The notes under the pieces are model-generated. The model worked only from the letters and a program-made list of their open reading frames with translations, searched no databases and was not told the origin of the DNA. The position numbers and the translations under genes are program-made. A stretch of 63,563 nucleotides of DNA, counting the filler, from Deltaproteobacteria bacterium (GTDB lineage: Bacteria > Myxococcota > JACRCW01): assembly GCA_016218805.1 (NCBI GenBank). It is 4 parts of 4 records of this genome, joined end to end, with 100 filler letters (N's around TTAATTAATTAA, not from the genome) between each part and the next. Parts side by side here need not be neighbours in the genome. Positions count along the whole stretch, not along the records: positions 1 to 25,465 come from JACRCW010000057.1; 3 more parts are not named here. One strand, written 5' to 3'. Of the stretch, positions 1 through 63,563 are shown in pieces. Position 1 is the stretch's first letter; each line of letters starts with the position of its first letter.

Positions 1-114
1 AACATTGTCAAGACCGATCCCAGCCGCACCCTGGGCGTCCCCAACACCCGCAAGCGTGCGGGCGGTGACCGCAAGTACTTGATTCACCTCATGACTGGAG
101 CCCTCATCATGTAA
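1..114 (+). CDS. 3' end of an unknown gene (partial, runs off window)
   Basis: Open frame 1 NIVKTDPSRTLGVPNTRKRAGGDRKYLIHLMTGALIM* with GC3-rich codons; stop at 112-114. Confidence 0.45.
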   Translation, partial: NIVKTDPSRTLGVPNTRKRAGGDRKYLIHLMTGALIM

Positions 115-287
115 GGCCTGTCAGAATGCGACCGCCCTGCCCTGGGGCGGAACACGTGACCGGGCATGGCGACCTCGTCCCGCACCGGCGTTTGGGTGAC
201 CGCGGAGACTGTCACACCGGCGTTGCGCCGATCGATGCACGGCGCTGTTGCGCCACCACGAACTCCACGGCCGCGCCCCGGTGTTCG

Positions 288-1028
288 TCAACCCAGCGGG
301 TGCGCAGGTGGCATCCCACCCGCGCGGAACAACGCGTCCAACTCCGCCAGTCCCGTCGGCGACCCAATCTCATAGAAACGCGTGCGCATCTCCAGCCCGG
401 CAACGCGCCCCTCCTCCGCCAACACGCGCAACACGTCCGCCAGATCGTGCGCGCCGGTTGCAGGAACCCGTTCCTCCACCACCGTGCGGCGTAGCGCCCC
501 CAGCCCGTAGTCCACGTGACGCATGCGCCCCCGCAACGCCTCCGGCCGGCGCTTGTCATAAGCAACCAGGCGCCCGTCTTCGAACACGACGTTGCTCGCG
601 TCCCAGCGGCCCTCATTGGGGAAGACGGTCATCAGCGCGGGAAGCGGTTGCGCGGTGAACGCCGCGTGCACCGCGGAGAAATCCACCGGCAGCCAACTGT
701 CTCCGTACGTGACCAGGAATGACGGCGCGAGCACGCCCGCATCCAGCGCGCAACGCAGCGCGCCCGCCGTCCCGCGCAGCGGTGTCCCCTCGTCCACCCA
801 GTGCACTGCCAACCCGAACCGCGACCCGTTGCCCACCGCATCACGGATCATCCCGCCGAGAAAACCGACGCACAGCACCGCGTCCGTCACGCCCGTGCGC
901 GCCATCCAGCGCAACTGGTGGTGCACAAACGGTTCCCCGCCCACCTCCAGCAGGCTCTTGGGCACCTTCTCCGTCAGCGGGCGCAGACGCGTGGCAAGCC
1001 CGCCGGCGAGGACGACGCACTGGACCAT
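288..1028 (-). CDS. Sugar-phosphate nucleotidyltransferase (NTP_transferase; HddC-like heptose-1-phosphate guanosyltransferase)
   Basis: N-terminal VVLAGGLATRLRPLT..PK.L motif, GTAGAL, FLVTYGD, FYEIGSP. Confidence 0.9.
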   Translation of the reverse strand: MVQCVVLAGGLATRLRPLTEKVPKSLLEVGGEPFVHHQLRWMARTGVTDAVLCVGFLGGMIRDAVGNGSRFGLAVHWVDEGTPLRGTAGALRCALDAGVLAPSFLVTYGDSWLPVDFSAVHAAFTAQPLPALMTVFPNEGRWDASNVVFEDGRLVAYDKRRPEALRGRMRHVDYGLGALRRTVVEERVPATGAHDLADVLRVLAEEGRVAGLEMRTRFYEIGSPTGLAELDALFRAGGMPPAHPLG

Positions 1029-1223
1029 GCCCGAGCGCCCTACCCGCCGAACCCGGTGGCCGCAAGGTGGCTGTCTTCGTCGCGTAGGGGGCGCTTTGGC
1101 GTCTCCACGGGAGGCGGCCCATGGAATCGCGGACTATCGCGAAGGACCCGCCGTGGCCATCAGGTCTACGCCCCGATTTCACGTGAATTGACCGTCGTCC
1201 GACCACGCCGACGTCCCGTGCGA
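930..1223. repeat. ~300-bp direct repeat, copy A (second copy 6016-6321)
   Basis: Near-identical to 6016-6321; contains the nucleotidyltransferase 5' end, its upstream region and the 3' tail of the 6232-7647 gene. Confidence 0.95.
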
Positions 1224-1534
1224 CACCCGTGGAGCTGATGATGCGGCTGGCGAGCCTGATCCCGGCGCCGGGCCGCCCGACGAGAAAGTACATTGGGATC
1301 CTGGCTCCGGCGCCCGTGACCGCAAGAACGTGGTGCCCTCCCCGACGCAGCGGAAGAACAAGCACTGCGACGACGAGGAACCGAAGGCGCCCGTGCACAG
1401 CGCCGTGACATGGGCCGAACTCCTCTAGCGCGTGTGCCATCGAGGACCCGGAGGAGATCGCGCGCTATCTGGAACGTACCGCGCAGACCACCGAGCACCC
1501 GCGCGCCATGGGGCCGCCGGACCTCGCCGCGTGA
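1224..1534 (+). pseudogene. C-terminal remnant of an IS91/ISCR-family (Y2 rolling-circle) transposase
   Basis: Across frameshifts it reads PVELMMRLASLIPAPGRPTRKYIGILAP / ..VTWAELL*RV / IEDPEEIARYL..HPRAMGPP*, matching the IS91-type C-terminal motifs PLEFLARLAALVP..RYHGVLAP, WARLLKRVF and IEDP..I..IL..ARAPP; has an internal stop and a deletion. Confidence 0.75.
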
Positions 1535-1734
1535 GCTCGACAAGGACCATTGACCACGTGGACCACCGGCCCGCGCAGGGTGTCGCTTGCCGAAGAGAGT
1601 GCCGCGGTGCCGGACTTTCGCCCCGGGATGGCCGATGCATGCATACCAACGCGTTTCCAGAAGGCCGGACAGGCGGCTCTTCGGGGCCGAAGGGTACGTG
1701 GTCAGCGGGTCACCCGGATGGGCTGCCTACCCGT
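1439..1734 (+). mobile_element. IS91-like 3' end / putative oriIS region, copy 1
   Basis: Repeated at 3557-3783 and 5285-5437; lies downstream of the transposase stop and ends at GGCTGCCTACCCGT. Confidence 0.65.
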
Positions 1735-1737
1735 GTC

Positions 1738-2153
1738 CAAGGCGGACATCAGCGGGCTCTTCGCCATGCAATATCTCGTCGACAAGGGGACGCTGCCCAA
1801 GAGCATCGAGACCACCATGTACACCACGTTTGTTTGCCAGCGCGTTCCGCACCATCCGCTTTGGCGTTGATGAGGCGCACGGCAAGGGCCAGGCGATGCA
1901 GCTCAACTACCTGCTGGACCAGGGCGCGTTCCGCGTAGCCAAGGACGGGACGTTCAGCGTGGATGGCAAGAAGATGAAGGCCGCCGCCAAGCAGCTCACC
2001 AAGGAGATCATGACGCTGCAGGCGGTGGGGAATTACGCCAAGGCCAAGGAGATGCTGGGCAAGCTGGGCATCATCCGCCCGGACACCGAAGATCCTGGAC
2101 CAGCGGAAGGATGTTCCTGCCGACGTGGCGCGGCGGTTTGTGACGGCGAATGA
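1738..2153 (+). pseudogene. C-terminal fragment of a peptidase M49 (dipeptidyl peptidase III-like)
   Basis: KADISGLFAMQYLVDKG..MYTTF / ASAFRTIRFGVDEAHGKGQAMQLNYLLDQG; 5' truncated at the repeat end; frameshift near 1833. Confidence 0.7.
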
Positions 2154-2216
2154 GCTGAGCAAGCAGTTTGCGCCTTGAGAAAGCGGGTGGGGCGCTGGGA
2201 TGTATCGACGTTGGCG

Positions 2217-3113
2217 ATGGAATCCACTACCGGTTCCACCAGGCGCCGAGTCCCGTTTTGTCTCCTTGCTCTTCTTCCGTTGGCCGTTGCTTGCAGCCAA
2301 CAAAGCGGCGGGCCAACCGTTTCAGAATCCGGTCCCGCCGGCCCCACCGGGGCCCAGGGACCCGTTGGCCCGACGGGAGCGCCGGGTCCACGCGGTCCGA
2401 CGGGAGAAGCTGGACCCATGGGGGCAACGGGTTCCGCGGGGCCTGTGGGTCCGCAGGGTCCGACGGGCATCGCTGGTGCACAGGGCTCGGTGGGACCCGC
2501 GGGGCCACAGGGCCCAGCCGGGGGCGAAGGACCCAGCGGTCCGCAAGGACCCATCGGCGCTCAAGGGCCTGCGGGTGTCACCGGTTCGCAAGGACCCACG
2601 GGCGCTGCGGGACCCGTTGGCATGCAAGGACCTCCCGGCCAACCAGGACCGCAGGGACCACCGGGCTCCGGGACGGGCCGGGTTGGCCTGTATGACGCCA
2701 ACAATGTGTACGTGGGGCCCTACGTTGTACTGCCCCTGCCACAACCTGGGGGACTCGCATATTTTGACCAGGGCCACATGTGGCGGATCGACCTCGATAC
2801 CGCGGCCCTTGGCAACCTCACCGGCAGAACCGTGTTCATGACCAATGACTGCACCGGAGAAGCCTATGTGCAGGTGGGGCCCGTGGTTGCGGGTGAAGCG
2901 TTCGCCATGGACATCCCCGTCGACGAATACCGGATTCGCGGAAGAGGCGCCCTCCCGCTCCCCACCACAAGCTACAACAGCTACACGTGGTCTTTGGGCT
3001 GCAACCAGGGCGGAGGGTCCGGCAGTCCGCTCTATCGCAAATCAGAGACCCAGCTTGTGAGCAGGCCAACCCTCACATTCCAAGCCCCGCTCCATATCGA
3101 GCAGATTCCTTAG
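2217..3113 (+). CDS. Collagen-like triple-helix repeat lipoprotein
   Basis: Signal/lipobox-like LLPLAVAC, 37 uninterrupted Gly-X-Y triplets, then a globular C-terminal domain; the ORF may start at 2175. Confidence 0.85.
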
Positions 3114-3144
3114 GGCGCGAGGGGCACTGGGCCACACCACCTTT

Positions 3145-3550
3145 TCAGGACCTTTTGCGGGTGCGCGGCGGCGTGAACACCGCCGCATCCGCGTTGCCGT
3201 CCCGGGAACGGTAGAACGCTCCGACGAGACCATGGTCCAGTCGCGCGCACATGGTCTAAACGGGCACAGCCGCGCCCCACCGCTGGCGGATGGCCGCAGC
3301 TGTGAACTGACGACGAAAGTGTTGCACGCCAGCACCGTCCCGCTGGAACCAAACAGCGCCACGCCATCCGCCCCCAACATGCCCTGGATGAGACGCGCGG
3401 TGGCCCGCAGATGCGCGCGGCTGGTTTCCCCCGGTTCCAACATTTACGCCGCACCTGCGCCGCCACATCCACCGGTTCATTGAACCGCACCCCGTCCGCA
3501 AACATCGACGGAATCTCACCGTTCAGAGGCACCACCGCGCGGCCAGTGTT
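3145..3550 (-). pseudogene. Frameshifted fragment resembling a DisA_N/diadenylate-cyclase-like domain
   Basis: Pieces in different frames: FADGVRFNEPVDV / LIQGMLGADGVALFGSSGTVLACNTFV..GGAR / AFYRSRDG; no intact ORF. Confidence 0.35.
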
Positions 3551-3556
3551 CGCGAT

Positions 3557-3783
3557 CGCCATCATCGATGACCCCGAGGAGATCGCGCGCTATCTGGGAC
3601 ACACAGATCACCGTGCACCCGCGCGCCATGGGGCCGCCGGACCTCGCCGCGTGAGCTCGACAAGGACCATTGACCACGTGGACCACCGGCCCGCGCAGGG
3701 TGTCGCTTGCCGAAGTGAGTGCCGCGATGCGGGATTTCCGCCCCGGGATGGCTGATGCACGCATACCAATGCGTTTCCAGAAA
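3557..3783 (+). mobile_element. IS91-like 3' end, copy 2 (lacks the terminal ~70 bp)
   Basis: AIIDDPEEIARYLGHT../HPRAMGPPDLAA* followed by the same non-coding tract as copy 1. Confidence 0.65.
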
Positions 3784-3893
3784 CGGCGTCATGCGTGCCG
3801 CCTCCGTGGGAGTCGCAGTGAACCCGTGGGACCTCGGCCCGCGGGTGAACGCAATCGGCCGCGGGGGACGACCTCGACGTCGCGTTGGTGTGC

Positions 3894-4748
3894 TCAGCGT
3901 TTGAGGCCGGCGGCCACGGCGTCCTTCAGCGTGGTGGTGGACCGTCCCGTGAGCGCATGCAGGCTGCCGGAGGTGTCATCCAGGGCGCCCTGGGCGGCGT
4001 GGACATCGGCGTCCACCAGGATTTCCGCAAACGGGCCAGGCAAACCCGCCCCGGCAAGAACCTTCAGGTACTCGGCGGGTGGCAGGTTGTTGTACACCAC
4101 GGGCTTGCCGGCCTGCCTGGCCACCTCGGCGGCCAGCTGCGCCATGGTGAACGGGTGGTCTCCCGCCAGCTCATAGGTCTTCCCGGCGTGACCATCGCCG
4201 ACGAGAACCGCCGCGTCTGCCGCGGCAAAGTCGGCCCGGGACGCCGAGGCAAACCGTCCTTCCCCGGCACTTCCCATCATGGCGCCGTATTGCAGCGCGG
4301 GCGCCAGGTTCTCGGTGTGGTTCTCCAGATACCAGCCGTGGCGCAACATGACCCAGGGCACACCGGACGCCTTGATCATCTCCTCGGTGGCCTTGTGTTC
4401 ACCCGCCAGCGCCATGCGGTTGGAGTCCGCCCGCAGGATGCTGGTGTACGCCAGCAGCTTCACCCCGGCCTTCTTGGCCGCGGCAATGACGCTCTGGTGG
4501 TGGCTGGCGCGTTGTCCCACCTCACTTGACGAGATGAGCAGCACCTTCTGGGCGCCGGCCAACGCCGCGTCCAACGTTGCGGGCCGGGTGTAGTCCGCCT
4601 CCTTGACCACCACCCCGCGGGCCGCAAGGTCCGCCGCCTTGGACGGAGTTCTCACCGCCGCGGTGATTTCTCCGGGTGCAACGGTCTTGAGCAGCTGTTC
4701 CACAACCAGACGTCCCAGCTTGCCGGTGGCTCCAGTGACAACAATCAT
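3894..4748 (-). CDS. qorB: NAD(P)H:quinone oxidoreductase, NmrA-like SDR (QorB/YtfG family)
   Basis: MIVVTGATGKLG, LLISSSEVGQR, LAYTSIL, LRHGWYLEN, YELAGD. Confidence 0.9.
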   Translation of the reverse strand: MIVVTGATGKLGRLVVEQLLKTVAPGEITAAVRTPSKAADLAARGVVVKEADYTRPATLDAALAGAQKVLLISSSEVGQRASHHQSVIAAAKKAGVKLLAYTSILRADSNRMALAGEHKATEEMIKASGVPWVMLRHGWYLENHTENLAPALQYGAMMGSAGEGRFASASRADFAAADAAVLVGDGHAGKTYELAGDHPFTMAQLAAEVARQAGKPVVYNNLPPAEYLKVLAGAGLPGPFAEILVDADVHAAQGALDDTSGSLHALTGRSTTTLKDAVAAGLKR

Positions 4749-4759
4749 GTGCGTCTCCT

Positions 4760-4849
4760 TGAAGGGTGATGGGGTCCGGGAGGACCAGGGCTTACAATAG
4801 GGCAGTTACTTTCCATTGGTAAGTACGCACTTTCTGGTAAGCTACGAAC
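4760..4849. promoter_or_regulatory. Divergent promoter region with probable HxlR operator
   Basis: AT-rich intergenic tract with HxlR-like dyads (GTTACTTTCCATTGGTAAG, GCACTTTCTGGTAAG) between the divergent pair. Confidence 0.45.
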
Positions 4850-5272
4850 ATGGCCCACACCGCCCGGAAGACCCCCGCCCCAGCCCGCCGTCTGGCCCTC
4901 ACCGGCGATCTCAACGCACCCGCCTGCCCGTCACGCGGCGTGCTGGACCACGTCACCAGCCGGTGGGGCGTGTTGATCCTGGTGGCGCTGACCGAGGGGA
5001 CCCACCGGTTCAGCCAGTTGCGCCGCAAGGTGGGCGGCGTTTCTGAAAAGATGCTGGCCCAGACGCTCCAGCTGTTGGAGGCAGATGGTTTTGTGACGCG
5101 CACGGTGCATCCGGTGATTCCCCCGCACGTGGACTACGCGCTCACGCCCTTGGGAGAGGAGGTTGCCCAGCGCGTGGGGGACCTGGCGGGATGGATTGAG
5201 GACAACCTGGGCCGCGTGATGGCCGCGCGCGAAAGGGTGGCACTGCGTGCACCCCGGCGCGCCCCGTCATGA
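4850..5272 (+). CDS. HxlR-family winged-HTH regulator (QorR/YtfH-like), divergent from qorB
   Basis: CPSRGVLDHVTSRWGVLIL..RFSQLRRKVGGVSEKMLAQTLQ.LE.DG..PPHVDYALTPLG. Confidence 0.92.
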   Translation: MAHTARKTPAPARRLALTGDLNAPACPSRGVLDHVTSRWGVLILVALTEGTHRFSQLRRKVGGVSEKMLAQTLQLLEADGFVTRTVHPVIPPHVDYALTPLGEEVAQRVGDLAGWIEDNLGRVMAARERVALRAPRRAPS

Positions 5273-5284
5273 TCAGACGTTGGC

Positions 5285-5437
5285 TCGCTTGCCGAAGAGA
5301 GTGCCGCGGTGCGGGATTTCCGCCCCGGGATGGCCGATGCATGCATACCAACGCGTTTCCGGAAGGCCGGACGGGCGGCTCTTCGGGGCCGAACGAGTGC
5401 GTGGTCAGCGGGTCACCCGGATGGGCTGCCTACCCGT
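5285..5437 (+). mobile_element. IS91-like 3' non-coding end, copy 3
   Basis: TCGCTTGCCGAAGAGAGTGCC...GGCTGCCTACCCGT matches ~1584-1734; similarity stops at the same point as copy 1. Confidence 0.65.
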
Positions 5438-5439
5438 TT

Positions 5440-6015
5440 TTTCCCCCGCGTTGGATGACAGCACCAACCCGGCCCGTTCAGGGATCGGTGGTCTCCGTTC
5501 CGCCAACAAAGTCCGCCAGCGGCACCTCGGACGACGAGACCAGCCCAGGTGTACGTCATGTTGGTCGACTCCTGGGCACAGGATGAATCGGTGGGCCCCT
5601 GGAGGGAGTACGCGGGCTGGTCGACCGATTGCCATGCCGCGTTGAACACGTGCTCGACGCGGGGGTGCCCCAGGGCGTCGGGGCGGGTGAGGAAGATGTA
5701 CGCCGCGTGGATGCGCTGTGACCCGAGGTAGTCGTAAAGCGTGTAAGGCGTGAAATCGTCCATGGCCGGCTGGCTGCAACTCGGGTCGGTGAAGGTCGCG
5801 TCGATCACGGACACGGGCATCGCGACGGCGGACTCGCCAAGCCGCAGTTCGGTCTGCCCAAGGGTTCCGCCCGGCGAGGGGTACACGGTCGGCAGGCAAC
5901 GCCAACCCTGCGTCGTGTTGACGAACGCGCAGTCCTCGTTGCGCTGTGTGTCCCGGTGGCCGAGGTAGCGCCGCGAGCCGTCCGTTCCCTGCACGTAGCG
6001 CGCGTGCGGCGCTGC
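5440..6015 (-). pseudogene. Fragment of a Cys-containing secreted myxobacterial-type protein
   Basis: ARYVQGTDGSRRYLGHRDTQRNEDCAF..WRCLP..FTDPSCSQP; has no start of its own and is fused in frame to the duplicated nucleotidyltransferase 5' piece. Confidence 0.45.
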
Positions 6016-6321
6016 CGGTTCCCCGCCCACCTCCAGCAGGCTCTTGGGCACCTTCGCCGTCAGCGGGCGCAGACGCGTGGCAAGCCCGCCCGGCGAGGAA
6101 CGACGCACTGGACCATGCCCGAGCGCCCTACCCGCCGAACCCGTTGGTCGCATGGTGGCTGTCTTCGTCGCGTAGGGGGCGCTTTGGCGTCTCCACGGGA
6201 GGGCGCGCAAGGCGGCCCATGGAATCGCGTACTATCGCGAAGGACCCGCCGTGGCCATCAGGTCTACGCCGCGATTTCCCGTGAATTGACCGTCGTCCGA
6301 CCACGCCGACGTCCCGTGCGA
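6016..6321. repeat. ~300-bp direct repeat, copy B, including a frameshifted 5' fragment of the nucleotidyltransferase
   Basis: Near-identical to 930-1223 with small indels. Confidence 0.95.
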
Positions 6322-7647
6322 GACCAGAGTGAGCGGTCCGGACTTGCCGGGCACCGTGAACCACAGCGCGGTATCGCGGTAGGAGAAGCGCCGGCCACCG
6401 GGCAACGGGGTGCGGCGCACTTCCGCTGACCACACCGTGCCGAAGGACGTCTTTCGTTCGTTGATTGAGACGTTTCCGTAACCATCTGATGCCGGCGGCG
6501 CGAGTCCGCTCTCCGAGAGGTGGACGCGCGCAAGGTCAACGGGTTCACCCGGCGCAGGCGCCGCTCCGGCGGCGATGGCGACCACGGTCTCAGACTCGCC
6601 GTGGAGGAGCACGGCGACGCCTGTCCACAGCACCAGGTCCGGGCGCGGCCGCTGGATCCGCAGCCAGCCCGTCGGCGGAACGTGCAGCGTGATGCCCAGG
6701 ACGTCGAGATCGCCGGAGAACGGGGCAAGCGAGCCGTCCGCGGGCAACACCGCGTCCAGGAGGCGGTCAAGCTCCAGGACTGCCTCCGGCCACCGGTGCG
6801 GGCGCCCCTGCACGACGACATTGACCTCCTGCTCTCCGAAACGACGACCCCGCGCACCAACGCGCTCGTTGCGGCGGGAACAGATGGACTTGTTGCCGGA
6901 GTACCCGCAGCGCGTTCCCGCACGCAGGCCGGCCACCCCCGCCACCGCCCACGCGGGTGGAGGCTGCACGCCACTCGGAACCTCGCCCGTGATGGCCGCG
7001 TTGAGATCCAGGTCCGGGTGGGCGAGCAGGATCACGTCGTCACGGGGCTGCGCAGTTGCCGCCGGGTGGACGAACCGCCAACCCGCGGGGAGGTGCACCC
7101 GCACCGCAAGCAGCGGGTGGATCCTCGGCCCCGTGTCGTCATCCAGGCGCGCACGCACCAGCGGATGGAGCGCCAGGGCCGGGTACTGCTCCACCAGGAC
7201 CGGCGCGGCAACCGGGAGGAGGGCGCTGGAAAGCATGACGGCGAGGTACGCCGAGGGGCGCACCCGGGACGCATCCCGCAGCAACCACGCCGTGCACGCC
7301 GACAGCACCAGCGCGGCGACGAACAGCGACGCACCTCCATCGGGCAGCCACAGCAACAGCGCCTGCCGCGCCACCAGCCAGCACGCCGCGGCCACGCGCC
7401 GCGCCTGCGCGGAGCCAGGGTGTGGCAGGAGCAGTCCCGCCGCGACAGCGAGGTCGACCGGAAGGTGGAGGAGCGCCGGCCTCAGTGGGCACTCGTCAAC
7501 CACCAGAGCGCCCGCGTGCGCCACGGGTACCAGCATCACGCCAACGGCCGCGAGTCGGAGACGCACGGCAGCCAGCATGGGATCGCCCGTGGCGTGGACG
7601 TGGTGCGGGGACGCGGGCTGGGCGGGCTGGGTCGTCGGGACCGGCAT
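6232..7647 (-). CDS. Hypothetical membrane protein
   Basis: 471-aa ORF with about four N-terminal hydrophobic segments and a soluble C-terminus. Confidence 0.55.
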   Translation of the reverse strand: MPVPTTQPAQPASPHHVHATGDPMLAAVRLRLAAVGVMLVPVAHAGALVVDECPLRPALLHLPVDLAVAAGLLLPHPGSAQARRVAAACWLVARQALLLWLPDGGASLFVAALVLSACTAWLLRDASRVRPSAYLAVMLSSALLPVAAPVLVEQYPALALHPLVRARLDDDTGPRIHPLLAVRVHLPAGWRFVHPAATAQPRDDVILLAHPDLDLNAAITGEVPSGVQPPPAWAVAGVAGLRAGTRCGYSGNKSICSRRNERVGARGRRFGEQEVNVVVQGRPHRWPEAVLELDRLLDAVLPADGSLAPFSGDLDVLGITLHVPPTGWLRIQRPRPDLVLWTGVAVLLHGESETVVAIAAGAAPAPGEPVDLARVHLSESGLAPPASDGYGNVSINERKTSFGTVWSAEVRRTPLPGGRRFSYRDTALWFTVPGKSGPLTLVSHGTSAWSDDGQFTGNRGVDLMATAGPSR

Positions 7648-7806
7648 CTGGGGCTCAACTTACGCCAGCGCGGCCGCGGCGTCCCGATGTCACCGCTGCT
7701 CGCGCGTGGAGGTCCCCGTGCTTACAGCAACAACGCGTGAGGGCCGTTGCCCCTTCCCCGCCGCACCCTTTGGCCGCATGGAGGCTCTCATTCTAGAGGA
7801 GCCGCC

Positions 7807-8214
7807 ATGAAGACCACCGTCACCTGGAACCAGAAGATGCAGTTCACCGCCACCGACGAGGCGGGCAACACCACGCCCATGGATGCGCAGCCCGAACACG
7901 GCGGCGAGGGCCACGGGCCAACGCCCAAGCAACTGGTGCTTGAGGGCCTGGCCGGCTGCACCGCCATGGACGTCATTGCCATCCTCAACAAGATGCGGTC
8001 ACCGCCGGTGGCGCTGCGCGTGGAGGCCAGCACCGAGATGACGGAGACCCACCCGAAGGTCTTCACCGCGATCCACCTGCGGTACGTCGTCAAGGGCGAC
8101 GTCCCGGTGGACAAGCTGGAGAAGGCCATCAAGATGAGCCAGGACACCTACTGCGGCGTGTCCGCCATGCTGCGGAAGGCCGCGCCCATCACGTGGGAGT
8201 ACGCGTTCGAGTGA
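7807..8214 (+). CDS. OsmC family protein
   Basis: GPTPKQLVLEGLAGCTAMDV..YCGVSAML; GAGGAG RBS upstream. Confidence 0.93.
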   Translation: MKTTVTWNQKMQFTATDEAGNTTPMDAQPEHGGEGHGPTPKQLVLEGLAGCTAMDVIAILNKMRSPPVALRVEASTEMTETHPKVFTAIHLRYVVKGDVPVDKLEKAIKMSQDTYCGVSAMLRKAAPITWEYAFE

Positions 8215-8259
8215 CGCGGCCGTTGCATCCGCACCGACGGCCGGGCTAGCCATGCTCCC

Positions 8260-9237
8260 ATGTCGTCGGGCGGCAGGTTCCTCATCGTCGGCGGCGCCGG
8301 CTTCATCGGCAGCCACTTCACTGATCACCTGCTGGGGCCGGGCGGCGCCGCCGGCGTGACGCTGTACGACAACTTCTCGTCCGGGAAGGAATGGCACTAC
8401 GCGCATCACGGCGCGGACGCGCGCCTGCGGGTGGTGCGTGCGGATGCCGCGGACCTGGACGCGCTGTGCGCCGCCATGACGGGCCATGACGTTGTCATCC
8501 ACCTGGCCTCCAACCCGGACATTGCCGCAGCCATGACGGACCCGGACATTGATTTCCGGCAGGGCACGGTCCTCACGCGCAACGTGGCGGAGGCCATGCG
8601 GCGCACCGGAACGCGGCGCATCCTGTACGCGTCCGGCAGTGGCATCTACGGGGACCTGGGCGAGCGCGAAGCGCACGAAGACCACGGCCCGCTCATCCCG
8701 GTGAGCCCGTACGGCGCCAGCAAGCTCGCCGGCGAAGCCCTGCTGTCGGCGTACGCGGCGATGTTTGACCTGCGCGCGGTGGTGTTCCGCTTCGGCAACG
8801 TCGTGGGCCCGCGGCAGACGCACGGCGTCGGGTTCGACTTCATCCGCCGGTTGCGGCAGGACCCCACGCGGCTGCGCATCCTGGGCGACGGGATGCAGTC
8901 CAAGAGCTACATCCACGTGTCTGACGTGGTGGCCGCGGTGCTGCTGGCCCACGCGCGGGTCACCGATCCGTTCCGCGCATTCAACGTGGCCACCGGGGAC
9001 TACATCACCGTGCGCGACATTGCGGAGGTGGCGGTGGAATGCGCGGGCCTCACGGCGGGCAGCGTGACCTATGAGCTTACCGGCGGGCGCGGCGGCTGGA
9101 AGGGGGACGTGCCGGTGATCCGCCTCAACACGGACCGCATCCGCGCTCTGGGTTGGACGTGCTCCCGCGGCTGCCGTGACGCGCTGCGTGACGCCATGAA
9201 CGCCATGCGCCGCGAATTGGACGAGGGACACGCATGA
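8260..9237 (+). CDS. NAD-dependent epimerase/dehydratase (UDP-glucose 4-epimerase-like)
   Basis: GGAGFIGSH, YGASK, FRFGNVVGP. Confidence 0.92.
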   Translation: MSSGGRFLIVGGAGFIGSHFTDHLLGPGGAAGVTLYDNFSSGKEWHYAHHGADARLRVVRADAADLDALCAAMTGHDVVIHLASNPDIAAAMTDPDIDFRQGTVLTRNVAEAMRRTGTRRILYASGSGIYGDLGEREAHEDHGPLIPVSPYGASKLAGEALLSAYAAMFDLRAVVFRFGNVVGPRQTHGVGFDFIRRLRQDPTRLRILGDGMQSKSYIHVSDVVAAVLLAHARVTDPFRAFNVATGDYITVRDIAEVAVECAGLTAGSVTYELTGGRGGWKGDVPVIRLNTDRIRALGWTCSRGCRDALRDAMNAMRRELDEGHA

Positions 9238-10211
9238 TCATTTCCCGCTCACCGCTGCGCATCTCGCTGGGCGGCGGCGGCACAGACCTGCCCTCGTACT
9301 ACCGTGACCACGGCGGCTTCCTCGTGGCCGGGGCCATCAACCGGTACGTGTACGTGAACCTGGTGGAGACCTTCACGCGGGAGATGCTCATCCGCTACTC
9401 GCAGCACGAGGTGGTGAAGCACCCGCGTGACATCCGCCACCCGATCATCCGCCACGCGCTGCTGCAGCACGGCGTGGAGGGCCCCAACCTGGAAATCACC
9501 ACCATTGCTGACATTCCGGCGGGCACGGGCCTGGGCTCGTCTGGGAGCTTCACCACGGCGCTGCTCAAGGCCATCTACAAACACAAGATGGCGTTTGTCT
9601 CCCCGCGGGACCTGGCCGAGGAGGCGTGCCACATTGAGATTGACCTGCTGTCCGAACCGGTGGGCAAGCAGGACCAGTACATTGCCGCATTTGGCGGTCT
9701 TACCGTGTTTGAGTTCCACCCGGACGGGCGCGTGGACGCGCGCCCGCTGCGCGTGCCGCTGGACCGCGTGCGTGACATGGAGGACCACTTCCTGCTGTTC
9801 TCCACGGGACAGACGCGCGCGGCGTCAGACATCCTGCGCGAGCAGGACAACAAGTCCAAGGCGCAGGACCCGTCCATGGTGGACAACCTGCACTACATCA
9901 AGGAGTTGGGGCACCGGAGCGCGGAGGCGCTGGAGGCTGGGGACCTGGAGCGGTTTGGCCTGCTGATGCATGACCACTGGGAGCACAAGAAGCGGCGCTC
10001 CGCGCGCATGTCCAACCCGGACATTGACCGCTGGTATGACCTGGGCCGGCAGCACGGCGCCGTTGGGGGCAAGCTCATTGGCGCCGGCGGCGGCGGGTTC
10101 CTGATGTTCTACACGGAGCAACCCGCGCGCCTGCGCCGCGCCATGCGCGCCGAAGGACTGGGCGAGTTGCGTTTCAACTTTGACTTCGAGGGGACCAAGA
10201 TCCTCTCCTGA
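9234..10211 (+). CDS. GHMP kinase, D-glycero-D-manno-heptose-7-phosphate kinase (HddA-like)
   Basis: PLRISLGGGGTD, DIPAGTGLGSSG, GKQDQY, GGKLIGAGGGG. Confidence 0.9.
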   Translation: MIISRSPLRISLGGGGTDLPSYYRDHGGFLVAGAINRYVYVNLVETFTREMLIRYSQHEVVKHPRDIRHPIIRHALLQHGVEGPNLEITTIADIPAGTGLGSSGSFTTALLKAIYKHKMAFVSPRDLAEEACHIEIDLLSEPVGKQDQYIAAFGGLTVFEFHPDGRVDARPLRVPLDRVRDMEDHFLLFSTGQTRAASDILREQDNKSKAQDPSMVDNLHYIKELGHRSAEALEAGDLERFGLLMHDHWEHKKRRSARMSNPDIDRWYDLGRQHGAVGGKLIGAGGGGFLMFYTEQPARLRRAMRAEGLGELRFNFDFEGTKILS

Positions 10212-10225
10212 CCCACGGGATACCG

Positions 10226-10906
10226 ATGACGCTGCAGGCGGGCGACCTCACGGTCGCGATGATCACCATGAACGAGGAAGGCGCCGTGGCCCGCGTCATT
10301 GACGACATCCGCGCGGTAGCGCCCGCCGCAGAGATCCTCATTGTGGATTCCAGCAAGGACCGCACGCCGGAGATTGCCGAGGAGAAGGGCGCGCGGGTCA
10401 TCCGGCAGTTCCCGCCCAAGGGCTACGGCCCCGCCATGGACCTGGCGCTGCGCAGCGCGGCCGGCCGCGTGGTGATCACCATGGACTGCGACGGCACCTA
10501 CCCGGCGGAGCGCATCCCGGAGCTGGCCAAGCTGGTCCTGCAGGACGGTTATGACGTCGTGGATGCAAGCCGCCTGGGCATGAAGCCAGACGCCATGCCG
10601 TGGGCCAACTACCTGGGGAACCTGCTGTTCGCGCTGCTGGCATCCGTGCTGTTCGGCAAGCACATCACGGACCTGCACTCCGGCATGCGCGCGTACCGCA
10701 AGTCCATGATTGATTCCCTGCGCTACGAGCCGCGCGGCGCGGCCCTCCCTGTGGAACTGCTGCTGCGCCCGCTGCGGGACGGCTTCCGTCTCAAGGTGGT
10801 GTTCATTGACTACAAGGACCGCATTGGCCAGAGCACCATGCGGCCGCTGCAGACGTCCTGGTGGACAGTGAAGCGCATCCTGCGCGTCCGGCTTGGGCTG
10901 GGGTGA
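10226..10906 (+). CDS. GT2 glycosyltransferase (DPM1-like)
   Basis: ITMNEE, ILIVDSSKD, KGYG, MDCDGTYP, DLHSGMRAY. Confidence 0.9.
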   Translation: MTLQAGDLTVAMITMNEEGAVARVIDDIRAVAPAAEILIVDSSKDRTPEIAEEKGARVIRQFPPKGYGPAMDLALRSAAGRVVITMDCDGTYPAERIPELAKLVLQDGYDVVDASRLGMKPDAMPWANYLGNLLFALLASVLFGKHITDLHSGMRAYRKSMIDSLRYEPRGAALPVELLLRPLRDGFRLKVVFIDYKDRIGQSTMRPLQTSWWTVKRILRVRLGLG

Positions 10907-10911
10907 GCCTC

Positions 10912-12195
10912 ATGCGCGTGGGCATCCTGGGCGGGGGCATCACCGGCATCGCGCTGCAGCGGTTCCTGCGGCACCCGTCGGAAGTCCTGGAGGCGGCGCC
11001 GTCCATCGGCGGTCTTTGTCGTACTTACTGGAAGGACGGCTTTGGGTACGACCTGGGCGGGCACATCCTGTTCAGCAAGAACGAGCGCATCAACCAGCTT
11101 GTTGACGACGTGCTGGGCGACAACCTCAACCGCTGCCGGCGCGCGAACAAGATTTTCTACAAGGGGCGCTTCCTCAAGTACCCATTTGAGAACGACCTGG
11201 CGGCGCTGGGTCCCGAGGAGGCGTACGAGTGCCTCATCGGCTACCTCAAGCACAGCCATCCGCCGCCGCGCACCAACCTGCGCGAGTGGGCGTACCACGT
11301 GTTCGGCAGCGGCATCGCCGAGAAGTACTTCATTCCGTACAACGAGAAGATCTGGAACATCTCCGCGGACCAGCTTTCATTGGAGTTTGTGGAGCGCATT
11401 CCCAAGCCGCCCATGGAGGACGTGGTCAAGAGCGCGCTGGGGATTCCCACTGAGGGCTACCTGCACCAGCTCTACTTCCGCTACCCGCGCACCGGCGGCA
11501 CGGAATCCCTGGTCCACGCATTGCGCCGCCCCGACGGGGAAGTGACCACCGGCTACCGCGTGACCGCCATTCGCCGCACGGGTGCGGGCTGGGAGGTCAC
11601 GGACGGCAACACCCCGCGGACGTTTGACCGCATCGTGGTGGCGTTCCCGATCCACGACGCGCTGCCGTGCTTTGAGAGCGTGCCGGACGACGTGCAGCGT
11701 GCCGTGGCCGGGCTCCGCTACAACTCCATGCGCATTGTGCTGGTGGGGGTGCATGACACCTCCCTGATGGACTTCAGCGCGGTGTACATCCCGGACCCCT
11801 CCGTGGTGACCCACCGCATCTGCGCTATGGGCTTCTTCAGCCCCACGCTGGTGCCCGCGGGGAAGAGCAGCATCATTGCGGAGATCACCACCAACCCCGG
11901 TGACGGCGTCCACGAACTCTCCGACGAGGAAGTGACCCGCCGCACCGTGGCCGACCTGCACCGCGTGGGCTTGGTGGACAAGGCCAAGGTGGTCACCACC
12001 GACGTCACGCGCCTCAAATACGGCTACCCGGTGCAGGACCTGGTCTACACGCGGCACCGCGCCACGCTGCACGCGTGGGCGGCCTCCCTTGGCGTGCCGC
12101 TGTGCGGCCGGTTTGCCGAGTTTGACTACATCAACACGGACGAGTGCCTCCGCCGCGCCATGGCACTGGCGGACCGCCTCAACGCGGAAGCGTGA
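10912..12195 (+). CDS. FAD-dependent oxidoreductase (HemY/UDP-galactopyranose mutase-like, polysaccharide-locus type)
   Basis: ILGGGITG, GGLCRT, DLGGHILFS, FRYP..GG, GRFAEFDY. Confidence 0.85.
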   Translation: MRVGILGGGITGIALQRFLRHPSEVLEAAPSIGGLCRTYWKDGFGYDLGGHILFSKNERINQLVDDVLGDNLNRCRRANKIFYKGRFLKYPFENDLAALGPEEAYECLIGYLKHSHPPPRTNLREWAYHVFGSGIAEKYFIPYNEKIWNISADQLSLEFVERIPKPPMEDVVKSALGIPTEGYLHQLYFRYPRTGGTESLVHALRRPDGEVTTGYRVTAIRRTGAGWEVTDGNTPRTFDRIVVAFPIHDALPCFESVPDDVQRAVAGLRYNSMRIVLVGVHDTSLMDFSAVYIPDPSVVTHRICAMGFFSPTLVPAGKSSIIAEITTNPGDGVHELSDEEVTRRTVADLHRVGLVDKAKVVTTDVTRLKYGYPVQDLVYTRHRATLHAWAASLGVPLCGRFAEFDYINTDECLRRAMALADRLNAEA

Positions 12196-12265
12196 GCACG
12201 CCGCACCCGCCGTGGGCAACCCGGGCGCGTGGTATGTCCCCGTCACAACGTCCACGGAGGCCGTC

Positions 12266-13834
12266 ATGACCGCAAGACGAGTTGGCACTGCGTCGTCGAT
12301 CTCCATTGCACTTGCGGCGGGCCTTTGGGCCACGGGGTGTCCCAAGGAGGAGGAGAAGAAGGAGCCGGAGCCTTGTACCGCGGGCACGGAATGCGAGGGT
12401 GGCAAGGCGTGCGAAACGGTGGCGGGGACAGCCGACACGGTCTGCACGGACCCCGTGTTTGTCGAGGGTCAGGTCGTGAGCTCGGCGGGCGGCGCGGCCG
12501 TTACGGCGGCACAGGTGCTGCTGCTGGACAACACCGGCGCACCGTACACCGCCCCCGCAACCACCGGCGCTGACGGCACGTACAGCATCCGCGTGCGCGT
12601 GGAACGCAGCGCCGCGGGCGCCCCGCAGGCGCGCGCGTTCACGCTCCGCGCGGCGGCGCAGGGGTTTGAGACGTTCCCCACCGCCCCGCGACGCGCGCTC
12701 CCCATTGACGCGGCCGACGCGGTGCTGGCCAACGGCAAGTGGGTGGTCAGCGGGGATCTCACGCACATTGAGCTGGACCCGCTCGCAGCCGCGGGACTCG
12801 GGAGCATCAGCGGGAGCATCACGGGCGTGGATGACGTGGCGCTGCGCGGCGGCGTGCTGGTGACCCTGACGGGCGCGGCCGGCGCCAGCACCGGGCTGGT
12901 GGCCCTGACCCTTCCCGACGGCGCGTTCACCCTCCACAACGTCCCGGCCGGCACGTACACCGTGCGCGGCTACAGCGCGGGACTGCAGCTGACACCCGCG
13001 GCGGACGTCGTGGTCGCCGCGTCCGCCAACGTGGAGAACGTGCCCCTGGCCAAGGCGGCAGCGCCAACGGGCACCGTCAACGGCAGCATCACGCCCGTGG
13101 CGGGCGGCTGTACGCTGGGCACCAGCGTGGTGCTGGTCCCGCGCGAAACGATGCCGCCAGGTACCACCTTCCCGCTGACCGCAGTCTCCGCCATCCGTGG
13201 CGAGGTGCCGCGCGGCCTGCGCGCCCCGGGCCCACCGGCCCCGCCCAACATCACGGGCAGCTACGCGATCTCCGGCGTGCCCGACGGCACCTACGAGGTC
13301 CTGGCCGCCTGGGAGAACGATCCCGACCCGTGCGTGTTCGATCCGTCCGGCATTGCCGGTGCGTTCTATGTCAGCGAGACGACGGTGCCCGCGACGTCCG
13401 GCAGCCGGGACGTGACGCTGGATGCGTTCAAGGTGACCGGTGCGGTCAGCATCACCGGCCCGGGCGCGGGGGACGGGATCGAACAGCTCGCGACGACGAC
13501 CACGACCTTCAACTGGCAGGCCTATTCGTCCTCCAAGAACTACCAGCTGGCGGTGTTTGACGCCGCGGGGCGCCGCGTGTGGGCCACCACAGCATGCGCC
13601 GACGCGGCCAGTTCCTGCAGCACGACATCCCTGACCTACGGGACCGCGGGCGGGGGAACCACCCAACCCGCCACGGCACCGGCGCTGGCGGCGGACAGCG
13701 TCTACCAGTGGCGCGTCATCGCCATCGGGACGCGCAACGGCGCCACCTGCGGGTTCCCCGGCATGGAACTCACCCAGGACCGCGAATGCATCTCGATCAG
13801 CGAGGACCAGCGCGGCCTGTTCCGCACGCCGTGA
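12266..13834 (+). CDS. Secreted lipoprotein with carboxypeptidase-regulatory-like (Ig/prealbumin) domains
   Basis: Signal ending in WATGC; repeated T.ADG.Y / NVPAGTYTV / GVPDGTYEV beta-sandwich motifs. Confidence 0.75.
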   Translation: MTARRVGTASSISIALAAGLWATGCPKEEEKKEPEPCTAGTECEGGKACETVAGTADTVCTDPVFVEGQVVSSAGGAAVTAAQVLLLDNTGAPYTAPATTGADGTYSIRVRVERSAAGAPQARAFTLRAAAQGFETFPTAPRRALPIDAADAVLANGKWVVSGDLTHIELDPLAAAGLGSISGSITGVDDVALRGGVLVTLTGAAGASTGLVALTLPDGAFTLHNVPAGTYTVRGYSAGLQLTPAADVVVAASANVENVPLAKAAAPTGTVNGSITPVAGGCTLGTSVVLVPRETMPPGTTFPLTAVSAIRGEVPRGLRAPGPPAPPNITGSYAISGVPDGTYEVLAAWENDPDPCVFDPSGIAGAFYVSETTVPATSGSRDVTLDAFKVTGAVSITGPGAGDGIEQLATTTTTFNWQAYSSSKNYQLAVFDAAGRRVWATTACADAASSCSTTSLTYGTAGGGTTQPATAPALAADSVYQWRVIAIGTRNGATCGFPGMELTQDRECISISEDQRGLFRTP

Positions 13835-13837
13835 GGC

Positions 13838-15394
13838 TCAGAAACAGTTCCGCCCACCTTCCAGCTGGAACTTGATGACGGTGCCCCAGGCGCCCTTCCC
13901 ACCGACGATGAGGCCGCCCGCACAACCGGGACGCCACGCCGCGTGGTTCAGGTTGGCCTGCGAGGGCGCAGCGAACGGCGACACGCCGAAGTTGGGGATG
14001 GACACCTCGGTGAGATCGCAGTTGGAGGAGAGGGGTTGCACGCAGGAGTAGTGGTCGTGCCGGTACTCCAGCACCGTGCCGAACCGCGGCGTACCGGAGA
14101 TGTCCATGGCCTGCCCGTACACCAGTGCGCGGGCGCCGTCCGGAGCAAACGCTGCGCCCCACAGCGCGCGCGTGGAGAAACGCGGGGCCGTGCCGTAGCT
14201 GTTCATCTGTTCGTGCTGGAAGCGGTAGAGGGCGCGCCCGGACCAGGACACGGCCAGTGCGTAGTCTCCACTGGGATGCGCGGTGACCACGGACGTATTC
14301 CCCAGCAGGTTGTTCCCCAGGTCCTCCCGCCACTGGCCCACGCCGGCCACTTCAGACCAGAACAGCGCGTCATAGCCATTGGTTCCGCACACGACGAGAA
14401 TGCCCGGGTTTCCCAGCGCGCCATGCACAAACGCCAGGTCCGCACAGCCCGCGCTGGTGGCCCGCGCGCCCAGCAGCGTCCACGTGTTGGCGGCGACGTC
14501 CAGCCGCCGCAGCGCCATGGTGTAGTTGCCGCCGCCCTGTTCCGTCTGGAACAGCAGCGCCGGCTCGCCCCCGTCCGACGGGTACTTCACGGACATCACG
14601 CCGCTGGAGGCGGGCACGCCGGACCGGAACGTGAACAGCACCGCCGGGTCCGTCTCACCGGCAAGCCACTGGTCAAACGCAAAGTCCAACACCACCCCGC
14701 GCTTCACGCCGGAGGCAATCTCGTAACCGGTAAGAAGCGCAAACCCGCCCGCCGGCTCAAACGCAAGCCCGGTGAAGTACAGCGACGCGGACGCGTGCAC
14801 GTCGTACCGGTGGTCCGCGCCCACCACGAAGTCATACACGTGCACGATGTTGTAGGACTCCAGCACCACGGCCGCGCTGCCGGACGGATGGAACGCCACC
14901 GCGCGGGCCTCAGCGAGACCCCCGATGGGCAGTGGCGAATAGAGGTAGGAACCGGGCGAGTCCGCCGTGGGGTACACCACCGCCGCATCGGGCGCGCCGG
15001 CATCCCAGCCCGCGTCCCACCCGGCATCCACCCCGGCGTCAAGACCGGCATCCACGCCCGCATCTCTCCCGGCGTCCCAACCTGCGTCGTTCCCTGCGTC
15101 GCTCCCGGCGTCGCTCCCGGCGTCACGCCCCGCGTCGTGCCCCGCGTCCACGCCGGCGTCCCATCCGGCGTCCACGCCACCGTCCCATCCCGCGTCCACG
15201 CCAGCGTCCACGGACGCATCCGGCCGGTGGATCACCGAGGCGTCCACGCCGGCGTCACCGCCCGCATCAAAGCGCTGCAGCGACGCATCCTGGGCGTCAT
15301 CCAGGTTCTCGTCGGAACGGGAGGCAGGGCACCCCGCGCAGGACGCGGCAAATGAGAGGAACAGGAAGCCTGAGCGAACAAGCGGGCTGGGCAT
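13838..15394 (-). CDS. Secreted protein with DAG-repeat linker and C-terminal beta-propeller
   Basis: Signal ending in SCAGC, about 19 DAGx units, then AVAFHPSG / AAFAPDG / AAWRPG blades. Confidence 0.75.
   Translation of the reverse strand: MPSPLVRSGFLFLSFAASCAGCPASRSDENLDDAQDASLQRFDAGGDAGVDASVIHRPDASVDAGVDAGWDGGVDAGWDAGVDAGHDAGRDAGSDAGSDAGNDAGWDAGRDAGVDAGLDAGVDAGWDAGWDAGAPDAAVVYPTADSPGSYLYSPLPIGGLAEARAVAFHPSGSAAVVLESYNIVHVYDFVVGADHRYDVHASASLYFTGLAFEPAGGFALLTGYEIASGVKRGVVLDFAFDQWLAGETDPAVLFTFRSGVPASSGVMSVKYPSDGGEPALLFQTEQGGGNYTMALRRLDVAANTWTLLGARATSAGCADLAFVHGALGNPGILVVCGTNGYDALFWSEVAGVGQWREDLGNNLLGNTSVVTAHPSGDYALAVSWSGRALYRFQHEQMNSYGTAPRFSTRALWGAAFAPDGARALVYGQAMDISGTPRFGTVLEYRHDHYSCVQPLSSNCDLTEVSIPNFGVSPFAAPSQANLNHAAWRPGCAGGLIVGGKGAWGTVIKFQLEGGRNCF
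14993..15220 (-). repeat. 12-bp coding tandem repeat (DAGx)n
   Basis: DASV DAGV DAGW DGGV DAGW ... DAGA, about 19 units. Confidence 0.9.
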
Positions 15395-15399
15395 GGACC

Positions 15400-16494
15400 T
15401 CACCGTACGCACACGCGTGGCTGGGACACATCCACGAGGGTGCAGGTGTAGCCGGCAGGGCACGGCTGGGGGTCCGCCACGTCACAGAACGCAGTGCAGT
15501 ACCCCGTGTTGGTGGTGCTTTCGGTCAGGCACGTCCCGCTGAGGCACGCATTGAGGCCTGATGCGTTCACCGTGCACGCAGCGCCCACGGGCGCGCAGGC
15601 ACGGATGGCGGAGAGGTTGCCGTTCTCGTCCAGCACGGCGACGGGCCCACACGCAGACCCCGCCGGGCAGTCCGCGGTCTGCCGGCAGCGCCATGAGCAG
15701 CCGGTGGCACCGTCACCCTTGAGGCACACCTGTCCGACGCAATCCGCGGGCACCGCACAGGCCTGCTCCCAGTCCGCCACCACGCACAACCGGTCCGTGC
15801 CGATGTCCAGGCACGCGTAGCCCTGCGGGAAACCGGGTGGGTTGCAGGAGCGGTAGTCCGTGCAGAACTCGGTGCAATAGCCGCGCGTGCCGCTGCCCAG
15901 GCACAGGCCGTTGCAACAGCCGGACGCGCCGGTGCAGCTGTCCCCCAGCAGGCCATTGTCCCGTCCCTGGCAGAGGTCCGGCGCGGAGGATGACAGCGGC
16001 GCGGCGGACGACGACGCTGCGGCAGCGCTGGAGGGGGGAGCCGGCTGGCTGGTTCCCGGCGCGGCGCTGGACGAGACGGGCGGCGGGCCGGACGTGGCGA
16101 CGGACGACGACGAACCGGGACTGCCACCGTCTGGCAGCGAGCGGCCGCACAGCCCGTTGGTGCAGTGCAATCCGTCGGGACAGGCGGCCTGGTTCTCACA
16201 CGGGACACTGGAGGACATGCAGCGGCCCCGCAGGCACAGCTCACCAATGCGGCAGTCTCCGTCCTCGGCGCAGGACGCCGGCACCACGCATACGCCGGAC
16301 AGGCACGTCCGCTGGTTCACGCAGTCGCGGTCGGTGTTGCACGCGGTGATGCACTGCTCGGACTGGCACACGTCCCCGGCGGCGCAGTCCTGGTTGCTGC
16401 GGCAGGTGCGGGACACCGCCCACGGCGGCGTGCACGCGGCCAGGGCGCAGACGGCGAGCAGGGACGGCAACCCGCGGGGCAGGACGGCGAACAT
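15400..16494 (-). CDS. Cys-rich (Dickkopf/EGF-like repeat) lipoprotein
   Basis: Lipobox LAAC; many C-x3-DC-x4-C repeats; Ser/Pro linker. Confidence 0.75.
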   Translation of the reverse strand: MFAVLPRGLPSLLAVCALAACTPPWAVSRTCRSNQDCAAGDVCQSEQCITACNTDRDCVNQRTCLSGVCVVPASCAEDGDCRIGELCLRGRCMSSSVPCENQAACPDGLHCTNGLCGRSLPDGGSPGSSSSVATSGPPPVSSSAAPGTSQPAPPSSAAAASSSAAPLSSSAPDLCQGRDNGLLGDSCTGASGCCNGLCLGSGTRGYCTEFCTDYRSCNPPGFPQGYACLDIGTDRLCVVADWEQACAVPADCVGQVCLKGDGATGCSWRCRQTADCPAGSACGPVAVLDENGNLSAIRACAPVGAACTVNASGLNACLSGTCLTESTTNTGYCTAFCDVADPQPCPAGYTCTLVDVSQPRVCVR

Positions 16495-16541
16495 GGCGCC
16501 CCCGTATCCGCCCGCACGCGGACCGGCAAGGGGCCGCGTCG

Positions 16542-17549
16542 TCACATCTTGCAGACGTAGCTGCTGCTGCCCGCGTTGAGCGGTGCGCACGAATACGACG
16601 GAGGGCAGTCCGCCTGGCTGCGGCAGTACCCGGTGCAATATTGGTCCCCGCTGGCGGCTGCCAGGCACAACGCGGTGTGGCACTGCGCCGCTCCGCCCGG
16701 GCACGGCGCACCGACGGGCGCGCAGAACTTCAGCAACGGATCGGACGGGTGGAACACGCAGCCGTAACCTTGCGGGCAGCGGTTGGTGTCGGGGCATTCG
16801 GCCGTGCATTGGCCTCCGGTGTTGGTGCCGGGGAGGAGCAGGCACAGGTGATCCGCGCACGGGCTGGAGTCATCACACGGGGAGCCCACGTCATTGGCCG
16901 CGCACAATGAGCGCCCGGGATCCACCCACGCGCTGCACAGGTCCGTCCCCGGGCAATCATGCACGGAGGTGCAGGCGCGCGTGCACACGCGGGCCCGGCC
17001 GGCCCCGGCGGTGGCGCAGATGCCGCTCACACACTGTGCATCGCACGTGCAGTCCTGTCCGTAGCTGAGGGAACCGCCCGGGCATCCACCCGCGTCCGTC
17101 GTGGTCACGCCGGCATCCGGGACGGGGTGGCCCGCATCATGCGCGGTGCCCGCGTCGGCGGGTGGCGGGGCCGCATCCGGCGTGCCCCCGTCGGACAGCG
17201 CGCGTCCGCACACGCCGCTGACGCAGTACAACTCCAACGGGCAATCCCGGTCAGACTGGCAGAAGGTGTCCTGCGGGCGGCACTGGCGGGCAAGGCACAA
17301 CTCGCCGGTGCGGCAGTCCTCATCCACCTGGCAGGGCGCGGGCACCACGCACACGGACTGCTGGCAGACCCGTTGGTCCGGGCAGTCCGCGTCCGCCACG
17401 CAACCGTCCACGCACTGCCCCGCCTGGCAGATGTTTCCCGCCGGGCAATCCTGCACGCTGCGGCACGAGCGCGTCTCCAGCGGCCGGCACGCCCCCCACG
17501 CCACGGCGACGACGCCGGCGGCCAGCGCAAGGGTGCGGTGCCAGGACAT
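16542..17549 (-). CDS. Cys-rich lipoprotein, paralog of 15400-16494
   Basis: Lipobox WGAC; same Cys spacing; DAG linker. Confidence 0.75.
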   Translation of the reverse strand: MSWHRTLALAAGVVAVAWGACRPLETRSCRSVQDCPAGNICQAGQCVDGCVADADCPDQRVCQQSVCVVPAPCQVDEDCRTGELCLARQCRPQDTFCQSDRDCPLELYCVSGVCGRALSDGGTPDAAPPPADAGTAHDAGHPVPDAGVTTTDAGGCPGGSLSYGQDCTCDAQCVSGICATAGAGRARVCTRACTSVHDCPGTDLCSAWVDPGRSLCAANDVGSPCDDSSPCADHLCLLLPGTNTGGQCTAECPDTNRCPQGYGCVFHPSDPLLKFCAPVGAPCPGGAAQCHTALCLAAASGDQYCTGYCRSQADCPPSYSCAPLNAGSSSYVCKM

Positions 17550-17595
17550 GCGCCGCCTTCCATCACGCGGATTGTCCGACGTCAACCGCGCTTGT

Positions 17596-18105
17596 TCACT
17601 CGGACGGGGGCGGGCGCCCCACCACGTCCCGCCACGGTTGCCCGTCGAGCAACAGGTCCTCGATGATCACCTCGCCGCGGCTGGACACGGCGACGCGGAT
17701 GGTCGCGCGCTTCTCGCGGATGGCGCGCTCCAGCGGCCCGCCCATGTCCTCCGGGATGAAGTACTGGTTCACGGTGCGCGCGGACTCCGGGTTGATGAAC
17801 GCCTGGCACGCGGACATCTCCGTGCACGCCACGTGGTGGACCCACGGCCGGTCGGGCTCCGCGTTCTCGCCGAAGCACACGCAGCAGCCTTCTTCCCCGG
17901 GGGTGCACGCGCCCCCGAAGCCGCCGCTCCAACGCACGCGGAAGCGCAGGTACTGACCGCGCAACAGGTCGCGCGGGTCATAGCCTTCAATGTCCAGCAC
18001 GTAGTGGCGCCCCTGCGCAATGATGACCTCAGCGCGCAGCACCATGGCCGCCAGCACCACAACGGGCAGCGCCAGCACGACGACACGACGGACGGTGGCA
18101 GTCAC
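17596..18105 (-). CDS. GDYXXLXY-domain membrane-anchored protein
   Basis: YDPRDLLRGQYLRF and YFIPE motifs; coupled to a DUF2157 gene. Confidence 0.85.
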   Translation of the reverse strand: MTATVRRVVVLALPVVVLAAMVLRAEVIIAQGRHYVLDIEGYDPRDLLRGQYLRFRVRWSGGFGGACTPGEEGCCVCFGENAEPDRPWVHHVACTEMSACQAFINPESARTVNQYFIPEDMGGPLERAIREKRATIRVAVSSRGEVIIEDLLLDGQPWRDVVGRPPPSE

Positions 18106-19265
18106 GGCGCACCTCCCGGCGTGCGCATGGTGGCCCGCCACTGACGCGTCTGGTTCATCCACAGCCGCGCCATGCCCAGGATGGCCGCACCGCCCAGGAC
18201 CAGGCCAAACCCGGTGAGCAGCAGACCGCCAAACAGTTCAATGAAGATGCCGAGCAGGCGCAGGGCCATCACCGCGGTGGCCAGGTTGAACAGCCACACC
18301 TGCCGCCGCCGGTACGCGTACCACGCAATCACCGCGAGGTAACCGAGGAAGGACACGGCGGACAGCAGGCCCAGGCGCGGGTGCTCGACGAGGAAGGGGA
18401 GGTACCCGGCGGCCACCGCGTAGACCAGCAACACGCGCCAGCACAGGCGTTGCGCGTCATCTTCAAACCGGCGCGCCGCGCCCACCCACACCAGCGCCAC
18501 CATTCCGGCCACCGCCACCAGTGACACCCGCACGGCGTTCACGGTGTCGTCCCCCGCCGAGGTCCTCTCGTACCACGCATGCTGCATGGCCCCGGACGCG
18601 CACAGCACCACCATGAACCCCGCGGCCTCCATGACCTGGGACAGTGCGGGGCGCTGCTCGCGCAGCCTGGACGCCCACGCCAGCCGCAGGTGCAGCAGGG
18701 GCAGCACGCCGGCCGTGCACGCAATGATCAGCTCCTCAGTGAAGCGGCCCAGGTGCGCGCGGTCCAGCCATTCGCCCAGCGTGGTCAGTGCGCCGGCATT
18801 GAGCGCGGTGAGCAGCGCCACCGCGGTGACGTGGGACCGGCCCAAAACCAGCATCATGGGCGTGGTCATCAGCGCCCATGCCAGCAGCGCCTGCCATGCC
18901 TTCCCGCCCAGGTGGTAGGTCTGGCCAATCAGCCCCACGGACGCCAGCACCAGCAGTTGCAGGATGATGAGCGCCACTTCGCGCGCCCAGGCCTTCCCGG
19001 CGCGGTCCGCCAGGAACACGTAGCGCGCCAGCCACGCCACCACGGCCAGGTCCACGGCCAGCTTCACGCCGCGCGGGATGTCCGCCCAGTTGGCCGCAAT
19101 CATGGAGATGATGCCCAGCCCCACGGCCAGCGCGCCAATGCCGCCAATGACGTACAGCGCGTACGGGCGGGACCGGGATTCTTCGTAGGCCTCAATGCGC
19201 TCCACGGTGGAAGCGTCCAGCAGGCCCGCACGCTGCCACTCATGGAGTTTCCGTTTGAGCGCCAT
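18102..19265 (-). CDS. DUF2157 membrane protein
   Basis: W..AGLL, IAANWADIP, LIGQTYHL, multiple TM segments. Confidence 0.87.
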   Translation of the reverse strand: MALKRKLHEWQRAGLLDASTVERIEAYEESRSRPYALYVIGGIGALAVGLGIISMIAANWADIPRGVKLAVDLAVVAWLARYVFLADRAGKAWAREVALIILQLLVLASVGLIGQTYHLGGKAWQALLAWALMTTPMMLVLGRSHVTAVALLTALNAGALTTLGEWLDRAHLGRFTEELIIACTAGVLPLLHLRLAWASRLREQRPALSQVMEAAGFMVVLCASGAMQHAWYERTSAGDDTVNAVRVSLVAVAGMVALVWVGAARRFEDDAQRLCWRVLLVYAVAAGYLPFLVEHPRLGLLSAVSFLGYLAVIAWYAYRRRQVWLFNLATAVMALRLLGIFIELFGGLLLTGFGLVLGGAAILGMARLWMNQTRQWRATMRTPGGAP

Positions 19266-19274
19266 GTCCCCTCC

Positions 19275-19502
19275 TCAGGGCACCGCCAGCACCGCGCGCG
19301 CCGACGGCACGCGCTCCTTCACCGCCCGCATCACAATGTGCAGCAGGGTGTGCTCGCGCGCGGGGCACTCCCGGCAGGCGCCGTGGAGGCGGACGCGGAT
19401 CACCCCGTCATTCACCTCCACCAGCTCCACGTCCCCGCCGTCCGCCAGTAACGCGGGCCGGGTCTGGTCCAGGGCCGCCAGCACTTCCTCCCACGTCTCC
19501 AT
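19275..19502 (-). CDS. NifU-domain protein
   Basis: RPALLADGGDVELV..VRLHGACRECP. Confidence 0.88.
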   Translation of the reverse strand: METWEEVLAALDQTRPALLADGGDVELVEVNDGVIRVRLHGACRECPAREHTLLHIVMRAVKERVPSARAVLAVP

Positions 19503-19567
19503 GCCCGGCTTGTCCCATGGCGACGACGGCGTTGCCAAGGCAGCCTTGGCGGTTCCACACTGCGCGC

Positions 19568-19978
19568 ATGAAGTCTCATACGCGCTATTTCACCATGCAC
19601 ACCCGCAGCCACCGCGAACTGGTGCGCATCACCGAAGACGCACGCGCGGTCCTGCGGGAAGCCAGCGTGCAGGAGGGGATGCTGCTGGTGTCCGCCATGC
19701 ACATCACCGCGGGCGTGTTCATCAACGACGACGAGCCCGGCCTGCACCAGGACATCTGGGACTGGCTGGACAAGCTGGCGCCCGCGGCGGACTACCGGCA
19801 CCACCGCACCGGCGAGGACAACGGCGACGCGCACCTGCGCAACCTGGTGATCGGCCACCAGGTCATTGTCCCCGTCACCAAGGGCGCGCTGGACCTGGGT
19901 CCCTGGCAGCAGGTGTTCTACGCGGAGTTTGACGGGCAGCGGGACAAGCGCCTGTTGATGAAGGTGATGGGCGAGTGA
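19568..19978 (+). CDS. yjbQ: YjbQ/UPF0047 family protein
   Basis: MHITAGVFIND.E.GL, YRHHRTGEDNGDAHL, LGPWQQVFYAEFDG. Confidence 0.92.
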   Translation: MKSHTRYFTMHTRSHRELVRITEDARAVLREASVQEGMLLVSAMHITAGVFINDDEPGLHQDIWDWLDKLAPAADYRHHRTGEDNGDAHLRNLVIGHQVIVPVTKGALDLGPWQQVFYAEFDGQRDKRLLMKVMGE

Positions 19979-20836
19979 GGCGCGCGCTGCTCCCGTTGGC
20001 CGTCTGCCTGGGCGGCGCCGCGTGTGACGCGGTGCGCGAGGAGGCGCCGTGCGCCCGCGCGGTCCGGCAGGTGGTGGAGTGGGAGTCCGCGCGCGTGCAC
20101 GGGCTGACGGAAAGTGACGACGTGCGTGAGGCCACCGGACGCCTCCAGGCCGCGCTGTCCTGTGCGGAGGGCCCCGCGCGCGCGGTGCTGGACGCGCACG
20201 CCCGCCTGCTGGCCACGCGGTTGCTGGCGCGCGGTGCGCACGCGGAGGCGCTGGCGCTGGCGCGCGCGCTGGGGGAGCACCCGCTGTCCACGTGGATCCG
20301 TGCGGAGGTGTCCGCCGGGGCCGCCGCCACGGAAGGAGCGCTCAACCGCCACGCGCTGCTGCTGGCGGCCGCCGCTCCGGGGGAACGCGCGCGGTTGGCC
20401 GCGGCGGCGTGGGGCGCGGACGCGGGCCCGCCGGCGGCGGAGGCCTCCGTCGTGATCGGTTTCATCACCGCGGATGAAAGCTGTCTCGTTGTCGTCCCGG
20501 GGGAGACCACGGCGGAAGGGATGTGGCGGCTGGGCGTGTCCCGCGCGGGGCGGGACCTGGCGCTGCACGGGGATGCGCCCGCCGTGACCTGGCGCCGCGG
20601 CAGGGGCGAGCCGGTGCGTTTGTGTTTCGCGGGGCCGTTTGCCGAAGGCGACCTGGTGTGGGGCGTCCTGGAGGGCCGGCGCGTGCTGGCGGTGCCGCTG
20701 CCCATGGATGACGACGCGCGCGCGCGGGTCAGCGTGGTCCGTGTACGCCGGCAGGCCCGCGGACCGCAGCGCCTGCCAGACCGCCCGCGATCCGGACGCG
20801 CGCGCCGCCTGCGCGCTGCTGGAGACCACGCCATGA
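19975..20836 (+). CDS. Hypothetical lipoprotein, apparently frameshifted in a (CG)6 tract
   Basis: Lipobox GAAC; adding one CG at 20715-20726 gives a natural end (..ALLETTP*) overlapping the next ATG as ATGA. Confidence 0.5.
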
Positions 20837-22080
20837 CCGCGCTCCGGCTCCGCGCGGTGCGCTGGGCGCTGGCCTCCGCGGCCGTGGTGCTGGCGGCGCT
20901 GCTGGCCACGGCGTGGCGCGCCGCGGTGATGGAGGTGGAGGAGCCCGCCGGAGCGTTGCCGCGCGCATTGGAGACGGTGGCGCGGCAGGAGGCAGCGCGC
21001 CTGCGCGCGGAGCTTGCACGCGTCCAGCCCCGCGTGGATGACGCCCTGGAGGCGCTGCTGCGCCTGGCGGACCGCCCCGTCGACAACGTCGCGCTTCCCT
21101 GGCTGCCGGGCGGGTGCCGCGCCCTGGCGGGGATCCCGGTGGCGGCGCGCGCGGGCGCGTGGAACCGCCGCGCGGAGGCGCCCGTCATGGCCGTGGAGCA
21201 GTCCCCCGCCGGCTGCGCGGACCGCCTGGGTGCGCTGTCCGTGGCGGTGCGCACCGGGCCACCGTTCCCGGCCGCGCGCGACGTGACCCGGGTCAGCCAA
21301 TGGGCGCACCTGGGGGTGGAGGACGCGGAGGAGGCCCCGGCGCTGGTGGCCGCGTGGCGGGACGGGGCCCGCGCGTCCTGGCGCTGGGCCCGGCGCCGCG
21401 GAGACGTGGTGGCGTTTGTGGACGTGGCGCCGGCGCGGTTGCCTGGCGCCCCGGCCGGCGGCGGCGTGCGCCTGGACAGCGTGCTGCGGATGGACGGCGT
21501 CGTCATTGGCTACGCGTCCGGCGGACCGGAGCCGGGGAAGCTCCCGGACGCGCTGGCCGGCGTGCGGCGCGGGGAGGTGCGCGCACTGGACCTGCCGGAG
21601 CTCGCCGCCGCCCAGGCCAGCCTGGGGGTGCTGGCGTGGTTGCAGCCCCAGTCCGTGCGCTCGCACCTGGCCGGCGTGGTGGAGCTACCGCTGGAGACCC
21701 GCCCGCGTCCGGTCACGCTGGCCGTCATTGCCTCCATGCCGCGGCCCCTGGGCGTGGTGGACCACGGACCCGCGCTGGTGGCGCTGTGGGCGGGTGCCCT
21801 GGCCGCGTTCCTGGTGTTCCTGCTGCTGGCGTTCAACCCGCTGGCCCGCGTGCTGTGGAGCCTGGCCAACCAGACGCGTGAGGCGTGGCTGGGCCTGCGC
21901 GAAGACGACGTGGGCTCCCCCGACGACATGCGCCGCGCCGCGCACTGGCTGGGCGTGCTGACGGATCACGCGCAACGCATCCTGGTCACGGCGCTGGGCC
22001 ACGCGGAGCGCTTCTGGTCACCCTCCCCCATGGCGCGCCTGGTCCGCCACATGCGGGAGCGGCTGGACCGCGAGCCCTGA
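20833..22080 (+). CDS. Hypothetical protein with two TM segments flanking an extracytoplasmic domain
   Basis: GGAG RBS plus ATG at 20833; hydrophobic segments near both ends. Confidence 0.55.
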   Translation: MTALRLRAVRWALASAAVVLAALLATAWRAAVMEVEEPAGALPRALETVARQEAARLRAELARVQPRVDDALEALLRLADRPVDNVALPWLPGGCRALAGIPVAARAGAWNRRAEAPVMAVEQSPAGCADRLGALSVAVRTGPPFPAARDVTRVSQWAHLGVEDAEEAPALVAAWRDGARASWRWARRRGDVVAFVDVAPARLPGAPAGGGVRLDSVLRMDGVVIGYASGGPEPGKLPDALAGVRRGEVRALDLPELAAAQASLGVLAWLQPQSVRSHLAGVVELPLETRPRPVTLAVIASMPRPLGVVDHGPALVALWAGALAAFLVFLLLAFNPLARVLWSLANQTREAWLGLREDDVGSPDDMRRAAHWLGVLTDHAQRILVTALGHAERFWSPSPMARLVRHMRERLDREP

Positions 22081-22087
22081 AGACGCC

Positions 22088-22468
22088 TCACTTGAGCAGC
22101 TGATCCAACATCTGGGACTCCGCTTCGCGGCCCTGCTTCATGTCGCGCTCCAGCCCCTTGGTCTTGATGTGCGCCCCCTGCTCCATACCGTCGCGCTGGC
22201 CGGTGATGTCGCGCACAATGGCCTGCACGTCGTCATCGGTGGGCACACGCGCCAGGGACGGATCACGTTTCATGCTGCAGTAGTTCACCAGCACCTCAGA
22301 CAGCGCGCGCTGGCGCTGGTCCAGCCCCGCGTACACCTGGCCAAACACCGCCCCCAGGTCAAAACAGCGCACGGCCAGCGGCGCCTTGGCCTTGGCGGGC
22401 GGCGCCGCCTCCGCCACGCCCAAGCCCACCACCACGCCCAACACCCCTGTCAGGACGATTGCACGCAT
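22088..22468 (-). CDS. Hypothetical secreted protein
   Basis: GGAGG RBS, signal peptide MRAIVLTGVLGVVVGLGVAEA. Confidence 0.65.
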   Translation of the reverse strand: MRAIVLTGVLGVVVGLGVAEAAPPAKAKAPLAVRCFDLGAVFGQVYAGLDQRQRALSEVLVNYCSMKRDPSLARVPTDDDVQAIVRDITGQRDGMEQGAHIKTKGLERDMKQGREAESQMLDQLLK

Positions 22469-22541
22469 TGGGAACCTCCGGCGCGCAGCGTACACGCGCC
22501 CCGGATGGCCACGCGATACCCGCGCCCACCCACCCACCCAG

Positions 22542-22565
22542 CCTCCCCCCGCAAGCGGGGGGAGG
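22542..22565. terminator. GC hairpin / REP-like palindrome downstream of fabF
   Basis: CCTCCCCCCG-caag-CGGGGGGAGG immediately after the fabF stop; similar to the element at 48442-48594. Confidence 0.5.
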
Positions 22566-22570
22566 AGGTT

Positions 22571-23836
22571 TCATTCAAAGCGCTTGAACAACAGGCTGGC
22601 GTTGGTGCCGCCAAACCCGAAACTGTTGGACAGCGCCACGTTGATGCGCCGCTCGCGCGCGGTGTTGGGCACGTAGTCCAGGTCGCACGCCGGGTCCGGG
22701 AACTCCTGGTTGATCGTCGGGGGAATCACGCCGCGCGTGATGGCCAGGACGCTGAACGCGGCTTCCACCGCGCCGGCCGCCCCAATGAGGTGCCCCGTCA
22801 TGCTCTTGGTGGAGCTGACCCACAGCTTCTTCGCGTGGTCACCAAATACGCGCTTGATGGCCGCCGTCTCATTGGCGTCATTGATCTCCGTGCTGGTGCC
22901 GTGCGCGTTGATGTAGTCCACCGCCTCCGGCCCCACGCCCGCGCGCTTGAGCGCCTGGCGCATGCAGCGCTGCGCGCCCTCGCCTTCCGGCGCCACCGCC
23001 GTGGGATGGTTGGCGTCCGCCGTGGCGCCGTAACCGGCCACCTCCGCAATGATCCTCGCGCCGCGCTTCTGCGCGTACTCCAGGCTCTCCAGCACCAGCG
23101 CGCCGGCGCCCTCGCCCATCACAAACCCGTCACGCTCACGGTCAAACGGCCGGGACGCCTTCTGCGGCGCGTCGTTGCGCGTGCTCATGGCCCGCATGGC
23201 GCAGAACCCCGCCATGGGCATGATCTCCAACGTCGCCTCGGCACCGCCGGTCACCATCACCTCGCAGCGGCCCGCGCGGATCATCTCATAGCTCTCACCA
23301 ATGGCGTGGGCCCCGGAGGCGCACGCGCTGGTGGGCGTGAAGTTGGGCCCCTTGAGGTTGTGCTTCATGGACAGGTAGCCCGGCGCCATGTTGGCAATGA
23401 TCTGGAGGATGTGGAACGGGCTGGCGCCCTTGCGGGGGCCCTTGGTGCGCATCAGCTCGTGGCACTCCGTGATGGTGGTGTCACCGCCCATGCCCACGCC
23501 AAACAGGCAGCCGGCCTCCGTGGACACCTCATCCGGCACGCGCGGGATGCCGTCCACGGCGGGGAAGCCCGCCTGCACCATGGCCTGGTAGCCCGCGGCC
23601 AGGGCAAACAGCTGGAAGTCATCCATCCGGCGCAGTTCCTTGGCACTGACGCCGTACCGGGTGGCCTCAAAACCCTTCACCTCGCCACCCACGTGGGTGG
23701 CAATGGGCGAAGGGTCCCACGCCTTGATGGTGTCAATCCCGGAGCGCCCGTTGACCAGTGCGTCCCACGTCGTCTCCACGTCGTTGCCGCACGGCGTGAC
23801 CACACCCAGTCCCGTCACCACGACCCTGCGCATCAC
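22571..23836 (-). CDS. fabF: 3-oxoacyl-ACP synthase II
   Basis: [40 protein letters not shown]. Confidence 0.97.
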
Positions 23837-24040
23837 CGCCTCCGCAAAGATAAACCCGTGCCCGGGCGTTGGCTGCGCGCCCGGGTCACGGGATGGATTG
23901 CAACATGAGCACCGTGGGGGGCCCGCCCCCAGCGAACGTTCATGGATGCCGCGGTAGGGTCTCCGCCGTCCGACGGGTCACCGGGCACCGGGGCGCCCCC
24001 GAACCACCGGGGGTGCCGTCCAACGACCGGGCCGGGGCGA

Positions 24041-24340
24041 TCAGCCCGCGCCACCGGCCTCGCCGGGGAGCTTGCCGCCCTCGGCCTTCCGCTTCTCAAT
24101 GAAGTTCTGCACGTACTGGATGGCGTCACCAACCGTCTTGATCTGCTCGGCGTCCTCGTCCGGGATTTCCGTCTCAAACGCTTCCTCGAACGCCATCACC
24201 AGCTCCACGATGTCCAGGCTGTCGGCGCCGAGGTCGTCGATGAACTTCGACTCCATCTTCACCTCGTCCTCGGACACGCCCAGCTGCTCGCAGATGATGG
24301 ACTTCACCTTGGTGGTGACTTCGGGATTGGGGGTGCTCAT
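24041..24340 (-). CDS. acpP: Acyl carrier protein
   Basis: [19 protein letters not shown]. Confidence 0.97.
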
Positions 24341-24515
24341 GCTTCTCCTCGATGTGCCGGCCCGGGCGGGCCGGCGACGAATCCTTTGAAAGGCGCGCCC
24401 GTATACATGCCTGTTCCATGGACGGCAACCGCGGGGAACTGGACGCCAACTCCAATTCCCCGCGGACGCCGGACGGGGCACCCAACCCGCGGGGATTGCG
24501 GGGGGAAAACCGCCC

Positions 24516-25463
24516 TCAGCCCATGGCGGTCTTGGCCACGCCCATCAGCTCCTGGTTGGCCGCCACGGACTTCTGGAACGCCTCCTTCTCGGAGGGGGAC
24601 AGGTCAAACTCGTAGATGGCCTCCATGCCGGCCGCGCCCAGCCGGCAGGGCACGCCCACAAAGCAGTTCTTCACGCCAAACTCGCCGTTGAGCTCCACGG
24701 AGCACGGCAGCACGCGGTGCTGGTTGCGCACAATGGACTCCACCATCAGCGCGGTGCCGCTGCCCGGGGCCAGCCACGCTGAGGTGCCAATGAGCTTGGT
24801 GAGTTCCGCGCCGCCGGCCTTGGTCTTCTCCAGCACCGCGGTCACCTTGTCCGCCGCCAGCAGCTTGGTCAGCGGCACGCCGCCCACCATGGCGGTGGAG
24901 ACAATGGGCACCATGTCCTTGTCCGTGTGCGCGCCCAGCACAATGGCGGAGATGTCCTCCACGGAGCAGCCGGTAGCCATGGCAATGTTGGTGCGGAAGC
25001 GCGCGCTGTCCAGCGTGCCGGCGCTGCCAATGACGCGCTCACGCGGGAAGCCGGTGACCTGCTTGGCCACAAACACCATGGCATCCAGCGGGTTGGAGAC
25101 CACAATGAGCACCGCGTTGGGCGCGTGCTTCTTCACGTTCTCGCAGATTTCCCGGACGATCTTGGCGTTGGTGCCAATGAGCTCTTCGCGGCTCTGGCCC
25201 GGCTTGCGCGGGATGCCCGCCGTCATCACCACCACGTCCGCGTCCTTCATCAGCGCGTAGTCTTCGCCGTAGGTGTAGCCCGTCAGGTTGAAGCCCTCGT
25301 AGGCACCGCACTGGGTCAGGTCCAGGCCCTTGCCCTGTGCCACGGCGCCCTTGAGGTCGATGAGGGCCAGGTCACCCAGGTCCTTGATGGCCGCCCACTG
25401 CGCCACGGCCGCACCCACGTTGCCACCTGCACCAACGATCGCGATCTTGGGACGCTTCAACAT
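24516..25463 (-). CDS. mdh: Malate dehydrogenase (LDH-like), start at contig edge
   Basis: [35 protein letters not shown]. Confidence 0.92.
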
Positions 25464-25465
25464 GA

Positions 25466-25565
25466 NNNNNNNNNNNNNNNNNNNNNNNNNNNNNNNNNNN
25501 NNNNNNNNNTTAATTAATTAANNNNNNNNNNNNNNNNNNNNNNNNNNNNNNNNNNNNNNNNNNNN
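25466..25565. other. Artificial contig spacer
   Basis: N44-TTAATTAATTAA-N44. Confidence 0.99.
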
Positions 25566-25706
25566 GGAGCGGCCTTGAACCGATGCGCCACGGCCACCAC
25601 GTCTTGGACTCGAACAATGATCTTCATCAGCAGCTTCATGGGGTCCATCTGCGTTCACCTCAAGTGAGGCCGCCAGCAACCCAGACACAGGAAAATTTAC
25701 ACGACC
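25566..25706 (-). mobile_element. Probable left end of an IS256-family element, truncated by the contig end
   Basis: Minus-strand GGTCGTGTAAATTTTCCTGTGT resembles IS256 terminal IRs and is followed by an RBS and an ORF start (MDPMKLLMKIIVRVQDVVAVAHRF..); abuts a truncated RHS gene. Confidence 0.5.
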
Positions 25707-25707
25707 G

Positions 25708-27039
25708 CGGCAGGGCGTCACCCACGACGCGCTCGGCCGCGTGCTGCTGGACGGTCCGAGGTCTTTCGCGTGGGACCTGGCCTCGCGCCTCGAAAGGCTC
25801 ACGGTCGACGCCGTTGCGACGACCTACACGTATGACGCTCTCGGCCGCGTCCTGACGAGGAGCGACAGCGCCGGAAGCACCTCGTACACGTGGAACGACG
25901 GGCTCGGGACTCCGGCCATCGCCACCCTCGATGGCGGCGCTCGTGGCAGCAGCCACCTCGTGCACTCCCCCGATGGGACGCCGCTCTTCATGGTGGACAG
26001 CGCCACCGGCGTCCGCACGTGGCTGCACTTTGACGAGATGGGACACACCGTGCTCCTCACCAACGACGGCGGCGAGGTCACGGACCGTTACGCCTACACG
26101 CCGTACGGCGAGATGACCCACGAGGGCACCTCGACGCAGCCGTTCACCTTCGCGGGCCGCAGCGGCGCGCTTTGCGAGGCGCCGGACCTCTACCGCATGG
26201 GGCGGCGCCTCTACGACGCGAGGAGCGGCCGCTTCCTGACCCGCGATCCCGTCGCCCGGGCCGGCGAGCCCGACCCCGCGCTGGCCAGCCCGTACTCCTT
26301 CGCGGTGGGCAATCCCCTGCGATTCGTTGACCCCACCGGCGAGGCCCCCAAGGAACCGCTGCTGTCGGAACAGAACAACGAGCGCCTGCAGAACGCGGTG
26401 ACCGGAACCACCCAGGGTGCGGCCGTCATCGGCAAGGCTCTTGAGGACTCCATTGAAACGGCGACCAAGCTTGCCGACGACCTTTCCGCGCTGAAGCCGG
26501 CGTCGCTCGAGTTCAGCACGCGGAAGGTGGACACTTTGGGTGCCATCGCCGCCAAGGGGACCCTCGACAAGCTCAATGGCGTCGTCGAGACAAGCCAGTC
26601 CGCAGCCGCGTTGGGCAAGTACGTCACGCTGGCGATTGACGCCCGGGACAACGGCCCTGCCGGGCTGGTGAAGGAAGGCGCCGAGCAGCTCGGCCAGGCG
26701 CTCCTGGAACAGACGGCCCTCGCGGAGTCGGGCGGAGCCATCGTCGGCGTTGTCAGCGAGGGAATCCAGCTCCACTACAAGGTGGAGGGCATCCAGGACC
26801 AGCTCCACGGCGACCAGGCCTCGGCCATGGAGACCTACGACGCCATCCGTGCTGCGATTGACGAGGCACTCAACAAGAAGAAGAGCATCACCAGCGACCA
26901 GGCCGCTACCCTCTACCGCGAAGCCTATCAAGCGTTCATGGGCCAGTGCCTCGGTGGCACCGCCGCTGGCAGCGCGGACATCGGCGTTGCATCCCTCCAG
27001 GCGTTGTCGAACATGCTCGCCAAGGTGGTCGGCCTGTGA
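25708..27039 (+). pseudogene. 5'-truncated RHS/YD-repeat protein (core plus C-terminal extension)
   Basis: YTYDALGR, YAYTPYG, YRMGRRLYD..GRFLTRDP, NPLRFVDPTG, then an ~230-aa helical CT; begins mid-repeat. Confidence 0.85.
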
Positions 27040-28067
27040 CCGTCCGTGCCGCCCCGCGGCCTCGACACGCGGGGGCGCCTATCTCCCCTCCGCACTGCCG
27101 TGGTAACGACGCGGGCCGGGATGCCCGAGTCGGCTCCGCCAGCGTCCCATCGAGGCTTCCCTTGCCCACCCGCGCGCTTGCATCGGTGTTCGTGGCGTTG
27201 GCGCTCTCCATGCTGGCGGGCTCCCCTGCCTTGGCGGCGCCCGCGTCGAGCGTGGCGGTCTTCCCCCTCGAGCAGAAGACCGGCATCACGCAGGAGAGCG
27301 CGGAGCTGCTCACCGACGTCGTGGTGCAGACGCTGCGCGACGCCGGCGTGTTCTCGCGCGTGATGAGCGCCAAGGAGATCGAGACGGTCCTCGCGTTCAA
27401 CGTCACCAAGGAGATGGCAAGTTGCGGCAACTCCAGCTGCCTCGCGGAGATCGCGGGCCAGCTGGGCGTGGATTTTATCGTCGCTGGGAACGTGGGGCGT
27501 TTTGGACGCGCGGTTGTGATGAACCTGCGCCTGCTTGACGTGAAGACGGCCGCGGCCGTGGGCTCCGTGTCGCGGACGATCTGCGGCGGCGGGGAAGAAG
27601 CGCTTCCCGCGGCGACTCGCCAGAGCACACGACGGCTGATGCAGGCGGCGCGCCTTGCGACGTTTCCCGACATCAGGGCCACCGACGCCGACCAGGAGTG
27701 CCCTCCCGAGGCACCCGTCGCCGCACCCGCGGTCCAGGCCGCTCCCGGCACCACGCCGGTGGCCCAAGAGCAGTCCTCCGGCGGCCGCCGCTGGCTGACG
27801 GTGGGCGGCGGCGGCGCGATGGCGGCGCTGGGCGCGGTGGGCGGGCTGGTGGGACTGGCAGGCCTGGTCACCGGCGGCCTGGTGGTCTTTGTCGGGTTCT
27901 TCCTGGCGCTGGCGCCGTTGCTCGGATCGGGCTTCATGGGACGCGTGGTCTCGTTTGGCGGGACCGGTGGTGCGCTCGGGGCGGCCGGCCTGGTCGTTGG
28001 CCTGGTGTCGTTGCTCGTCGGTGTCGTCGGAGTGGGTGTGCTCATCGGCGGCCTGGTGTCCGGCTGA
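26946..28067 (+). CDS. Secreted/membrane protein with a TolB-N/CsgG-like (DUF2380-type) domain; true start probably near 27162
   Basis: VAVFPLE..AELLTD..SCLAEIAGQLGVDFIVAGNVGRFG; Gly-rich C-terminal TM hairpins. Confidence 0.7.
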   Translation: MPRWHRRWQRGHRRCIPPGVVEHARQGGRPVTVRAAPRPRHAGAPISPPHCRGNDAGRDARVGSASVPSRLPLPTRALASVFVALALSMLAGSPALAAPASSVAVFPLEQKTGITQESAELLTDVVVQTLRDAGVFSRVMSAKEIETVLAFNVTKEMASCGNSSCLAEIAGQLGVDFIVAGNVGRFGRAVVMNLRLLDVKTAAAVGSVSRTICGGGEEALPAATRQSTRRLMQAARLATFPDIRATDADQECPPEAPVAAPAVQAAPGTTPVAQEQSSGGRRWLTVGGGGAMAALGAVGGLVGLAGLVTGGLVVFVGFFLALAPLLGSGFMGRVVSFGGTGGALGAAGLVVGLVSLLVGVVGVGVLIGGLVSG

Positions 28068-28094
28068 GTTTCTGTTTCCAGGGAGGGGACGCAC

Positions 28095-30950
28095 ATGTCC
28101 ATGCGCTTGGGTTTCAAGTCCGTCGTCGTCATTTCCACGCTTTCCGCGGGCGCGGCCCTCAGTGGCTGCGGCATGAAGTGCGCCAATGACAATGATTGTC
28201 CTCCGGGGTTCACCTGCAGCGACCAGCTGACCTGCGGGACGGGCACCTCGAACACCGGTTCGTCCTCGTCATCTTCGTCGTCGTCATCATCCACGGGTGG
28301 ATCCTCCTCGTCGTCCACGGCGACCTCCGGGACGACCCGCCCGTCGTCAGGCGGCGGCAGCAGCGACGGTGGCAGCTCCGCGGGCGGTCCGTCGTCATCG
28401 CAGGCCTCCGGCGGCGACACATCCACCATCGGTGCGTCCAGCGTCGGTGCGACGAGCCTCGGTGCCTCCAGCGGCCTCGCCTCCAGCCGCGTCGCATCCG
28501 GCAGCGGCGGTGCATCGTCCTCGGTCGCCACGACCAGCGGCACGGGAGGGTCGTCCGGCGCCACCAGCGGCGCCGTTTCCTCGCACTCCGGCGCCTCGTC
28601 CGGCAGCGGCTCCTCCGGCGGCGGCGGCCTCGAGGTGCGCCCGCTCTACCCGGTCAACGGCGCCGCGTGGACCGACTACGTGAAGGCCGATGGCGCCGGG
28701 CCCACCAGCGCCGGCGACCTGGCGTGCGACGCGGCCGCCGACGGTCCGTCATCGCCTGGGGGCGGCTCAACCGCGCCCTACTTCGCCTGCATCCACGGCG
28801 GCGAATTCCGTCGCTACTCCATCCCCGGTCGCACCGCCTGCACGGGCCTCACCGCGGCCGACACGCTCGGCGCCTTCGACTGGACGTGCCTCGAGCTTGC
28901 GGGGAACGCCGTGGCCGTCTCCACCGGGCTCAAGACCACCAAGCGCCTGTCGGACCTCGTGGACTTCACCAACGGCCGGTGGCGCACCAACTCCGTGATC
29001 GTCTCCGAAGGGGGCGGCACGCTGATCACGAGCGCGGCGGAGACCTGGTGGACCAACCCGGTCCGTCGCGTCGCCAGCGGCACGACGACGGGCACGGCGC
29101 ACGACGTCATTGCCCTGCCGGCGGGCGGCACGGGCAGCGTCAACATCATCGGCGCCGTGCACCACCTCTCCATCACGACGGAGCCCGGCTTCCGTCTCCC
29201 GGGCCTCGTCTCGGTGACGGGCAACTTCCTCTGGCTCGAGCCGCACATGGCCAACGCGCCGTTGACCGTCAGCACCGGCAGCTTTGTCGTCGTGCGTGGC
29301 GTGGACATCAGCGGCACGAACCTGAACCGCATGGCGCTCTATTCGCTGCGCGCATCCATCATCGAGGACGTGGTCATCTCCAACACCGTTCCGTCGGGCG
29401 CGGTCCACCAGGTCAATTTCCAGCGACTGGATGGGGTTCGCGTCCGACGAATCACGACCACGAAGGCGGGCGCCTGGGGCTTCCTCTGGGGCTGGACCGA
29501 CTCCACGCCCGGCGCGCTCAACTCGACGTTTGAGGACCTCCAGGACACGGGCTCGGCGGGCGGGTTCTCCTTCGGGTACACCACCGATTCCACGTTCACC
29601 AACCTCGTCTCGCGCGGGACGACCACCTACGACGGCTTCAACCTGGGCAGTTCCGTTTCGGGCTGCACCTTCGACCGAATGGCCACGTACGATGCCGCGG
29701 CGAACGGCATCATCACCTACGCCGACACCACCACCTACCGGCAGGTCCGTTCGCTTGGCTCCAGGAGCGCGGTCTCCTACGGCGTCCGCGCAAGCGGGCC
29801 TGACAGCCGCTGGGACGACGTTCTCGTCGTGAATTCCGCAGGCAATGCCGCGGCGTACCTGGGTGGCGAGCGCAATGCCGTCAACAACCTGCGCGTGTTC
29901 GGAGCCACGAACACCGGGGTAGGCATCTACTCCCAGGTCACGCAGTTGCGCCTCGCCAACGTCCTCGTCGCCGGGGCCAAGCTGGGCTTTTCCAGCGCCG
30001 TCGACAGCAACGGCGGCGGCTTTGTCGCCCAGAACGTCACGCTGGCCAACACCGAGGGCACCGCGTCCACCGACGGCAGCCTGCTCTATTCGAGTGGCCG
30101 CGGGCATAAGCTCGTGAGCAACCTGCTCGGCGTCAATGGCCGGTATGGCCTATACGCCAACCTCAATGCGACGCCCTATCCGCGCTTCCGCAACGTCGTC
30201 ATGGTCGGAACCGACCTCGAGCCACTGATGGTGACCGGCTCGGGTTCCGGCATCATGCTCGAGGCGATCGTGCGCCTCGGTCGCGACTCCGGCAGCGCGT
30301 ACTGCTCCGGTGGGGGATTGGACGGGAATTGCCTGCCGACACCGGCCGGCGTCACCCTCTCGACGGGACACGCCGACACCACCGTGCTCGTCGGACCGGT
30401 GACGTCGGATGCGGCGAATCCCACCGACACCAACGGAGGCGCCACGTTCGCCACCACGCTCGACTTCGAGAACTTTGACTCCGTGGAGCGCGGCTGGGGC
30501 AGGACCGGGGCGGGGACCTGGCCGAGCGCCGACCAGCGCGGCCGCTGCGCGGGAACCAACACCTGCCAGATCTACGACTTCTCGTTGGCAATGGGCGACA
30601 CCGCGGCGCGCGCCATCACCACCGCGATTCCCACCGGCGACGATATCCTGGTCTCCAACGACAAGCCGCAGGCCGCCAACGCAGCGAGCCAGGGGGATTG
30701 CGACCTCGCCTCTCCAGGCAGCACCTACGCGGGCGGCCTGTGCGAGACGCGCTTCCTCAAGAACGCCGTGGAAATCATGTTTGACGGCATCGGCGACGAC
30801 GACACCCTGTGCGAATCCGGCGAAACGTGCCTTTTCAGCCCCAACGCGGGCTTTTACCAGGGACACGGCGCGCTGGAGTCGGCGGGCGCGTTCGTGGACG
30901 GCCAGATCACCGGCGTGACGCTGCAGCGCTACCCGAGCAACGGCAGGTAG
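28095..30950 (+). CDS. Large lipoprotein with Ser/Gly-rich linker and right-handed parallel beta-helix
   Basis: Lipobox LSGC, short Cys motif, ~120-aa S/G/T linker, Asn/Gly beta-helix repeats, Cys-bridged C-terminal cap. Confidence 0.8.
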   Translation: MSMRLGFKSVVVISTLSAGAALSGCGMKCANDNDCPPGFTCSDQLTCGTGTSNTGSSSSSSSSSSSTGGSSSSSTATSGTTRPSSGGGSSDGGSSAGGPSSSQASGGDTSTIGASSVGATSLGASSGLASSRVASGSGGASSSVATTSGTGGSSGATSGAVSSHSGASSGSGSSGGGGLEVRPLYPVNGAAWTDYVKADGAGPTSAGDLACDAAADGPSSPGGGSTAPYFACIHGGEFRRYSIPGRTACTGLTAADTLGAFDWTCLELAGNAVAVSTGLKTTKRLSDLVDFTNGRWRTNSVIVSEGGGTLITSAAETWWTNPVRRVASGTTTGTAHDVIALPAGGTGSVNIIGAVHHLSITTEPGFRLPGLVSVTGNFLWLEPHMANAPLTVSTGSFVVVRGVDISGTNLNRMALYSLRASIIEDVVISNTVPSGAVHQVNFQRLDGVRVRRITTTKAGAWGFLWGWTDSTPGALNSTFEDLQDTGSAGGFSFGYTTDSTFTNLVSRGTTTYDGFNLGSSVSGCTFDRMATYDAAANGIITYADTTTYRQVRSLGSRSAVSYGVRASGPDSRWDDVLVVNSAGNAAAYLGGERNAVNNLRVFGATNTGVGIYSQVTQLRLANVLVAGAKLGFSSAVDSNGGGFVAQNVTLANTEGTASTDGSLLYSSGRGHKLVSNLLGVNGRYGLYANLNATPYPRFRNVVMVGTDLEPLMVTGSGSGIMLEAIVRLGRDSGSAYCSGGGLDGNCLPTPAGVTLSTGHADTTVLVGPVTSDAANPTDTNGGATFATTLDFENFDSVERGWGRTGAGTWPSADQRGRCAGTNTCQIYDFSLAMGDTAARAITTAIPTGDDILVSNDKPQAANAASQGDCDLASPGSTYAGGLCETRFLKNAVEIMFDGIGDDDTLCESGETCLFSPNAGFYQGHGALESAGAFVDGQITGVTLQRYPSNGR

Positions 30951-31170
30951 AGCTTGTCCGGCAATTGGAAAACTGGGAATTGCGCCCGCCTGAGACGTTC
31001 CTCCGCGTCAATCCAACACGGACCCCCTGCGCCACGTATGGTCAGTGGCATACGCCGTCTTCGCCCGCCCAATTCGGTTCACTTCGCAATGCCCCCCCGA
31101 TGCAACCCACCAGCAGCACCACCACCTACCAGGCCAACCGTGCGCTGCGCGTCCCCACGGAGCACGTCAT

Positions 31171-32346
31171 TCACGGGCTCGGAGAGGCGCGCGGCCGCGT
31201 CCCGTCACGCCACTTCACCGCCACGCTCCCGTCGCTGGCCAGGCGGAAATCCACCGGTCCGTCCCAACCGGTGCCAAACACGGCGCGGTCCATTTCATGC
31301 GAATCAAACTTTGTCTGGCCGCTGGCCCACTGCACCGTTGACGGGAAGGGCCGCGGCCACAGCGAGTCCGCCGCTTCAATGACCGCAATCGCCTTCTGCC
31401 GCGGGTGACCGTACTTCCACGCGGTCCAGTCTTCCCGGCGGGTGGCGCGGCCCATGGACACCACCGCGGCCAGCGGTGTCATGGCGTCGACCAGTTCGCG
31501 CGTGGTCCCGTTGTGGCTGCCGTGGTGCCCCACGACGTACAGGTCTACGTCCAACAACCCGGTCCCCCGCCAGCGCGCGTTGAGCGTGCGCAGCGCGGGC
31601 TCCTCCAGGTCACCGGTGATGAGGACGGACGCTTTGCCAAAGTCCACGCGCAGGGCCACGGAGTGGTTGTTGTCGTTGTCAAAGTTGCGCCGCTCACCAA
31701 AGCCCAGCCCCCAGCCCGGGTCTGACGTGAAACCGCCGTGCAACGCGCGAATCCGCGGGTCCACCTCGGGACACACCAGCGGGTCCAGCTCGCGCGGCGC
31801 GTATCCCTCGGTTCCCTCCAGTTCCGCATCCGTCACGCTGCGCCGCGGGATGTTCCGCTCCTGCGCCAGGCGCAGCACCTCCTCCACCAGCGGGCGCGCC
31901 AACTCGGCCCCCGGGCGCCCGTCGTCCACCAGCGCACCCACCTGCAACGCGGAGAGCACCCACGCGGCGCCGCGCACGTGATCCAGGTGCGGGTGCGTGA
32001 GCACCAGAACGTCCAACCGCCGCTGCAGGTCCGTGCGCCGCGCAAAGAACGCTTCCAGTTGGCGTTTGAGCAGCTTCACGCCGTCAAAGTGCGTGCTCAC
32101 CTCCGCGCCCGCATCAACGAGCATGGCGCCGCACGGGAACTCCAGCAGCGTGGCGGCGCCCTGGCCCACGTCCAGCGCGTGCAGCGTGAAGGTGCGCGCG
32201 GCGTCAAACACCGGGTCGTTCCACGCCTTCCATGGCCCGCGCCGCACTTCTGGCGGCGGCGGCTCCGCGGCCGGCGCCTCCTCCACGGCGGGCGGCGGTG
32301 ACGACGACAACGCGGCCTGGCGCGCGGCGCAGGCACCGGCGAACAC
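31171..32346 (-). CDS. ComEC/Rec2-like metallo-beta-lactamase-fold hydrolase (start uncertain)
   Basis: DVGQG, LTHPHLDH, NNHSV, TGD, GHHGS, YGHP. Confidence 0.88.
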   Translation of the reverse strand: MFAGACAARQAALSSSPPPAVEEAPAAEPPPPEVRRGPWKAWNDPVFDAARTFTLHALDVGQGAATLLEFPCGAMLVDAGAEVSTHFDGVKLLKRQLEAFFARRTDLQRRLDVLVLTHPHLDHVRGAAWVLSALQVGALVDDGRPGAELARPLVEEVLRLAQERNIPRRSVTDAELEGTEGYAPRELDPLVCPEVDPRIRALHGGFTSDPGWGLGFGERRNFDNDNNHSVALRVDFGKASVLITGDLEEPALRTLNARWRGTGLLDVDLYVVGHHGSHNGTTRELVDAMTPLAAVVSMGRATRREDWTAWKYGHPRQKAIAVIEAADSLWPRPFPSTVQWASGQTKFDSHEMDRAVFGTGWDGPVDFRLASDGSVAVKWRDGTRPRASPSP

Positions 32347-32375
32347 CAGCGCGGCCAGCGCGGGAACGCGGCGGT

Positions 32376-33452
32376 TCAGGCGAACACCGCTTGCAGTGCC
32401 GCAGCCACGCGCTGCGGATGCAGGCTGGAGGGTGAAGGTTCCAGCGCCTCGCTGAGCACGGAGGTGACGACGGGAAACTTGCGCCCGCGCTTGGCGGGTC
32501 CCTGGAACGGGTACACCTTCTCCGGCACCGCCCAGAACACCGGGTTGCGCTCCTCGGCCTGCAACCCGTCCGCGGCACGGGCCAGTTCCGGCAGGTGGAA
32601 GCGCAGCTCATGGTCCGCTGTCCCGCGTGAGATTCCCGGCGGCGTCCACAGCGAGGGTGCCTCCGCCCACGCGTGACCAGGGAACCACACGTCATGGAAC
32701 CAGCCGCCCTGCGCCTCCACGCTCACCAGCACCACGCGCTGCGCATCCAGGCGCGCGCGCACGCGCGGGGACAGCAGCGCACCGTCGCGCAGCGGCGCAT
32801 CAAATTGCGGGATGAACAGGGCCTCCGCCAGCCGCGTAGAAACGACAGAAGCGGGCAACAGGTACGTCGCCAGGCGCTCCGTGGGCACGCGGCGCTGGAT
32901 GCCGCCGTCCTCCACCAGCGCCACCTGCGCGTTGAGCAGTTCCACCGCCTCGCGGGCCTCGCTGTCATCCCGCCCCAGTCCGCCCAGGTACCGCTCCACC
33001 ACGCCAAAACACCCGCGGCACACTGAGTTGGCGTCCTCCTTCTCGCGCAGGCCGCGCCGCATGCGCCGGTTCACCGCCTCGTACAGCACCAGCACCTCGG
33101 GGCTGGCCCAGGACCAGAAGTCCCCCACCTCGCTGCACAGCGCCAGGTTGGTCCCGTGGTTCAGTGCCAGTTCCGGCTGCACCAGCACAAACGCGGCCAG
33201 GATGGCATCCACCGCCATGTGCCCCGTGAGCGCCACGTCGCCCTCATCCGCGTTGCGCTCGGAGACGTACCGCAGTGCCGCGCCGGTGGCGGTGTCCGCG
33301 CGCCATGCCTGCGGCGTGCGGTGGCCGCGCCAGTGCCCCAACTCCACGTCGCGTCCCGCCAGCAGCATCGGGTCGCGCGCGCCGTCCACGGCGATCAGGC
33401 GTCCCGCGTCGGGCCGCGGCTCGCGGCTCAGGAGGCAATGGAAACGGCGCAT
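32376..33452 (-). CDS. Hypothetical protein (DUF6687-like)
   Basis: LGHWRGHRTP..RADTAT, H..VDAILA, EVGDF. Confidence 0.6.
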   Translation of the reverse strand: MRRFHCLLSREPRPDAGRLIAVDGARDPMLLAGRDVELGHWRGHRTPQAWRADTATGAALRYVSERNADEGDVALTGHMAVDAILAAFVLVQPELALNHGTNLALCSEVGDFWSWASPEVLVLYEAVNRRMRRGLREKEDANSVCRGCFGVVERYLGGLGRDDSEAREAVELLNAQVALVEDGGIQRRVPTERLATYLLPASVVSTRLAEALFIPQFDAPLRDGALLSPRVRARLDAQRVVLVSVEAQGGWFHDVWFPGHAWAEAPSLWTPPGISRGTADHELRFHLPELARAADGLQAEERNPVFWAVPEKVYPFQGPAKRGRKFPVVTSVLSEALEPSPSSLHPQRVAAALQAVFA

Positions 33453-33463
33453 GGGCAGCGAGC

Positions 33464-33982
33464 CTACTCCAGGAACAGGCCCTTTCGCAGGCGTTCGCGC
33501 TGTTCCGCGGTGACGGACGCATCCTCCAGCAGGCGGAGCATCCCGGCCGCATCGCGGCGGACCGCGCGGTGGCCGCAGCCCGGCAGGAAGCGCGGCGTGG
33601 CCTGGTGCAACAGCAGGCGCGGGTAGTCGCGGCACATGCCGGGGCGGCTCTCATAGCTGTCACAGCGGCGCGTGGCGACGTCAAAGTGCGTGCACCGGAA
33701 CACCAGCACGTGCGCGTCACCCTCCTCGCGCAGCAGCACAAACCCGTTGACCACGCGCTGCCAGAGCACCATCAGCGCGCGCAGCGGGCGCACCCGGAAG
33801 GCCAGTGCGGGCAACTCCATGGCGGGCTCGTCACAGCATTCCGCGCACGCGCGGCATTCCCCGCCCAGCTCATACGGGAGCAACCCGCGGCGGCGCAGCC
33901 ACCACCGCGCCACCGCCAGGTCCGCGGCGTAGCCCGCGCGCGCCACCGCCTTGATGGCGCGCCGGACCGGTCCGTCCTGCAT
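33464..33982 (-). CDS. YkgJ-family CxxCxxCC cysteine-cluster protein
   Basis: CRACAECC..C.HF..RCDSYESRPGMCRDYP. Confidence 0.85.
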   Translation of the reverse strand: MQDGPVRRAIKAVARAGYAADLAVARWWLRRRGLLPYELGGECRACAECCDEPAMELPALAFRVRPLRALMVLWQRVVNGFVLLREEGDAHVLVFRCTHFDVATRRCDSYESRPGMCRDYPRLLLHQATPRFLPGCGHRAVRRDAAGMLRLLEDASVTAEQRERLRKGLFLE

Positions 33983-33983
33983 G

Positions 33984-36026
33984 TCAGCGGTTGGCCAGCG
34001 CCTGCTCAATGGCCTTCATGCCGTCGGCGCCCAGCGTCTTCTTCCACTGCTCAATGCCCTTGTCGCTGCCGGCGTACGTGTGTTCGTCCGCCTTCAGGCT
34101 GCGCCGCGCGTCGGAGTAGGTCACCGTGTCCGGCAGCCCGTACGCCTTACGCAGTTCGTCAAAGATCATCTCCTCGCGGCCCCACTCCTCATCAATGTCC
34201 GTGGAATGGGCAATGAGCGTCAGCCCCTGCAGCGCCTTCTCCGCCTTGCTGGAGCCGTCGCCGTACTTCATGGCCGCCTCCATGAAGCTGGCCGCCTTGA
34301 CCACCTCCTCGGATGCGTGCGCAAACCGCTCATTGAGCTGCAGCTTGTACACCGTCTGCGTGGACGGGCTGTCCAGGTTGGAGCGCTTGCCGTCCAGGCC
34401 CTTCGCCTTGAGGTCCACCTTCTCTTCAACAATGCGGACCATCTTGTTCTCTTCGCCCGGGCCCGGCGTGAAGTAGCCGCCGGAGACAAACGGGTTGCCG
34501 CGCTCAATGTGGTCCAGGAAGTCACTGAAGCCCAGCGTGGTGTTCACAATCTGCGAAGCGTTGTGGATGCGCGTGCCGGCCAGCACCTGGTCCCGCTTGG
34601 ACGGCGTGGCGGCCACAAACGCGCTGGCGGTATCGCCCGGCACGTCAAACGTGTCGAAGTCGTACACCTTGTCCAACAGGTCCGCGCGCCCGTCGTGGTC
34701 GCGGTCGTACAGCTTCATGCGGGTGAACTCGTCCGCGGGCGTCACGTAGTTCTGCCGCGAGTTGCTGTAGCCGCCACCCTCAATCTTGTCGTGGATGTCC
34801 GTCCAGCCCTTGCGGCCCGCCACGCCCTCCAGGAACGTCTTGAACGCAAAGTGGTCCTCGTGCTCGTAGGACGAATAGCGCGTGGTGACGAGGTCAGCCT
34901 CCGGGTACTTGTCCCGGATCTTGTTGGCCACGCCCTGTCCGCAGCACTGGTGGATGAGCATGACCTTGGGCGGGTTGGTCATGTCCGGGCTGGTGCGCAG
35001 CGCGCGCGGCATGTTCTTCCCCCAGCCCGAGTGACCGGAGTACGCCACCACGTGCGTGTCCTTGTCTTTCATGTCGTCAAAGGTGCCGGAGTCCCCGTTG
35101 TACATCTTCATCCGCACCTTGGTGCCGTTGATGTCCTTCTCCAGGATGGTGGGCTTGCTGTAGTCACCCTGCTGCACCACGGAGAACCCGTCGCGCTTCC
35201 ACGCGCCGATTTCGGACTCGTAGAACTCGCCGCCGGTGTGGCACACCACGTTGAGCGTCTTGTTCCCGTTGGCAAACCACTGGTCATACGGCGGCGCGGT
35301 GGGCGCAAACGCCTTGTACGCGTCGTCGACGATCGCCTTCTGCTCGGGCGTGGCCAGCGTGTCCCGCAGGCCGTGCAGGTGGAAGGACATGTGGTCACGC
35401 AGGCCGGGGTTGGTCTCTTTCTTGATGAGGTCCACCAGCGACTTGAGGCACTTGTCCTGCAGCAGCTTGCCCTGCGGGTCCGCGTTGTTCAGGGACCCCA
35501 TGACCTCGCGCAGCACGGTGGCGGTGGAGGAGCGCTGCTGCGCCGCCTGGGACGGCGTGTAGCCCGCGGGCGCGTTGGCACCGGCCGGGCACTGCGCCAG
35601 CCCCACCAGCGCGCGGTCCACCACGGCGGTCTTGTCGGCCATGGAGAGCTTGGCGGCCACGTCCTGGCCCGGCTCGGCAAACACGCGCGCGGCGCGCAGC
35701 AGCGTCTGGCCGTATGCCTGCGGCGTGGCGGGCAGCGCGGCGTTGGGCTCATTCACAAACACGCCGCCCTTCACAAACAGCTTGGTGCCATCCGGCAGGG
35801 TGCCGGCGGCGCCGCCCGAGGGGGCCGCCGCGGAGATGAAGTCATTGAGGCGGCGCAGGGCACCCGGGGTGACCTTCCCGGTGAACTGCGGATCCTGCAG
35901 CAGCTTCTTGACCTCGTCCGCCGCCTGGGGCGTGGCGGTGCCGGTGGTGCGGAGGAGTTTCTGGGCGTCCAGCGTGGAGAAGCGGCCGTCCGCGGCCAGG
36001 TTCCGGGCAAGCGAGCTGATGGACAT
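33984..36026 (-). CDS. Hypothetical 680-aa protein with a possible caspase/gingipain-like His-Cys domain
   Basis: Strong host codon bias, GGAGA RBS; VVAYSGHSG..MLIHQCCG; EF-hand-like DRDHDGRAD. Confidence 0.75.
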   Translation of the reverse strand: MSISSLARNLAADGRFSTLDAQKLLRTTGTATPQAADEVKKLLQDPQFTGKVTPGALRRLNDFISAAAPSGGAAGTLPDGTKLFVKGGVFVNEPNAALPATPQAYGQTLLRAARVFAEPGQDVAAKLSMADKTAVVDRALVGLAQCPAGANAPAGYTPSQAAQQRSSTATVLREVMGSLNNADPQGKLLQDKCLKSLVDLIKKETNPGLRDHMSFHLHGLRDTLATPEQKAIVDDAYKAFAPTAPPYDQWFANGNKTLNVVCHTGGEFYESEIGAWKRDGFSVVQQGDYSKPTILEKDINGTKVRMKMYNGDSGTFDDMKDKDTHVVAYSGHSGWGKNMPRALRTSPDMTNPPKVMLIHQCCGQGVANKIRDKYPEADLVTTRYSSYEHEDHFAFKTFLEGVAGRKGWTDIHDKIEGGGYSNSRQNYVTPADEFTRMKLYDRDHDGRADLLDKVYDFDTFDVPGDTASAFVAATPSKRDQVLAGTRIHNASQIVNTTLGFSDFLDHIERGNPFVSGGYFTPGPGEENKMVRIVEEKVDLKAKGLDGKRSNLDSPSTQTVYKLQLNERFAHASEEVVKAASFMEAAMKYGDGSSKAEKALQGLTLIAHSTDIDEEWGREEMIFDELRKAYGLPDTVTYSDARRSLKADEHTYAGSDKGIEQWKKTLGADGMKAIEQALANR

Positions 36027-36134
36027 GATCTCTCCGTGGTGGGCCGCGCGGGCGTGCCCGGCGGCGTGACCGGGGCCTTCTAGCAGGTCACGCGGGGGTT
36101 GGCGCGGTCCCGGCCGAGGCTGCGCCGGGGTGGC

Positions 36135-36413
36135 TCAGGCCGTGGACCGGACGCTGAACCCGACGACGGCGGGGTCCGGCGGCACGCGCTCCACGGTGAC
36201 ACCCGTCACGTCCGCCGACGGGCTGCCCTGGTGGCACCAGCCGGTGAACGCATCCAGGGCGGCGCGCTCGCCCTGGGCAAACGCCTCAACGCTGCCGTCG
36301 CGCCGGTTGCGCACCCACCCGGTGAGCCCCATGCGGCGGCCGGCGTCCTGGCAGTACGCGCGGTATGACACGCCCTGCACGCGACCGGTGACGACGACGC
36401 GGATGGCCTCCAT
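36135..36413 (-). CDS. acyP: Acylphosphatase
   Basis: VTGRVQGVSYR..GWVRN..DGSVE. Confidence 0.95.
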   Translation of the reverse strand: MEAIRVVVTGRVQGVSYRAYCQDAGRRMGLTGWVRNRRDGSVEAFAQGERAALDAFTGWCHQGSPSADVTGVTVERVPPDPAVVGFSVRSTA

Positions 36414-36431
36414 GCCTGCCTCCTGACCTGC

Positions 36432-37472
36432 TCAACCCCCAAAGTGCCGCCAACCCCGCAGCGCGGCCAGGCCGGGCGAAGGCGGCGTCCCACCGGCGTC
36501 CATGGCCAGCACGTCCTCCCAGCCGGCGTGCATCCCGTGCAGCACCAGCGCGCGGTCGCGCGTGATGGTGCCCACCCGCGCCACGGGCGTCCCCGCCGCC
36601 CGCGCCGCGCGCTCCACCGCCGCCGCGTCCGGCGCGGTGAACAGCAGCTCAAAGTCCTCCCCACCGGCCCACGCCAGGCGCCGCGCTTCGTCCGGCGGGA
36701 GCGCGGCCAGCGCGGGATGGCGCGGCAGCCGGTCCTCCTCCAGCGCGGCCCCCACGCCGGAGGCGGCCAGCACGTGGCAGAGGTCCTGCAGCGTCCCGTC
36801 GCTGGTGTCGATGCAGGCGGTGGCAACGCCGCGCAGCGCCCGCCCCAGCGCCAGGCGCGCCACCGGACACAGCTGCCGGGCCAGCGCATCCCGCTCCTCC
36901 GCCGAGCTGACCGACGCCAACGCAGCCTGCACGCCCTCTGGCCGCCACTCAAAGGCCGCGGTGCGTTTGAGTCCCGCCGCGGCCCCGCCCAAGGTGCCGG
37001 AGATCCACACGCCGTCCCCGGGCCGCGCCCCGGAGCGCACCAGCGCGCTTCCCGGTGGCACGCTCCCCAACGCGGTGATGCACACCACCACCGGCCCCTT
37101 GGTCGACGACAAGTCCCCCCCGTGGCACGGCAGCGCGTGCGCGCGCGCCGCGTCCGCCGCGCCCGCCGCCAGCCCGGCCCACGCGTCTTCGCGCAGGTCC
37201 GCCGGCGCGGCGACCACGAGCAGGAACCCCACCGGGTCTGCGCCCATGGCCGCCAGGTCAGAGGCGTTGGCGCCCACCGCCTTGCGCCCCACGGCGTCCC
37301 ACGGGAAGCGCGCGTCAAAGTCCACGCCCTCCACCAGTGCGTCGGTGGTCACCACCACGTCACCAGGGATGCGCAGTACCGCCGCGTCGTCACCATTGCC
37401 CACCACCACGTGCGGCCCGCCTTCCGGCAGGACGGCGCGCAGCGCGCGGATGCGGTCAAACTCGCTGTTCAC
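36432..37472 (-). CDS. thiL: Thiamine-monophosphate kinase
   Basis: EFDRI, GDDAA, TTDALVEGVDF, NASDLAAMG, IDTSDG, GGEDFEL. Confidence 0.95.
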   Translation of the reverse strand: MNSEFDRIRALRAVLPEGGPHVVVGNGDDAAVLRIPGDVVVTTDALVEGVDFDARFPWDAVGRKAVGANASDLAAMGADPVGFLLVVAAPADLREDAWAGLAAGAADAARAHALPCHGGDLSSTKGPVVVCITALGSVPPGSALVRSGARPGDGVWISGTLGGAAAGLKRTAAFEWRPEGVQAALASVSSAEERDALARQLCPVARLALGRALRGVATACIDTSDGTLQDLCHVLAASGVGAALEEDRLPRHPALAALPPDEARRLAWAGGEDFELLFTAPDAAAVERAARAAGTPVARVGTITRDRALVLHGMHAGWEDVLAMDAGGTPPSPGLAALRGWRHFGG

Positions 37473-38935
37473 GTCCGGACAACGGGGAACAGCACCACAA
37501 ACTTGCAGCCCTTCCCCGGCTGGCTTTCCGCCCACACGTCGCCCTTGTGCGCATCCACAAAGCTCTTGACAATGGACAGCCCAAGCCCGGTGCCGCCGTG
37601 GACCCGCGTGGACGAGTTGTCCACCTGGTAGAAGCGCTCAAACACCTTCTCCAACAGTTCCTCGGGGATGCCGGGGCCGGAGTCCTCCACCTCCAGGCGG
37701 ACAAAATCCTCCTCGGCAATGCCAAACAGCGCCACCGCGCCGGTCTTGTCCCCGCCGCTGCGGGCGTGCTTGCGCGGGCCAAAGTAGTTCTTCACCCGCA
37801 GCGTGATGGTCCCGTTCTCCGGCGTGAACTTCACGGCATTGCCCAGCAGGTTAATGAGCACCTGGCGGACCTTGTCCTCGTCACCGGTGATGCGCGGCAG
37901 GCCGGGGTCCATGTCCGTCTTCAGTTCCACCTTCTTCTTGGCCGCCTGCGGCACAATGGAGGTGAGCGCGGCCTTGGTCACGGCGTACAGGTCCACGTCC
38001 GCCAGCGCCAGCTTGAGGTTCCCGCTCTCAATGCGGCTGAGGTCCAGGATGGAGGTGATGAGCTTCATCAGGCTCTCACCCTTCTCCATGATGGTCTGGA
38101 TGTACTCGCGCTGTTGGTCCTGGATCTCGCCGGCCATGCCCTCCAGCAGCATCTCCGAATACCCGATGATGGAGGTCAGCGGCGTGCGCAGCTCATGGGA
38201 GACGGTGGCCAGGAAGTTGGACTTCATCTTGTCCAGTTCCTTGAGCCGCTCATTCTGCTCCTCCATGCGCCGGTTCTTCTCCATGAGTTCCTGGTAGCTC
38301 TGCGTCACGCTTTCAATGTGCATGGAGCTGACCATGGCCGCGCGGTAGCTGGTGAACAGGATCACCGCGATGACCTTCTGCATCTGCTCAATGACCTTGT
38401 TGATCACCTCGTCCGGCGCGCGGCGGATGGGGCTCATCAGCTCCACCAGGCGCGCCTCATCCAGCTTGGGCTCCCACTGGCGCAGCAGCGGGTTGGGCTT
38501 GGGATCCTCCTGCGGCACAAACGGACCAAAGATGATCCGCCCCATGTAGTCGCCCTCGTGGACCACGGGCTGGACCACGTAGCGCAGGCCGGAGAAGCAG
38601 TTGACCACGGCGGCGCGCGTGGGGTCCTCGGCGGTGGCCCAGTAGTCCTGGTTCTTCAGCTGGCGGACCAGGGCGGTGCAGCGCTGCTGGGTGGGACCGT
38701 GCTGGAACAGGTAGGTGCAGAACTCGCCGCCGCCCACGCGCACGTCCACCAGCTTGGTGCCGTTGGCGTCAAACACCTTGATGCCCACGCGGTACAGCTC
38801 CGCGTAGCTCTGGAACACCTCGCGGAAGCTCTCCGGGTCCACCAGGTCCGCCAGGGCAAGCTGTTTCTGCAGCGCGCCCTCTGCGGCGGGTGCGGGCGGC
38901 GGCAATCCAGGGGCCACAAGGGCGGACTCAGGCAA
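37469..38935 (-). CDS. PocR-domain sensor histidine kinase
   Basis: N-terminal Cys-containing PocR-like sensor; FLATVSHELRTPL, NAVKFT, GTGLGL. Confidence 0.92.
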   Translation of the reverse strand: MPESALVAPGLPPPAPAAEGALQKQLALADLVDPESFREVFQSYAELYRVGIKVFDANGTKLVDVRVGGGEFCTYLFQHGPTQQRCTALVRQLKNQDYWATAEDPTRAAVVNCFSGLRYVVQPVVHEGDYMGRIIFGPFVPQEDPKPNPLLRQWEPKLDEARLVELMSPIRRAPDEVINKVIEQMQKVIAVILFTSYRAAMVSSMHIESVTQSYQELMEKNRRMEEQNERLKELDKMKSNFLATVSHELRTPLTSIIGYSEMLLEGMAGEIQDQQREYIQTIMEKGESLMKLITSILDLSRIESGNLKLALADVDLYAVTKAALTSIVPQAAKKKVELKTDMDPGLPRITGDEDKVRQVLINLLGNAVKFTPENGTITLRVKNYFGPRKHARSGGDKTGAVALFGIAEEDFVRLEVEDSGPGIPEELLEKVFERFYQVDNSSTRVHGGTGLGLSIVKSFVDAHKGDVWAESQPGKGCKFVVLFPVVRT

Positions 38936-39620
38936 GCTCTTCTCCCAGGTTGATGCCCTTGGACTGCAGGTCCACGTTCTTGAAGATGCTGTGCAGGAAC
39001 TCCTTCTCGGTCAGCCCAAACTTGCGTTCAAACTCGTAGCGCGCGTTGAGCGCACGGAAGGTGGCTTTCACGGTGGCGTACAGCGTCTCCATGACGCCCT
39101 TCCCCTCCACCGCCACCGCCTTGAAGATGGGTTCCTTGCTGGACTTGCGCAGCTTCTCCATCTCCTCGTCCGTGCGGACGTTGGGCAGGTCCCGCTTGTT
39201 GAACTGGATGACAATGGGAACCTGCTCCGGGTCAATCCCGTTCTCCTTGAGGTTCTCCATCATGCCGGCCCACGCGTCCTGGTTGGCCTTGGCCTCCTTG
39301 AGCTGGCTGTCCGCCACAAACACCACCCCGTCAGACCCGGCCAGCACAATGCGCCGCGTGGAGTTGTGCATGACCTGGCCGGGCACGGTGTACAGCTTGA
39401 GTTTCACCTTGAAACCCTGGCTGGTGCGGAAAAAGATGGGCATCAGGTCAAAGAACAGCGTCCGGTCATCCGCCGTGTCCAGCGTCATCAGGCGGCCGCG
39501 GCACTGCGGGTCCAGCAGCTGGTGCACCACCTGCAAATTGGTGGTTTTCCCGCTCAGCGCGGGGCCGTAATAAACCACCTTCAGCGTGATCTCTCTCTGG
39601 GAGAGGTTGAATTGCACCAT
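38928..39620 (-). CDS. MglA-family small GTPase (SofG-like)
   Basis: KVVYYGPALSGKTTNL, RTLFFD, TVPGQ, NKRD. Confidence 0.92.
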   Translation of the reverse strand: MVQFNLSQREITLKVVYYGPALSGKTTNLQVVHQLLDPQCRGRLMTLDTADDRTLFFDLMPIFFRTSQGFKVKLKLYTVPGQVMHNSTRRIVLAGSDGVVFVADSQLKEAKANQDAWAGMMENLKENGIDPEQVPIVIQFNKRDLPNVRTDEEMEKLRKSSKEPIFKAVAVEGKGVMETLYATVKATFRALNARYEFERKFGLTEKEFLHSIFKNVDLQSKGINLGEELA

Positions 39621-39766
39621 GGACGTGGGCGACCTGGCGGCCACCATAGCCTCCCCCACCGCGCGCTCGCCAGCGGCGCCGGACACTGCACCGCGCACCG
39701 GGCCGGTTTCCGACGTGAACGGCCGGTTGTTTGACGCGGCACGCCGCGGTGGCACAATGAGGTTCC

Positions 39767-41215
39767 GTGCGCATACCGCTCGCACTGAAGGTCATGTTGG
39801 CCCTGGTGGCGGTGATTTGCGCCGGCGTCCTCCCCGCCCAGTGGCTGCTGCGCAACACGCTGCGGGACACCCTGCAGGCGCGCGCCGCCGGTGAGCTGCA
39901 GGCGCACGCGGCCCTGCTGGCCGGCCGGATGCGCACCATGCCGGACGCTGAGTCCATGCGGACCTACCTGCGGGACGTGGCGCTGGACACCACGGAGCGC
40001 ATCACGTTCATTGCATTGGACGGCACGGTGCTGCTGGACAGCGCGCACCGGGGCGCCATGGAGAACCACCTGCAGCGCCCGGAGGTGCAGGCGGCCCTGG
40101 CGGAGGGCGTGGGGGTGGCGGACCGGGTCAGCGCGTCAGACGGGCTGCACTACCTGTACGTGGCGCTCCCGGTGACCGGCACGCGCGGGATGCGGGCGGT
40201 GCTGCGGCTGGCGCGCCCGGCGGACTCCACGGTGCACCTGGCCGAGGAGGGCGCGCGCATTGTGGAGCTGGGGCTGGCCACCAGCGTGAGCCTGGCGCTG
40301 CTGCTGAGCTTCCTGGCGGTCCTCAAGCTGGTGCGCCCGCTGCGGCGCATGCGGGACGCCGCGGCCAGCCTGGGTGCGGGCGAGTTCACCGTCCGTATTG
40401 ACGTCAACACGGGGGATGAACTGGAGGAGCTGGCGCGCGGGCTGGAGACGGTGGGCGCGCAGCTGCGCGCGCGCCTGGCCTCCGCCGGCAGCGGCGAGGC
40501 GCTGCTGGGCCAGCTGGTCCACGCCATGGTGCAGGGCGTGATTGTGATGGGGCCGGACCGCACCGTGCGGCACATCAACGGCGTGGCGCGCGCGCAGCTG
40601 GGCCTGCGCGGGCCGCAGGAGAGTGAACGGGTCATCAAGCTGATGGACAGCGCGGTGGTGTGCCAGGCGGCGCTGGACGCGGTGAAGGACCCGCTGGGCG
40701 TGGACGTGCGCGTGCCCCACCCCGTCAGCGGTGAGCCCACGGACGGGACCGTGGTGGCGCTGCGCCGGCCGGACGGGGAGCCGCTCATTGCGCTGATCCT
40801 GGACGTGCAGAGCACCGGCGCGCTGGCGCTGGGCGAAGTGCCCGACCCGCGTGACGTGGTGACGCTGCCGCTGCGGGAGATGATGGACCGCGCGCTGGCG
40901 CGCGTGGCGGAGGACCTGGAGGACTCCAACGCCAGCTTCTCGCTGCCGGATGAATGGCCCGCCGCCACCCTGGCAGAGGTGGGCGGCCGCGTGGAGGGCG
41001 CGGTGACGGAGACGCTGCGGGCGGCTGCGCGCGCGCCCGGCGCGCAGTCCCAGACGCCGCTCACCGCCGCGCTGCACCCCGGCTTCCTGTGCCTGCGCCT
41101 GCCGGTCAGCCTGTCACCGGATGCCATCCGCGCCATTGAGCCGCGCCTCGCCCCGCTGGGTGGCCGCGTGGAAGTCTCGCAGGGGAGCGTGCAGCTGTGG
41201 TTGCCCAGAGCCTGA
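39767..41215 (+). CDS. PhoR-like sensor (Cache-HAMP-PAS) with a degenerate kinase C-terminus
   Basis: MENH..RPEV..A, two TMs, HAMP (PL.RM..A..L..G..DELEEL), PAS-like region; no recognisable H-box or G-boxes. Confidence 0.75.
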   Translation: MRIPLALKVMLALVAVICAGVLPAQWLLRNTLRDTLQARAAGELQAHAALLAGRMRTMPDAESMRTYLRDVALDTTERITFIALDGTVLLDSAHRGAMENHLQRPEVQAALAEGVGVADRVSASDGLHYLYVALPVTGTRGMRAVLRLARPADSTVHLAEEGARIVELGLATSVSLALLLSFLAVLKLVRPLRRMRDAAASLGAGEFTVRIDVNTGDELEELARGLETVGAQLRARLASAGSGEALLGQLVHAMVQGVIVMGPDRTVRHINGVARAQLGLRGPQESERVIKLMDSAVVCQAALDAVKDPLGVDVRVPHPVSGEPTDGTVVALRRPDGEPLIALILDVQSTGALALGEVPDPRDVVTLPLREMMDRALARVAEDLEDSNASFSLPDEWPAATLAEVGGRVEGAVTETLRAAARAPGAQSQTPLTAALHPGFLCLRLPVSLSPDAIRAIEPRLAPLGGRVEVSQGSVQLWLPRA

Positions 41216-42810
41216 CGGACCTGCCCAGCCTGGCCCCCGCGCCGGACGAAACGGAGACGCTGGTGCCGCCGGTGGTCATCCTGCGGGACCGCCGCCAGGT
41301 GGAGCTGCGCCAGGCGTACGCGCTGCCCGAGGCCGGCGGCACGCTGGACTACGTGGTGGAGTTCTTCCTGTTCCTGCCCCGCGCCATGGGCGTGACGCCG
41401 GCCACCTATCCCAAGGCGGATTTCTACACGGACGCGCACGTGTACACGCGCCTGGACGCGCCGGGCCGCTCGCTGCGCGAGCTGGGGGACCTCAATGATG
41501 AGCGCTCCCCGCTGGCCAAGGTGCATGCCGTGCTGCCGCGGCTGCTGGAGGCGCGCGCGCCCGCCACCGAGCCGCTGGTGAGCCTGGTGCAACTGCACGC
41601 GCACGAGCTGTCCGAGGCGGTGGTGACGGCCACCCTGACCGCCGCCCGTGACGCGCGCACGGGCACGCCGGAGGGCCCGGCCGCCTTTGAGCGTGACGTG
41701 GAGCGCCTGCTGGATGACGCGGACGGCGCGCTGGTGGCCATCCGCCAGGTGCGCGCGGAGGCCGAGGCGTTTGGCGTGCTGTGCCACCCGGGCCTGCAGA
41801 AGGCGCTGGGCTTTGCCGAGGAGTACGTCAGCGCCGTCCTGGATGAGCAGGTGGCCCTGCTGTCTGACGCCGTCCGCGACAGCCGGCACCTGCGCGACGG
41901 GGAGGGCACGGCGGTGCGCGTGCTGCTGCGGCTGGGGCGGTTCGCCGTGGAGGAGAGCCGGCTGCGCCTGGAGGCGGGCTACGCGCTGCCGTGGGATGAG
42001 CCGCGCGAGTACTTTGCCTACCGGCTGGGGCTGCTCAAGAAGGCGCTGCAGCAGGCGCTGTACCTCAACACGCGCGAAGCCCGCGGCGAGGAATACATCC
42101 GCGACAGCGCCGCCATGGTGGCCGCGGGGCTGGCGGCCACGTGGGCGTTCCTGGCGCAGATCCCCATGCTCAACGCCGGGGCCATGAACACCAGCACCTA
42201 CCTGGTGCTGCTGGCCTCCGCCGTGGGCGCGTACATGCTCAAGGACCGCATCAAGGAGTGGACCCGCAACTGGCTCATGCGCCGCCTGCGCCTCAATGAC
42301 TACAGCCGCCGCATTGTGGCGGACGCGCTGCGCCGCTTTGGCCTGGACGGGCTGCACGGCCGCGCCCGCGAACGCGTGCGCTACCTGCACGCGGACGAGG
42401 TGGACGACGACATCCGCGCCGTGCGCCTGCTGCACCGCTCGGTGATGGGCGTGGGCGTGGAGCTGGAGGACGTGCTGCACTACCGCCGCCAGCTCACGCT
42501 CACCGCTGACGAGAAGGCCACCGTGCCCCCCGGGTTTGGCATCCGCGAAATCCTCCGGCTGAACACCACCGCCCTCACGCGCCGGCTGGATGACCCGCTG
42601 GACGAGGTGGCCTACTACGACGCGCCATCCGGCCAGTTCCGCCGCGCCCACCTGCCCAAGGTCTACCACGCCAATCTCATTGTCCGGGTGTCCGCGCGGC
42701 ACGCGCCGTACGCGTGGGTGGTCCGCCACCGCGTGGTGCTCAACCAGGACGGGCTGGTGCGCGTGGAGCCGGTGGTCACCCAGAAGTGCGCGCGGCCGGA
42801 CGCGCGCTGA
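41197..42810 (+). CDS. Conserved hypothetical membrane protein
   Basis: 537-aa ORF with host codon bias, two TMs, YMLKDRIKE motif. Confidence 0.7.
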   Translation: MVAQSLTDLPSLAPAPDETETLVPPVVILRDRRQVELRQAYALPEAGGTLDYVVEFFLFLPRAMGVTPATYPKADFYTDAHVYTRLDAPGRSLRELGDLNDERSPLAKVHAVLPRLLEARAPATEPLVSLVQLHAHELSEAVVTATLTAARDARTGTPEGPAAFERDVERLLDDADGALVAIRQVRAEAEAFGVLCHPGLQKALGFAEEYVSAVLDEQVALLSDAVRDSRHLRDGEGTAVRVLLRLGRFAVEESRLRLEAGYALPWDEPREYFAYRLGLLKKALQQALYLNTREARGEEYIRDSAAMVAAGLAATWAFLAQIPMLNAGAMNTSTYLVLLASAVGAYMLKDRIKEWTRNWLMRRLRLNDYSRRIVADALRRFGLDGLHGRARERVRYLHADEVDDDIRAVRLLHRSVMGVGVELEDVLHYRRQLTLTADEKATVPPGFGIREILRLNTTALTRRLDDPLDEVAYYDAPSGQFRRAHLPKVYHANLIVRVSARHAPYAWVVRHRVVLNQDGLVRVEPVVTQKCARPDAR

Positions 42811-42864
42811 ACCGTCCCGCTTGGGTATAAGCCCCCCGCCGCATGAGACGGCGGGAGGAGCCAG

Positions 42865-45105
42865 ATGCGCATCGTGAGCGTGGGGGGCGGGCCGGCGGGG
42901 CTGTACTTTGGGATCCTGGCGCGCAAGGTGGACCCGTCCATGGAGGTGACCATCTACGAGCGCAACCGCCCGGACGACACCTTTGGCTGGGGCGTGGTGT
43001 TCTCCGACGAGACGCTGGGCAACTTCCAGCGCGCGGACGGGGAGAGCTTTGCGCAGATTGAGAGCAGCTTCATCCACTGGAATGACATCCACGTGCTGCA
43101 CCGCGGGCAGCGCATGATCTCGCAGGGGCACGGCTTCTCCGGCCTGGCGCGCGTGCGGCTGCTCAACATCCTGCACGCGCGCGCGCGCGCCCTGGGCGTG
43201 AAGCTCGTCTTTGAACACGAGGTGAAGGACCCGCGCAAAGAGCTGGACGCGGACCTGGTGCTGCTGGCGGACGGCGCCAACAGCCGCATGCGCACGCTGT
43301 ATGAGGAGCAGTTCCGCCCCACGGTGAACCTGCGCAAGTGCCGGTTCTCCTGGCTGGGCCTGGACCGCCCCATGACGGCGTTCACCTTCATCTTCAAGGA
43401 CAGCCCGCACGGGATGTTCACCGTGCACGCCTACCCGTTCTCCGCCACGCAGAGCACGTTCATTGTGGAATGCCGTGAGGAGACCTGGCGCGCCGCCGGC
43501 CTGGAGCACGCCACGGAGGAGCAGACGGTGGCGTTTGCGGAGCACCTGTTCCAGGACGAAATCCGCGGCCACCACATCATCCCCAACCGCTCCATCTGGC
43601 GCGCGTTCCCCAACGTGCGGGCCGACCGCTGGCACCATGACAACATGGTGCTGCTGGGGGACGCGGCGCACACCGCGCACTTCTCCATTGGCAGCGGCAC
43701 CAAGCTGGCCATGGAGGACGCGGTGGCACTGTGGAGCCAGCTGGTGATGCACCGGCACAGCGGCATCCCCGCGGTGCTGGCCGCCTATGAGGCCGCGCGC
43801 CGCCCCGAGGTGGAGCGCCTGCAGAAAGCGGCCCAGACCAGCCTGGAGTGGTTTGAGAACGTGGACCGCTACAAGGACCAGGAGCTGCTGCCGTTCACCT
43901 TCAACCTGATGACCCGCTCCAAGCGCATCACGTATGACAACCTGGCCCAGCGTGACCCGCGGCTGGTGGAGGAAACCGCCGCGCACCTGCAGGAGCGCGT
44001 CACCGGCGCCCGGCCCGCGGGCAAGGCCAAGCCGCCCGCGTTCCAGCCCTACACGCTGCGCGCGCTCACACTGCCCAACCGCATCGTCGTCAGCCCCATG
44101 TGCCAGTACTCCGCCACCGACGGTACGCCGGAGGATTGGCACCTGGTGCACCTGGGCAGCCGCGCGGTGGGCGGTGCGGGCCTCATCATCACGGAGGCCA
44201 CCGGCGTGTCGGCGGAGGGGCGCATCTCTCCGGGCTGCACCGGGATGTACCGGGAGGAACACGTGGCGGCGTGGAAGCGCGTGGTGGACTTTGTGCACCA
44301 CCACAGCCCCGCCAAGATCGGTCTGCAGCTGGGCCACGCCGGCCGCAAGGCCTCCAGCGCGCGCCCGTGGGACGGCGGCGGGCCGCTCACCCCCGCCCAC
44401 GGCGGCTGGCTCACCCATGCTCCCTCCGCCCTCCCCTATGACGCGGGCTGGCCCGTCCCCCGCGCCCTGGACCGTCACGCCATGGACAAGGTCATTGCGG
44501 ACTTCACGGCGGCCACGCGGCGCGCGGCCACGGCGGGCTTTGACCTGGTGGAGCTGCACATGGCGCACGGCTACCTGCTGTCCACCTTCCTCAGCCCGCT
44601 GACCAACACGCGCACGGACCCCTACGGTGGTGACGTGAAAGGCCGGCTGCGCTTCCCGCTGGAAGTGCTGGACGCCGCGCGCGCCGTGTGGCCCACGGAT
44701 CGGCCGCTCAGCGTGCGCATCAGCGCCACGGACTGGGCCGAGGGCGGCACGTCCGACGCGGACCTGCGGGAGATCGCCCGGGCGTTGCGCGCGCACGGCG
44801 CGGACATCGTGGACTGTTCGGCGGGCGGCGTGGTGCCCCACCAGCAGCCCGTGTACGGACGCATGTTCCAGGTGCACCTGGCGGACTTTGTGCGCAATGA
44901 CGCGGGCGTGCCCTCCATGACGGTGGGGAACCTCCAGGACGCGGACCAGTGCAACACCATCATCGCCGCGGGCCGCGCGGACCTGACCGTGCTGGCGCGC
45001 GCGCACCTCACGGACCCCTATCTCGCGCAGCGCGCCGCGGCCCGCTACGGCGTGGAGGACTTTGCCTGGCCGCGCCAGTACCTGCGCGCACGCCCCGCGA
45101 GCTGA
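42865..45105 (+). CDS. Bifunctional salicylyl-CoA 5-hydroxylase / anthraniloyl-CoA monooxygenase-reductase (AbmA-like)
   Basis: GGGPAGLY, TFGWGVVFSD, GDAAHTAHFSIGSGTKLAMED fused to an OYE domain (SPMCQYS, HMAHGYLL). Confidence 0.93.
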   Translation: MRIVSVGGGPAGLYFGILARKVDPSMEVTIYERNRPDDTFGWGVVFSDETLGNFQRADGESFAQIESSFIHWNDIHVLHRGQRMISQGHGFSGLARVRLLNILHARARALGVKLVFEHEVKDPRKELDADLVLLADGANSRMRTLYEEQFRPTVNLRKCRFSWLGLDRPMTAFTFIFKDSPHGMFTVHAYPFSATQSTFIVECREETWRAAGLEHATEEQTVAFAEHLFQDEIRGHHIIPNRSIWRAFPNVRADRWHHDNMVLLGDAAHTAHFSIGSGTKLAMEDAVALWSQLVMHRHSGIPAVLAAYEAARRPEVERLQKAAQTSLEWFENVDRYKDQELLPFTFNLMTRSKRITYDNLAQRDPRLVEETAAHLQERVTGARPAGKAKPPAFQPYTLRALTLPNRIVVSPMCQYSATDGTPEDWHLVHLGSRAVGGAGLIITEATGVSAEGRISPGCTGMYREEHVAAWKRVVDFVHHHSPAKIGLQLGHAGRKASSARPWDGGGPLTPAHGGWLTHAPSALPYDAGWPVPRALDRHAMDKVIADFTAATRRAATAGFDLVELHMAHGYLLSTFLSPLTNTRTDPYGGDVKGRLRFPLEVLDAARAVWPTDRPLSVRISATDWAEGGTSDADLREIARALRAHGADIVDCSAGGVVPHQQPVYGRMFQVHLADFVRNDAGVPSMTVGNLQDADQCNTIIAAGRADLTVLARAHLTDPYLAQRAAARYGVEDFAWPRQYLRARPAS

Positions 45106-45218
45106 CTCACCACGCCCACGCCGCCGGCCGTGCAACGGGCCGGTTGCGGGCGGGCTGCCATCCCGGCCATTGTCCCGCCGCGGGGCGCCCTGGGGGCGGA
45201 CCCGCTTAGGAGCCTTGC

Positions 45219-46442
45219 ATGTCCCTGGCCCGTGACGGTGTGGTGCGCGTCGGCGTGGTGTTCGCCCTGTCCTCCCTGGTGCTTGCCGTGCCGGCGCACG
45301 CCCAGCAGCCGCCTCCGCCACCGCCGCCGCAGGGCACGCCGCTGCTGCCGCAGGACCAACCGCCACCCGCCCAGCCCCAGCAGCCCACCTACCCTCCCAG
45401 GCCCGGCCAGCCGTACTACCCGCCCCAGCAGGGCTACCCGCAGCAGCCGCAACAGCCCGCCTACCAGCAGCCCGCCTACGGCCAGCAACCCGCCTACGGC
45501 CAGCAGCCCGCCTACCAGCCGCCGCCGCAACAGCCCGCCTACCAGCCGCCCCCGCAACAGCCCGCCTACCAGCCGCCGCCGCAGCAGCCCGCCTACCAGC
45601 CGCCGCCGCAGCGGCCGCCGCCCCCCGCCGCGCAGCCCGCGCCCCGTCCCGCGCCCACCCGCAGCGCGGACGCGTATGAGAACGCCGCGCCCCGGCCGCG
45701 CCCCGCCCCCGCCACCTCGGCGCTGGCCCCGGCCCCCGGCGAACCCAGCCTGGCCGACAAGCTGCAGGTGGAACTGGTCTCCTACGCCAAGCGCGCCGCC
45801 ATGATGTCCGTCCCCAGCGGCATCGCGCTGGTCGCCGGCGGCCTGCTGGGCGCCATCGCCTCGGGCGTGCTGTCCGGCATCTTCATTGGCGCCGGCATCT
45901 CCCAGGGCCTGCTGGTGGCCAACCCGCTCATCATCCTGTTCGTCATTCCCGTGGTCGCCATGGGGTCGGTGGCCGTGGGCGCCGTGGCCTACCTGGCCGT
46001 GCGCGCCATCAGCGTGGGCGTGGTCTCCATGTTCTTCACCGGGGACGCCAATGACATCAATGACCGCCTGCGCAACCTGCGGGTGATGAGCGTGAGCGAC
46101 ATGTTCGGCCACATCGGCGCGCTGGTGCTGTCGCTGTCCATCGTCGGGTTCGGTGGGCTGCTGGGCATGTTCACCATGTCGCTGGTGGGGCTGGGGTCGT
46201 TTGCCTACGCCCTCATGAAGCCGCCCGAAGGCGGCGCCCTGATGCCGCCCGCCTTCTACAACCCGCGCCTGCCCGTGTTCCCCCTGTTCATGCTGCTGGG
46301 CATGGGCTCCGCCGGCATGCTGGGTATTGGGCTGTTTGTCACCGTGGCGATTGCGCACCTGGACCTGCCGCTGAGCGCGTCCATCACGCAGCCGCTGGTG
46401 TTTGGTGACGCGGACACCACCGCGGCGCCGCCGGTGCAGTGA
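45219..46442 (+). CDS. Pro/Gln-rich secreted-membrane protein
   Basis: Signal peptide, QQPAY repeats, multiple C-terminal TMs. Confidence 0.7.
   Translation: MSLARDGVVRVGVVFALSSLVLAVPAHAQQPPPPPPPQGTPLLPQDQPPPAQPQQPTYPPRPGQPYYPPQQGYPQQPQQPAYQQPAYGQQPAYGQQPAYQPPPQQPAYQPPPQQPAYQPPPQQPAYQPPPQRPPPPAAQPAPRPAPTRSADAYENAAPRPRPAPATSALAPAPGEPSLADKLQVELVSYAKRAAMMSVPSGIALVAGGLLGAIASGVLSGIFIGAGISQGLLVANPLIILFVIPVVAMGSVAVGAVAYLAVRAISVGVVSMFFTGDANDINDRLRNLRVMSVSDMFGHIGALVLSLSIVGFGGLLGMFTMSLVGLGSFAYALMKPPEGGALMPPAFYNPRLPVFPLFMLLGMGSAGMLGIGLFVTVAIAHLDLPLSASITQPLVFGDADTTAAPPVQ
45451..45612 (+). repeat. Coding tandem repeats (QQPAY / QPPPQQPAY)
   Basis: 15-, 18- and 27-bp units built on CAGCCCGCCTAC. Confidence 0.85.
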
Positions 46443-46455
46443 CGGGCCGCTGACC

Positions 46456-47754
46456 GTGTCCAGCGCGGCGTCACTGCTGCTGTACGGGTCCGCGCTGCTG
46501 CTGGCGCAGGACCCGGACGCCCCCGTCTTCCTCCCCTACGACCCCCCGCCGCCGGCCCCCGCGCCGGAGCCACCGCCTCCACCACCCACACCACCCACAC
46601 CGCCGCCCGCGCCACCGCCGCCCGCCGCGCCGGTGGAGCTGACCACCGAACTCGCCCCGGTGCCGTGGGACAGCCTGGTGCCCCTGGGCCGGTCACGCGC
46701 GTGGGGGCTGCTGGTGCTGTGGGACCCCGCCATGGCGGACGGGCCGGCCCGCGCCGCCGCGCTGGGCGCCGCGCTGGAGCGCGCGCTGCGGGCGCAGCCG
46801 GCGGTGCGTTCCGTGCGGCTGTACCCGGACACGCAGCGGCTGCTGGACCAGCCGGATGAGGAAATCGCGCTCACCGTGTCAGCGGACCTGGATGTCACGC
46901 GCGTGCTGCTGGCGCGCGTCCACCCTGGCGGGCCGGACGGCGCGCTCCCCACCGCCACGCTGCGCGCGCTGGACGGGGACGCGCGCCCGCTGGCCCACGC
47001 GCCGGGACTGCCGCTGTTTGTTGTGCCCGCGCCGGTGCCCCCGCCGGCGCCGCCGCCCCCACCGCCCACGGCGGCGCCGCGCCGCACGCGCCGTTGGGAG
47101 CCACCGCCACCCGCCCCCTACGCAGCCACGCCGGACGCCGCGCTGGCGGAGTTCAAGCGCCGCGCGCTGGTCGTGGACCTCCTCCCGCCCGAACACCCGG
47201 AGGACCTCCCGGAAGTGGTGGTGCTGCGCAACGGCAAGGTGCTCACGGACGCGCAGCTGGACCGGCTGGGTGCGCCGGCGCCGCCACTGCCGCCCGCCAA
47301 CCTGGAGGGGCTCACGGTGCTGCGGCGGGCCAGCGCGGGCGTGGGCCTGGCGGGTGTGTGCGTGGTCCCGCTGGCGACGGGCACCGTGGGCCTGCTGGGG
47401 GCGGCCGGGCTGTGCAGCGCGCTGGCGGTGGCCAGTTCCGCCGGCGGCAACGCGGACCAGCTGCTGCAGAACCTGATCGTGTTCAACTACATCGGCGCGC
47501 TGTGCTTCTACCCGCCGGTGGTGGTGGTGTTGGGCGTGGTGGGCGCGGCCGTGGGCGCCGTGGTGAGCATGCTGTCCGGGTCCAGCTTCCTGTGGGACCT
47601 GGTCAACCGGGAAGAGGAGACGCCCACCAGCGTGCACCCGTACCTGGGGTTTGTGACGCGCTACAACAAGGCGCTGGCCCGCAAGCTCAAGGTCAACCCC
47701 GCCAAGGTGGGGAGGAAGTACTTCCCGACGGGACGGCCACCCACGCGGCGGTGA
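46456..47754 (+). CDS. Pro-rich hypothetical membrane protein
   Basis: Signal-like N-terminus, poly-Pro linkers, C-terminal TMs. Confidence 0.6.
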   Translation: MSSAASLLLYGSALLLAQDPDAPVFLPYDPPPPAPAPEPPPPPPTPPTPPPAPPPPAAPVELTTELAPVPWDSLVPLGRSRAWGLLVLWDPAMADGPARAAALGAALERALRAQPAVRSVRLYPDTQRLLDQPDEEIALTVSADLDVTRVLLARVHPGGPDGALPTATLRALDGDARPLAHAPGLPLFVVPAPVPPPAPPPPPPTAAPRRTRRWEPPPPAPYAATPDAALAEFKRRALVVDLLPPEHPEDLPEVVVLRNGKVLTDAQLDRLGAPAPPLPPANLEGLTVLRRASAGVGLAGVCVVPLATGTVGLLGAAGLCSALAVASSAGGNADQLLQNLIVFNYIGALCFYPPVVVVLGVVGAAVGAVVSMLSGSSFLWDLVNREEETPTSVHPYLGFVTRYNKALARKLKVNPAKVGRKYFPTGRPPTRR

Positions 47755-47797
47755 AGGACCGCGCGCCGGTGCTACCCTGCGCGTGACGGAGGCAACC

Positions 47798-48355
47798 ATG
47801 GTCGCGGCTCAACTTCGGTTGCGGAATTTCTACATCTACGAAGACCTGGCCACCTTCCCCGAGGACGGGAAGCGCCGGGAGATCCTTGACGGAGACCTCA
47901 TTGTGAACCCGGCGCCCATCCTCAAGCACCAGCGCGTTTCGCGGAACCTGCAGCGCATCCTGGACGGCCACGTGGAACGCACCGGCGTCGGTGAACTCTT
48001 CTCCGCACCGGTCGACGTCCGGCTCGGGGACGACGTGTTCGAGCCGGACCTGGTGGTGGTGCTGAAGGACTCCCGCGCGCGGCTCACCCGCGCGTTCATT
48101 GAAGGCGCGCCGGACCTGGTGGTGGAGATCCTGTCGCCCAGCACGGAGGAGTGGGACCGGGGGCGCAAGTCCGCGGCCTACGCGCGCGGCGGCGTGCGCG
48201 AATACTGGATCCTGGACCCGGAGCGCCGGCAGTTGGAGCAGTTCACGCTGCAGGAGGGCGCCTTGGTCCGCGTGGGGCTGTTCGGTGCGGACACCCTGAC
48301 CACCGCGCTGCTTCCCGGGCTGCAGGTGGACCTCTCACGGGTGTGGGCGGACTGA
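47798..48355 (+). CDS. Uma2-family (DUF820) PD-(D/E)xK endonuclease, copy 1
   Basis: REILDG.L, PAP..HQ, EPDL, PDLVVEILSPST, YA.GGVREYWILDP. Confidence 0.92.
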   Translation: MVAAQLRLRNFYIYEDLATFPEDGKRREILDGDLIVNPAPILKHQRVSRNLQRILDGHVERTGVGELFSAPVDVRLGDDVFEPDLVVVLKDSRARLTRAFIEGAPDLVVEILSPSTEEWDRGRKSAAYARGGVREYWILDPERRQLEQFTLQEGALVRVGLFGADTLTTALLPGLQVDLSRVWAD

Positions 48356-48441
48356 GGGAGCCACCGGGCCAGGCTCCCGCCCGGCGCGCTGCGCCCCGGA
48401 AGCGGGGCCAGGGGTGTCCTTGGCGAAGGTCAACTCCGTGA

Positions 48442-48594
48442 GCCCCCCACCCCAGCCCTCCCCCCGTCGCCACTGACGCAATCGCAATCGCGTGCAACGA
48501 CGGGTGGAGGGGGTCCCGCCGTGCTCCCTCCCCCCGCCCTGGGTGACGACGTCGGCCGGCAAGCGTGGGCGGGGGGAGGGCTGGGGTGGGGGGC
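48442..48594. repeat. Nested palindromic REP-like doublet
   Basis: 24-bp perfect IR GCCCCCCACCCCAGCCCTCCCCCC / GGGGGGAGGGCTGGGGTGGGGGGC enclosing two inner CCCTCCCCCC..GGAGGG hairpins. Confidence 0.8.
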
Positions 48595-48747
48595 AGCCGT
48601 TGACCGGGTGGGGACCCACCCGAGAGGTGTCTCACCCAATGAGGCAGTCGTCCCAGGCTGGGTTCGCACACTTCCCGACGGGACGGCCCCCGCGCGCCGG
48701 TGAAGGACCGCGCGCCGGTGCTACCCTGCGCGTCACGGAGGGCAACC

Positions 48748-49305
48748 ATGGTCGCGGCTCAACTTCGGTTGCGGAACTTCTACATCTACGAAGACCTGGC
48801 CACCTTCCCCGAGGACGGGAAGCGCCGGGAGATCCTCGATGGAGACCTCATTGTGAACCCGGCGCCCATCCTCAAGCACCAGCAGGTCCTGCAGAACCTG
48901 AACCGCATCCTGGACGCTCACATGCAGCGCACCGGCGCCGGCAACCTGTTTTTCGCACCGGTTGACGTGCGGCTCGGGGACAACGTGTTCGAGCCGGACC
49001 TCCTTGTGGTGCTGAAGGACTCCCGCGCGCGGCTCACCCGCGCGTTCATTGAAGGCCCGCCGGACCTGGTGGTGGAGATCCTGTCGCCCAGCACGGAGGA
49101 GTGGGACCGGGGGCGCAAGTCCGCGGCCTACGCGCGCGGCGGCGTGCGCGAATACTGGATCCTGGACCCGGAGCGCCGGCAGCTGGAGCAGTTCACGCTG
49201 CAGGAGGGCGCCTTGGTCCGCGTGGGGCTGTTCGGTGCGGACACGCTGACCACCGCGCTGCTTCCCGGGCTGCAGGTGGACCTCTCACGGGTGTGGGCGG
49301 ACTGA
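48748..49305 (+). CDS. Uma2-family endonuclease, copy 2
   Basis: Near-identical to copy 1 except for one internal patch. Confidence 0.92.
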   Translation: MVAAQLRLRNFYIYEDLATFPEDGKRREILDGDLIVNPAPILKHQQVLQNLNRILDAHMQRTGAGNLFFAPVDVRLGDNVFEPDLLVVLKDSRARLTRAFIEGPPDLVVEILSPSTEEWDRGRKSAAYARGGVREYWILDPERRQLEQFTLQEGALVRVGLFGADTLTTALLPGLQVDLSRVWAD

Positions 49306-49330
49306 GGCGGCAGGGACCCGCACGCCTCCG

Positions 49331-49576
49331 GTGGCCACCCTGGCGGGCGCGGAAAGACCCCGGGAGACGCCCCCCGCGCGGTTCCGGACCTCCCCCGCGC
49401 TGTTCCGGACCTCCCCCGCGCCGTTCCGGACTTCCCCCGCGCTGTTCCGGACCTCCCCCGCCCCGTTCCGGACTCCCCCCGCGCTATTCCGGACTTCCCC
49501 CGCGTTATTCAGGACTTCCCCCGCGCGGTTCCGGACCTCCCACCCACCCTTCCAGCCCCAACACCCGCGGTGCTAG
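49331..49576 (+). CDS. Putative small heptad-repeat peptide PA(R/L/P)FRTS x8
   Basis: Many differences between repeat units are synonymous in this frame; GTG start without a clear RBS. Confidence 0.35.
   Translation: MATLAGAERPRETPPARFRTSPALFRTSPAPFRTSPALFRTSPAPFRTPPALFRTSPALFRTSPARFRTSHPPFQPQHPRC
49372..49539 (+). repeat. 8 x 21-bp tandem repeat
   Basis: Consensus CCCCGCGCNGTTCCGGACYTC, no spacers; lies inside the small ORF 49331-49576. Confidence 0.95.
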
Positions 49577-49620
49577 GGAATCCACCCACACCCACACCAA
49601 ACCAAGAGGGGAGCCCGCCC

Positions 49621-50370
49621 ATGACCACCATCGCCGCCTTTGAAGTTTCCACGTCCGTGTTGATTGACCAGGCCCGTACCACCCTGCGGGCGTTCCAGGC
49701 TCCGGAGGATGCGCCGCGGGTGGCGGAGCTGGCGCCGGAGGGCCTGAAGGCGCAGGAGTTCAAGGCGGATCTGGACAAGGCGGCCAAGGAGCTGGAGACC
49801 GTGGAGGCGGACCAGGAGCGCGCCAAGCAGGCCTACCAGAAGGAAGCGGATGAGGACCAGGCGGTGGCCGAAGAGGGCTACCGCTGGGTGTTGCGCACCC
49901 ACGCCAAGGCGCGGTCCTACCTGTCGGACGTGGACAGCGACCCGGATGACATTCCGGGGAAGCTGCGGTTCGGGCACCTGCGCAGCGCGCGGGCGCGCGG
50001 GGTCAAGTACGAAATGCTGGTCCTCCTCCCCGAGGTCACGGCGCTGGCCGGGAAGCTGACGGGGGTGGGCGCGGGGCCGGAGTTTGTGGCGGAGGGGCAG
50101 GACATCCTGCGCCGGCTGGGCGTGGAGCTGCAGGAGACAGCGGACGCCAAGGCCAAGCGCGAAGCGCTCACCCGCAAGGTGCGCCGGCAGGAGATTGTAA
50201 CCAGCCGCGTGCTGCGCAAGCTGGTGGCCGCGGACGAAGCGGCGTCCCTGGCGCGGCCCGAGCGGGCGCCGGCATTCCGGCTGGACGTGATCAACGCGGA
50301 GCTGGGCCGGCTGGCGGCGCAGCATGAGGCGCGCCTGGTGGCGCGGACCCGCCCGGTCAACGACGAGTGA
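49621..50370 (+). CDS. Hypothetical all-alpha protein with an apparent internal duplication
   Basis: GAGGGGAG RBS; 249 aa, charged and helical, no catalytic motif recognised. Confidence 0.75.
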   Translation: MTTIAAFEVSTSVLIDQARTTLRAFQAPEDAPRVAELAPEGLKAQEFKADLDKAAKELETVEADQERAKQAYQKEADEDQAVAEEGYRWVLRTHAKARSYLSDVDSDPDDIPGKLRFGHLRSARARGVKYEMLVLLPEVTALAGKLTGVGAGPEFVAEGQDILRRLGVELQETADAKAKREALTRKVRRQEIVTSRVLRKLVAADEAASLARPERAPAFRLDVINAELGRLAAQHEARLVARTRPVNDE

Positions 50371-53012
50371 GCGGCCTGGAGGGCAGGCTGAAGGCGGGAT
50401 TTGCGCTTGCCCTGGTGCTGCTGGGAGTGGCCGGTTTCATCTCCGTGCAGGAGGTCAATCTGCTGGTGGACCGCCACGCGGACGCCACGCGTGCGCGCGC
50501 CGTGCGCACGGAGTTGGAAGAGACCATTGGGCTGGTGCTGGAATTGACCACCGCCGCGCGCGGGTACCTCCTCACCGGCGACGCGCTGTTCCAGCAGCAG
50601 CACGACTGGGCAGCGGCGCAGCTGGTGGAGCACCTTCGCCCGTTGGAGGCGCTGGTCCCGCAAGGGGACCAGCGTGCACGGCTGGTGCGGTTGCGGCCGT
50701 TGCTGGCTGAGCAGGCCGCGCAGGCCCGGGCGGACGTGGAGGCGCGCAACGCGGAGGGTGCGGGGGCGGTGGGGCGGTTGTTGGCGGCGGCCCCCGGTGA
50801 CAGCCCGCTGCCGCGCATCCGCGCGCTCATTGATGAGATGAAGGAAGCCCAGCTGCGCCTGTCCGACGAGCGCGAACGCGCCACGCGGGCGCAGGCGCGC
50901 CAGGCGCAGGCCGGCGCGGCACTGGCGGCGCTGCTGGGCCTGGTGCTGGTGGGCGTGCTGCTGCGGTTGCTGCTGGGTGAACTGGCGCACCGGCGGCGCA
51001 CGGAGCGGGAGGCGCTGCAGGCGCGCGCGTTCCTGGACGCGGTGGTGGCCAACATCCCGGACATGATCTTTGTGAAGGATGCACGGGACCTGCGCTTCAC
51101 GCTGTTCAACCGCGCGGGCGAGGAGCTGGTGGGGCACAAGCTGGCCGACATGGCGGGCAAGGACGTGTACGACCTGTTCCCCCGGGCGCAGGCGGACTTC
51201 TTCACGGCCAAGGACCGCGAGGTGCTGGCGGGCCGCACCACGGTGGACATCCCGGAGGAGCCGCTGGACACGCCGCGGGGCCGGCGGATTCTGCACACGC
51301 GCAAGGTCCCCCTGCGGGACGCCGCCGGGGAGCCGGCGTTCCTGCTGGGCATCTCCGAGGACATCACCGACCAGAAGGCGGCGCAGGAGGAGCGTGCGCG
51401 GTTGATTGCCATCATTGAGTCCAGCCCGGACATGGTGGGACTGGCCACGCCGGACGGGCAGGTGCGCTACGTCAACGCCGCCGGGCGGCGGCTGCTGGGG
51501 CTGGCGCCGGACGTGGAGCTGTCCGCCACCAGCCTGGCCGAGTACCTGCCGCCGGCCGGCCGGGAGGTGGTGCTGGGCAGGGGACTGCCGGCGGCCATCC
51601 GGGAGGGGGTGTGGCGTGGGGAGGCGCCCGTGCAGACGGTGGATGGCCGGGTGATCAGTTGCGCGCTGGTGCTGGCGGCGCACCGTAACGCGGTGGGCGA
51701 GGTGGAGTACGTCTCCGCCATCATCCGGGACATCACCGAGCAGAAGCAGTTTGAGCACGTGTTGGAGCAGCGCGTGGCGGAGCGCACGCGGGAGTTGCAG
51801 GCGGAGACGGAAGCGCGCCAGCAGGTGCAGCACCAGCTGGTGGAGTCCCAGAAGATGGAGGGGATTGGCCGGCTGGCCGGCGGGGTGGCGCATGACTTCA
51901 ACAACCTGCTCAGCGTGATCCTCTCCTACTCCGAGCTGCTGTTGGAGCAGGTGCGGCCCGGGGACCCCGCGCGCGAGGACATTGAGGCCATCCAGAAGGC
52001 GGGCAAACAGGCCGCCCGGCTGACGCAGCAGCTGCTGGCGTTCAGCCGCCGCCAGGTGCTGCAGGCGCGCGTGGTGGACCTCAACGAGGTGGTCACCGGC
52101 ATGGGCCGGATGGTGGGCCGGATCGTCGGCGAGGACGTGGAGGTGCGGGTGGCCACCGCGGCCACGGGGATGGTGCGGTGTGATTCGGGGCAGGTGGAGC
52201 AGGCGCTGCTGAACCTGGTGGTGAACTCACGGGACGCCATGCCCACGGGCGGGATGCTGACCATTGAGACCGCGGACGCGGTGCTGGACGCGTCCTACGC
52301 CGTCACCCACGCGGGCGTGGCGGCGGGGCCGTACGTCATGCTGGCGGTGAGTGACACGGGGACCGGGATGGACGCGGCCACGCTGGCGCGGGTGTTTGAG
52401 CCGTTCTTCACCACCAAGGAGAAGGGCAAGGGAACGGGGCTGGGGCTCAGCACGGCGTACGGGATTGTCAAGCAGAGCGGTGGGCACATCTTTGTCTACA
52501 GCGAGCCGGACCAGGGGACCACGTTCAAGATCTACCTGCCGCGGACCAGCGCCACGGACGCGGACCGGCCGGCGCCGGCCCGGCCGGGGGCGCGGCGCGG
52601 CACGGAGACGGTGCTGCTGGTGGAGGATGAGGAGCAGCTGCGGACGCTGGCGCGGGCCATCCTGCAGCGGCACGGCTACCGCGTGCTGGAAGCCAGCAAC
52701 GGCGGGGCGGCCCTGCTGCTGACCGAACAGCACGCCGACCCCATCCACCTGCTGCTCAGCGACGTGGTGATGCCCCAGATGAGCGGCAGCCAGCTGGCGG
52801 AGCGGCTGGGGAAGGTGCGGCCGGACATGCGGGTGCTGTTCACCTCCGGCTACACGGACGATGTGGTGGTCCACCACGGCGTGCTGCACCCGGACCTGGC
52901 CTTCCTGCAGAAGCCCTTCACGCCGGACGCGCTGGTGGCCAAGGTGCGCGAAGTGCTGGATGCGCCGGCCGGCCGGTTTGAGGCCGGAAGGCTCCCCCGG
53001 AAGTCCCCGTGA
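50367..53012 (+). CDS. Hybrid sensor kinase CHASE3-PAS-PAS-HisKA-HATPase-REC
   Basis: RGYLLTGD, two PAS domains, LAGGVAHDFNNLL, GTGLGL, VLLVEDE..SDVVMP..KPF. Confidence 0.95.
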   Translation: MSGLEGRLKAGFALALVLLGVAGFISVQEVNLLVDRHADATRARAVRTELEETIGLVLELTTAARGYLLTGDALFQQQHDWAAAQLVEHLRPLEALVPQGDQRARLVRLRPLLAEQAAQARADVEARNAEGAGAVGRLLAAAPGDSPLPRIRALIDEMKEAQLRLSDERERATRAQARQAQAGAALAALLGLVLVGVLLRLLLGELAHRRRTEREALQARAFLDAVVANIPDMIFVKDARDLRFTLFNRAGEELVGHKLADMAGKDVYDLFPRAQADFFTAKDREVLAGRTTVDIPEEPLDTPRGRRILHTRKVPLRDAAGEPAFLLGISEDITDQKAAQEERARLIAIIESSPDMVGLATPDGQVRYVNAAGRRLLGLAPDVELSATSLAEYLPPAGREVVLGRGLPAAIREGVWRGEAPVQTVDGRVISCALVLAAHRNAVGEVEYVSAIIRDITEQKQFEHVLEQRVAERTRELQAETEARQQVQHQLVESQKMEGIGRLAGGVAHDFNNLLSVILSYSELLLEQVRPGDPAREDIEAIQKAGKQAARLTQQLLAFSRRQVLQARVVDLNEVVTGMGRMVGRIVGEDVEVRVATAATGMVRCDSGQVEQALLNLVVNSRDAMPTGGMLTIETADAVLDASYAVTHAGVAAGPYVMLAVSDTGTGMDAATLARVFEPFFTTKEKGKGTGLGLSTAYGIVKQSGGHIFVYSEPDQGTTFKIYLPRTSATDADRPAPARPGARRGTETVLLVEDEEQLRTLARAILQRHGYRVLEASNGGAALLLTEQHADPIHLLLSDVVMPQMSGSQLAERLGKVRPDMRVLFTSGYTDDVVVHHGVLHPDLAFLQKPFTPDALVAKVREVLDAPAGRFEAGRLPRKSP

Positions 53013-53070
53013 GGCGCCCCGGGCAAGGGGGTTGCCAAACCAACCCCCCGCGTGCCACACGCGGCGCGTC

Positions 53071-53161
53071 ATGACGACGTCAGAGGCGGCGCAGCCGCAA
53101 ACCGGGGATTTCTCGCAGGCGCCCAGCGGCAGTTTTGACGACCTGGACATCCCTGCGGACA
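53071..53161 (+). CDS. N-terminal fragment, possibly a DEAD-box helicase (partial)
   Basis: MTTSEAA..SFDDLDIP resembles the F..L.L preceding a Q-motif; cut by the contig end. Confidence 0.35.
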
Positions 53162-53261
53162 NNNNNNNNNNNNNNNNNNNNNNNNNNNNNNNNNNNNNNN
53201 NNNNNTTAATTAATTAANNNNNNNNNNNNNNNNNNNNNNNNNNNNNNNNNNNNNNNNNNNN
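53162..53261. other. Artificial contig spacer
   Basis: N44-TTAATTAATTAA-N44. Confidence 0.99.
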
Positions 53262-53467
53262 CGGCCCCCACCTTCGGCGGCTCCCTGGTCACCGTGGAGG
53301 TGCACCTGCTGGACGCGGACACTGACCTCTACGGCCGTGAGCTGGAGGTCGCCTTTGTCCACCGGTTGCGCCCTGAGCAGCGCTTTGACGGGATTGACGC
53401 ACTGCGCGGCCAGATCCAGGCCGACGTCACGGAGGCGCGCCGCCTGCTGGCAGGCCCGCCGGCGTGA
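53262..53467 (+). CDS. ribF: Riboflavin kinase/FAD synthetase C-terminus (partial)
   Basis: PTFGG..VEVHLLD..DLYG.ELEV.F..RLRPEQRF.GIDAL..QI..D; not in the ORF track. Confidence 0.9.
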
Positions 53468-53596
53468 CGCACATTTCCCCCCATGGTCGCCGGTTGCCGC
53501 CCGGGCCGCCCGGGTTGTACCTAGGGAAACCTTCATGTCTGCGGGGCCTGCGGGGAGCCCCGCGCCAGTACAGACCGGAACAGGAGCCACGCGCCC

Positions 53597-55330
53597 ATGG
53601 CAGGAAGACTCGGTGAATTGCTCGTCCGTGAGAACCTGATCACGCTGCAGCAGTTGCAGGCAGCCCAGGAGGAGCAACGCAAACAGGGCGGCAAACTCGG
53701 CTACAACCTGACCAAGCTGGGGTTCATCCAGGAGCAGGACCTCACCAACTTTCTTTCCAAGCAGTACGGCGTCCCCGCCATCAACCTCAATGACTTTGAG
53801 ATTGAGCAGGAAGTCATCAAGCTCATTCCCAAGGAGGTGGCGGAGAAGCACCAGGTCATCCCGGTCAACCGCGCGGGCAGCTCCCTCATCGTCGCCATGA
53901 GTGACCCGTCCAACATCTTTGCCATTGACGACATCAAGTTCCTCACCGGGTACAACATTGAGGTCGTCGTCGCCTCGGAAGGCGCCATCAAGCAGTCCAT
54001 TGAGAAGTATTACAACCCGATGAACGCGTCGGGCGGCGCCGGGCAGGAGCTGCCGGAGGGCATGAACGTCGAAGACATCATGAACGAGTTTGACGACAAG
54101 GAGGTCGCCGTCGCCGAGGGCGAGGAGAGCTCCGTCAACGTGGTGGACCTGGAGAATGCCGCCGGGGATGCGCCCGTTGTCAAGCTGGTGAACCTCATCC
54201 TGGTGGAGGCCATCAAGAAGAAGGCCAGTGACATCCACGTGGAGCCCTATGAGAAGGACTTCCGGGTGCGCTACCGCATTGACGGCATGCTCTATGAAGT
54301 GATGAAGCCGCCCATCAAGCTCAAGAACTCCATCGTCGCGCGTATGAAGGTCATGGCGGACCTGGACATTGCTGAACGCCGCCTCCCGCAGGACGGGCGC
54401 ATCAAGCTGAAGGTGGGCGCCAAGGAGATGGACTACCGCGTGAGCGTGTTGCCCACGCTGTTTGGCGAAAAGGTGGTCCTGCGGTTGCTGGACAAGAGCA
54501 ACCTGCAGCTGGACATGACCAAGCTGGGCCTGGAACCCCACCAGATTGCGGACATGATGGTGGGCATCAAGAAGCCCTACGGCATGTGCCTGGTCACCGG
54601 CCCCACGGGCTCCGGCAAGACCACCACGCTGTACTCCGCGCTCAGTTCGCTCAATGCGCCCAACGTCAACATCTCCACGGCGGAAGACCCGGTGGAGTTC
54701 AACTTTGCCGGCATCAACCAGGTGCAGATGCATGAGGACATTGGGCTCAACTTTGCCGCGGCGCTGCGCAGCTTCCTGCGGCAGGACCCCAACATCATCA
54801 TGGTGGGCGAGATCCGGGACTTTGAAACGGCGGAAATCGCCGTCAAGGCGTCACTCACCGGCCACATGGTGCTCAGCACGCTGCATACCAATGACGCCCC
54901 CTCCACCATCACGCGCATGCTGAACATGGGCATTGAGCCGTTCTTGGTGACGGCGTCGGTGAACGTGATCATCGCCCAGCGCCTGGCGCGCCGCATCTGC
55001 AAGGAATGTTCGCAGGAGATTGACGTGCCCAAGGACGTCCTGGTTGGGGCGCAGGTGAAAGCGGACGAGGTGGGCACCTTCAAGCTGTTCAAGGGCAAGG
55101 GCTGCGAGAAGTGCAGCAACACCGGTTACAAGGGCCGCGTCGCGTTGTATGAGGTGCTCACCATGAAGGATGAACTCAAGGAGTTTGTCCTCAACGGCGC
55201 GTCCACCGGTGAAATCAAGAACGAGGCCATCCGCCTGGGAATGCAGACGCTGCGTGCCAGTGCCCTGCGCAAGCTCAAGGAAGGCGTGACCACCGTGGAA
55301 GAAGTCCTCCGCGTCTCGGCGGCGGATTGA
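53597..55330 (+). CDS. pilB: Type IV-A pilus assembly ATPase
   Basis: MshEN-like RLGELLV, ASDIHVEP, GPTGSGKTTTLY, LRQDP, Zn-Cys motifs. Confidence 0.97.
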   Translation: MAGRLGELLVRENLITLQQLQAAQEEQRKQGGKLGYNLTKLGFIQEQDLTNFLSKQYGVPAINLNDFEIEQEVIKLIPKEVAEKHQVIPVNRAGSSLIVAMSDPSNIFAIDDIKFLTGYNIEVVVASEGAIKQSIEKYYNPMNASGGAGQELPEGMNVEDIMNEFDDKEVAVAEGEESSVNVVDLENAAGDAPVVKLVNLILVEAIKKKASDIHVEPYEKDFRVRYRIDGMLYEVMKPPIKLKNSIVARMKVMADLDIAERRLPQDGRIKLKVGAKEMDYRVSVLPTLFGEKVVLRLLDKSNLQLDMTKLGLEPHQIADMMVGIKKPYGMCLVTGPTGSGKTTTLYSALSSLNAPNVNISTAEDPVEFNFAGINQVQMHEDIGLNFAAALRSFLRQDPNIIMVGEIRDFETAEIAVKASLTGHMVLSTLHTNDAPSTITRMLNMGIEPFLVTASVNVIIAQRLARRICKECSQEIDVPKDVLVGAQVKADEVGTFKLFKGKGCEKCSNTGYKGRVALYEVLTMKDELKEFVLNGASTGEIKNEAIRLGMQTLRASALRKLKEGVTTVEEVLRVSAAD

Positions 55331-55420
55331 ACCCGCGTTTTTTGACGACCCATCACCGCGGTGGCAGCATCCATCCGATGCGGTCACCCCCAGCCGGGTA
55401 GGATGTTTCCGGAGACCTGA

Positions 55421-56575
55421 ATGGCCAATCTGCACCAGCTTCTGAAGGCCATGATTGAGAAGGGGGCCAGCGACCTGCACCTCACCACGGGGTCGCCTCC
55501 GCAGCTGCGCATTGACGGCGTGTTGGTGCCGCTCAAGACGCCGCCGCTGACGCCCGTGGACACCAAGCAGCTGTGCTACTCCATCCTCACGGACGCGCAG
55601 AAACACCAATTTGAGGAGCAGAACGAGCTGGACCTCAGCTTTGGTGTCAAGAACCTTTCCCGGTTCCGCGCCAACCTGTTCCTGCAGCGTGGCGCGGTGG
55701 CCGGCGCGTTCCGGACCATCCCGTTCAAGATCCTCACGTTCCAGGAGCTGGGCCTGCCCCCCGTCATTGGTGAGCTGGCGGACCGCCCGCGCGGCCTGGT
55801 GCTGGTCACCGGTCCCACCGGCAGCGGCAAGTCCACCACCCTGGCGACGATCATCGACAAGATCAACAGCGAGCAGCACTACCACATCCTCACCATTGAA
55901 GACCCGATTGAGTTCCTGCACCCGCACAAGAACTGCATCGTCAATCAGCGCGAAGTGGGCGCGGACACGGACAGCTTCAAGAAGGCGCTGAAGTACGTGC
56001 TGCGGCAGGACCCGGACGTGGTGCTTGTGGGCGAGATGCGCGACCTGGAGACCATTGAGTCCGCGCTGGTGGTCTCCGAAACGGGTCACCTGGCGTTTGG
56101 GACGCTGCACACCAACAGCTGCGTGCAGTCCATCAACCGCATTGTGGACGTGTTCCCGCCCTACCAGCAGCCGCAGGTACGCGCGCAGCTCAGCTTTGTG
56201 CTGGAGGGCGTGCTCAGCCAGCAGCTGTTGCCCAAGATGACGGGGCAGGGCCGCTGCCTGGCGCTGGAGATCATGACCCCCAACGCGGCCATCCGGAACC
56301 TCATCCGCGAAGACAAGGTCCACCAGATCTACAGCGCCATGCAGGTGGGCCAGGGCAAGAGCGGCATGCAGACCATGAACCAGAGCCTGCTGTCTCTCGT
56401 CGTCAAGCGCCTCATCTCCGTGGATGAGGGCCTGACGCGCGCCGGTGACCTGGACGAGTTCCGCAACATGCTGTCCCAGGCGGGCGTGGTGGTGGCCAAG
56501 CAGACCTTCCAGGCTCCCAGCCTGTCCCAGCCGTCTTCCGCCCCGGGCGGGGGCGGCAAGCCCGCGGGGCGTTGA
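55421..56575 (+). CDS. pilT: Type IV pilus retraction ATPase
   Basis: GASDLHL, GPTGSGKSTTLA, AIRNLIRE. Confidence 0.97.
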   Translation: MANLHQLLKAMIEKGASDLHLTTGSPPQLRIDGVLVPLKTPPLTPVDTKQLCYSILTDAQKHQFEEQNELDLSFGVKNLSRFRANLFLQRGAVAGAFRTIPFKILTFQELGLPPVIGELADRPRGLVLVTGPTGSGKSTTLATIIDKINSEQHYHILTIEDPIEFLHPHKNCIVNQREVGADTDSFKKALKYVLRQDPDVVLVGEMRDLETIESALVVSETGHLAFGTLHTNSCVQSINRIVDVFPPYQQPQVRAQLSFVLEGVLSQQLLPKMTGQGRCLALEIMTPNAAIRNLIREDKVHQIYSAMQVGQGKSGMQTMNQSLLSLVVKRLISVDEGLTRAGDLDEFRNMLSQAGVVVAKQTFQAPSLSQPSSAPGGGGKPAGR

Positions 56576-56608
56576 GCACGCTTGCCGCCGTAGCAACCGG
56601 AGGAGTCC

Positions 56609-57820
56609 ATGCCCGAATTCACCTGGTCAGCGAGAGCCCGCAACGGCGAGACCAAGAGCGGCACGATTGAAGCCGCCAACGCCGACGTGGTGATCCAGCG
56701 GCTCAAGGGGATGAACCTTGTTGAGCCCAAGGTGAAAAAGAAGGCGGAGCCGCTTTCATTCAAGCTCCCCGGCTCCACGGGCATCCCCACCAAGTCCATC
56801 GTCGTGTTCACGCGCCAGTTCGCCACGATGATTGACGCCGGTCTCCCCCTGGTGCAGTGCCTGGACATCCTGGCCAAGCAGCAGGAACTGCCGCCGTTCA
56901 AGAAGGTCCTCGTCGCCATCAAGGGGGATGTTGAGTCGGGCAAGACGTTTGCTGATTCGCTCTCCAGGCACCCCAAGACGTTTGACCCGCTGTACGTCAA
57001 CCTGGTGGCCGCCGGCGAAGTGGGCGGCATCCTGGACACCATCATGAACCGGCTGGCCACCCAGCTGGAGAAGACCGAGAAGCTGCGCCGCCAGGTCAAG
57101 GGCGCGCTCACCTACCCGGCGGTCACCCTGGGCGTGACGGCGGTCTGCACGTACATCCTGCTCATCTACGTCATCCCCGTGTTCGGCAAGATGTTCACGG
57201 AGATGGGCAAGGCGCTCCCGGCGCTGACCCAGTGGGTCATTGACCTGAGCAATTGGACGCAGGAAAACGTGGTGTTCGTGGTGGGCGTGCCCGTGGCGCT
57301 GGGCGTGGGCATCAACACGTTCCGCAAGACGCCGCAGGGGCGCGAGTTCTTTGACCGCCTGTTCCTGCTGCTGCCGGTGCTGGGTGACACCATCCGCAAG
57401 GTGGCCGTGGCCCGGTTCACCCGCACCATGGGCACCATGCTGACCTCCGGCGTGCCCATCCTGGACGCGCTGGACATCGTGGCCAAGGCCGCGGGCAACG
57501 TCGTCATCTCGGGGGCGCTGCTGACGGTCAAGGAGAAGATCTCCCAGGGCAAGACCATGGCCGAACCACTCAAGGAGACGCAGGTGTTCCCGTCCATGGT
57601 GGTGCAGATGATTGAAGTGGGCGAGTCCACGGGCGCGCTGGACACCATGCTCAACAAGATTGCTGACTTCTACGAGGAAGAGGTGGACGAGGCCATCCGC
57701 GGCCTCACCGCCCTGCTGGAGCCGTTGATCATGATGGTGATCGCCGTCGTCATCGGCGGCCTGGTCATCTCCATGTACCTGCCGGTGTTCAGCCTGGCCG
57801 GCGCGCTGGGTGGTGACTGA
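56609..57820 (+). CDS. pilC: Type IV pilus platform protein
   Basis: FTRQFATMIDAGLPL, GEVGG.LD, ALTYP, GESTG.LD, LLEP. Confidence 0.97.
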   Translation: MPEFTWSARARNGETKSGTIEAANADVVIQRLKGMNLVEPKVKKKAEPLSFKLPGSTGIPTKSIVVFTRQFATMIDAGLPLVQCLDILAKQQELPPFKKVLVAIKGDVESGKTFADSLSRHPKTFDPLYVNLVAAGEVGGILDTIMNRLATQLEKTEKLRRQVKGALTYPAVTLGVTAVCTYILLIYVIPVFGKMFTEMGKALPALTQWVIDLSNWTQENVVFVVGVPVALGVGINTFRKTPQGREFFDRLFLLLPVLGDTIRKVAVARFTRTMGTMLTSGVPILDALDIVAKAAGNVVISGALLTVKEKISQGKTMAEPLKETQVFPSMVVQMIEVGESTGALDTMLNKIADFYEEEVDEAIRGLTALLEPLIMMVIAVVIGGLVISMYLPVFSLAGALGGD

Positions 57821-59528
57821 GACAACCCTGACCTCGCCGGGGCTGGCCCCCGGGGTGCTGCCGGCGCCGCGCGCGGACGGGGGGGCGCTGCGCCCCGCGG
57901 GCGGTTGGCTGCTGGTGTTCCGGGTGGCCAGCGCACTGGTGCTGCTGGTGGGCGGCGCCGCCATCCACCTGCGCGCGCCGTCATCCGTCCAGATGCCGTC
58001 CGCGGCCCTGTTCTACGGGAGCCTGGCCGGCGCGTTCATCCTGTCCCTGGTCATTGCCACCTGGCTGCGCGCCCGCCCGCGCGCGGCGCCGGGGGTGCTG
58101 GGTGACCTGCAGCTGCTGACGGACCTGGTGGTCACCACGCTGGTGGTCTACGCCACCGGCGGGCAGGACAGCCTGCTGACGTTCCTCTACCCGCTCAACA
58201 CGCTGTTTGCCGCCGCCCTGGTGTCCCGCCCCGCGGGGTACGGCGTGGCGGCCACCGGCGCGGCCACCTACGCCGTCATGGTGGCGCTGATGGTGGTGGG
58301 CATCCTGCCCCGCCCGGATGAACCGGGCGTCCCCTTTGACCGCGAGGCGGTCAGCGTGCTCACGGCCACCGTGGGCGCCAACGTGCTGGTGGCCATGCTG
58401 GGCGGGCAGCTGTCCGAGCAGGTGCGCGCCTCCGGCGAGCGCCTGGACCGTGCCCGCACGGACCTGGCCGCGCTGCAGTCACTCAACACCGCGGTGGTCA
58501 CCTCCCTGCCATCCGGGCTGCTGTCCGTGAACCGGGCGGGGCTGGTGCAGGCGCTCAACCCCGCCGCGTTGGCCACGCTGGGCATCACGGCACCCGCCGC
58601 GGAGGGTTTGTCCGTGGGCCGGCTGCTCCCGGAGCTGGGGGCCATGCCGTGGGACGGCCGCGAACTGCGCTACCAGCACCCGGACGGCCGCGTCCGCCAG
58701 CTGGCGGTGGCGGCCACCCCGCTGCAGGGTGATGCGGCGGCCGGCGGCGCGGTGGTGGTGATCCAGGACGTCACCGAGCAGCGGCGCCTGGAGGCGGCGG
58801 TGGCGCGTTCCGAGCGGTTGGCCACCGTGGGGCAGTTCGCCGCCGGCCTGGCCCATGAGCTGCGCAACCCGCTGGGGTCCATGATCGGCTGCGTGGAGCT
58901 GTTGCAGCAGGGCGCATCCCAGGACGGTGACCAGGCGCGCCTGCTGTCCATCATCCACCGCGAAGCGGAGCGGCTGGCCGGGCTGGTCCACGCCTTCCTG
59001 TTGTACGCGCGCCCGCAGCCGCCCCAGCCGGAACGCCTGGACGCCGCCGCGCTGCTGCGGGAGGTGGCGGAGGACTTTGAGCGGGACCCCGGCTGCGGTG
59101 TCTGCGTGCAGGTGGATGCGCCGGACACCCTGCCGCTGCGCGCGGACGGCGCCCAGCTGCGCGGCGTGCTGTGGAACCTGTTGCGCAACGCGGCAGAGGC
59201 CAGCCCGCAGGGCGGCACGCTGCGCCTGCGCGCGGAACCGGCCACGCTGCGCGCGGCGGAGGCCGTCACCTTCACCGTCCGTGATGACGGGCCCGGCGTG
59301 CCCCCGGAGGACGCCGCCAAGCTGTTTGAACCCTTCTTCACCACGCGCCCGGGCGGCACCGGGCTGGGCCTGGCCATTGTCCACCGGGTGGTGGAGGCGC
59401 ACGGCGGCCTGGTGGGCCTGCAGCAGGCGGGTGGCCCCGGGGCCGTGTTCTATGTGACCCTGCCGGCACAGCCGCCCGCACCCGCTCCGGAACCTCCCGG
59501 GGCCCCGGCGGGTGAAGGAGCACACTGA
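57810..59528 (+). CDS. pilS: PilS-type sensor histidine kinase
   Basis: Six-TM N-terminus with TGG..S, PAS, AHELRNPL, GTGLGL; position after pilC. Confidence 0.88.
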   Translation: MVTETTLTSPGLAPGVLPAPRADGGALRPAGGWLLVFRVASALVLLVGGAAIHLRAPSSVQMPSAALFYGSLAGAFILSLVIATWLRARPRAAPGVLGDLQLLTDLVVTTLVVYATGGQDSLLTFLYPLNTLFAAALVSRPAGYGVAATGAATYAVMVALMVVGILPRPDEPGVPFDREAVSVLTATVGANVLVAMLGGQLSEQVRASGERLDRARTDLAALQSLNTAVVTSLPSGLLSVNRAGLVQALNPAALATLGITAPAAEGLSVGRLLPELGAMPWDGRELRYQHPDGRVRQLAVAATPLQGDAAAGGAVVVIQDVTEQRRLEAAVARSERLATVGQFAAGLAHELRNPLGSMIGCVELLQQGASQDGDQARLLSIIHREAERLAGLVHAFLLYARPQPPQPERLDAAALLREVAEDFERDPGCGVCVQVDAPDTLPLRADGAQLRGVLWNLLRNAAEASPQGGTLRLRAEPATLRAAEAVTFTVRDDGPGVPPEDAAKLFEPFFTTRPGGTGLGLAIVHRVVEAHGGLVGLQQAGGPGAVFYVTLPAQPPAPAPEPPGAPAGEGAH

Positions 59529-59530
59529 CG

Positions 59531-60937
59531 GTGGCCCGCATCCTTGTGGTTGATGATGAACAGTCCATGCGGGAGTTCCTGGAGATCCTGCTGCGCAAGG
59601 CCGGCCACGAGGTGCGCCTGGCCGAAGACGCGCCCGCCGCGGTGCAGGCGCTGGGGACCTTCCGGCCGGACCTGGTCATCACGGACCTGCGCCTCAAGGT
59701 GGGCACCGGGCTGGAGGTGCTGGCGGCCACACGCCGCGCGCTGCCGCAGACCCAGACGCTGATGGTGACGGCGTTTGCCACGGCGGAGAACGCGGTCACC
59801 GCCATGAAGATGGGCGCGTTCCACTACCTCATCAAGCCCTTCAAGGTGGACGAGCTCACCGTGCAGGTGGAGCGCGCCCTGGAGGTGCGCGGCCTCAAGC
59901 AGGAAAACCAGGCGCTCAAGGAACACCTGCTGGGCCGCTCCGCGCAGGCGCAGCTGCTGGGCGAGTCCCCCCAGCTGCAGACGGTGCAGGACCTCATTGA
60001 CAAGGTGGCCGGCACGCGCACCACGGTGCTGGTGTGCGGCGAAAGCGGCACGGGCAAGGAACTGGTGGCGCGCGCCATCCACCTGCGCGGGCCGCGCGCG
60101 GACGCGCCGTTCCTGGTGTTTCACTGCGGCGCCGTCCCGGAAGGCCTGCTGGAGAGCGAGCTGTTTGGCCACGTGAAGGGTGCGTTCACGGGCGCCGTGC
60201 AGGCCAAGGCCGGCATCTTTGAGGCGGCGCGGGGCGGCACCGTGTTCCTGGACGAGATTGGCGAGCTGCCCGTCAGCGTGCAGGTGAAGCTGCTGCGCGT
60301 GCTGCAGGAGAAGGTGGTGCACCGCGTGGGCGGGCAGGGCGGCCTGGAGGTGGACGCGCGCGTGATTGCCGCCACGCACCGGGACCTGCAGAAGCGCGTG
60401 GCGGTGGGCCAGTTCCGCGAAGACCTGTGGTACCGGCTCAACGTCATCCAGATCACCGTGCCCCCGCTGCGCGAACGCCGCGGCGACATCCCGCCGCTGG
60501 CCCGCGCGTTTGCACAGCGCTTCAACGCGGAGCAGGGCGCGGCGGTCACCGGCATCTCTGACGCCGCCATGGAGCTGCTGTGCCGCTATGACTACCCCGG
60601 CAACGTGCGCGAGCTGCAGAACGTGATCGAGCGGGGCGTCACGCTGTCCGAGGGCCCGCTGCTGGAGCCCATGGTGCTGCCGGACCACCTGCGCGGGGCG
60701 CGCAGCACGCCGCCGTCCCCCGCCAGCGGGCAGCCCGAGGTCCCGGAGGCGGGCCTGGACCTGGTCGCCCTGGTGGAGAACTACGAGCGCTCGCTGCTGG
60801 AATCCGCGCTGCGCCGGTCCGGCGGGCGCAAGAAGAAGGCCGCTGAACTGCTCAAGCTGAGCTTCCGCAGCTTCCGCTACCGTGCCCAGAAGCTGGGCCT
60901 GGGCGGCACGCAGGCGGATGACGACGAGGACACCTGA
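59531..60937 (+). CDS. pilR: Sigma54-dependent response regulator
   Basis: [28 protein letters not shown]. Confidence 0.9.
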
Positions 60938-60990
60938 AGCAGCGGCGGGCACCGGCCGCCACCCATCCCGTCTCTCCGCACGCTGCCCGC

Positions 60991-61818
60991 TCAGGTCTTC
61001 TCGGCCGCTTCCGCGTACATCGCTTCGGCAATGCGGTGCGAACTGCCCTCCAGCCGGGCAATGGCCGCCTTCAGCCCCTCAAAGTCCCCCAACTCAAGCT
61101 GCTTCTTGCACGCCTCCACGTCCGCCTTGATCTCCTCAATGTCCGCGGGCGGCAGGACGTGGCCGTACTCCTCCACGGACTTCTCCGTGGTGTAGATGAG
61201 GCCGTCAGCATTGTTGCGGAGGTCCGCCATCAGCTTCTTCTGGGCGTCATCCTCCTTGTGCTTCTCAGCCTCCTCCACCATGCGCTTGATGTCTGCCTCC
61301 GTGAGACCGGAGTTGGACGTGATGCGCACCTGCTGCTGCTTGCCGGTGCCCAGGTCCTTGGCGCTCACGTGCACAATGCCATTGGCGTCAATCTCGAAGC
61401 TCACTTCAATCTGCGGCACGCCGCGGGGCGCCGGCGGGATGCCCACCAGTTCAAACCGCGCCAGCGTCTTGTTGTCCGCCGCCAGGGGGCGTTCGCCCTG
61501 CAGCGCGTGCACGCTCACCAGCGGCTGGTTGTCCTGCGCGGTGGAGAACACCATGCCCTTGCGGCAGGGAATGGTGGTGTTCTTGTCAATGATCTTGGTC
61601 ATCACGCCGCCGGCGGTCTCCACGCCCAGGCTCAGCGGGGTGACGTCCAGCAGCAGCACGTTCTTGACGGCGCCCGTCAGCACGGCACCCTGCACGGCGG
61701 CGCCCACGGCCACCACCTCATCAGGGTTGACGCCCTTGTGCGCCTCCTTGCCAAAGAACTCCTTCACCTTGACCTGGATGGCCGGCATGCGCGTCATGCC
61801 GCCCACCAGGATGACCTC
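60991..61818 (-). CDS. dnaK: Chaperone DnaK, C-terminal half (partial)
   Basis: [39 protein letters not shown]. Confidence 0.96.
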
Positions 61819-61918
61819 NNNNNNNNNNNNNNNNNNNNNNNNNNNNNNNNNNNNNNNNNNNNTTAATTAATTAANNNNNNNNNNNNNNNNNNNNNNNNNN
61901 NNNNNNNNNNNNNNNNNN
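61819..61918. other. Artificial contig spacer
   Basis: N44-TTAATTAATTAA-N44. Confidence 0.99.
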
Positions 61919-62126
61919 GCGTCACCCGTCAAGGTTCGATCTAGACGAACACTGGTCTCCTCATCGGCTGGCCGGGGCAGCTCGGATTCCCACCCCACGG
62001 GCGTACTTGAGACGCGGCCGCGCCCCCGCCCGGGTACTGATGTGGCCCGGCACGGCGGGCGCCGGAGCAACCCTCGCGCCAACCGAACCACACTGATTCC
62101 ACGTGCTGGACGCCGCCGGGGCACAC
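61919..62126 (-). ncRNA. Probable 5' part (domain I) of a group II intron, truncated by the contig end
   Basis: Minus strand starts GTGTG (GUGYG consensus); non-coding, with stem-rich sequence and a GGGTGGGAATCC hairpin-like motif; sits at an assembly break. Confidence 0.45.
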
Positions 62127-62187
62127 GCGTTTTTCGGACAACTGACCGGAATGCAGTCACCTGGGGACGGGGGCGCGCCAACCCGAG

Positions 62188-63216
62188 TCACGTTGTGCGT
62201 GCGGCCCGGCGGTGCGCCAGGGTCGCAGCAAGGGCAAGCGCGGCGGCCATGGAGCGCGGGTCCGCAACGCCGCGACCGGCGGCGTCGTAAGCAGTGCCGT
62301 GGTCGCAGGCGGTACGCGGCACGCGCAGGCCCAGGGTGAGTTGGCAGCCGCGGCGGCGCTCCCAGAGCTTGAACGGCCCCAGTCCCTGGTCATGGTAGGC
62401 GGCCAGCACCGCGTCCGGGCGGTCCGCGCGCGAGTGCCAAGCCGCGAACACGCCATCCGCGGGCAGGGGGCCGCGCACGCGCAGGCCCTCCGCCTGCAGC
62501 GCGCGCACCGCGGGCGCTAGCACTTCCCCATCTTCGCGCCCGAGCAGGCCGCCCTCAGACGCGTGGGGGTTGAGGCCCAGCAGTTCAATGCGCGGGTCAG
62601 GGATGCCCAGGTCATCCCGCAGGCCGTCCCGCAGCACGCGCAGCGTTTCCTCGACGGTGGACCGCGTGATCCGGGTGGGCACCTCGCGCAGGGGCAGGTG
62701 GATGGTGAGCAGCGCCACGCGCATGCCCGGCGCCACAAACAGCATCACGGGGCGCGGCGCGCTGCCCAGGCGGGCGTGGAAGAACTCGGTGTGACCGGGG
62801 AACGGGCCGCCGCGCAGCGCGCGGAACGCCTGCTTGCGTGCGGGCCCGGTGGCCACCGCCTGCAGGACGCCGCGCGCCGCCAGGTCCACCGCGGTCTCCA
62901 GCGCCCGCCGCGCGGCGGCGTCAGCGCGGGGACCCGGCCGGCCCGGCTGGAAGTCATCACGCGGGCCGGCGGTGTCCACCCGCACCAGGGGTGCATCCAT
63001 GGTGGTGTCCACGGCGGCGGCGGACACCACCGGCGCGCGCAGTTCGCGCGGCGCCACCGCCTCCCACGCGCTTGCGGAACCCAGGATGACCCAGCGGGCG
63101 CGGCGGCGCAGTGCGGGGGACGCCAGCGCGCGCGCCACAACCTCGGCGCCAATGCCGCACGGGCACCCCAGCGTGATGCCCACGCGCGGCCGCCACCGGG
63201 CGGCCGCGGGATTCAT
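62188..63216 (-). CDS. pdxA: 4-hydroxythreonine-4-phosphate dehydrogenase
   Basis: G.P.GIGAE, FPGHTEF, TIHLPL, GLNPHA.E, YHDQGL, RTACDHGTA. Confidence 0.92.
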   Translation of the reverse strand: MNPAAARWRPRVGITLGCPCGIGAEVVARALASPALRRRARWVILGSASAWEAVAPRELRAPVVSAAAVDTTMDAPLVRVDTAGPRDDFQPGRPGPRADAAARRALETAVDLAARGVLQAVATGPARKQAFRALRGGPFPGHTEFFHARLGSAPRPVMLFVAPGMRVALLTIHLPLREVPTRITRSTVEETLRVLRDGLRDDLGIPDPRIELLGLNPHASEGGLLGREDGEVLAPAVRALQAEGLRVRGPLPADGVFAAWHSRADRPDAVLAAYHDQGLGPFKLWERRRGCQLTLGLRVPRTACDHGTAYDAAGRGVADPRSMAAALALAATLAHRRAARTT

Positions 63217-63563
63217 GGGATGGCGTCCCTCGCGGGGACCAGCATCACGTCAATGTCGTGCGTCTTGGCGGGCGCCACGTCAATGGGTTCGCAGCCCACG
63301 GCGAGCACCTGCCCCGGCAGCGTGATCTCGTCCTGGTCGCGGTCGTTGCAGGCGTCCACGTAGCTGGCGGTGACCAGCACCACCTTGCTGCCCATCTCCA
63401 CCTTGCCCAGCGTGCCCTTGTCGCGGCCCTCGCACAGGCGCACGTGTTCGGTGCTCTGGCTGCGCATGGTGGTGTCCGCCAGGCGCGCGGTCATCAGCGC
63501 CAGGCAGTCGCGCTCGCCGCCGCCGTCCATGGCGCGGGGGAACACCAGCACGTCAATGGCCTT
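63213..63563 (-). CDS. Hypothetical protein, 3' part (partial)
   Basis: Open frame running off the window end; stop overlaps the pdxA start. Confidence 0.55.
   Translation of the reverse strand, partial: KAIDVLVFPRAMDGGGERDCLALMTARLADTTMRSQSTEHVRLCEGRDKGTLGKVEMGSKVVLVTASYVDACNDRDQDEITLPGQVLAVGCEPIDVAPAKTHDIDVMLVPARDAIP

Follow-up and report, generated by a model that had tools for sequence, protein, structure and literature searches.

How does a stretch of chromosome come to hold fragments of one insertion sequence (IS) alternating with unrelated genes, inside an otherwise native gene cluster? The question is raised by a patch of ~4.8 kb (positions 1228-6015) on contig C14 of a metagenome-assembled genome (MAG) of an uncultured groundwater myxobacterium, 92% complete in 170 contigs. 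The patch begins 1.2 kb from the contig start, lies within a sugar-nucleotide gene cluster, with a nucleotidyl-transferase gene on one side and that gene's upstream neighbour on the other, and has a GC content of 66.6% versus 70.2% for the genome; the window, that is the whole stretch of 63,563 nucleotides analysed, consists of several contigs linked by runs of N. A preliminary description proposed that three 3' ends of an IS91/ISCR-like element had acted here as a non-autonomous, Helitron-like site at which ori ends repeatedly deposited captured DNA. In this study, we find an ordinary kind of mobile-DNA scar, arranged as are ISCR arrays of resistance plasmids, and consider it, with a probability of about 0.5, to be the old and now immobile product of IS91-type one-ended transposition and homologous recombination. 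Its features are listed in Table 1.

Table 1. Features of the patch and its flanks, in order along the window
Feature	Position	Strand	Evidence or remark
Terminal 139 nt of a different multi-copy repeat	1-139	+	Matches the starts of 7 other contigs
Intact nucleotidyl-transferase gene, native left flank	288-1028	-	PF00483, E 4.1e-15; PF12804, E 4.3e-11
A1, left copy of host repeat	930-1227		First 99 nt of transferase gene, intergenic DNA, relic of the 3' end (~31 codons) of the 471-aa gene
Remnant 1	1228-1734	+	Degenerate transposase C-terminal part, 200-nt 3' non-coding region, oriIS-type terminus ...CCTACCCGT
Dipeptidyl-peptidase III (DPP III, M49) C-terminal pseudogene fragment	1735-2170	+	Begins at the ori terminus
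Intact collagen-repeat protein gene	2175-3113	+	PF01391, E 1.6e-16
Stretch without family or relative	3114-3540		'DAC-like' in the preliminary description
Remnant 2	3541-3782	+	Last transposase codons (frameshifted) and 130 nt of the 3' region; without terminus
Intact NmrA-like / quinone-oxidoreductase-type SDR gene	3894-4748	-	PF13460 (NAD_binding_10), E 6.9e-23; PF05368, E 2.9e-18
Intact HxlR-family regulator gene	4850-5272	+	PF01638, E 2.3e-27
Remnant 3	5285-5437	+	153-nt right end with terminus; 94.8% identical to remnant 1 over 153
3' two-thirds of a gene of a ~240-aa family, N-terminal side cut by A2	5438-6015	-	phmmer
A2, right copy of host repeat	6016-6325		Transferase-gene part frameshifted; 471-aa-gene part in use
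Intact 471-aa ORF, native right flank	6232-7647	-	No Pfam family

Three same-strand copies of one element, 91-95% alike, were recovered by repeat search and by blastn against the whole MAG, and the blastn E-values among them (1e-63 to 1e-86) rule out chance similarity. Seven intact homologous transposases (P0121-P0127) match window positions 1190-1531 in tblastn, the best alignment being that of P0121 residues 329-459 with remnant 1 (E 3.7e-13). P0121 carries PF14319 (Zn_Tnp_IS91) at residues 19-111 and PF04986 (Y2_Tnp) at residues 154-369, and the match overlaps only the last ~40 residues of the latter domain; hmmscan of the stop-free pieces of remnant 1 against Pfam gave no match. The Y2 similarity predicted for 1224-1534 was thus recovered by tblastn but not by Pfam profiles, and the transposase C-terminus reported for two copies is confirmed at the protein level for remnant 1, while for remnant 2 it is assigned solely by DNA homology to remnant 1. 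As judged from these alignments, the remnants belong to the IS91 family, in a subgroup that, at E <= 1e-20, is represented in 149 of 401 genomes from the phylum, a tally that includes one genome (G195) flagged as unpublished. All three copies are eroded. In remnant 1 the DNA-level unit comprises the full 297 nt (1438-1734) and protein homology extends left to 1228, through a coding part with a frameshift, an in-frame TAG and an internal deletion of ~60 nt that removed the CPxC motif. Remnant 2 is 91% identical to remnant 1 over 225 columns, its DNA homology (3563-3782) covering unit positions 1-220 only; its left limit is uncertain by ~20 nt, and the reading ...AIAIIDDPEE can be followed by eye back to ~3550. 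The remnants lie 5-9% apart, their closest relatives being each other and a copy on contig C129, a distance comparable to the 6.5% between A1 and A2. The window contains no catalytic transposase part, none of its remnants has a recognisable terIS-like left end or tetranucleotide, and the MAG, 92% complete, yielded no intact transposase of the subgroup. The remnants are non-autonomous, as had been proposed.

The right end of the element is fixed. Remnants 1 and 3 stop matching at the same point, ...GGGCTGCCTACCCGT, ~200 nt past the stop codon, in agreement with the preliminary description, while remnant 2 lacks the terminus, so that the three same-orientation copies include two true 3' ends and not three. 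Of six MAG copies that extend into the terminal region, four finish in ...CTACCCGT, a fifth has a 1-nt deletion there, and the sixth diverges ~9 nt earlier. The genome-wide survey bore out the shared end but yielded no intact donor in the MAG. In a same-family genome the element ends in ...TTCCTACCCGT ~210 nt after the stop codon, more distant relatives have ends of the ...CCTATACGC type, and relatives share the same motif type (CCTAT/CCTAC) 200-260 nt past the stop codon, which upholds the IS91-type 3' part with a CCTAT-like right end suggested earlier. Genome G162 contains two full-length copies, one of them a full element of 1921 bp, and two that are truncated at the 5' end (815 and 724 bp); all four stop matching at ...TACGCGT or ...TACACGT. 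A repeat search of window positions 1-9000 found no inverted-repeat pair joining remnant ends; the element has, then, an oriIS terminus downstream of its transposase gene, fixed among copies and without terminal inverted repeats. Past the shared end the copies read GTCCAAGG, TTTTTCC, TTCCACGG and TTCACCGG. CAAG stands beside the end only in copy 1, 3 nt beyond it, and the IS91 target tetranucleotide (GTTC/CTTG or GAAC/CAAG, given on opposite strands in two papers) is not evident; the final GT of the shared end could be part of a GTNN target. The sequence CGGGT-C-ACCCG, a short palindrome, occurs 20 nt from the end; folded as DNA, the last 115 nt are no stabler than shuffles (z -0.6 to +0.9).

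The remnants do not qualify as Helitrons, eukaryotic rolling-circle transposons characterised by a Rep/helicase, 5'-TC ... CTRR-3' ends and a 3' hairpin: their protein relatives are IS91-type Y2 transposases without a helicase domain, and their ends are of the CCTAC/CCTAT type; the term Helitron-like applies only in a loose rolling-circle sense. The relatives share with IS91 of E. coli plasmids an HUH/Y2 transposase with a zinc-binding N-terminal domain, IS91 being further known by its distinct ori and ter ends and by rolling-circle and one-ended transposition. Unlike in IS91, no orf121 was seen, nor is the tetranucleotide target rule evident.

Cargo occupies two blocks between the remnants. 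Block 1 consists of the DPP III pseudogene fragment, the collagen-repeat gene and 0.4 kb without assigned family, block 2 of the NmrA-like gene, the HxlR gene and the 5'-cut gene, with remnant 3 standing between two convergent genes of block 2. Most of the identities first given to these segments held. The M49 peptidase fragment corresponds to residues 432-508 of 5zum_A (E 2.8e-20, phmmer against PDB); it changes frame near 1860, and its GC content of 61.7% is at the 1.5th percentile of 500-nt genome windows. The collagen, qorB (NmrA/NAD_binding_10) and HxlR genes have Pfam matches, and the putatively secreted protein fragment at 5438-6015 was likewise recognised as part of a real gene, its residues 5-152 matching residues 68-214 of a 239-aa homologue (P0253) at 45% identity (E 3.4e-31, phmmer against 1.84 billion representatives). 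Since this match starts at residue 68, ~60 N-terminal residues are missing. The 'DAC-like' label of 3114-3540 found no support, as nothing was matched in Pfam (E up to 10), PDB sequences or the ESM Atlas. The collagen-repeat protein has a predicted lipoprotein-like N-terminus, with a lipobox-like ...LAVAC recognised by eye, and among named relatives of the NmrA-like gene, with 63-69% identity, Myxococcota predominate. Neither blastn nor tblastn found a paralogue of any cargo segment elsewhere in the MAG, and the blocks are foreign-looking DNA. The patch ORFs scanned (with Pfam matches to collagen, NmrA-like and HxlR families) include no integrase, qacE/sul1 or resistance determinant.

Host DNA of ~300 bp, directly repeated, flanks the patch on both sides; its copies A1 and A2 are 93.5% identical over 310 columns and each run into an intact native gene on the outer side; the 471-aa ORF on the right was not found in the three nearest genomes. 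The preliminary description had missed this repeat. The duplication suggests that homologous recombination took part in the formation of the patch, in one step or more. A lower-GC block between direct repeats might also be a genomic island integrated by a site-specific recombinase, with A1 and A2 as its attachment-site repeats. However, 1228-6015 holds no integrase or recombinase ORF, the contig has no tRNA gene, and repeats of 300 bp that have diverged by 6.5% are far longer than usual att cores, which makes an island extremely improbable.

It is conceivable that no single 4.8-kb patch exists, and that loci from different places or co-existing strains were joined in assembly through the shared IS ends or the 40-nt start shared by A1 and A2. 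The MAG is in 170 contigs, and the contig ends in a repeat 1.2 kb away from the locus; in run X1 the depth falls to 3.4 in the A1 interior bin 1008-1211; A1-like letters occur within A2 in run X2 (6144, 6148 and 6153), as does an A1-like 10-nt deletion in run X3; and junction 5437/5438 has no bridge in the listed Logan contigs, X1 record 6 having only 30 nt on the IS side. Such a chimera is nevertheless very unlikely, as each of the other seven junctions, out of eight in all, is crossed by contigs with at least 31 letters on each side: 1227/8, ~3562/3, 3782/3, 5284/5 and 6325/6 in X1, 1734/5 in X2, and 6015/6016 in two runs (X2 record 15 and X3 record 24), with three of these junctions supported in a second or third run. 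The joint of A1 to the left flank (929/930) is present in Logan contig X4 record 26. Sequencing depth of non-repeat bins in X1 is the same for the patch (23.6-30.2) and the flanks (20.9-32), and divergence of 5-9% among the IS copies leaves them no shared exact words beyond a few tens of nt. Even were 5437/5438 false, the junctions of A1 to the IS and of the gene fragment to A2 are independently supported.

The order of the parts, namely host segment (A1), terIS-less IS with oriIS, cargo and second host segment (A2), is also found in complex class 1 integrons, where PMC3575428 describes a host segment, a terIS-less ISCR1 fused to it, oriIS, cargo and a second partial copy. ISCR arrays in which several IS copies alternate with cargo are explained, in PMC7707992 and PMC3575428, by circular intermediates and homologous recombination. 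As in the ISCR1-linked integrons, a host segment is duplicated around a terIS-less IS with cargo, and the oriIS region is ~200 nt long (232 bp in ISCR1, an element itself never shown to transpose; PMC6218425). On the other hand, the IS copies are short degenerate remnants instead of whole genes, ordinary chromosomal DNA makes up the duplicated segment, and the host is an environmental myxobacterium; with no integron and no integrase, qacE/sul1 or resistance gene among the scanned ORFs, the patch is thus array-like but not a member of the ISCR1 class 1 integrons. The original model for ISCR arrays is reportedly that of Toleman et al. 2006. For the present patch, we propose that IS91-type one-ended rolling-circle events would have generated the 5'-truncated right ends and joined the IS to neighbouring DNA, that a circle carrying the 300-bp host segment would then have entered the chromosome by homologous recombination, duplicating the segment, and that point mutations, frameshifts and deletions would since have eroded everything not under selection.

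One-ended transposition in the IS91 family carries DNA that lies upstream, beyond terIS and not beyond oriIS, according to PMC13181058 and PMC3189936, and on that basis DNA that adjoins an ori end would be either the site of insertion or the opposite end of a circular intermediate. The idea of ori ends repeatedly depositing captured DNA is thus not supported, and remnant 2 has no ori end. For IS801 of Pseudomonas syringae, PMC3189936 reports right-end miniatures of 229, 360 and 679 nt and, in experiments, the transport of 290-1431 nt of upstream DNA by one-ended transposition, a range with which the 298 nt of A1 directly upstream of remnant 1 may be compared. Like those of IS801, the present fragments are right ends of a few hundred nt with an ori terminus and no left end, beside unrelated genes or gene fragments; the right end is intact in remnants 1 and 3 and absent from remnant 2. 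They differ from IS801 in belonging to another transposase subgroup (~460 aa, with a C-terminal CPxC ... PPDLAA tail), found in Myxococcota, in having no intact copy in the present MAG, and in showing no verifiable left-end tetranucleotide, the mark by which true one-ended products of IS801 are told.

Most genomic fragments of IS801 were judged, in PMC3189936, to be products of reorganisation and not of one-ended transposition, and the same caution applies here. Independent full-length IS91-family insertions may have lost their left parts by later deletion (remnant 2 its right end too), with recombination between copies shuffling neighbouring DNA in, an unrelated recombination event causing the 300-bp duplication, and no DNA ever carried by rolling-circle read-through. 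We regard this ordinary decay as a real though less than even possibility. Every kind of fragment occurs in the MAG, including those without a right end (remnant 2 on C14, copies on C124 and C165, transposase pieces on C89, C143, C78 and C104), thus erosion from both sides clearly happens; contig C89 holds at 45-51 kb a second mosaic of the same ingredients; and the left break points are unequal between copies (~residues 342, 388, 405-412, 420-428, and in the 3' region). Yet decay would require a large number of independent deletions, all of them with an end point in the final ~500 nt of the element, and seven copies break within a span of ~40 codons, unlike random deletion. It is also at odds with the truncated copies of G162, which again keep exactly the right end, and leaves unexplained a 300-bp flanking duplication of which each copy runs into a native gene. 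As to direct traces of one-ended transposition and recombination, no intact donor element, empty site or circle junction came to light, with 0 matches in two metagenome scans and one genome-collection DNA scan; of the checks first suggested, comparison with relatives revealed no synteny with the locus in the three nearest genomes, and the search for circular junctions found no joint in Logan contigs.

The origin of remnant 3 deserves separate consideration. Over its first 30 nt it is 100% identical to the stretch leading into a transposase fragment on C89, and it starts with CTCGCTTGCCG, a string also found immediately ahead of the transposase start both on C89 and in G001, where it is preceded by GAACG.G, which is absent before remnant 3; in a same-family genome the same 11-mer occurs 8 nt ahead of the transposase start codon. 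The sequence around the transposase start recurs as a ~35-nt copy in the 3' non-coding region of the element, an arrangement that to our knowledge has not been described for IS91. Remnant 3 is thus possibly a left-end/right-end miniature, or may perhaps be a simple small insertion between two convergent genes. It seems unlikely, however, that remnant 3 (~5273-5437) is a natural miniature of this IS91 subgroup formed by recombination between the ~35-nt start-region sequence and its 3' direct copy, one that could still be mobilised in trans and take along upstream genes, in this case hxlR and the NmrA-like gene. In IS91 itself short end segments, 89 bp on the left and 82 bp on the right, suffice in cis (PMC13181058). 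Were the miniature mobile, Myxococcota would have ISCR-like gene shuffling by ori-bearing miniatures, unrelated to antibiotic resistance; otherwise the locus leaves the known mechanism unchanged.

The locus modestly adds another case to the known IS91/ISCR-type mosaics. It places an ISCR1-type layout in an uncultured myxobacterium from groundwater, on the chromosome and remote from clinical plasmids, and the subgroup leaves 5'-truncated right ends in the two Myxococcota genomes examined (the present MAG and G162). Such remnants escape ORF-based pipelines and Pfam, and mark pseudogene junctions and likely break points of MAG contigs. The repeat at the left end of the window is 98-100% identical to the first 139-151 nt of seven other contigs of the MAG, in every case at the contig start and in one orientation, and is probably another IS end.

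Contig C14 (window 1-25465) carries the patch between window positions 1228 and 6015, at 1.2 kb from the contig start; the patch is enclosed by two direct repeats, A1 (930-1227) and A2 (6016-6325), neither of which had been mentioned in the preliminary description. Repeat search and blastn showed 93.5% identity over 310 columns, with a 10-nt indel. The repeated segment comprises the first 99 nt of a nucleotidyl-transferase gene (288-1028, minus strand), the intergenic region and the final ~31 codons of a 471-aa ORF. A1 runs on into the intact transferase gene and A2 into the intact 471-aa ORF, and decay is found in the redundant half of each copy, the transferase start region of A2 carrying two 1-nt insertions. 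Since each copy is continuous with a native gene and the redundant halves have decayed, the patch has the appearance of a 4.8-kb insertion that duplicated 300 bp of its target. OsmC, epimerase, GHMP-kinase and GT2 genes follow to the right, which makes the native site a sugar-nucleotide cluster. Transferase relatives in the three nearest genomes were only 30-39% identical and the 471-aa protein had no relative there, which permitted no synteny comparison. The 471-aa ORF itself (6232-7647, minus strand) has no Pfam family; in its stretch, with 75% G+C, AT skew reaches an unusual +0.53.

Repeats within the patch were sought in window 1-9000 and by blastn against the metagenome-assembled genome (MAG). 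Both returned three plus-strand copies of one unit (see table), so the earlier observation was largely right; of the three element ends then counted only two are true ends, because copy 2 lacks the last 77 nt of the unit. The shared match of copies 1 and 3 stops at ...GGGCTGCCTACCCGT. Blastn placed the unit at seven more sites elsewhere in the MAG. Among the six copies extending to the terminal region, four stop at ...CTACCCGT and then enter unrelated flanks, the copy on contig C17 reaches the same end with a 1-nt deletion, and the C89 copy at 50756-51044 departs from the others ~9 nt before the shared terminus; a fixed end common to the genome-wide copies, as had been predicted, was thus found. 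The nearest relatives among the copies are the three remnants mutually (91-95%), together with the C129 copy. Against 41 genomes including the MAG itself, real matches of the unit DNA were restricted to the MAG, and a 25-nt match in another genome, G023 (E 4.6e-4), was taken as chance. The exact 23-nt ori pattern gave 0 matches in genome contigs and 0 in metagenome contigs, and the exact 22-nt right-flank pattern 0 in metagenome contigs, so that neither a donor element nor another context or an empty site came out of these scans. Folding of the terminal DNA was indistinguishable from that of shuffled sequence.

Features of the patch and of related sites (window positions unless a contig is named)
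Feature	Position	Strand	Remarks
Copy 1	1438-1734	+	297-nt unit
Copy 2	3563-3782	+	91% to copy 1, 225 columns; unit positions 1-220
Copy 3	5285-5437	+	94.8% to copy 1, 153 columns; unit positions 146-297
Near-full-length unit copies outside window	C129 2052-2348; C89 45072-45374; C89 50756-51044; C17 64480-64764		
Short unit pieces outside window (n=3)	C124; C165; C89 47633-47667		
C89 mosaic, right-end remnants	C89 45072-45374; 50756-51044		
C89 mosaic, transposase piece	C89 47604-48409		residues ~37-315
~35-nt block / 11-mer CTCGCTTGCCG	1583-1617; 3703-3737; 5285-5319; C89 47631-47667; L016 (G001) near 2448-2458		
Dipeptidyl-peptidase III (DPP III), last ~100-140 codons	1735-2170		frame change; 5zum_A residues 432-508, E 2.8e-20
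Collagen-repeat gene, intact	2175-3113		PF01391
NmrA/NAD_binding_10 gene	3894-4748	-	Pfam
HxlR gene	4850-5272		Pfam
N-terminally cut gene	5438-6015	-	residues 68-214 of a 239-aa protein, E 3.4e-31
N-joined contig boundaries	25466-25565; 53162-53261; 61819-61918		each two 44-nt N runs around 12 letters

The assignment of the repeat to the IS91 family proved correct by homology with intact relatives carrying Zn_Tnp_IS91 and Y2_Tnp. The tBLASTn or HMM search proposed earlier for copy 1 succeeded in part: Pfam gave no match on the stop-free pieces of remnant 1 (1228-1734), whose homology was detected only via intact relatives. A PF04986 profile search of the MAG returned three partial matches, on C165, C89 and C143. 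The N-terminal ORF on C165 was rejected as a reference, as 8 of its 120 listed homologues used in tblastn matched only C165; this transposase belongs to another IS91 subgroup and has no bearing on the repeat. The C89 transposase fragment led to 11 longer relatives, seven of which were used in tblastn and matched window 1190-1531, best among them the intact 459-aa transposase P0121 (E 3.7e-13 for residues 329-459). Of this alignment the first ~38 nt lie within A1 and are probably overhang, so that real homology would begin near 1228. In P0121 the Zn_Tnp_IS91 and Y2_Tnp domains occupy residues 19-111 and 154-369, thus remnant 1 encodes the non-catalytic tail only, and the catalytic part is absent from the window. 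Read against the copy alignment, the coding part of remnant 1 shows an in-frame TAG, a frameshift and the loss of ~60 nt including the CPxC motif. Elsewhere in the MAG P0121-type proteins match fragments only (C89 residues 37-315, C143, C78 residues 5-141, C104), and tblastn with the seven relatives found no intact transposase of the repeat's subgroup in the assembly. Of the 401 genomes sampled from the phylum, 149 have P0121-like genes (E <= 1e-20, the tally including the unpublished genome G195).

On the 3' side of the stop codon the relatives' DNA is not alignable to the MAG element, and an end motif of the same kind stands at the same distance: the element of the same-family genome G001 has ...TTCCTACCCGT ~210 nt past the stop, versus 200 nt in the window, and more distant elements have ...CCTATACGC and similar. 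Another genome, G162, holds a 1921-bp element, its extent defined by a second full-length copy, together with two 5'-truncated copies of 815 and 724 bp, and all of these stop matching at ...TACGCGT or ...TACACGT. The repeat and its relatives share the IS91-family architecture, which passages of PMC13181058 describe as ori and ter ends that differ from each other, transposition by a rolling circle and insertion without target duplication; the ISCR1 oriIS region is given as 232 bp in a passage of PMC6218425. The object falls among known IS91/ISCR-type remnants and mosaics.

As to the cargo, the M49 fragment, the collagen-like gene and the qorB/HxlR pair described earlier were borne out by 5zum_A and Pfam, the qorB gene as NmrA-like, and a supposed DAC-like fragment at 3114-3540 was dropped, having no match in Pfam (E up to 10), PDB sequences or the ESM Atlas. 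The DPP III piece starts right at the ori terminus, and the gene at 5438-6015 is truncated at 6015, towards its N-terminus, and faces remnant 3 with its 3' end and the DNA downstream of it; the genes at the junctions are pseudogenes. The product of 5416-6015 had no usable match in the ESM Atlas. No second copy or paralogue of the cargo segments was found in the MAG. G+C content is 70.2% in the MAG, 66.6% in the patch and 61.7% in the DPP III piece, the 1.5th percentile of 500-nt genome windows. The protein P0133, encoded on an 8-kb public contig, is 89% identical to the NmrA-like cargo protein, the best relative in the same-family genome is only 38% identical, and at least 80 loci carry relatives with 51-65% identity. 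Named relatives of one cargo gene come from Myxococcus, Pyxidicoccus, Archangium and Anaeromyxobacter; given these names and the 9-13-Mb genomes in its phylum, the MAG is taken to be myxobacterial.

The order at the locus is host segment, IS remnant without left end, oriIS, cargo and second host segment. For ISCR1-linked class 1 integrons a model has been proposed, the original paper reportedly being that of Toleman et al. 2006. The same element order has been reported in these integrons (in a passage of PMC3575428), and the accepted model, as summarized in part of PMC7707992, is a circular intermediate rescued via homologous recombination in a shared segment. According to passages of PMC13181058 and PMC3189936, replication of IS91-family elements starts at oriIS and passes through the element, failed termination carrying DNA upstream of the left end and an early stop yielding right-end miniatures; for IS801 a section of PMC3189936 gives miniatures of 229, 360 and 679 nt and recruited upstream DNA of 290-1431 nt. 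Rolling-circle events of this kind would fit the 5'-truncated copies, whose right ends are intact both in this MAG and in G162; upstream carriage would fit A1 directly upstream of remnant 1; and a circle with one copy of A, integrating by homologous recombination, would best explain the 300-bp duplication. We infer such a combined history, one-ended rolling-circle events plus circle integration, with a probability of about 0.5. The accretion mechanism proposed earlier is supported only in part: deposition of cargo beyond oriIS does not fit, DNA there being either the target or the far end of a circle. The circle junctions that had been suggested as evidence, and any joint marking an empty site, were absent from the Logan contigs of four runs, contigs that drop rare variants. 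The main rival, in which independent insertions were followed by deletions and IS-mediated recombination, is favoured by the many MAG fragments without right ends and by the published verdict on IS801 fragments. Against it speak the flanking duplication and the fact that seven break points fall within ~40 codons of one another; we consider it possible, with some doubt. A tRNA-linked island was discarded, no tRNA gene being found on C14, and a recombinase-type island is judged highly improbable.

The MAG (170 contigs, 6.43 Mb, 92% complete, 1.2% contamination) contributes C14, C15 and parts of C19 and C145 to the window, concatenated and not one molecule, so that features are not readable across the N-joined boundaries. 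The stretch is present in four public runs (X1-X4), all of them groundwater metagenomes from one study, whose Logan contigs were compared with window 600-6700; a junction counted as bridged when a contig had 31 letters to either side of it. Depths in X1, probably the source sample, are 23.6-30.2 in non-repeat bins of the patch, 20.9-32 in the flanks and 3.4 in bin 1008-1211; the higher depth of IS bins (46-98) is as expected for a repeat. Bridges were found at 1227/8, ~3562/3 and 6325/6 (X1), 3782/3 and 5284/5 (X1, X3), 6015/6 (X2, X3) and 1734/5 (X2 only). Junction 5437/8 had none among the Logan pieces listed, X1 record 6 beginning 30 nt inside the IS; this junction and the uncovered parts count neither way. 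Eight contigs start with the same 139-151 nt, suggesting assembler words of ~141 nt, and with such words the 5437/8 join would need real reads, because within 140 nt of this junction copy 3 differs from all other copies. Misassembly as the source of the mosaic is judged improbable. In A2, A1-like letters in X2 (6144, 6148, 6153) and an A1-like 10-nt deletion in X3 (window 6200) suggest exchange or gene conversion between A1 and A2, or strain variation. One X3 contig tracks the transferase gene to 1010 and continues into 255 nt of unrelated sequence, which could be another arrangement in a minor strain or a relative's gene.

At its left edge remnant 3 matches C89 47631-47660 with 100% identity over 30 nt (from 5283), and this C89 stretch leads directly into the transposase fragment, whose Zn domain begins only at profile position 39. 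In G001 the 11-mer CTCGCTTGCCG stands 8 nt before the GTG start of a homologue reading VPHRVRHRPQDTVL, where P0121 reads VPDTRIRHQPEKTVL. In full copies the same ~35 nt lie in the 3' non-coding region, preceded by GTCG, GACG or ACCG, not CTCG. Since the ~35 nt at the transposase start recur there, the element appears, judged from sequence, to carry in its 3' region a direct repeat of its own 5' start region, possibly a binding site common to both ends. Remnant 3 has the 5'-type version (CTCG), thus it may be a left-end/right-end miniature formed by recombination between the two versions, not by mere truncation. If it entered as a small unit by simple insertion between hxlR and the convergent gene at 5438-6015, then 3783-6015 would be one DNA block, not two cargos. 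The 11-mer match alone had an E of 1.4 in the search that found it; given its place just before the transposase start, chance is by a rough estimate very unlikely, but we treat the match as a lead. A short-word comparison of the unit with the region upstream of the C78 fragment and the G162 left end gave nothing beyond chance.

A second mosaic of the same element occupies C89 45000-51229 (L009, L034, L007) and ends at the contig end. The N-terminal ~55 residues of its transposase piece are missing or replaced, an unrelated 777-codon reverse-strand open frame and a small secreted-looking ORF lie between its parts, and a putative serine-recombinase N-terminus was noted by eye. On C165 (24200-25741, L001) a 322-codon ORF, judged by eye a putative tyrosine recombinase, stands immediately before the N-terminal half of the other-subgroup transposase (PF14319, E 3.5e-29), both on one strand, and a 79-nt piece of the studied repeat lies 1.2 kb downstream. 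At the start of C14 (window 1-139) the first 139-151 nt are common, at 98-100% identity and in one orientation throughout, to the starts of C14, C170, C153, C95, C34, C133, C105 and C93, each of which enters different DNA past ...GACCGCCCTG. The shared stretch probably represents one end of a further high-copy IS that was collapsed in assembly; the transferase gene would then have a second mobile element at a distance of 150 bp.
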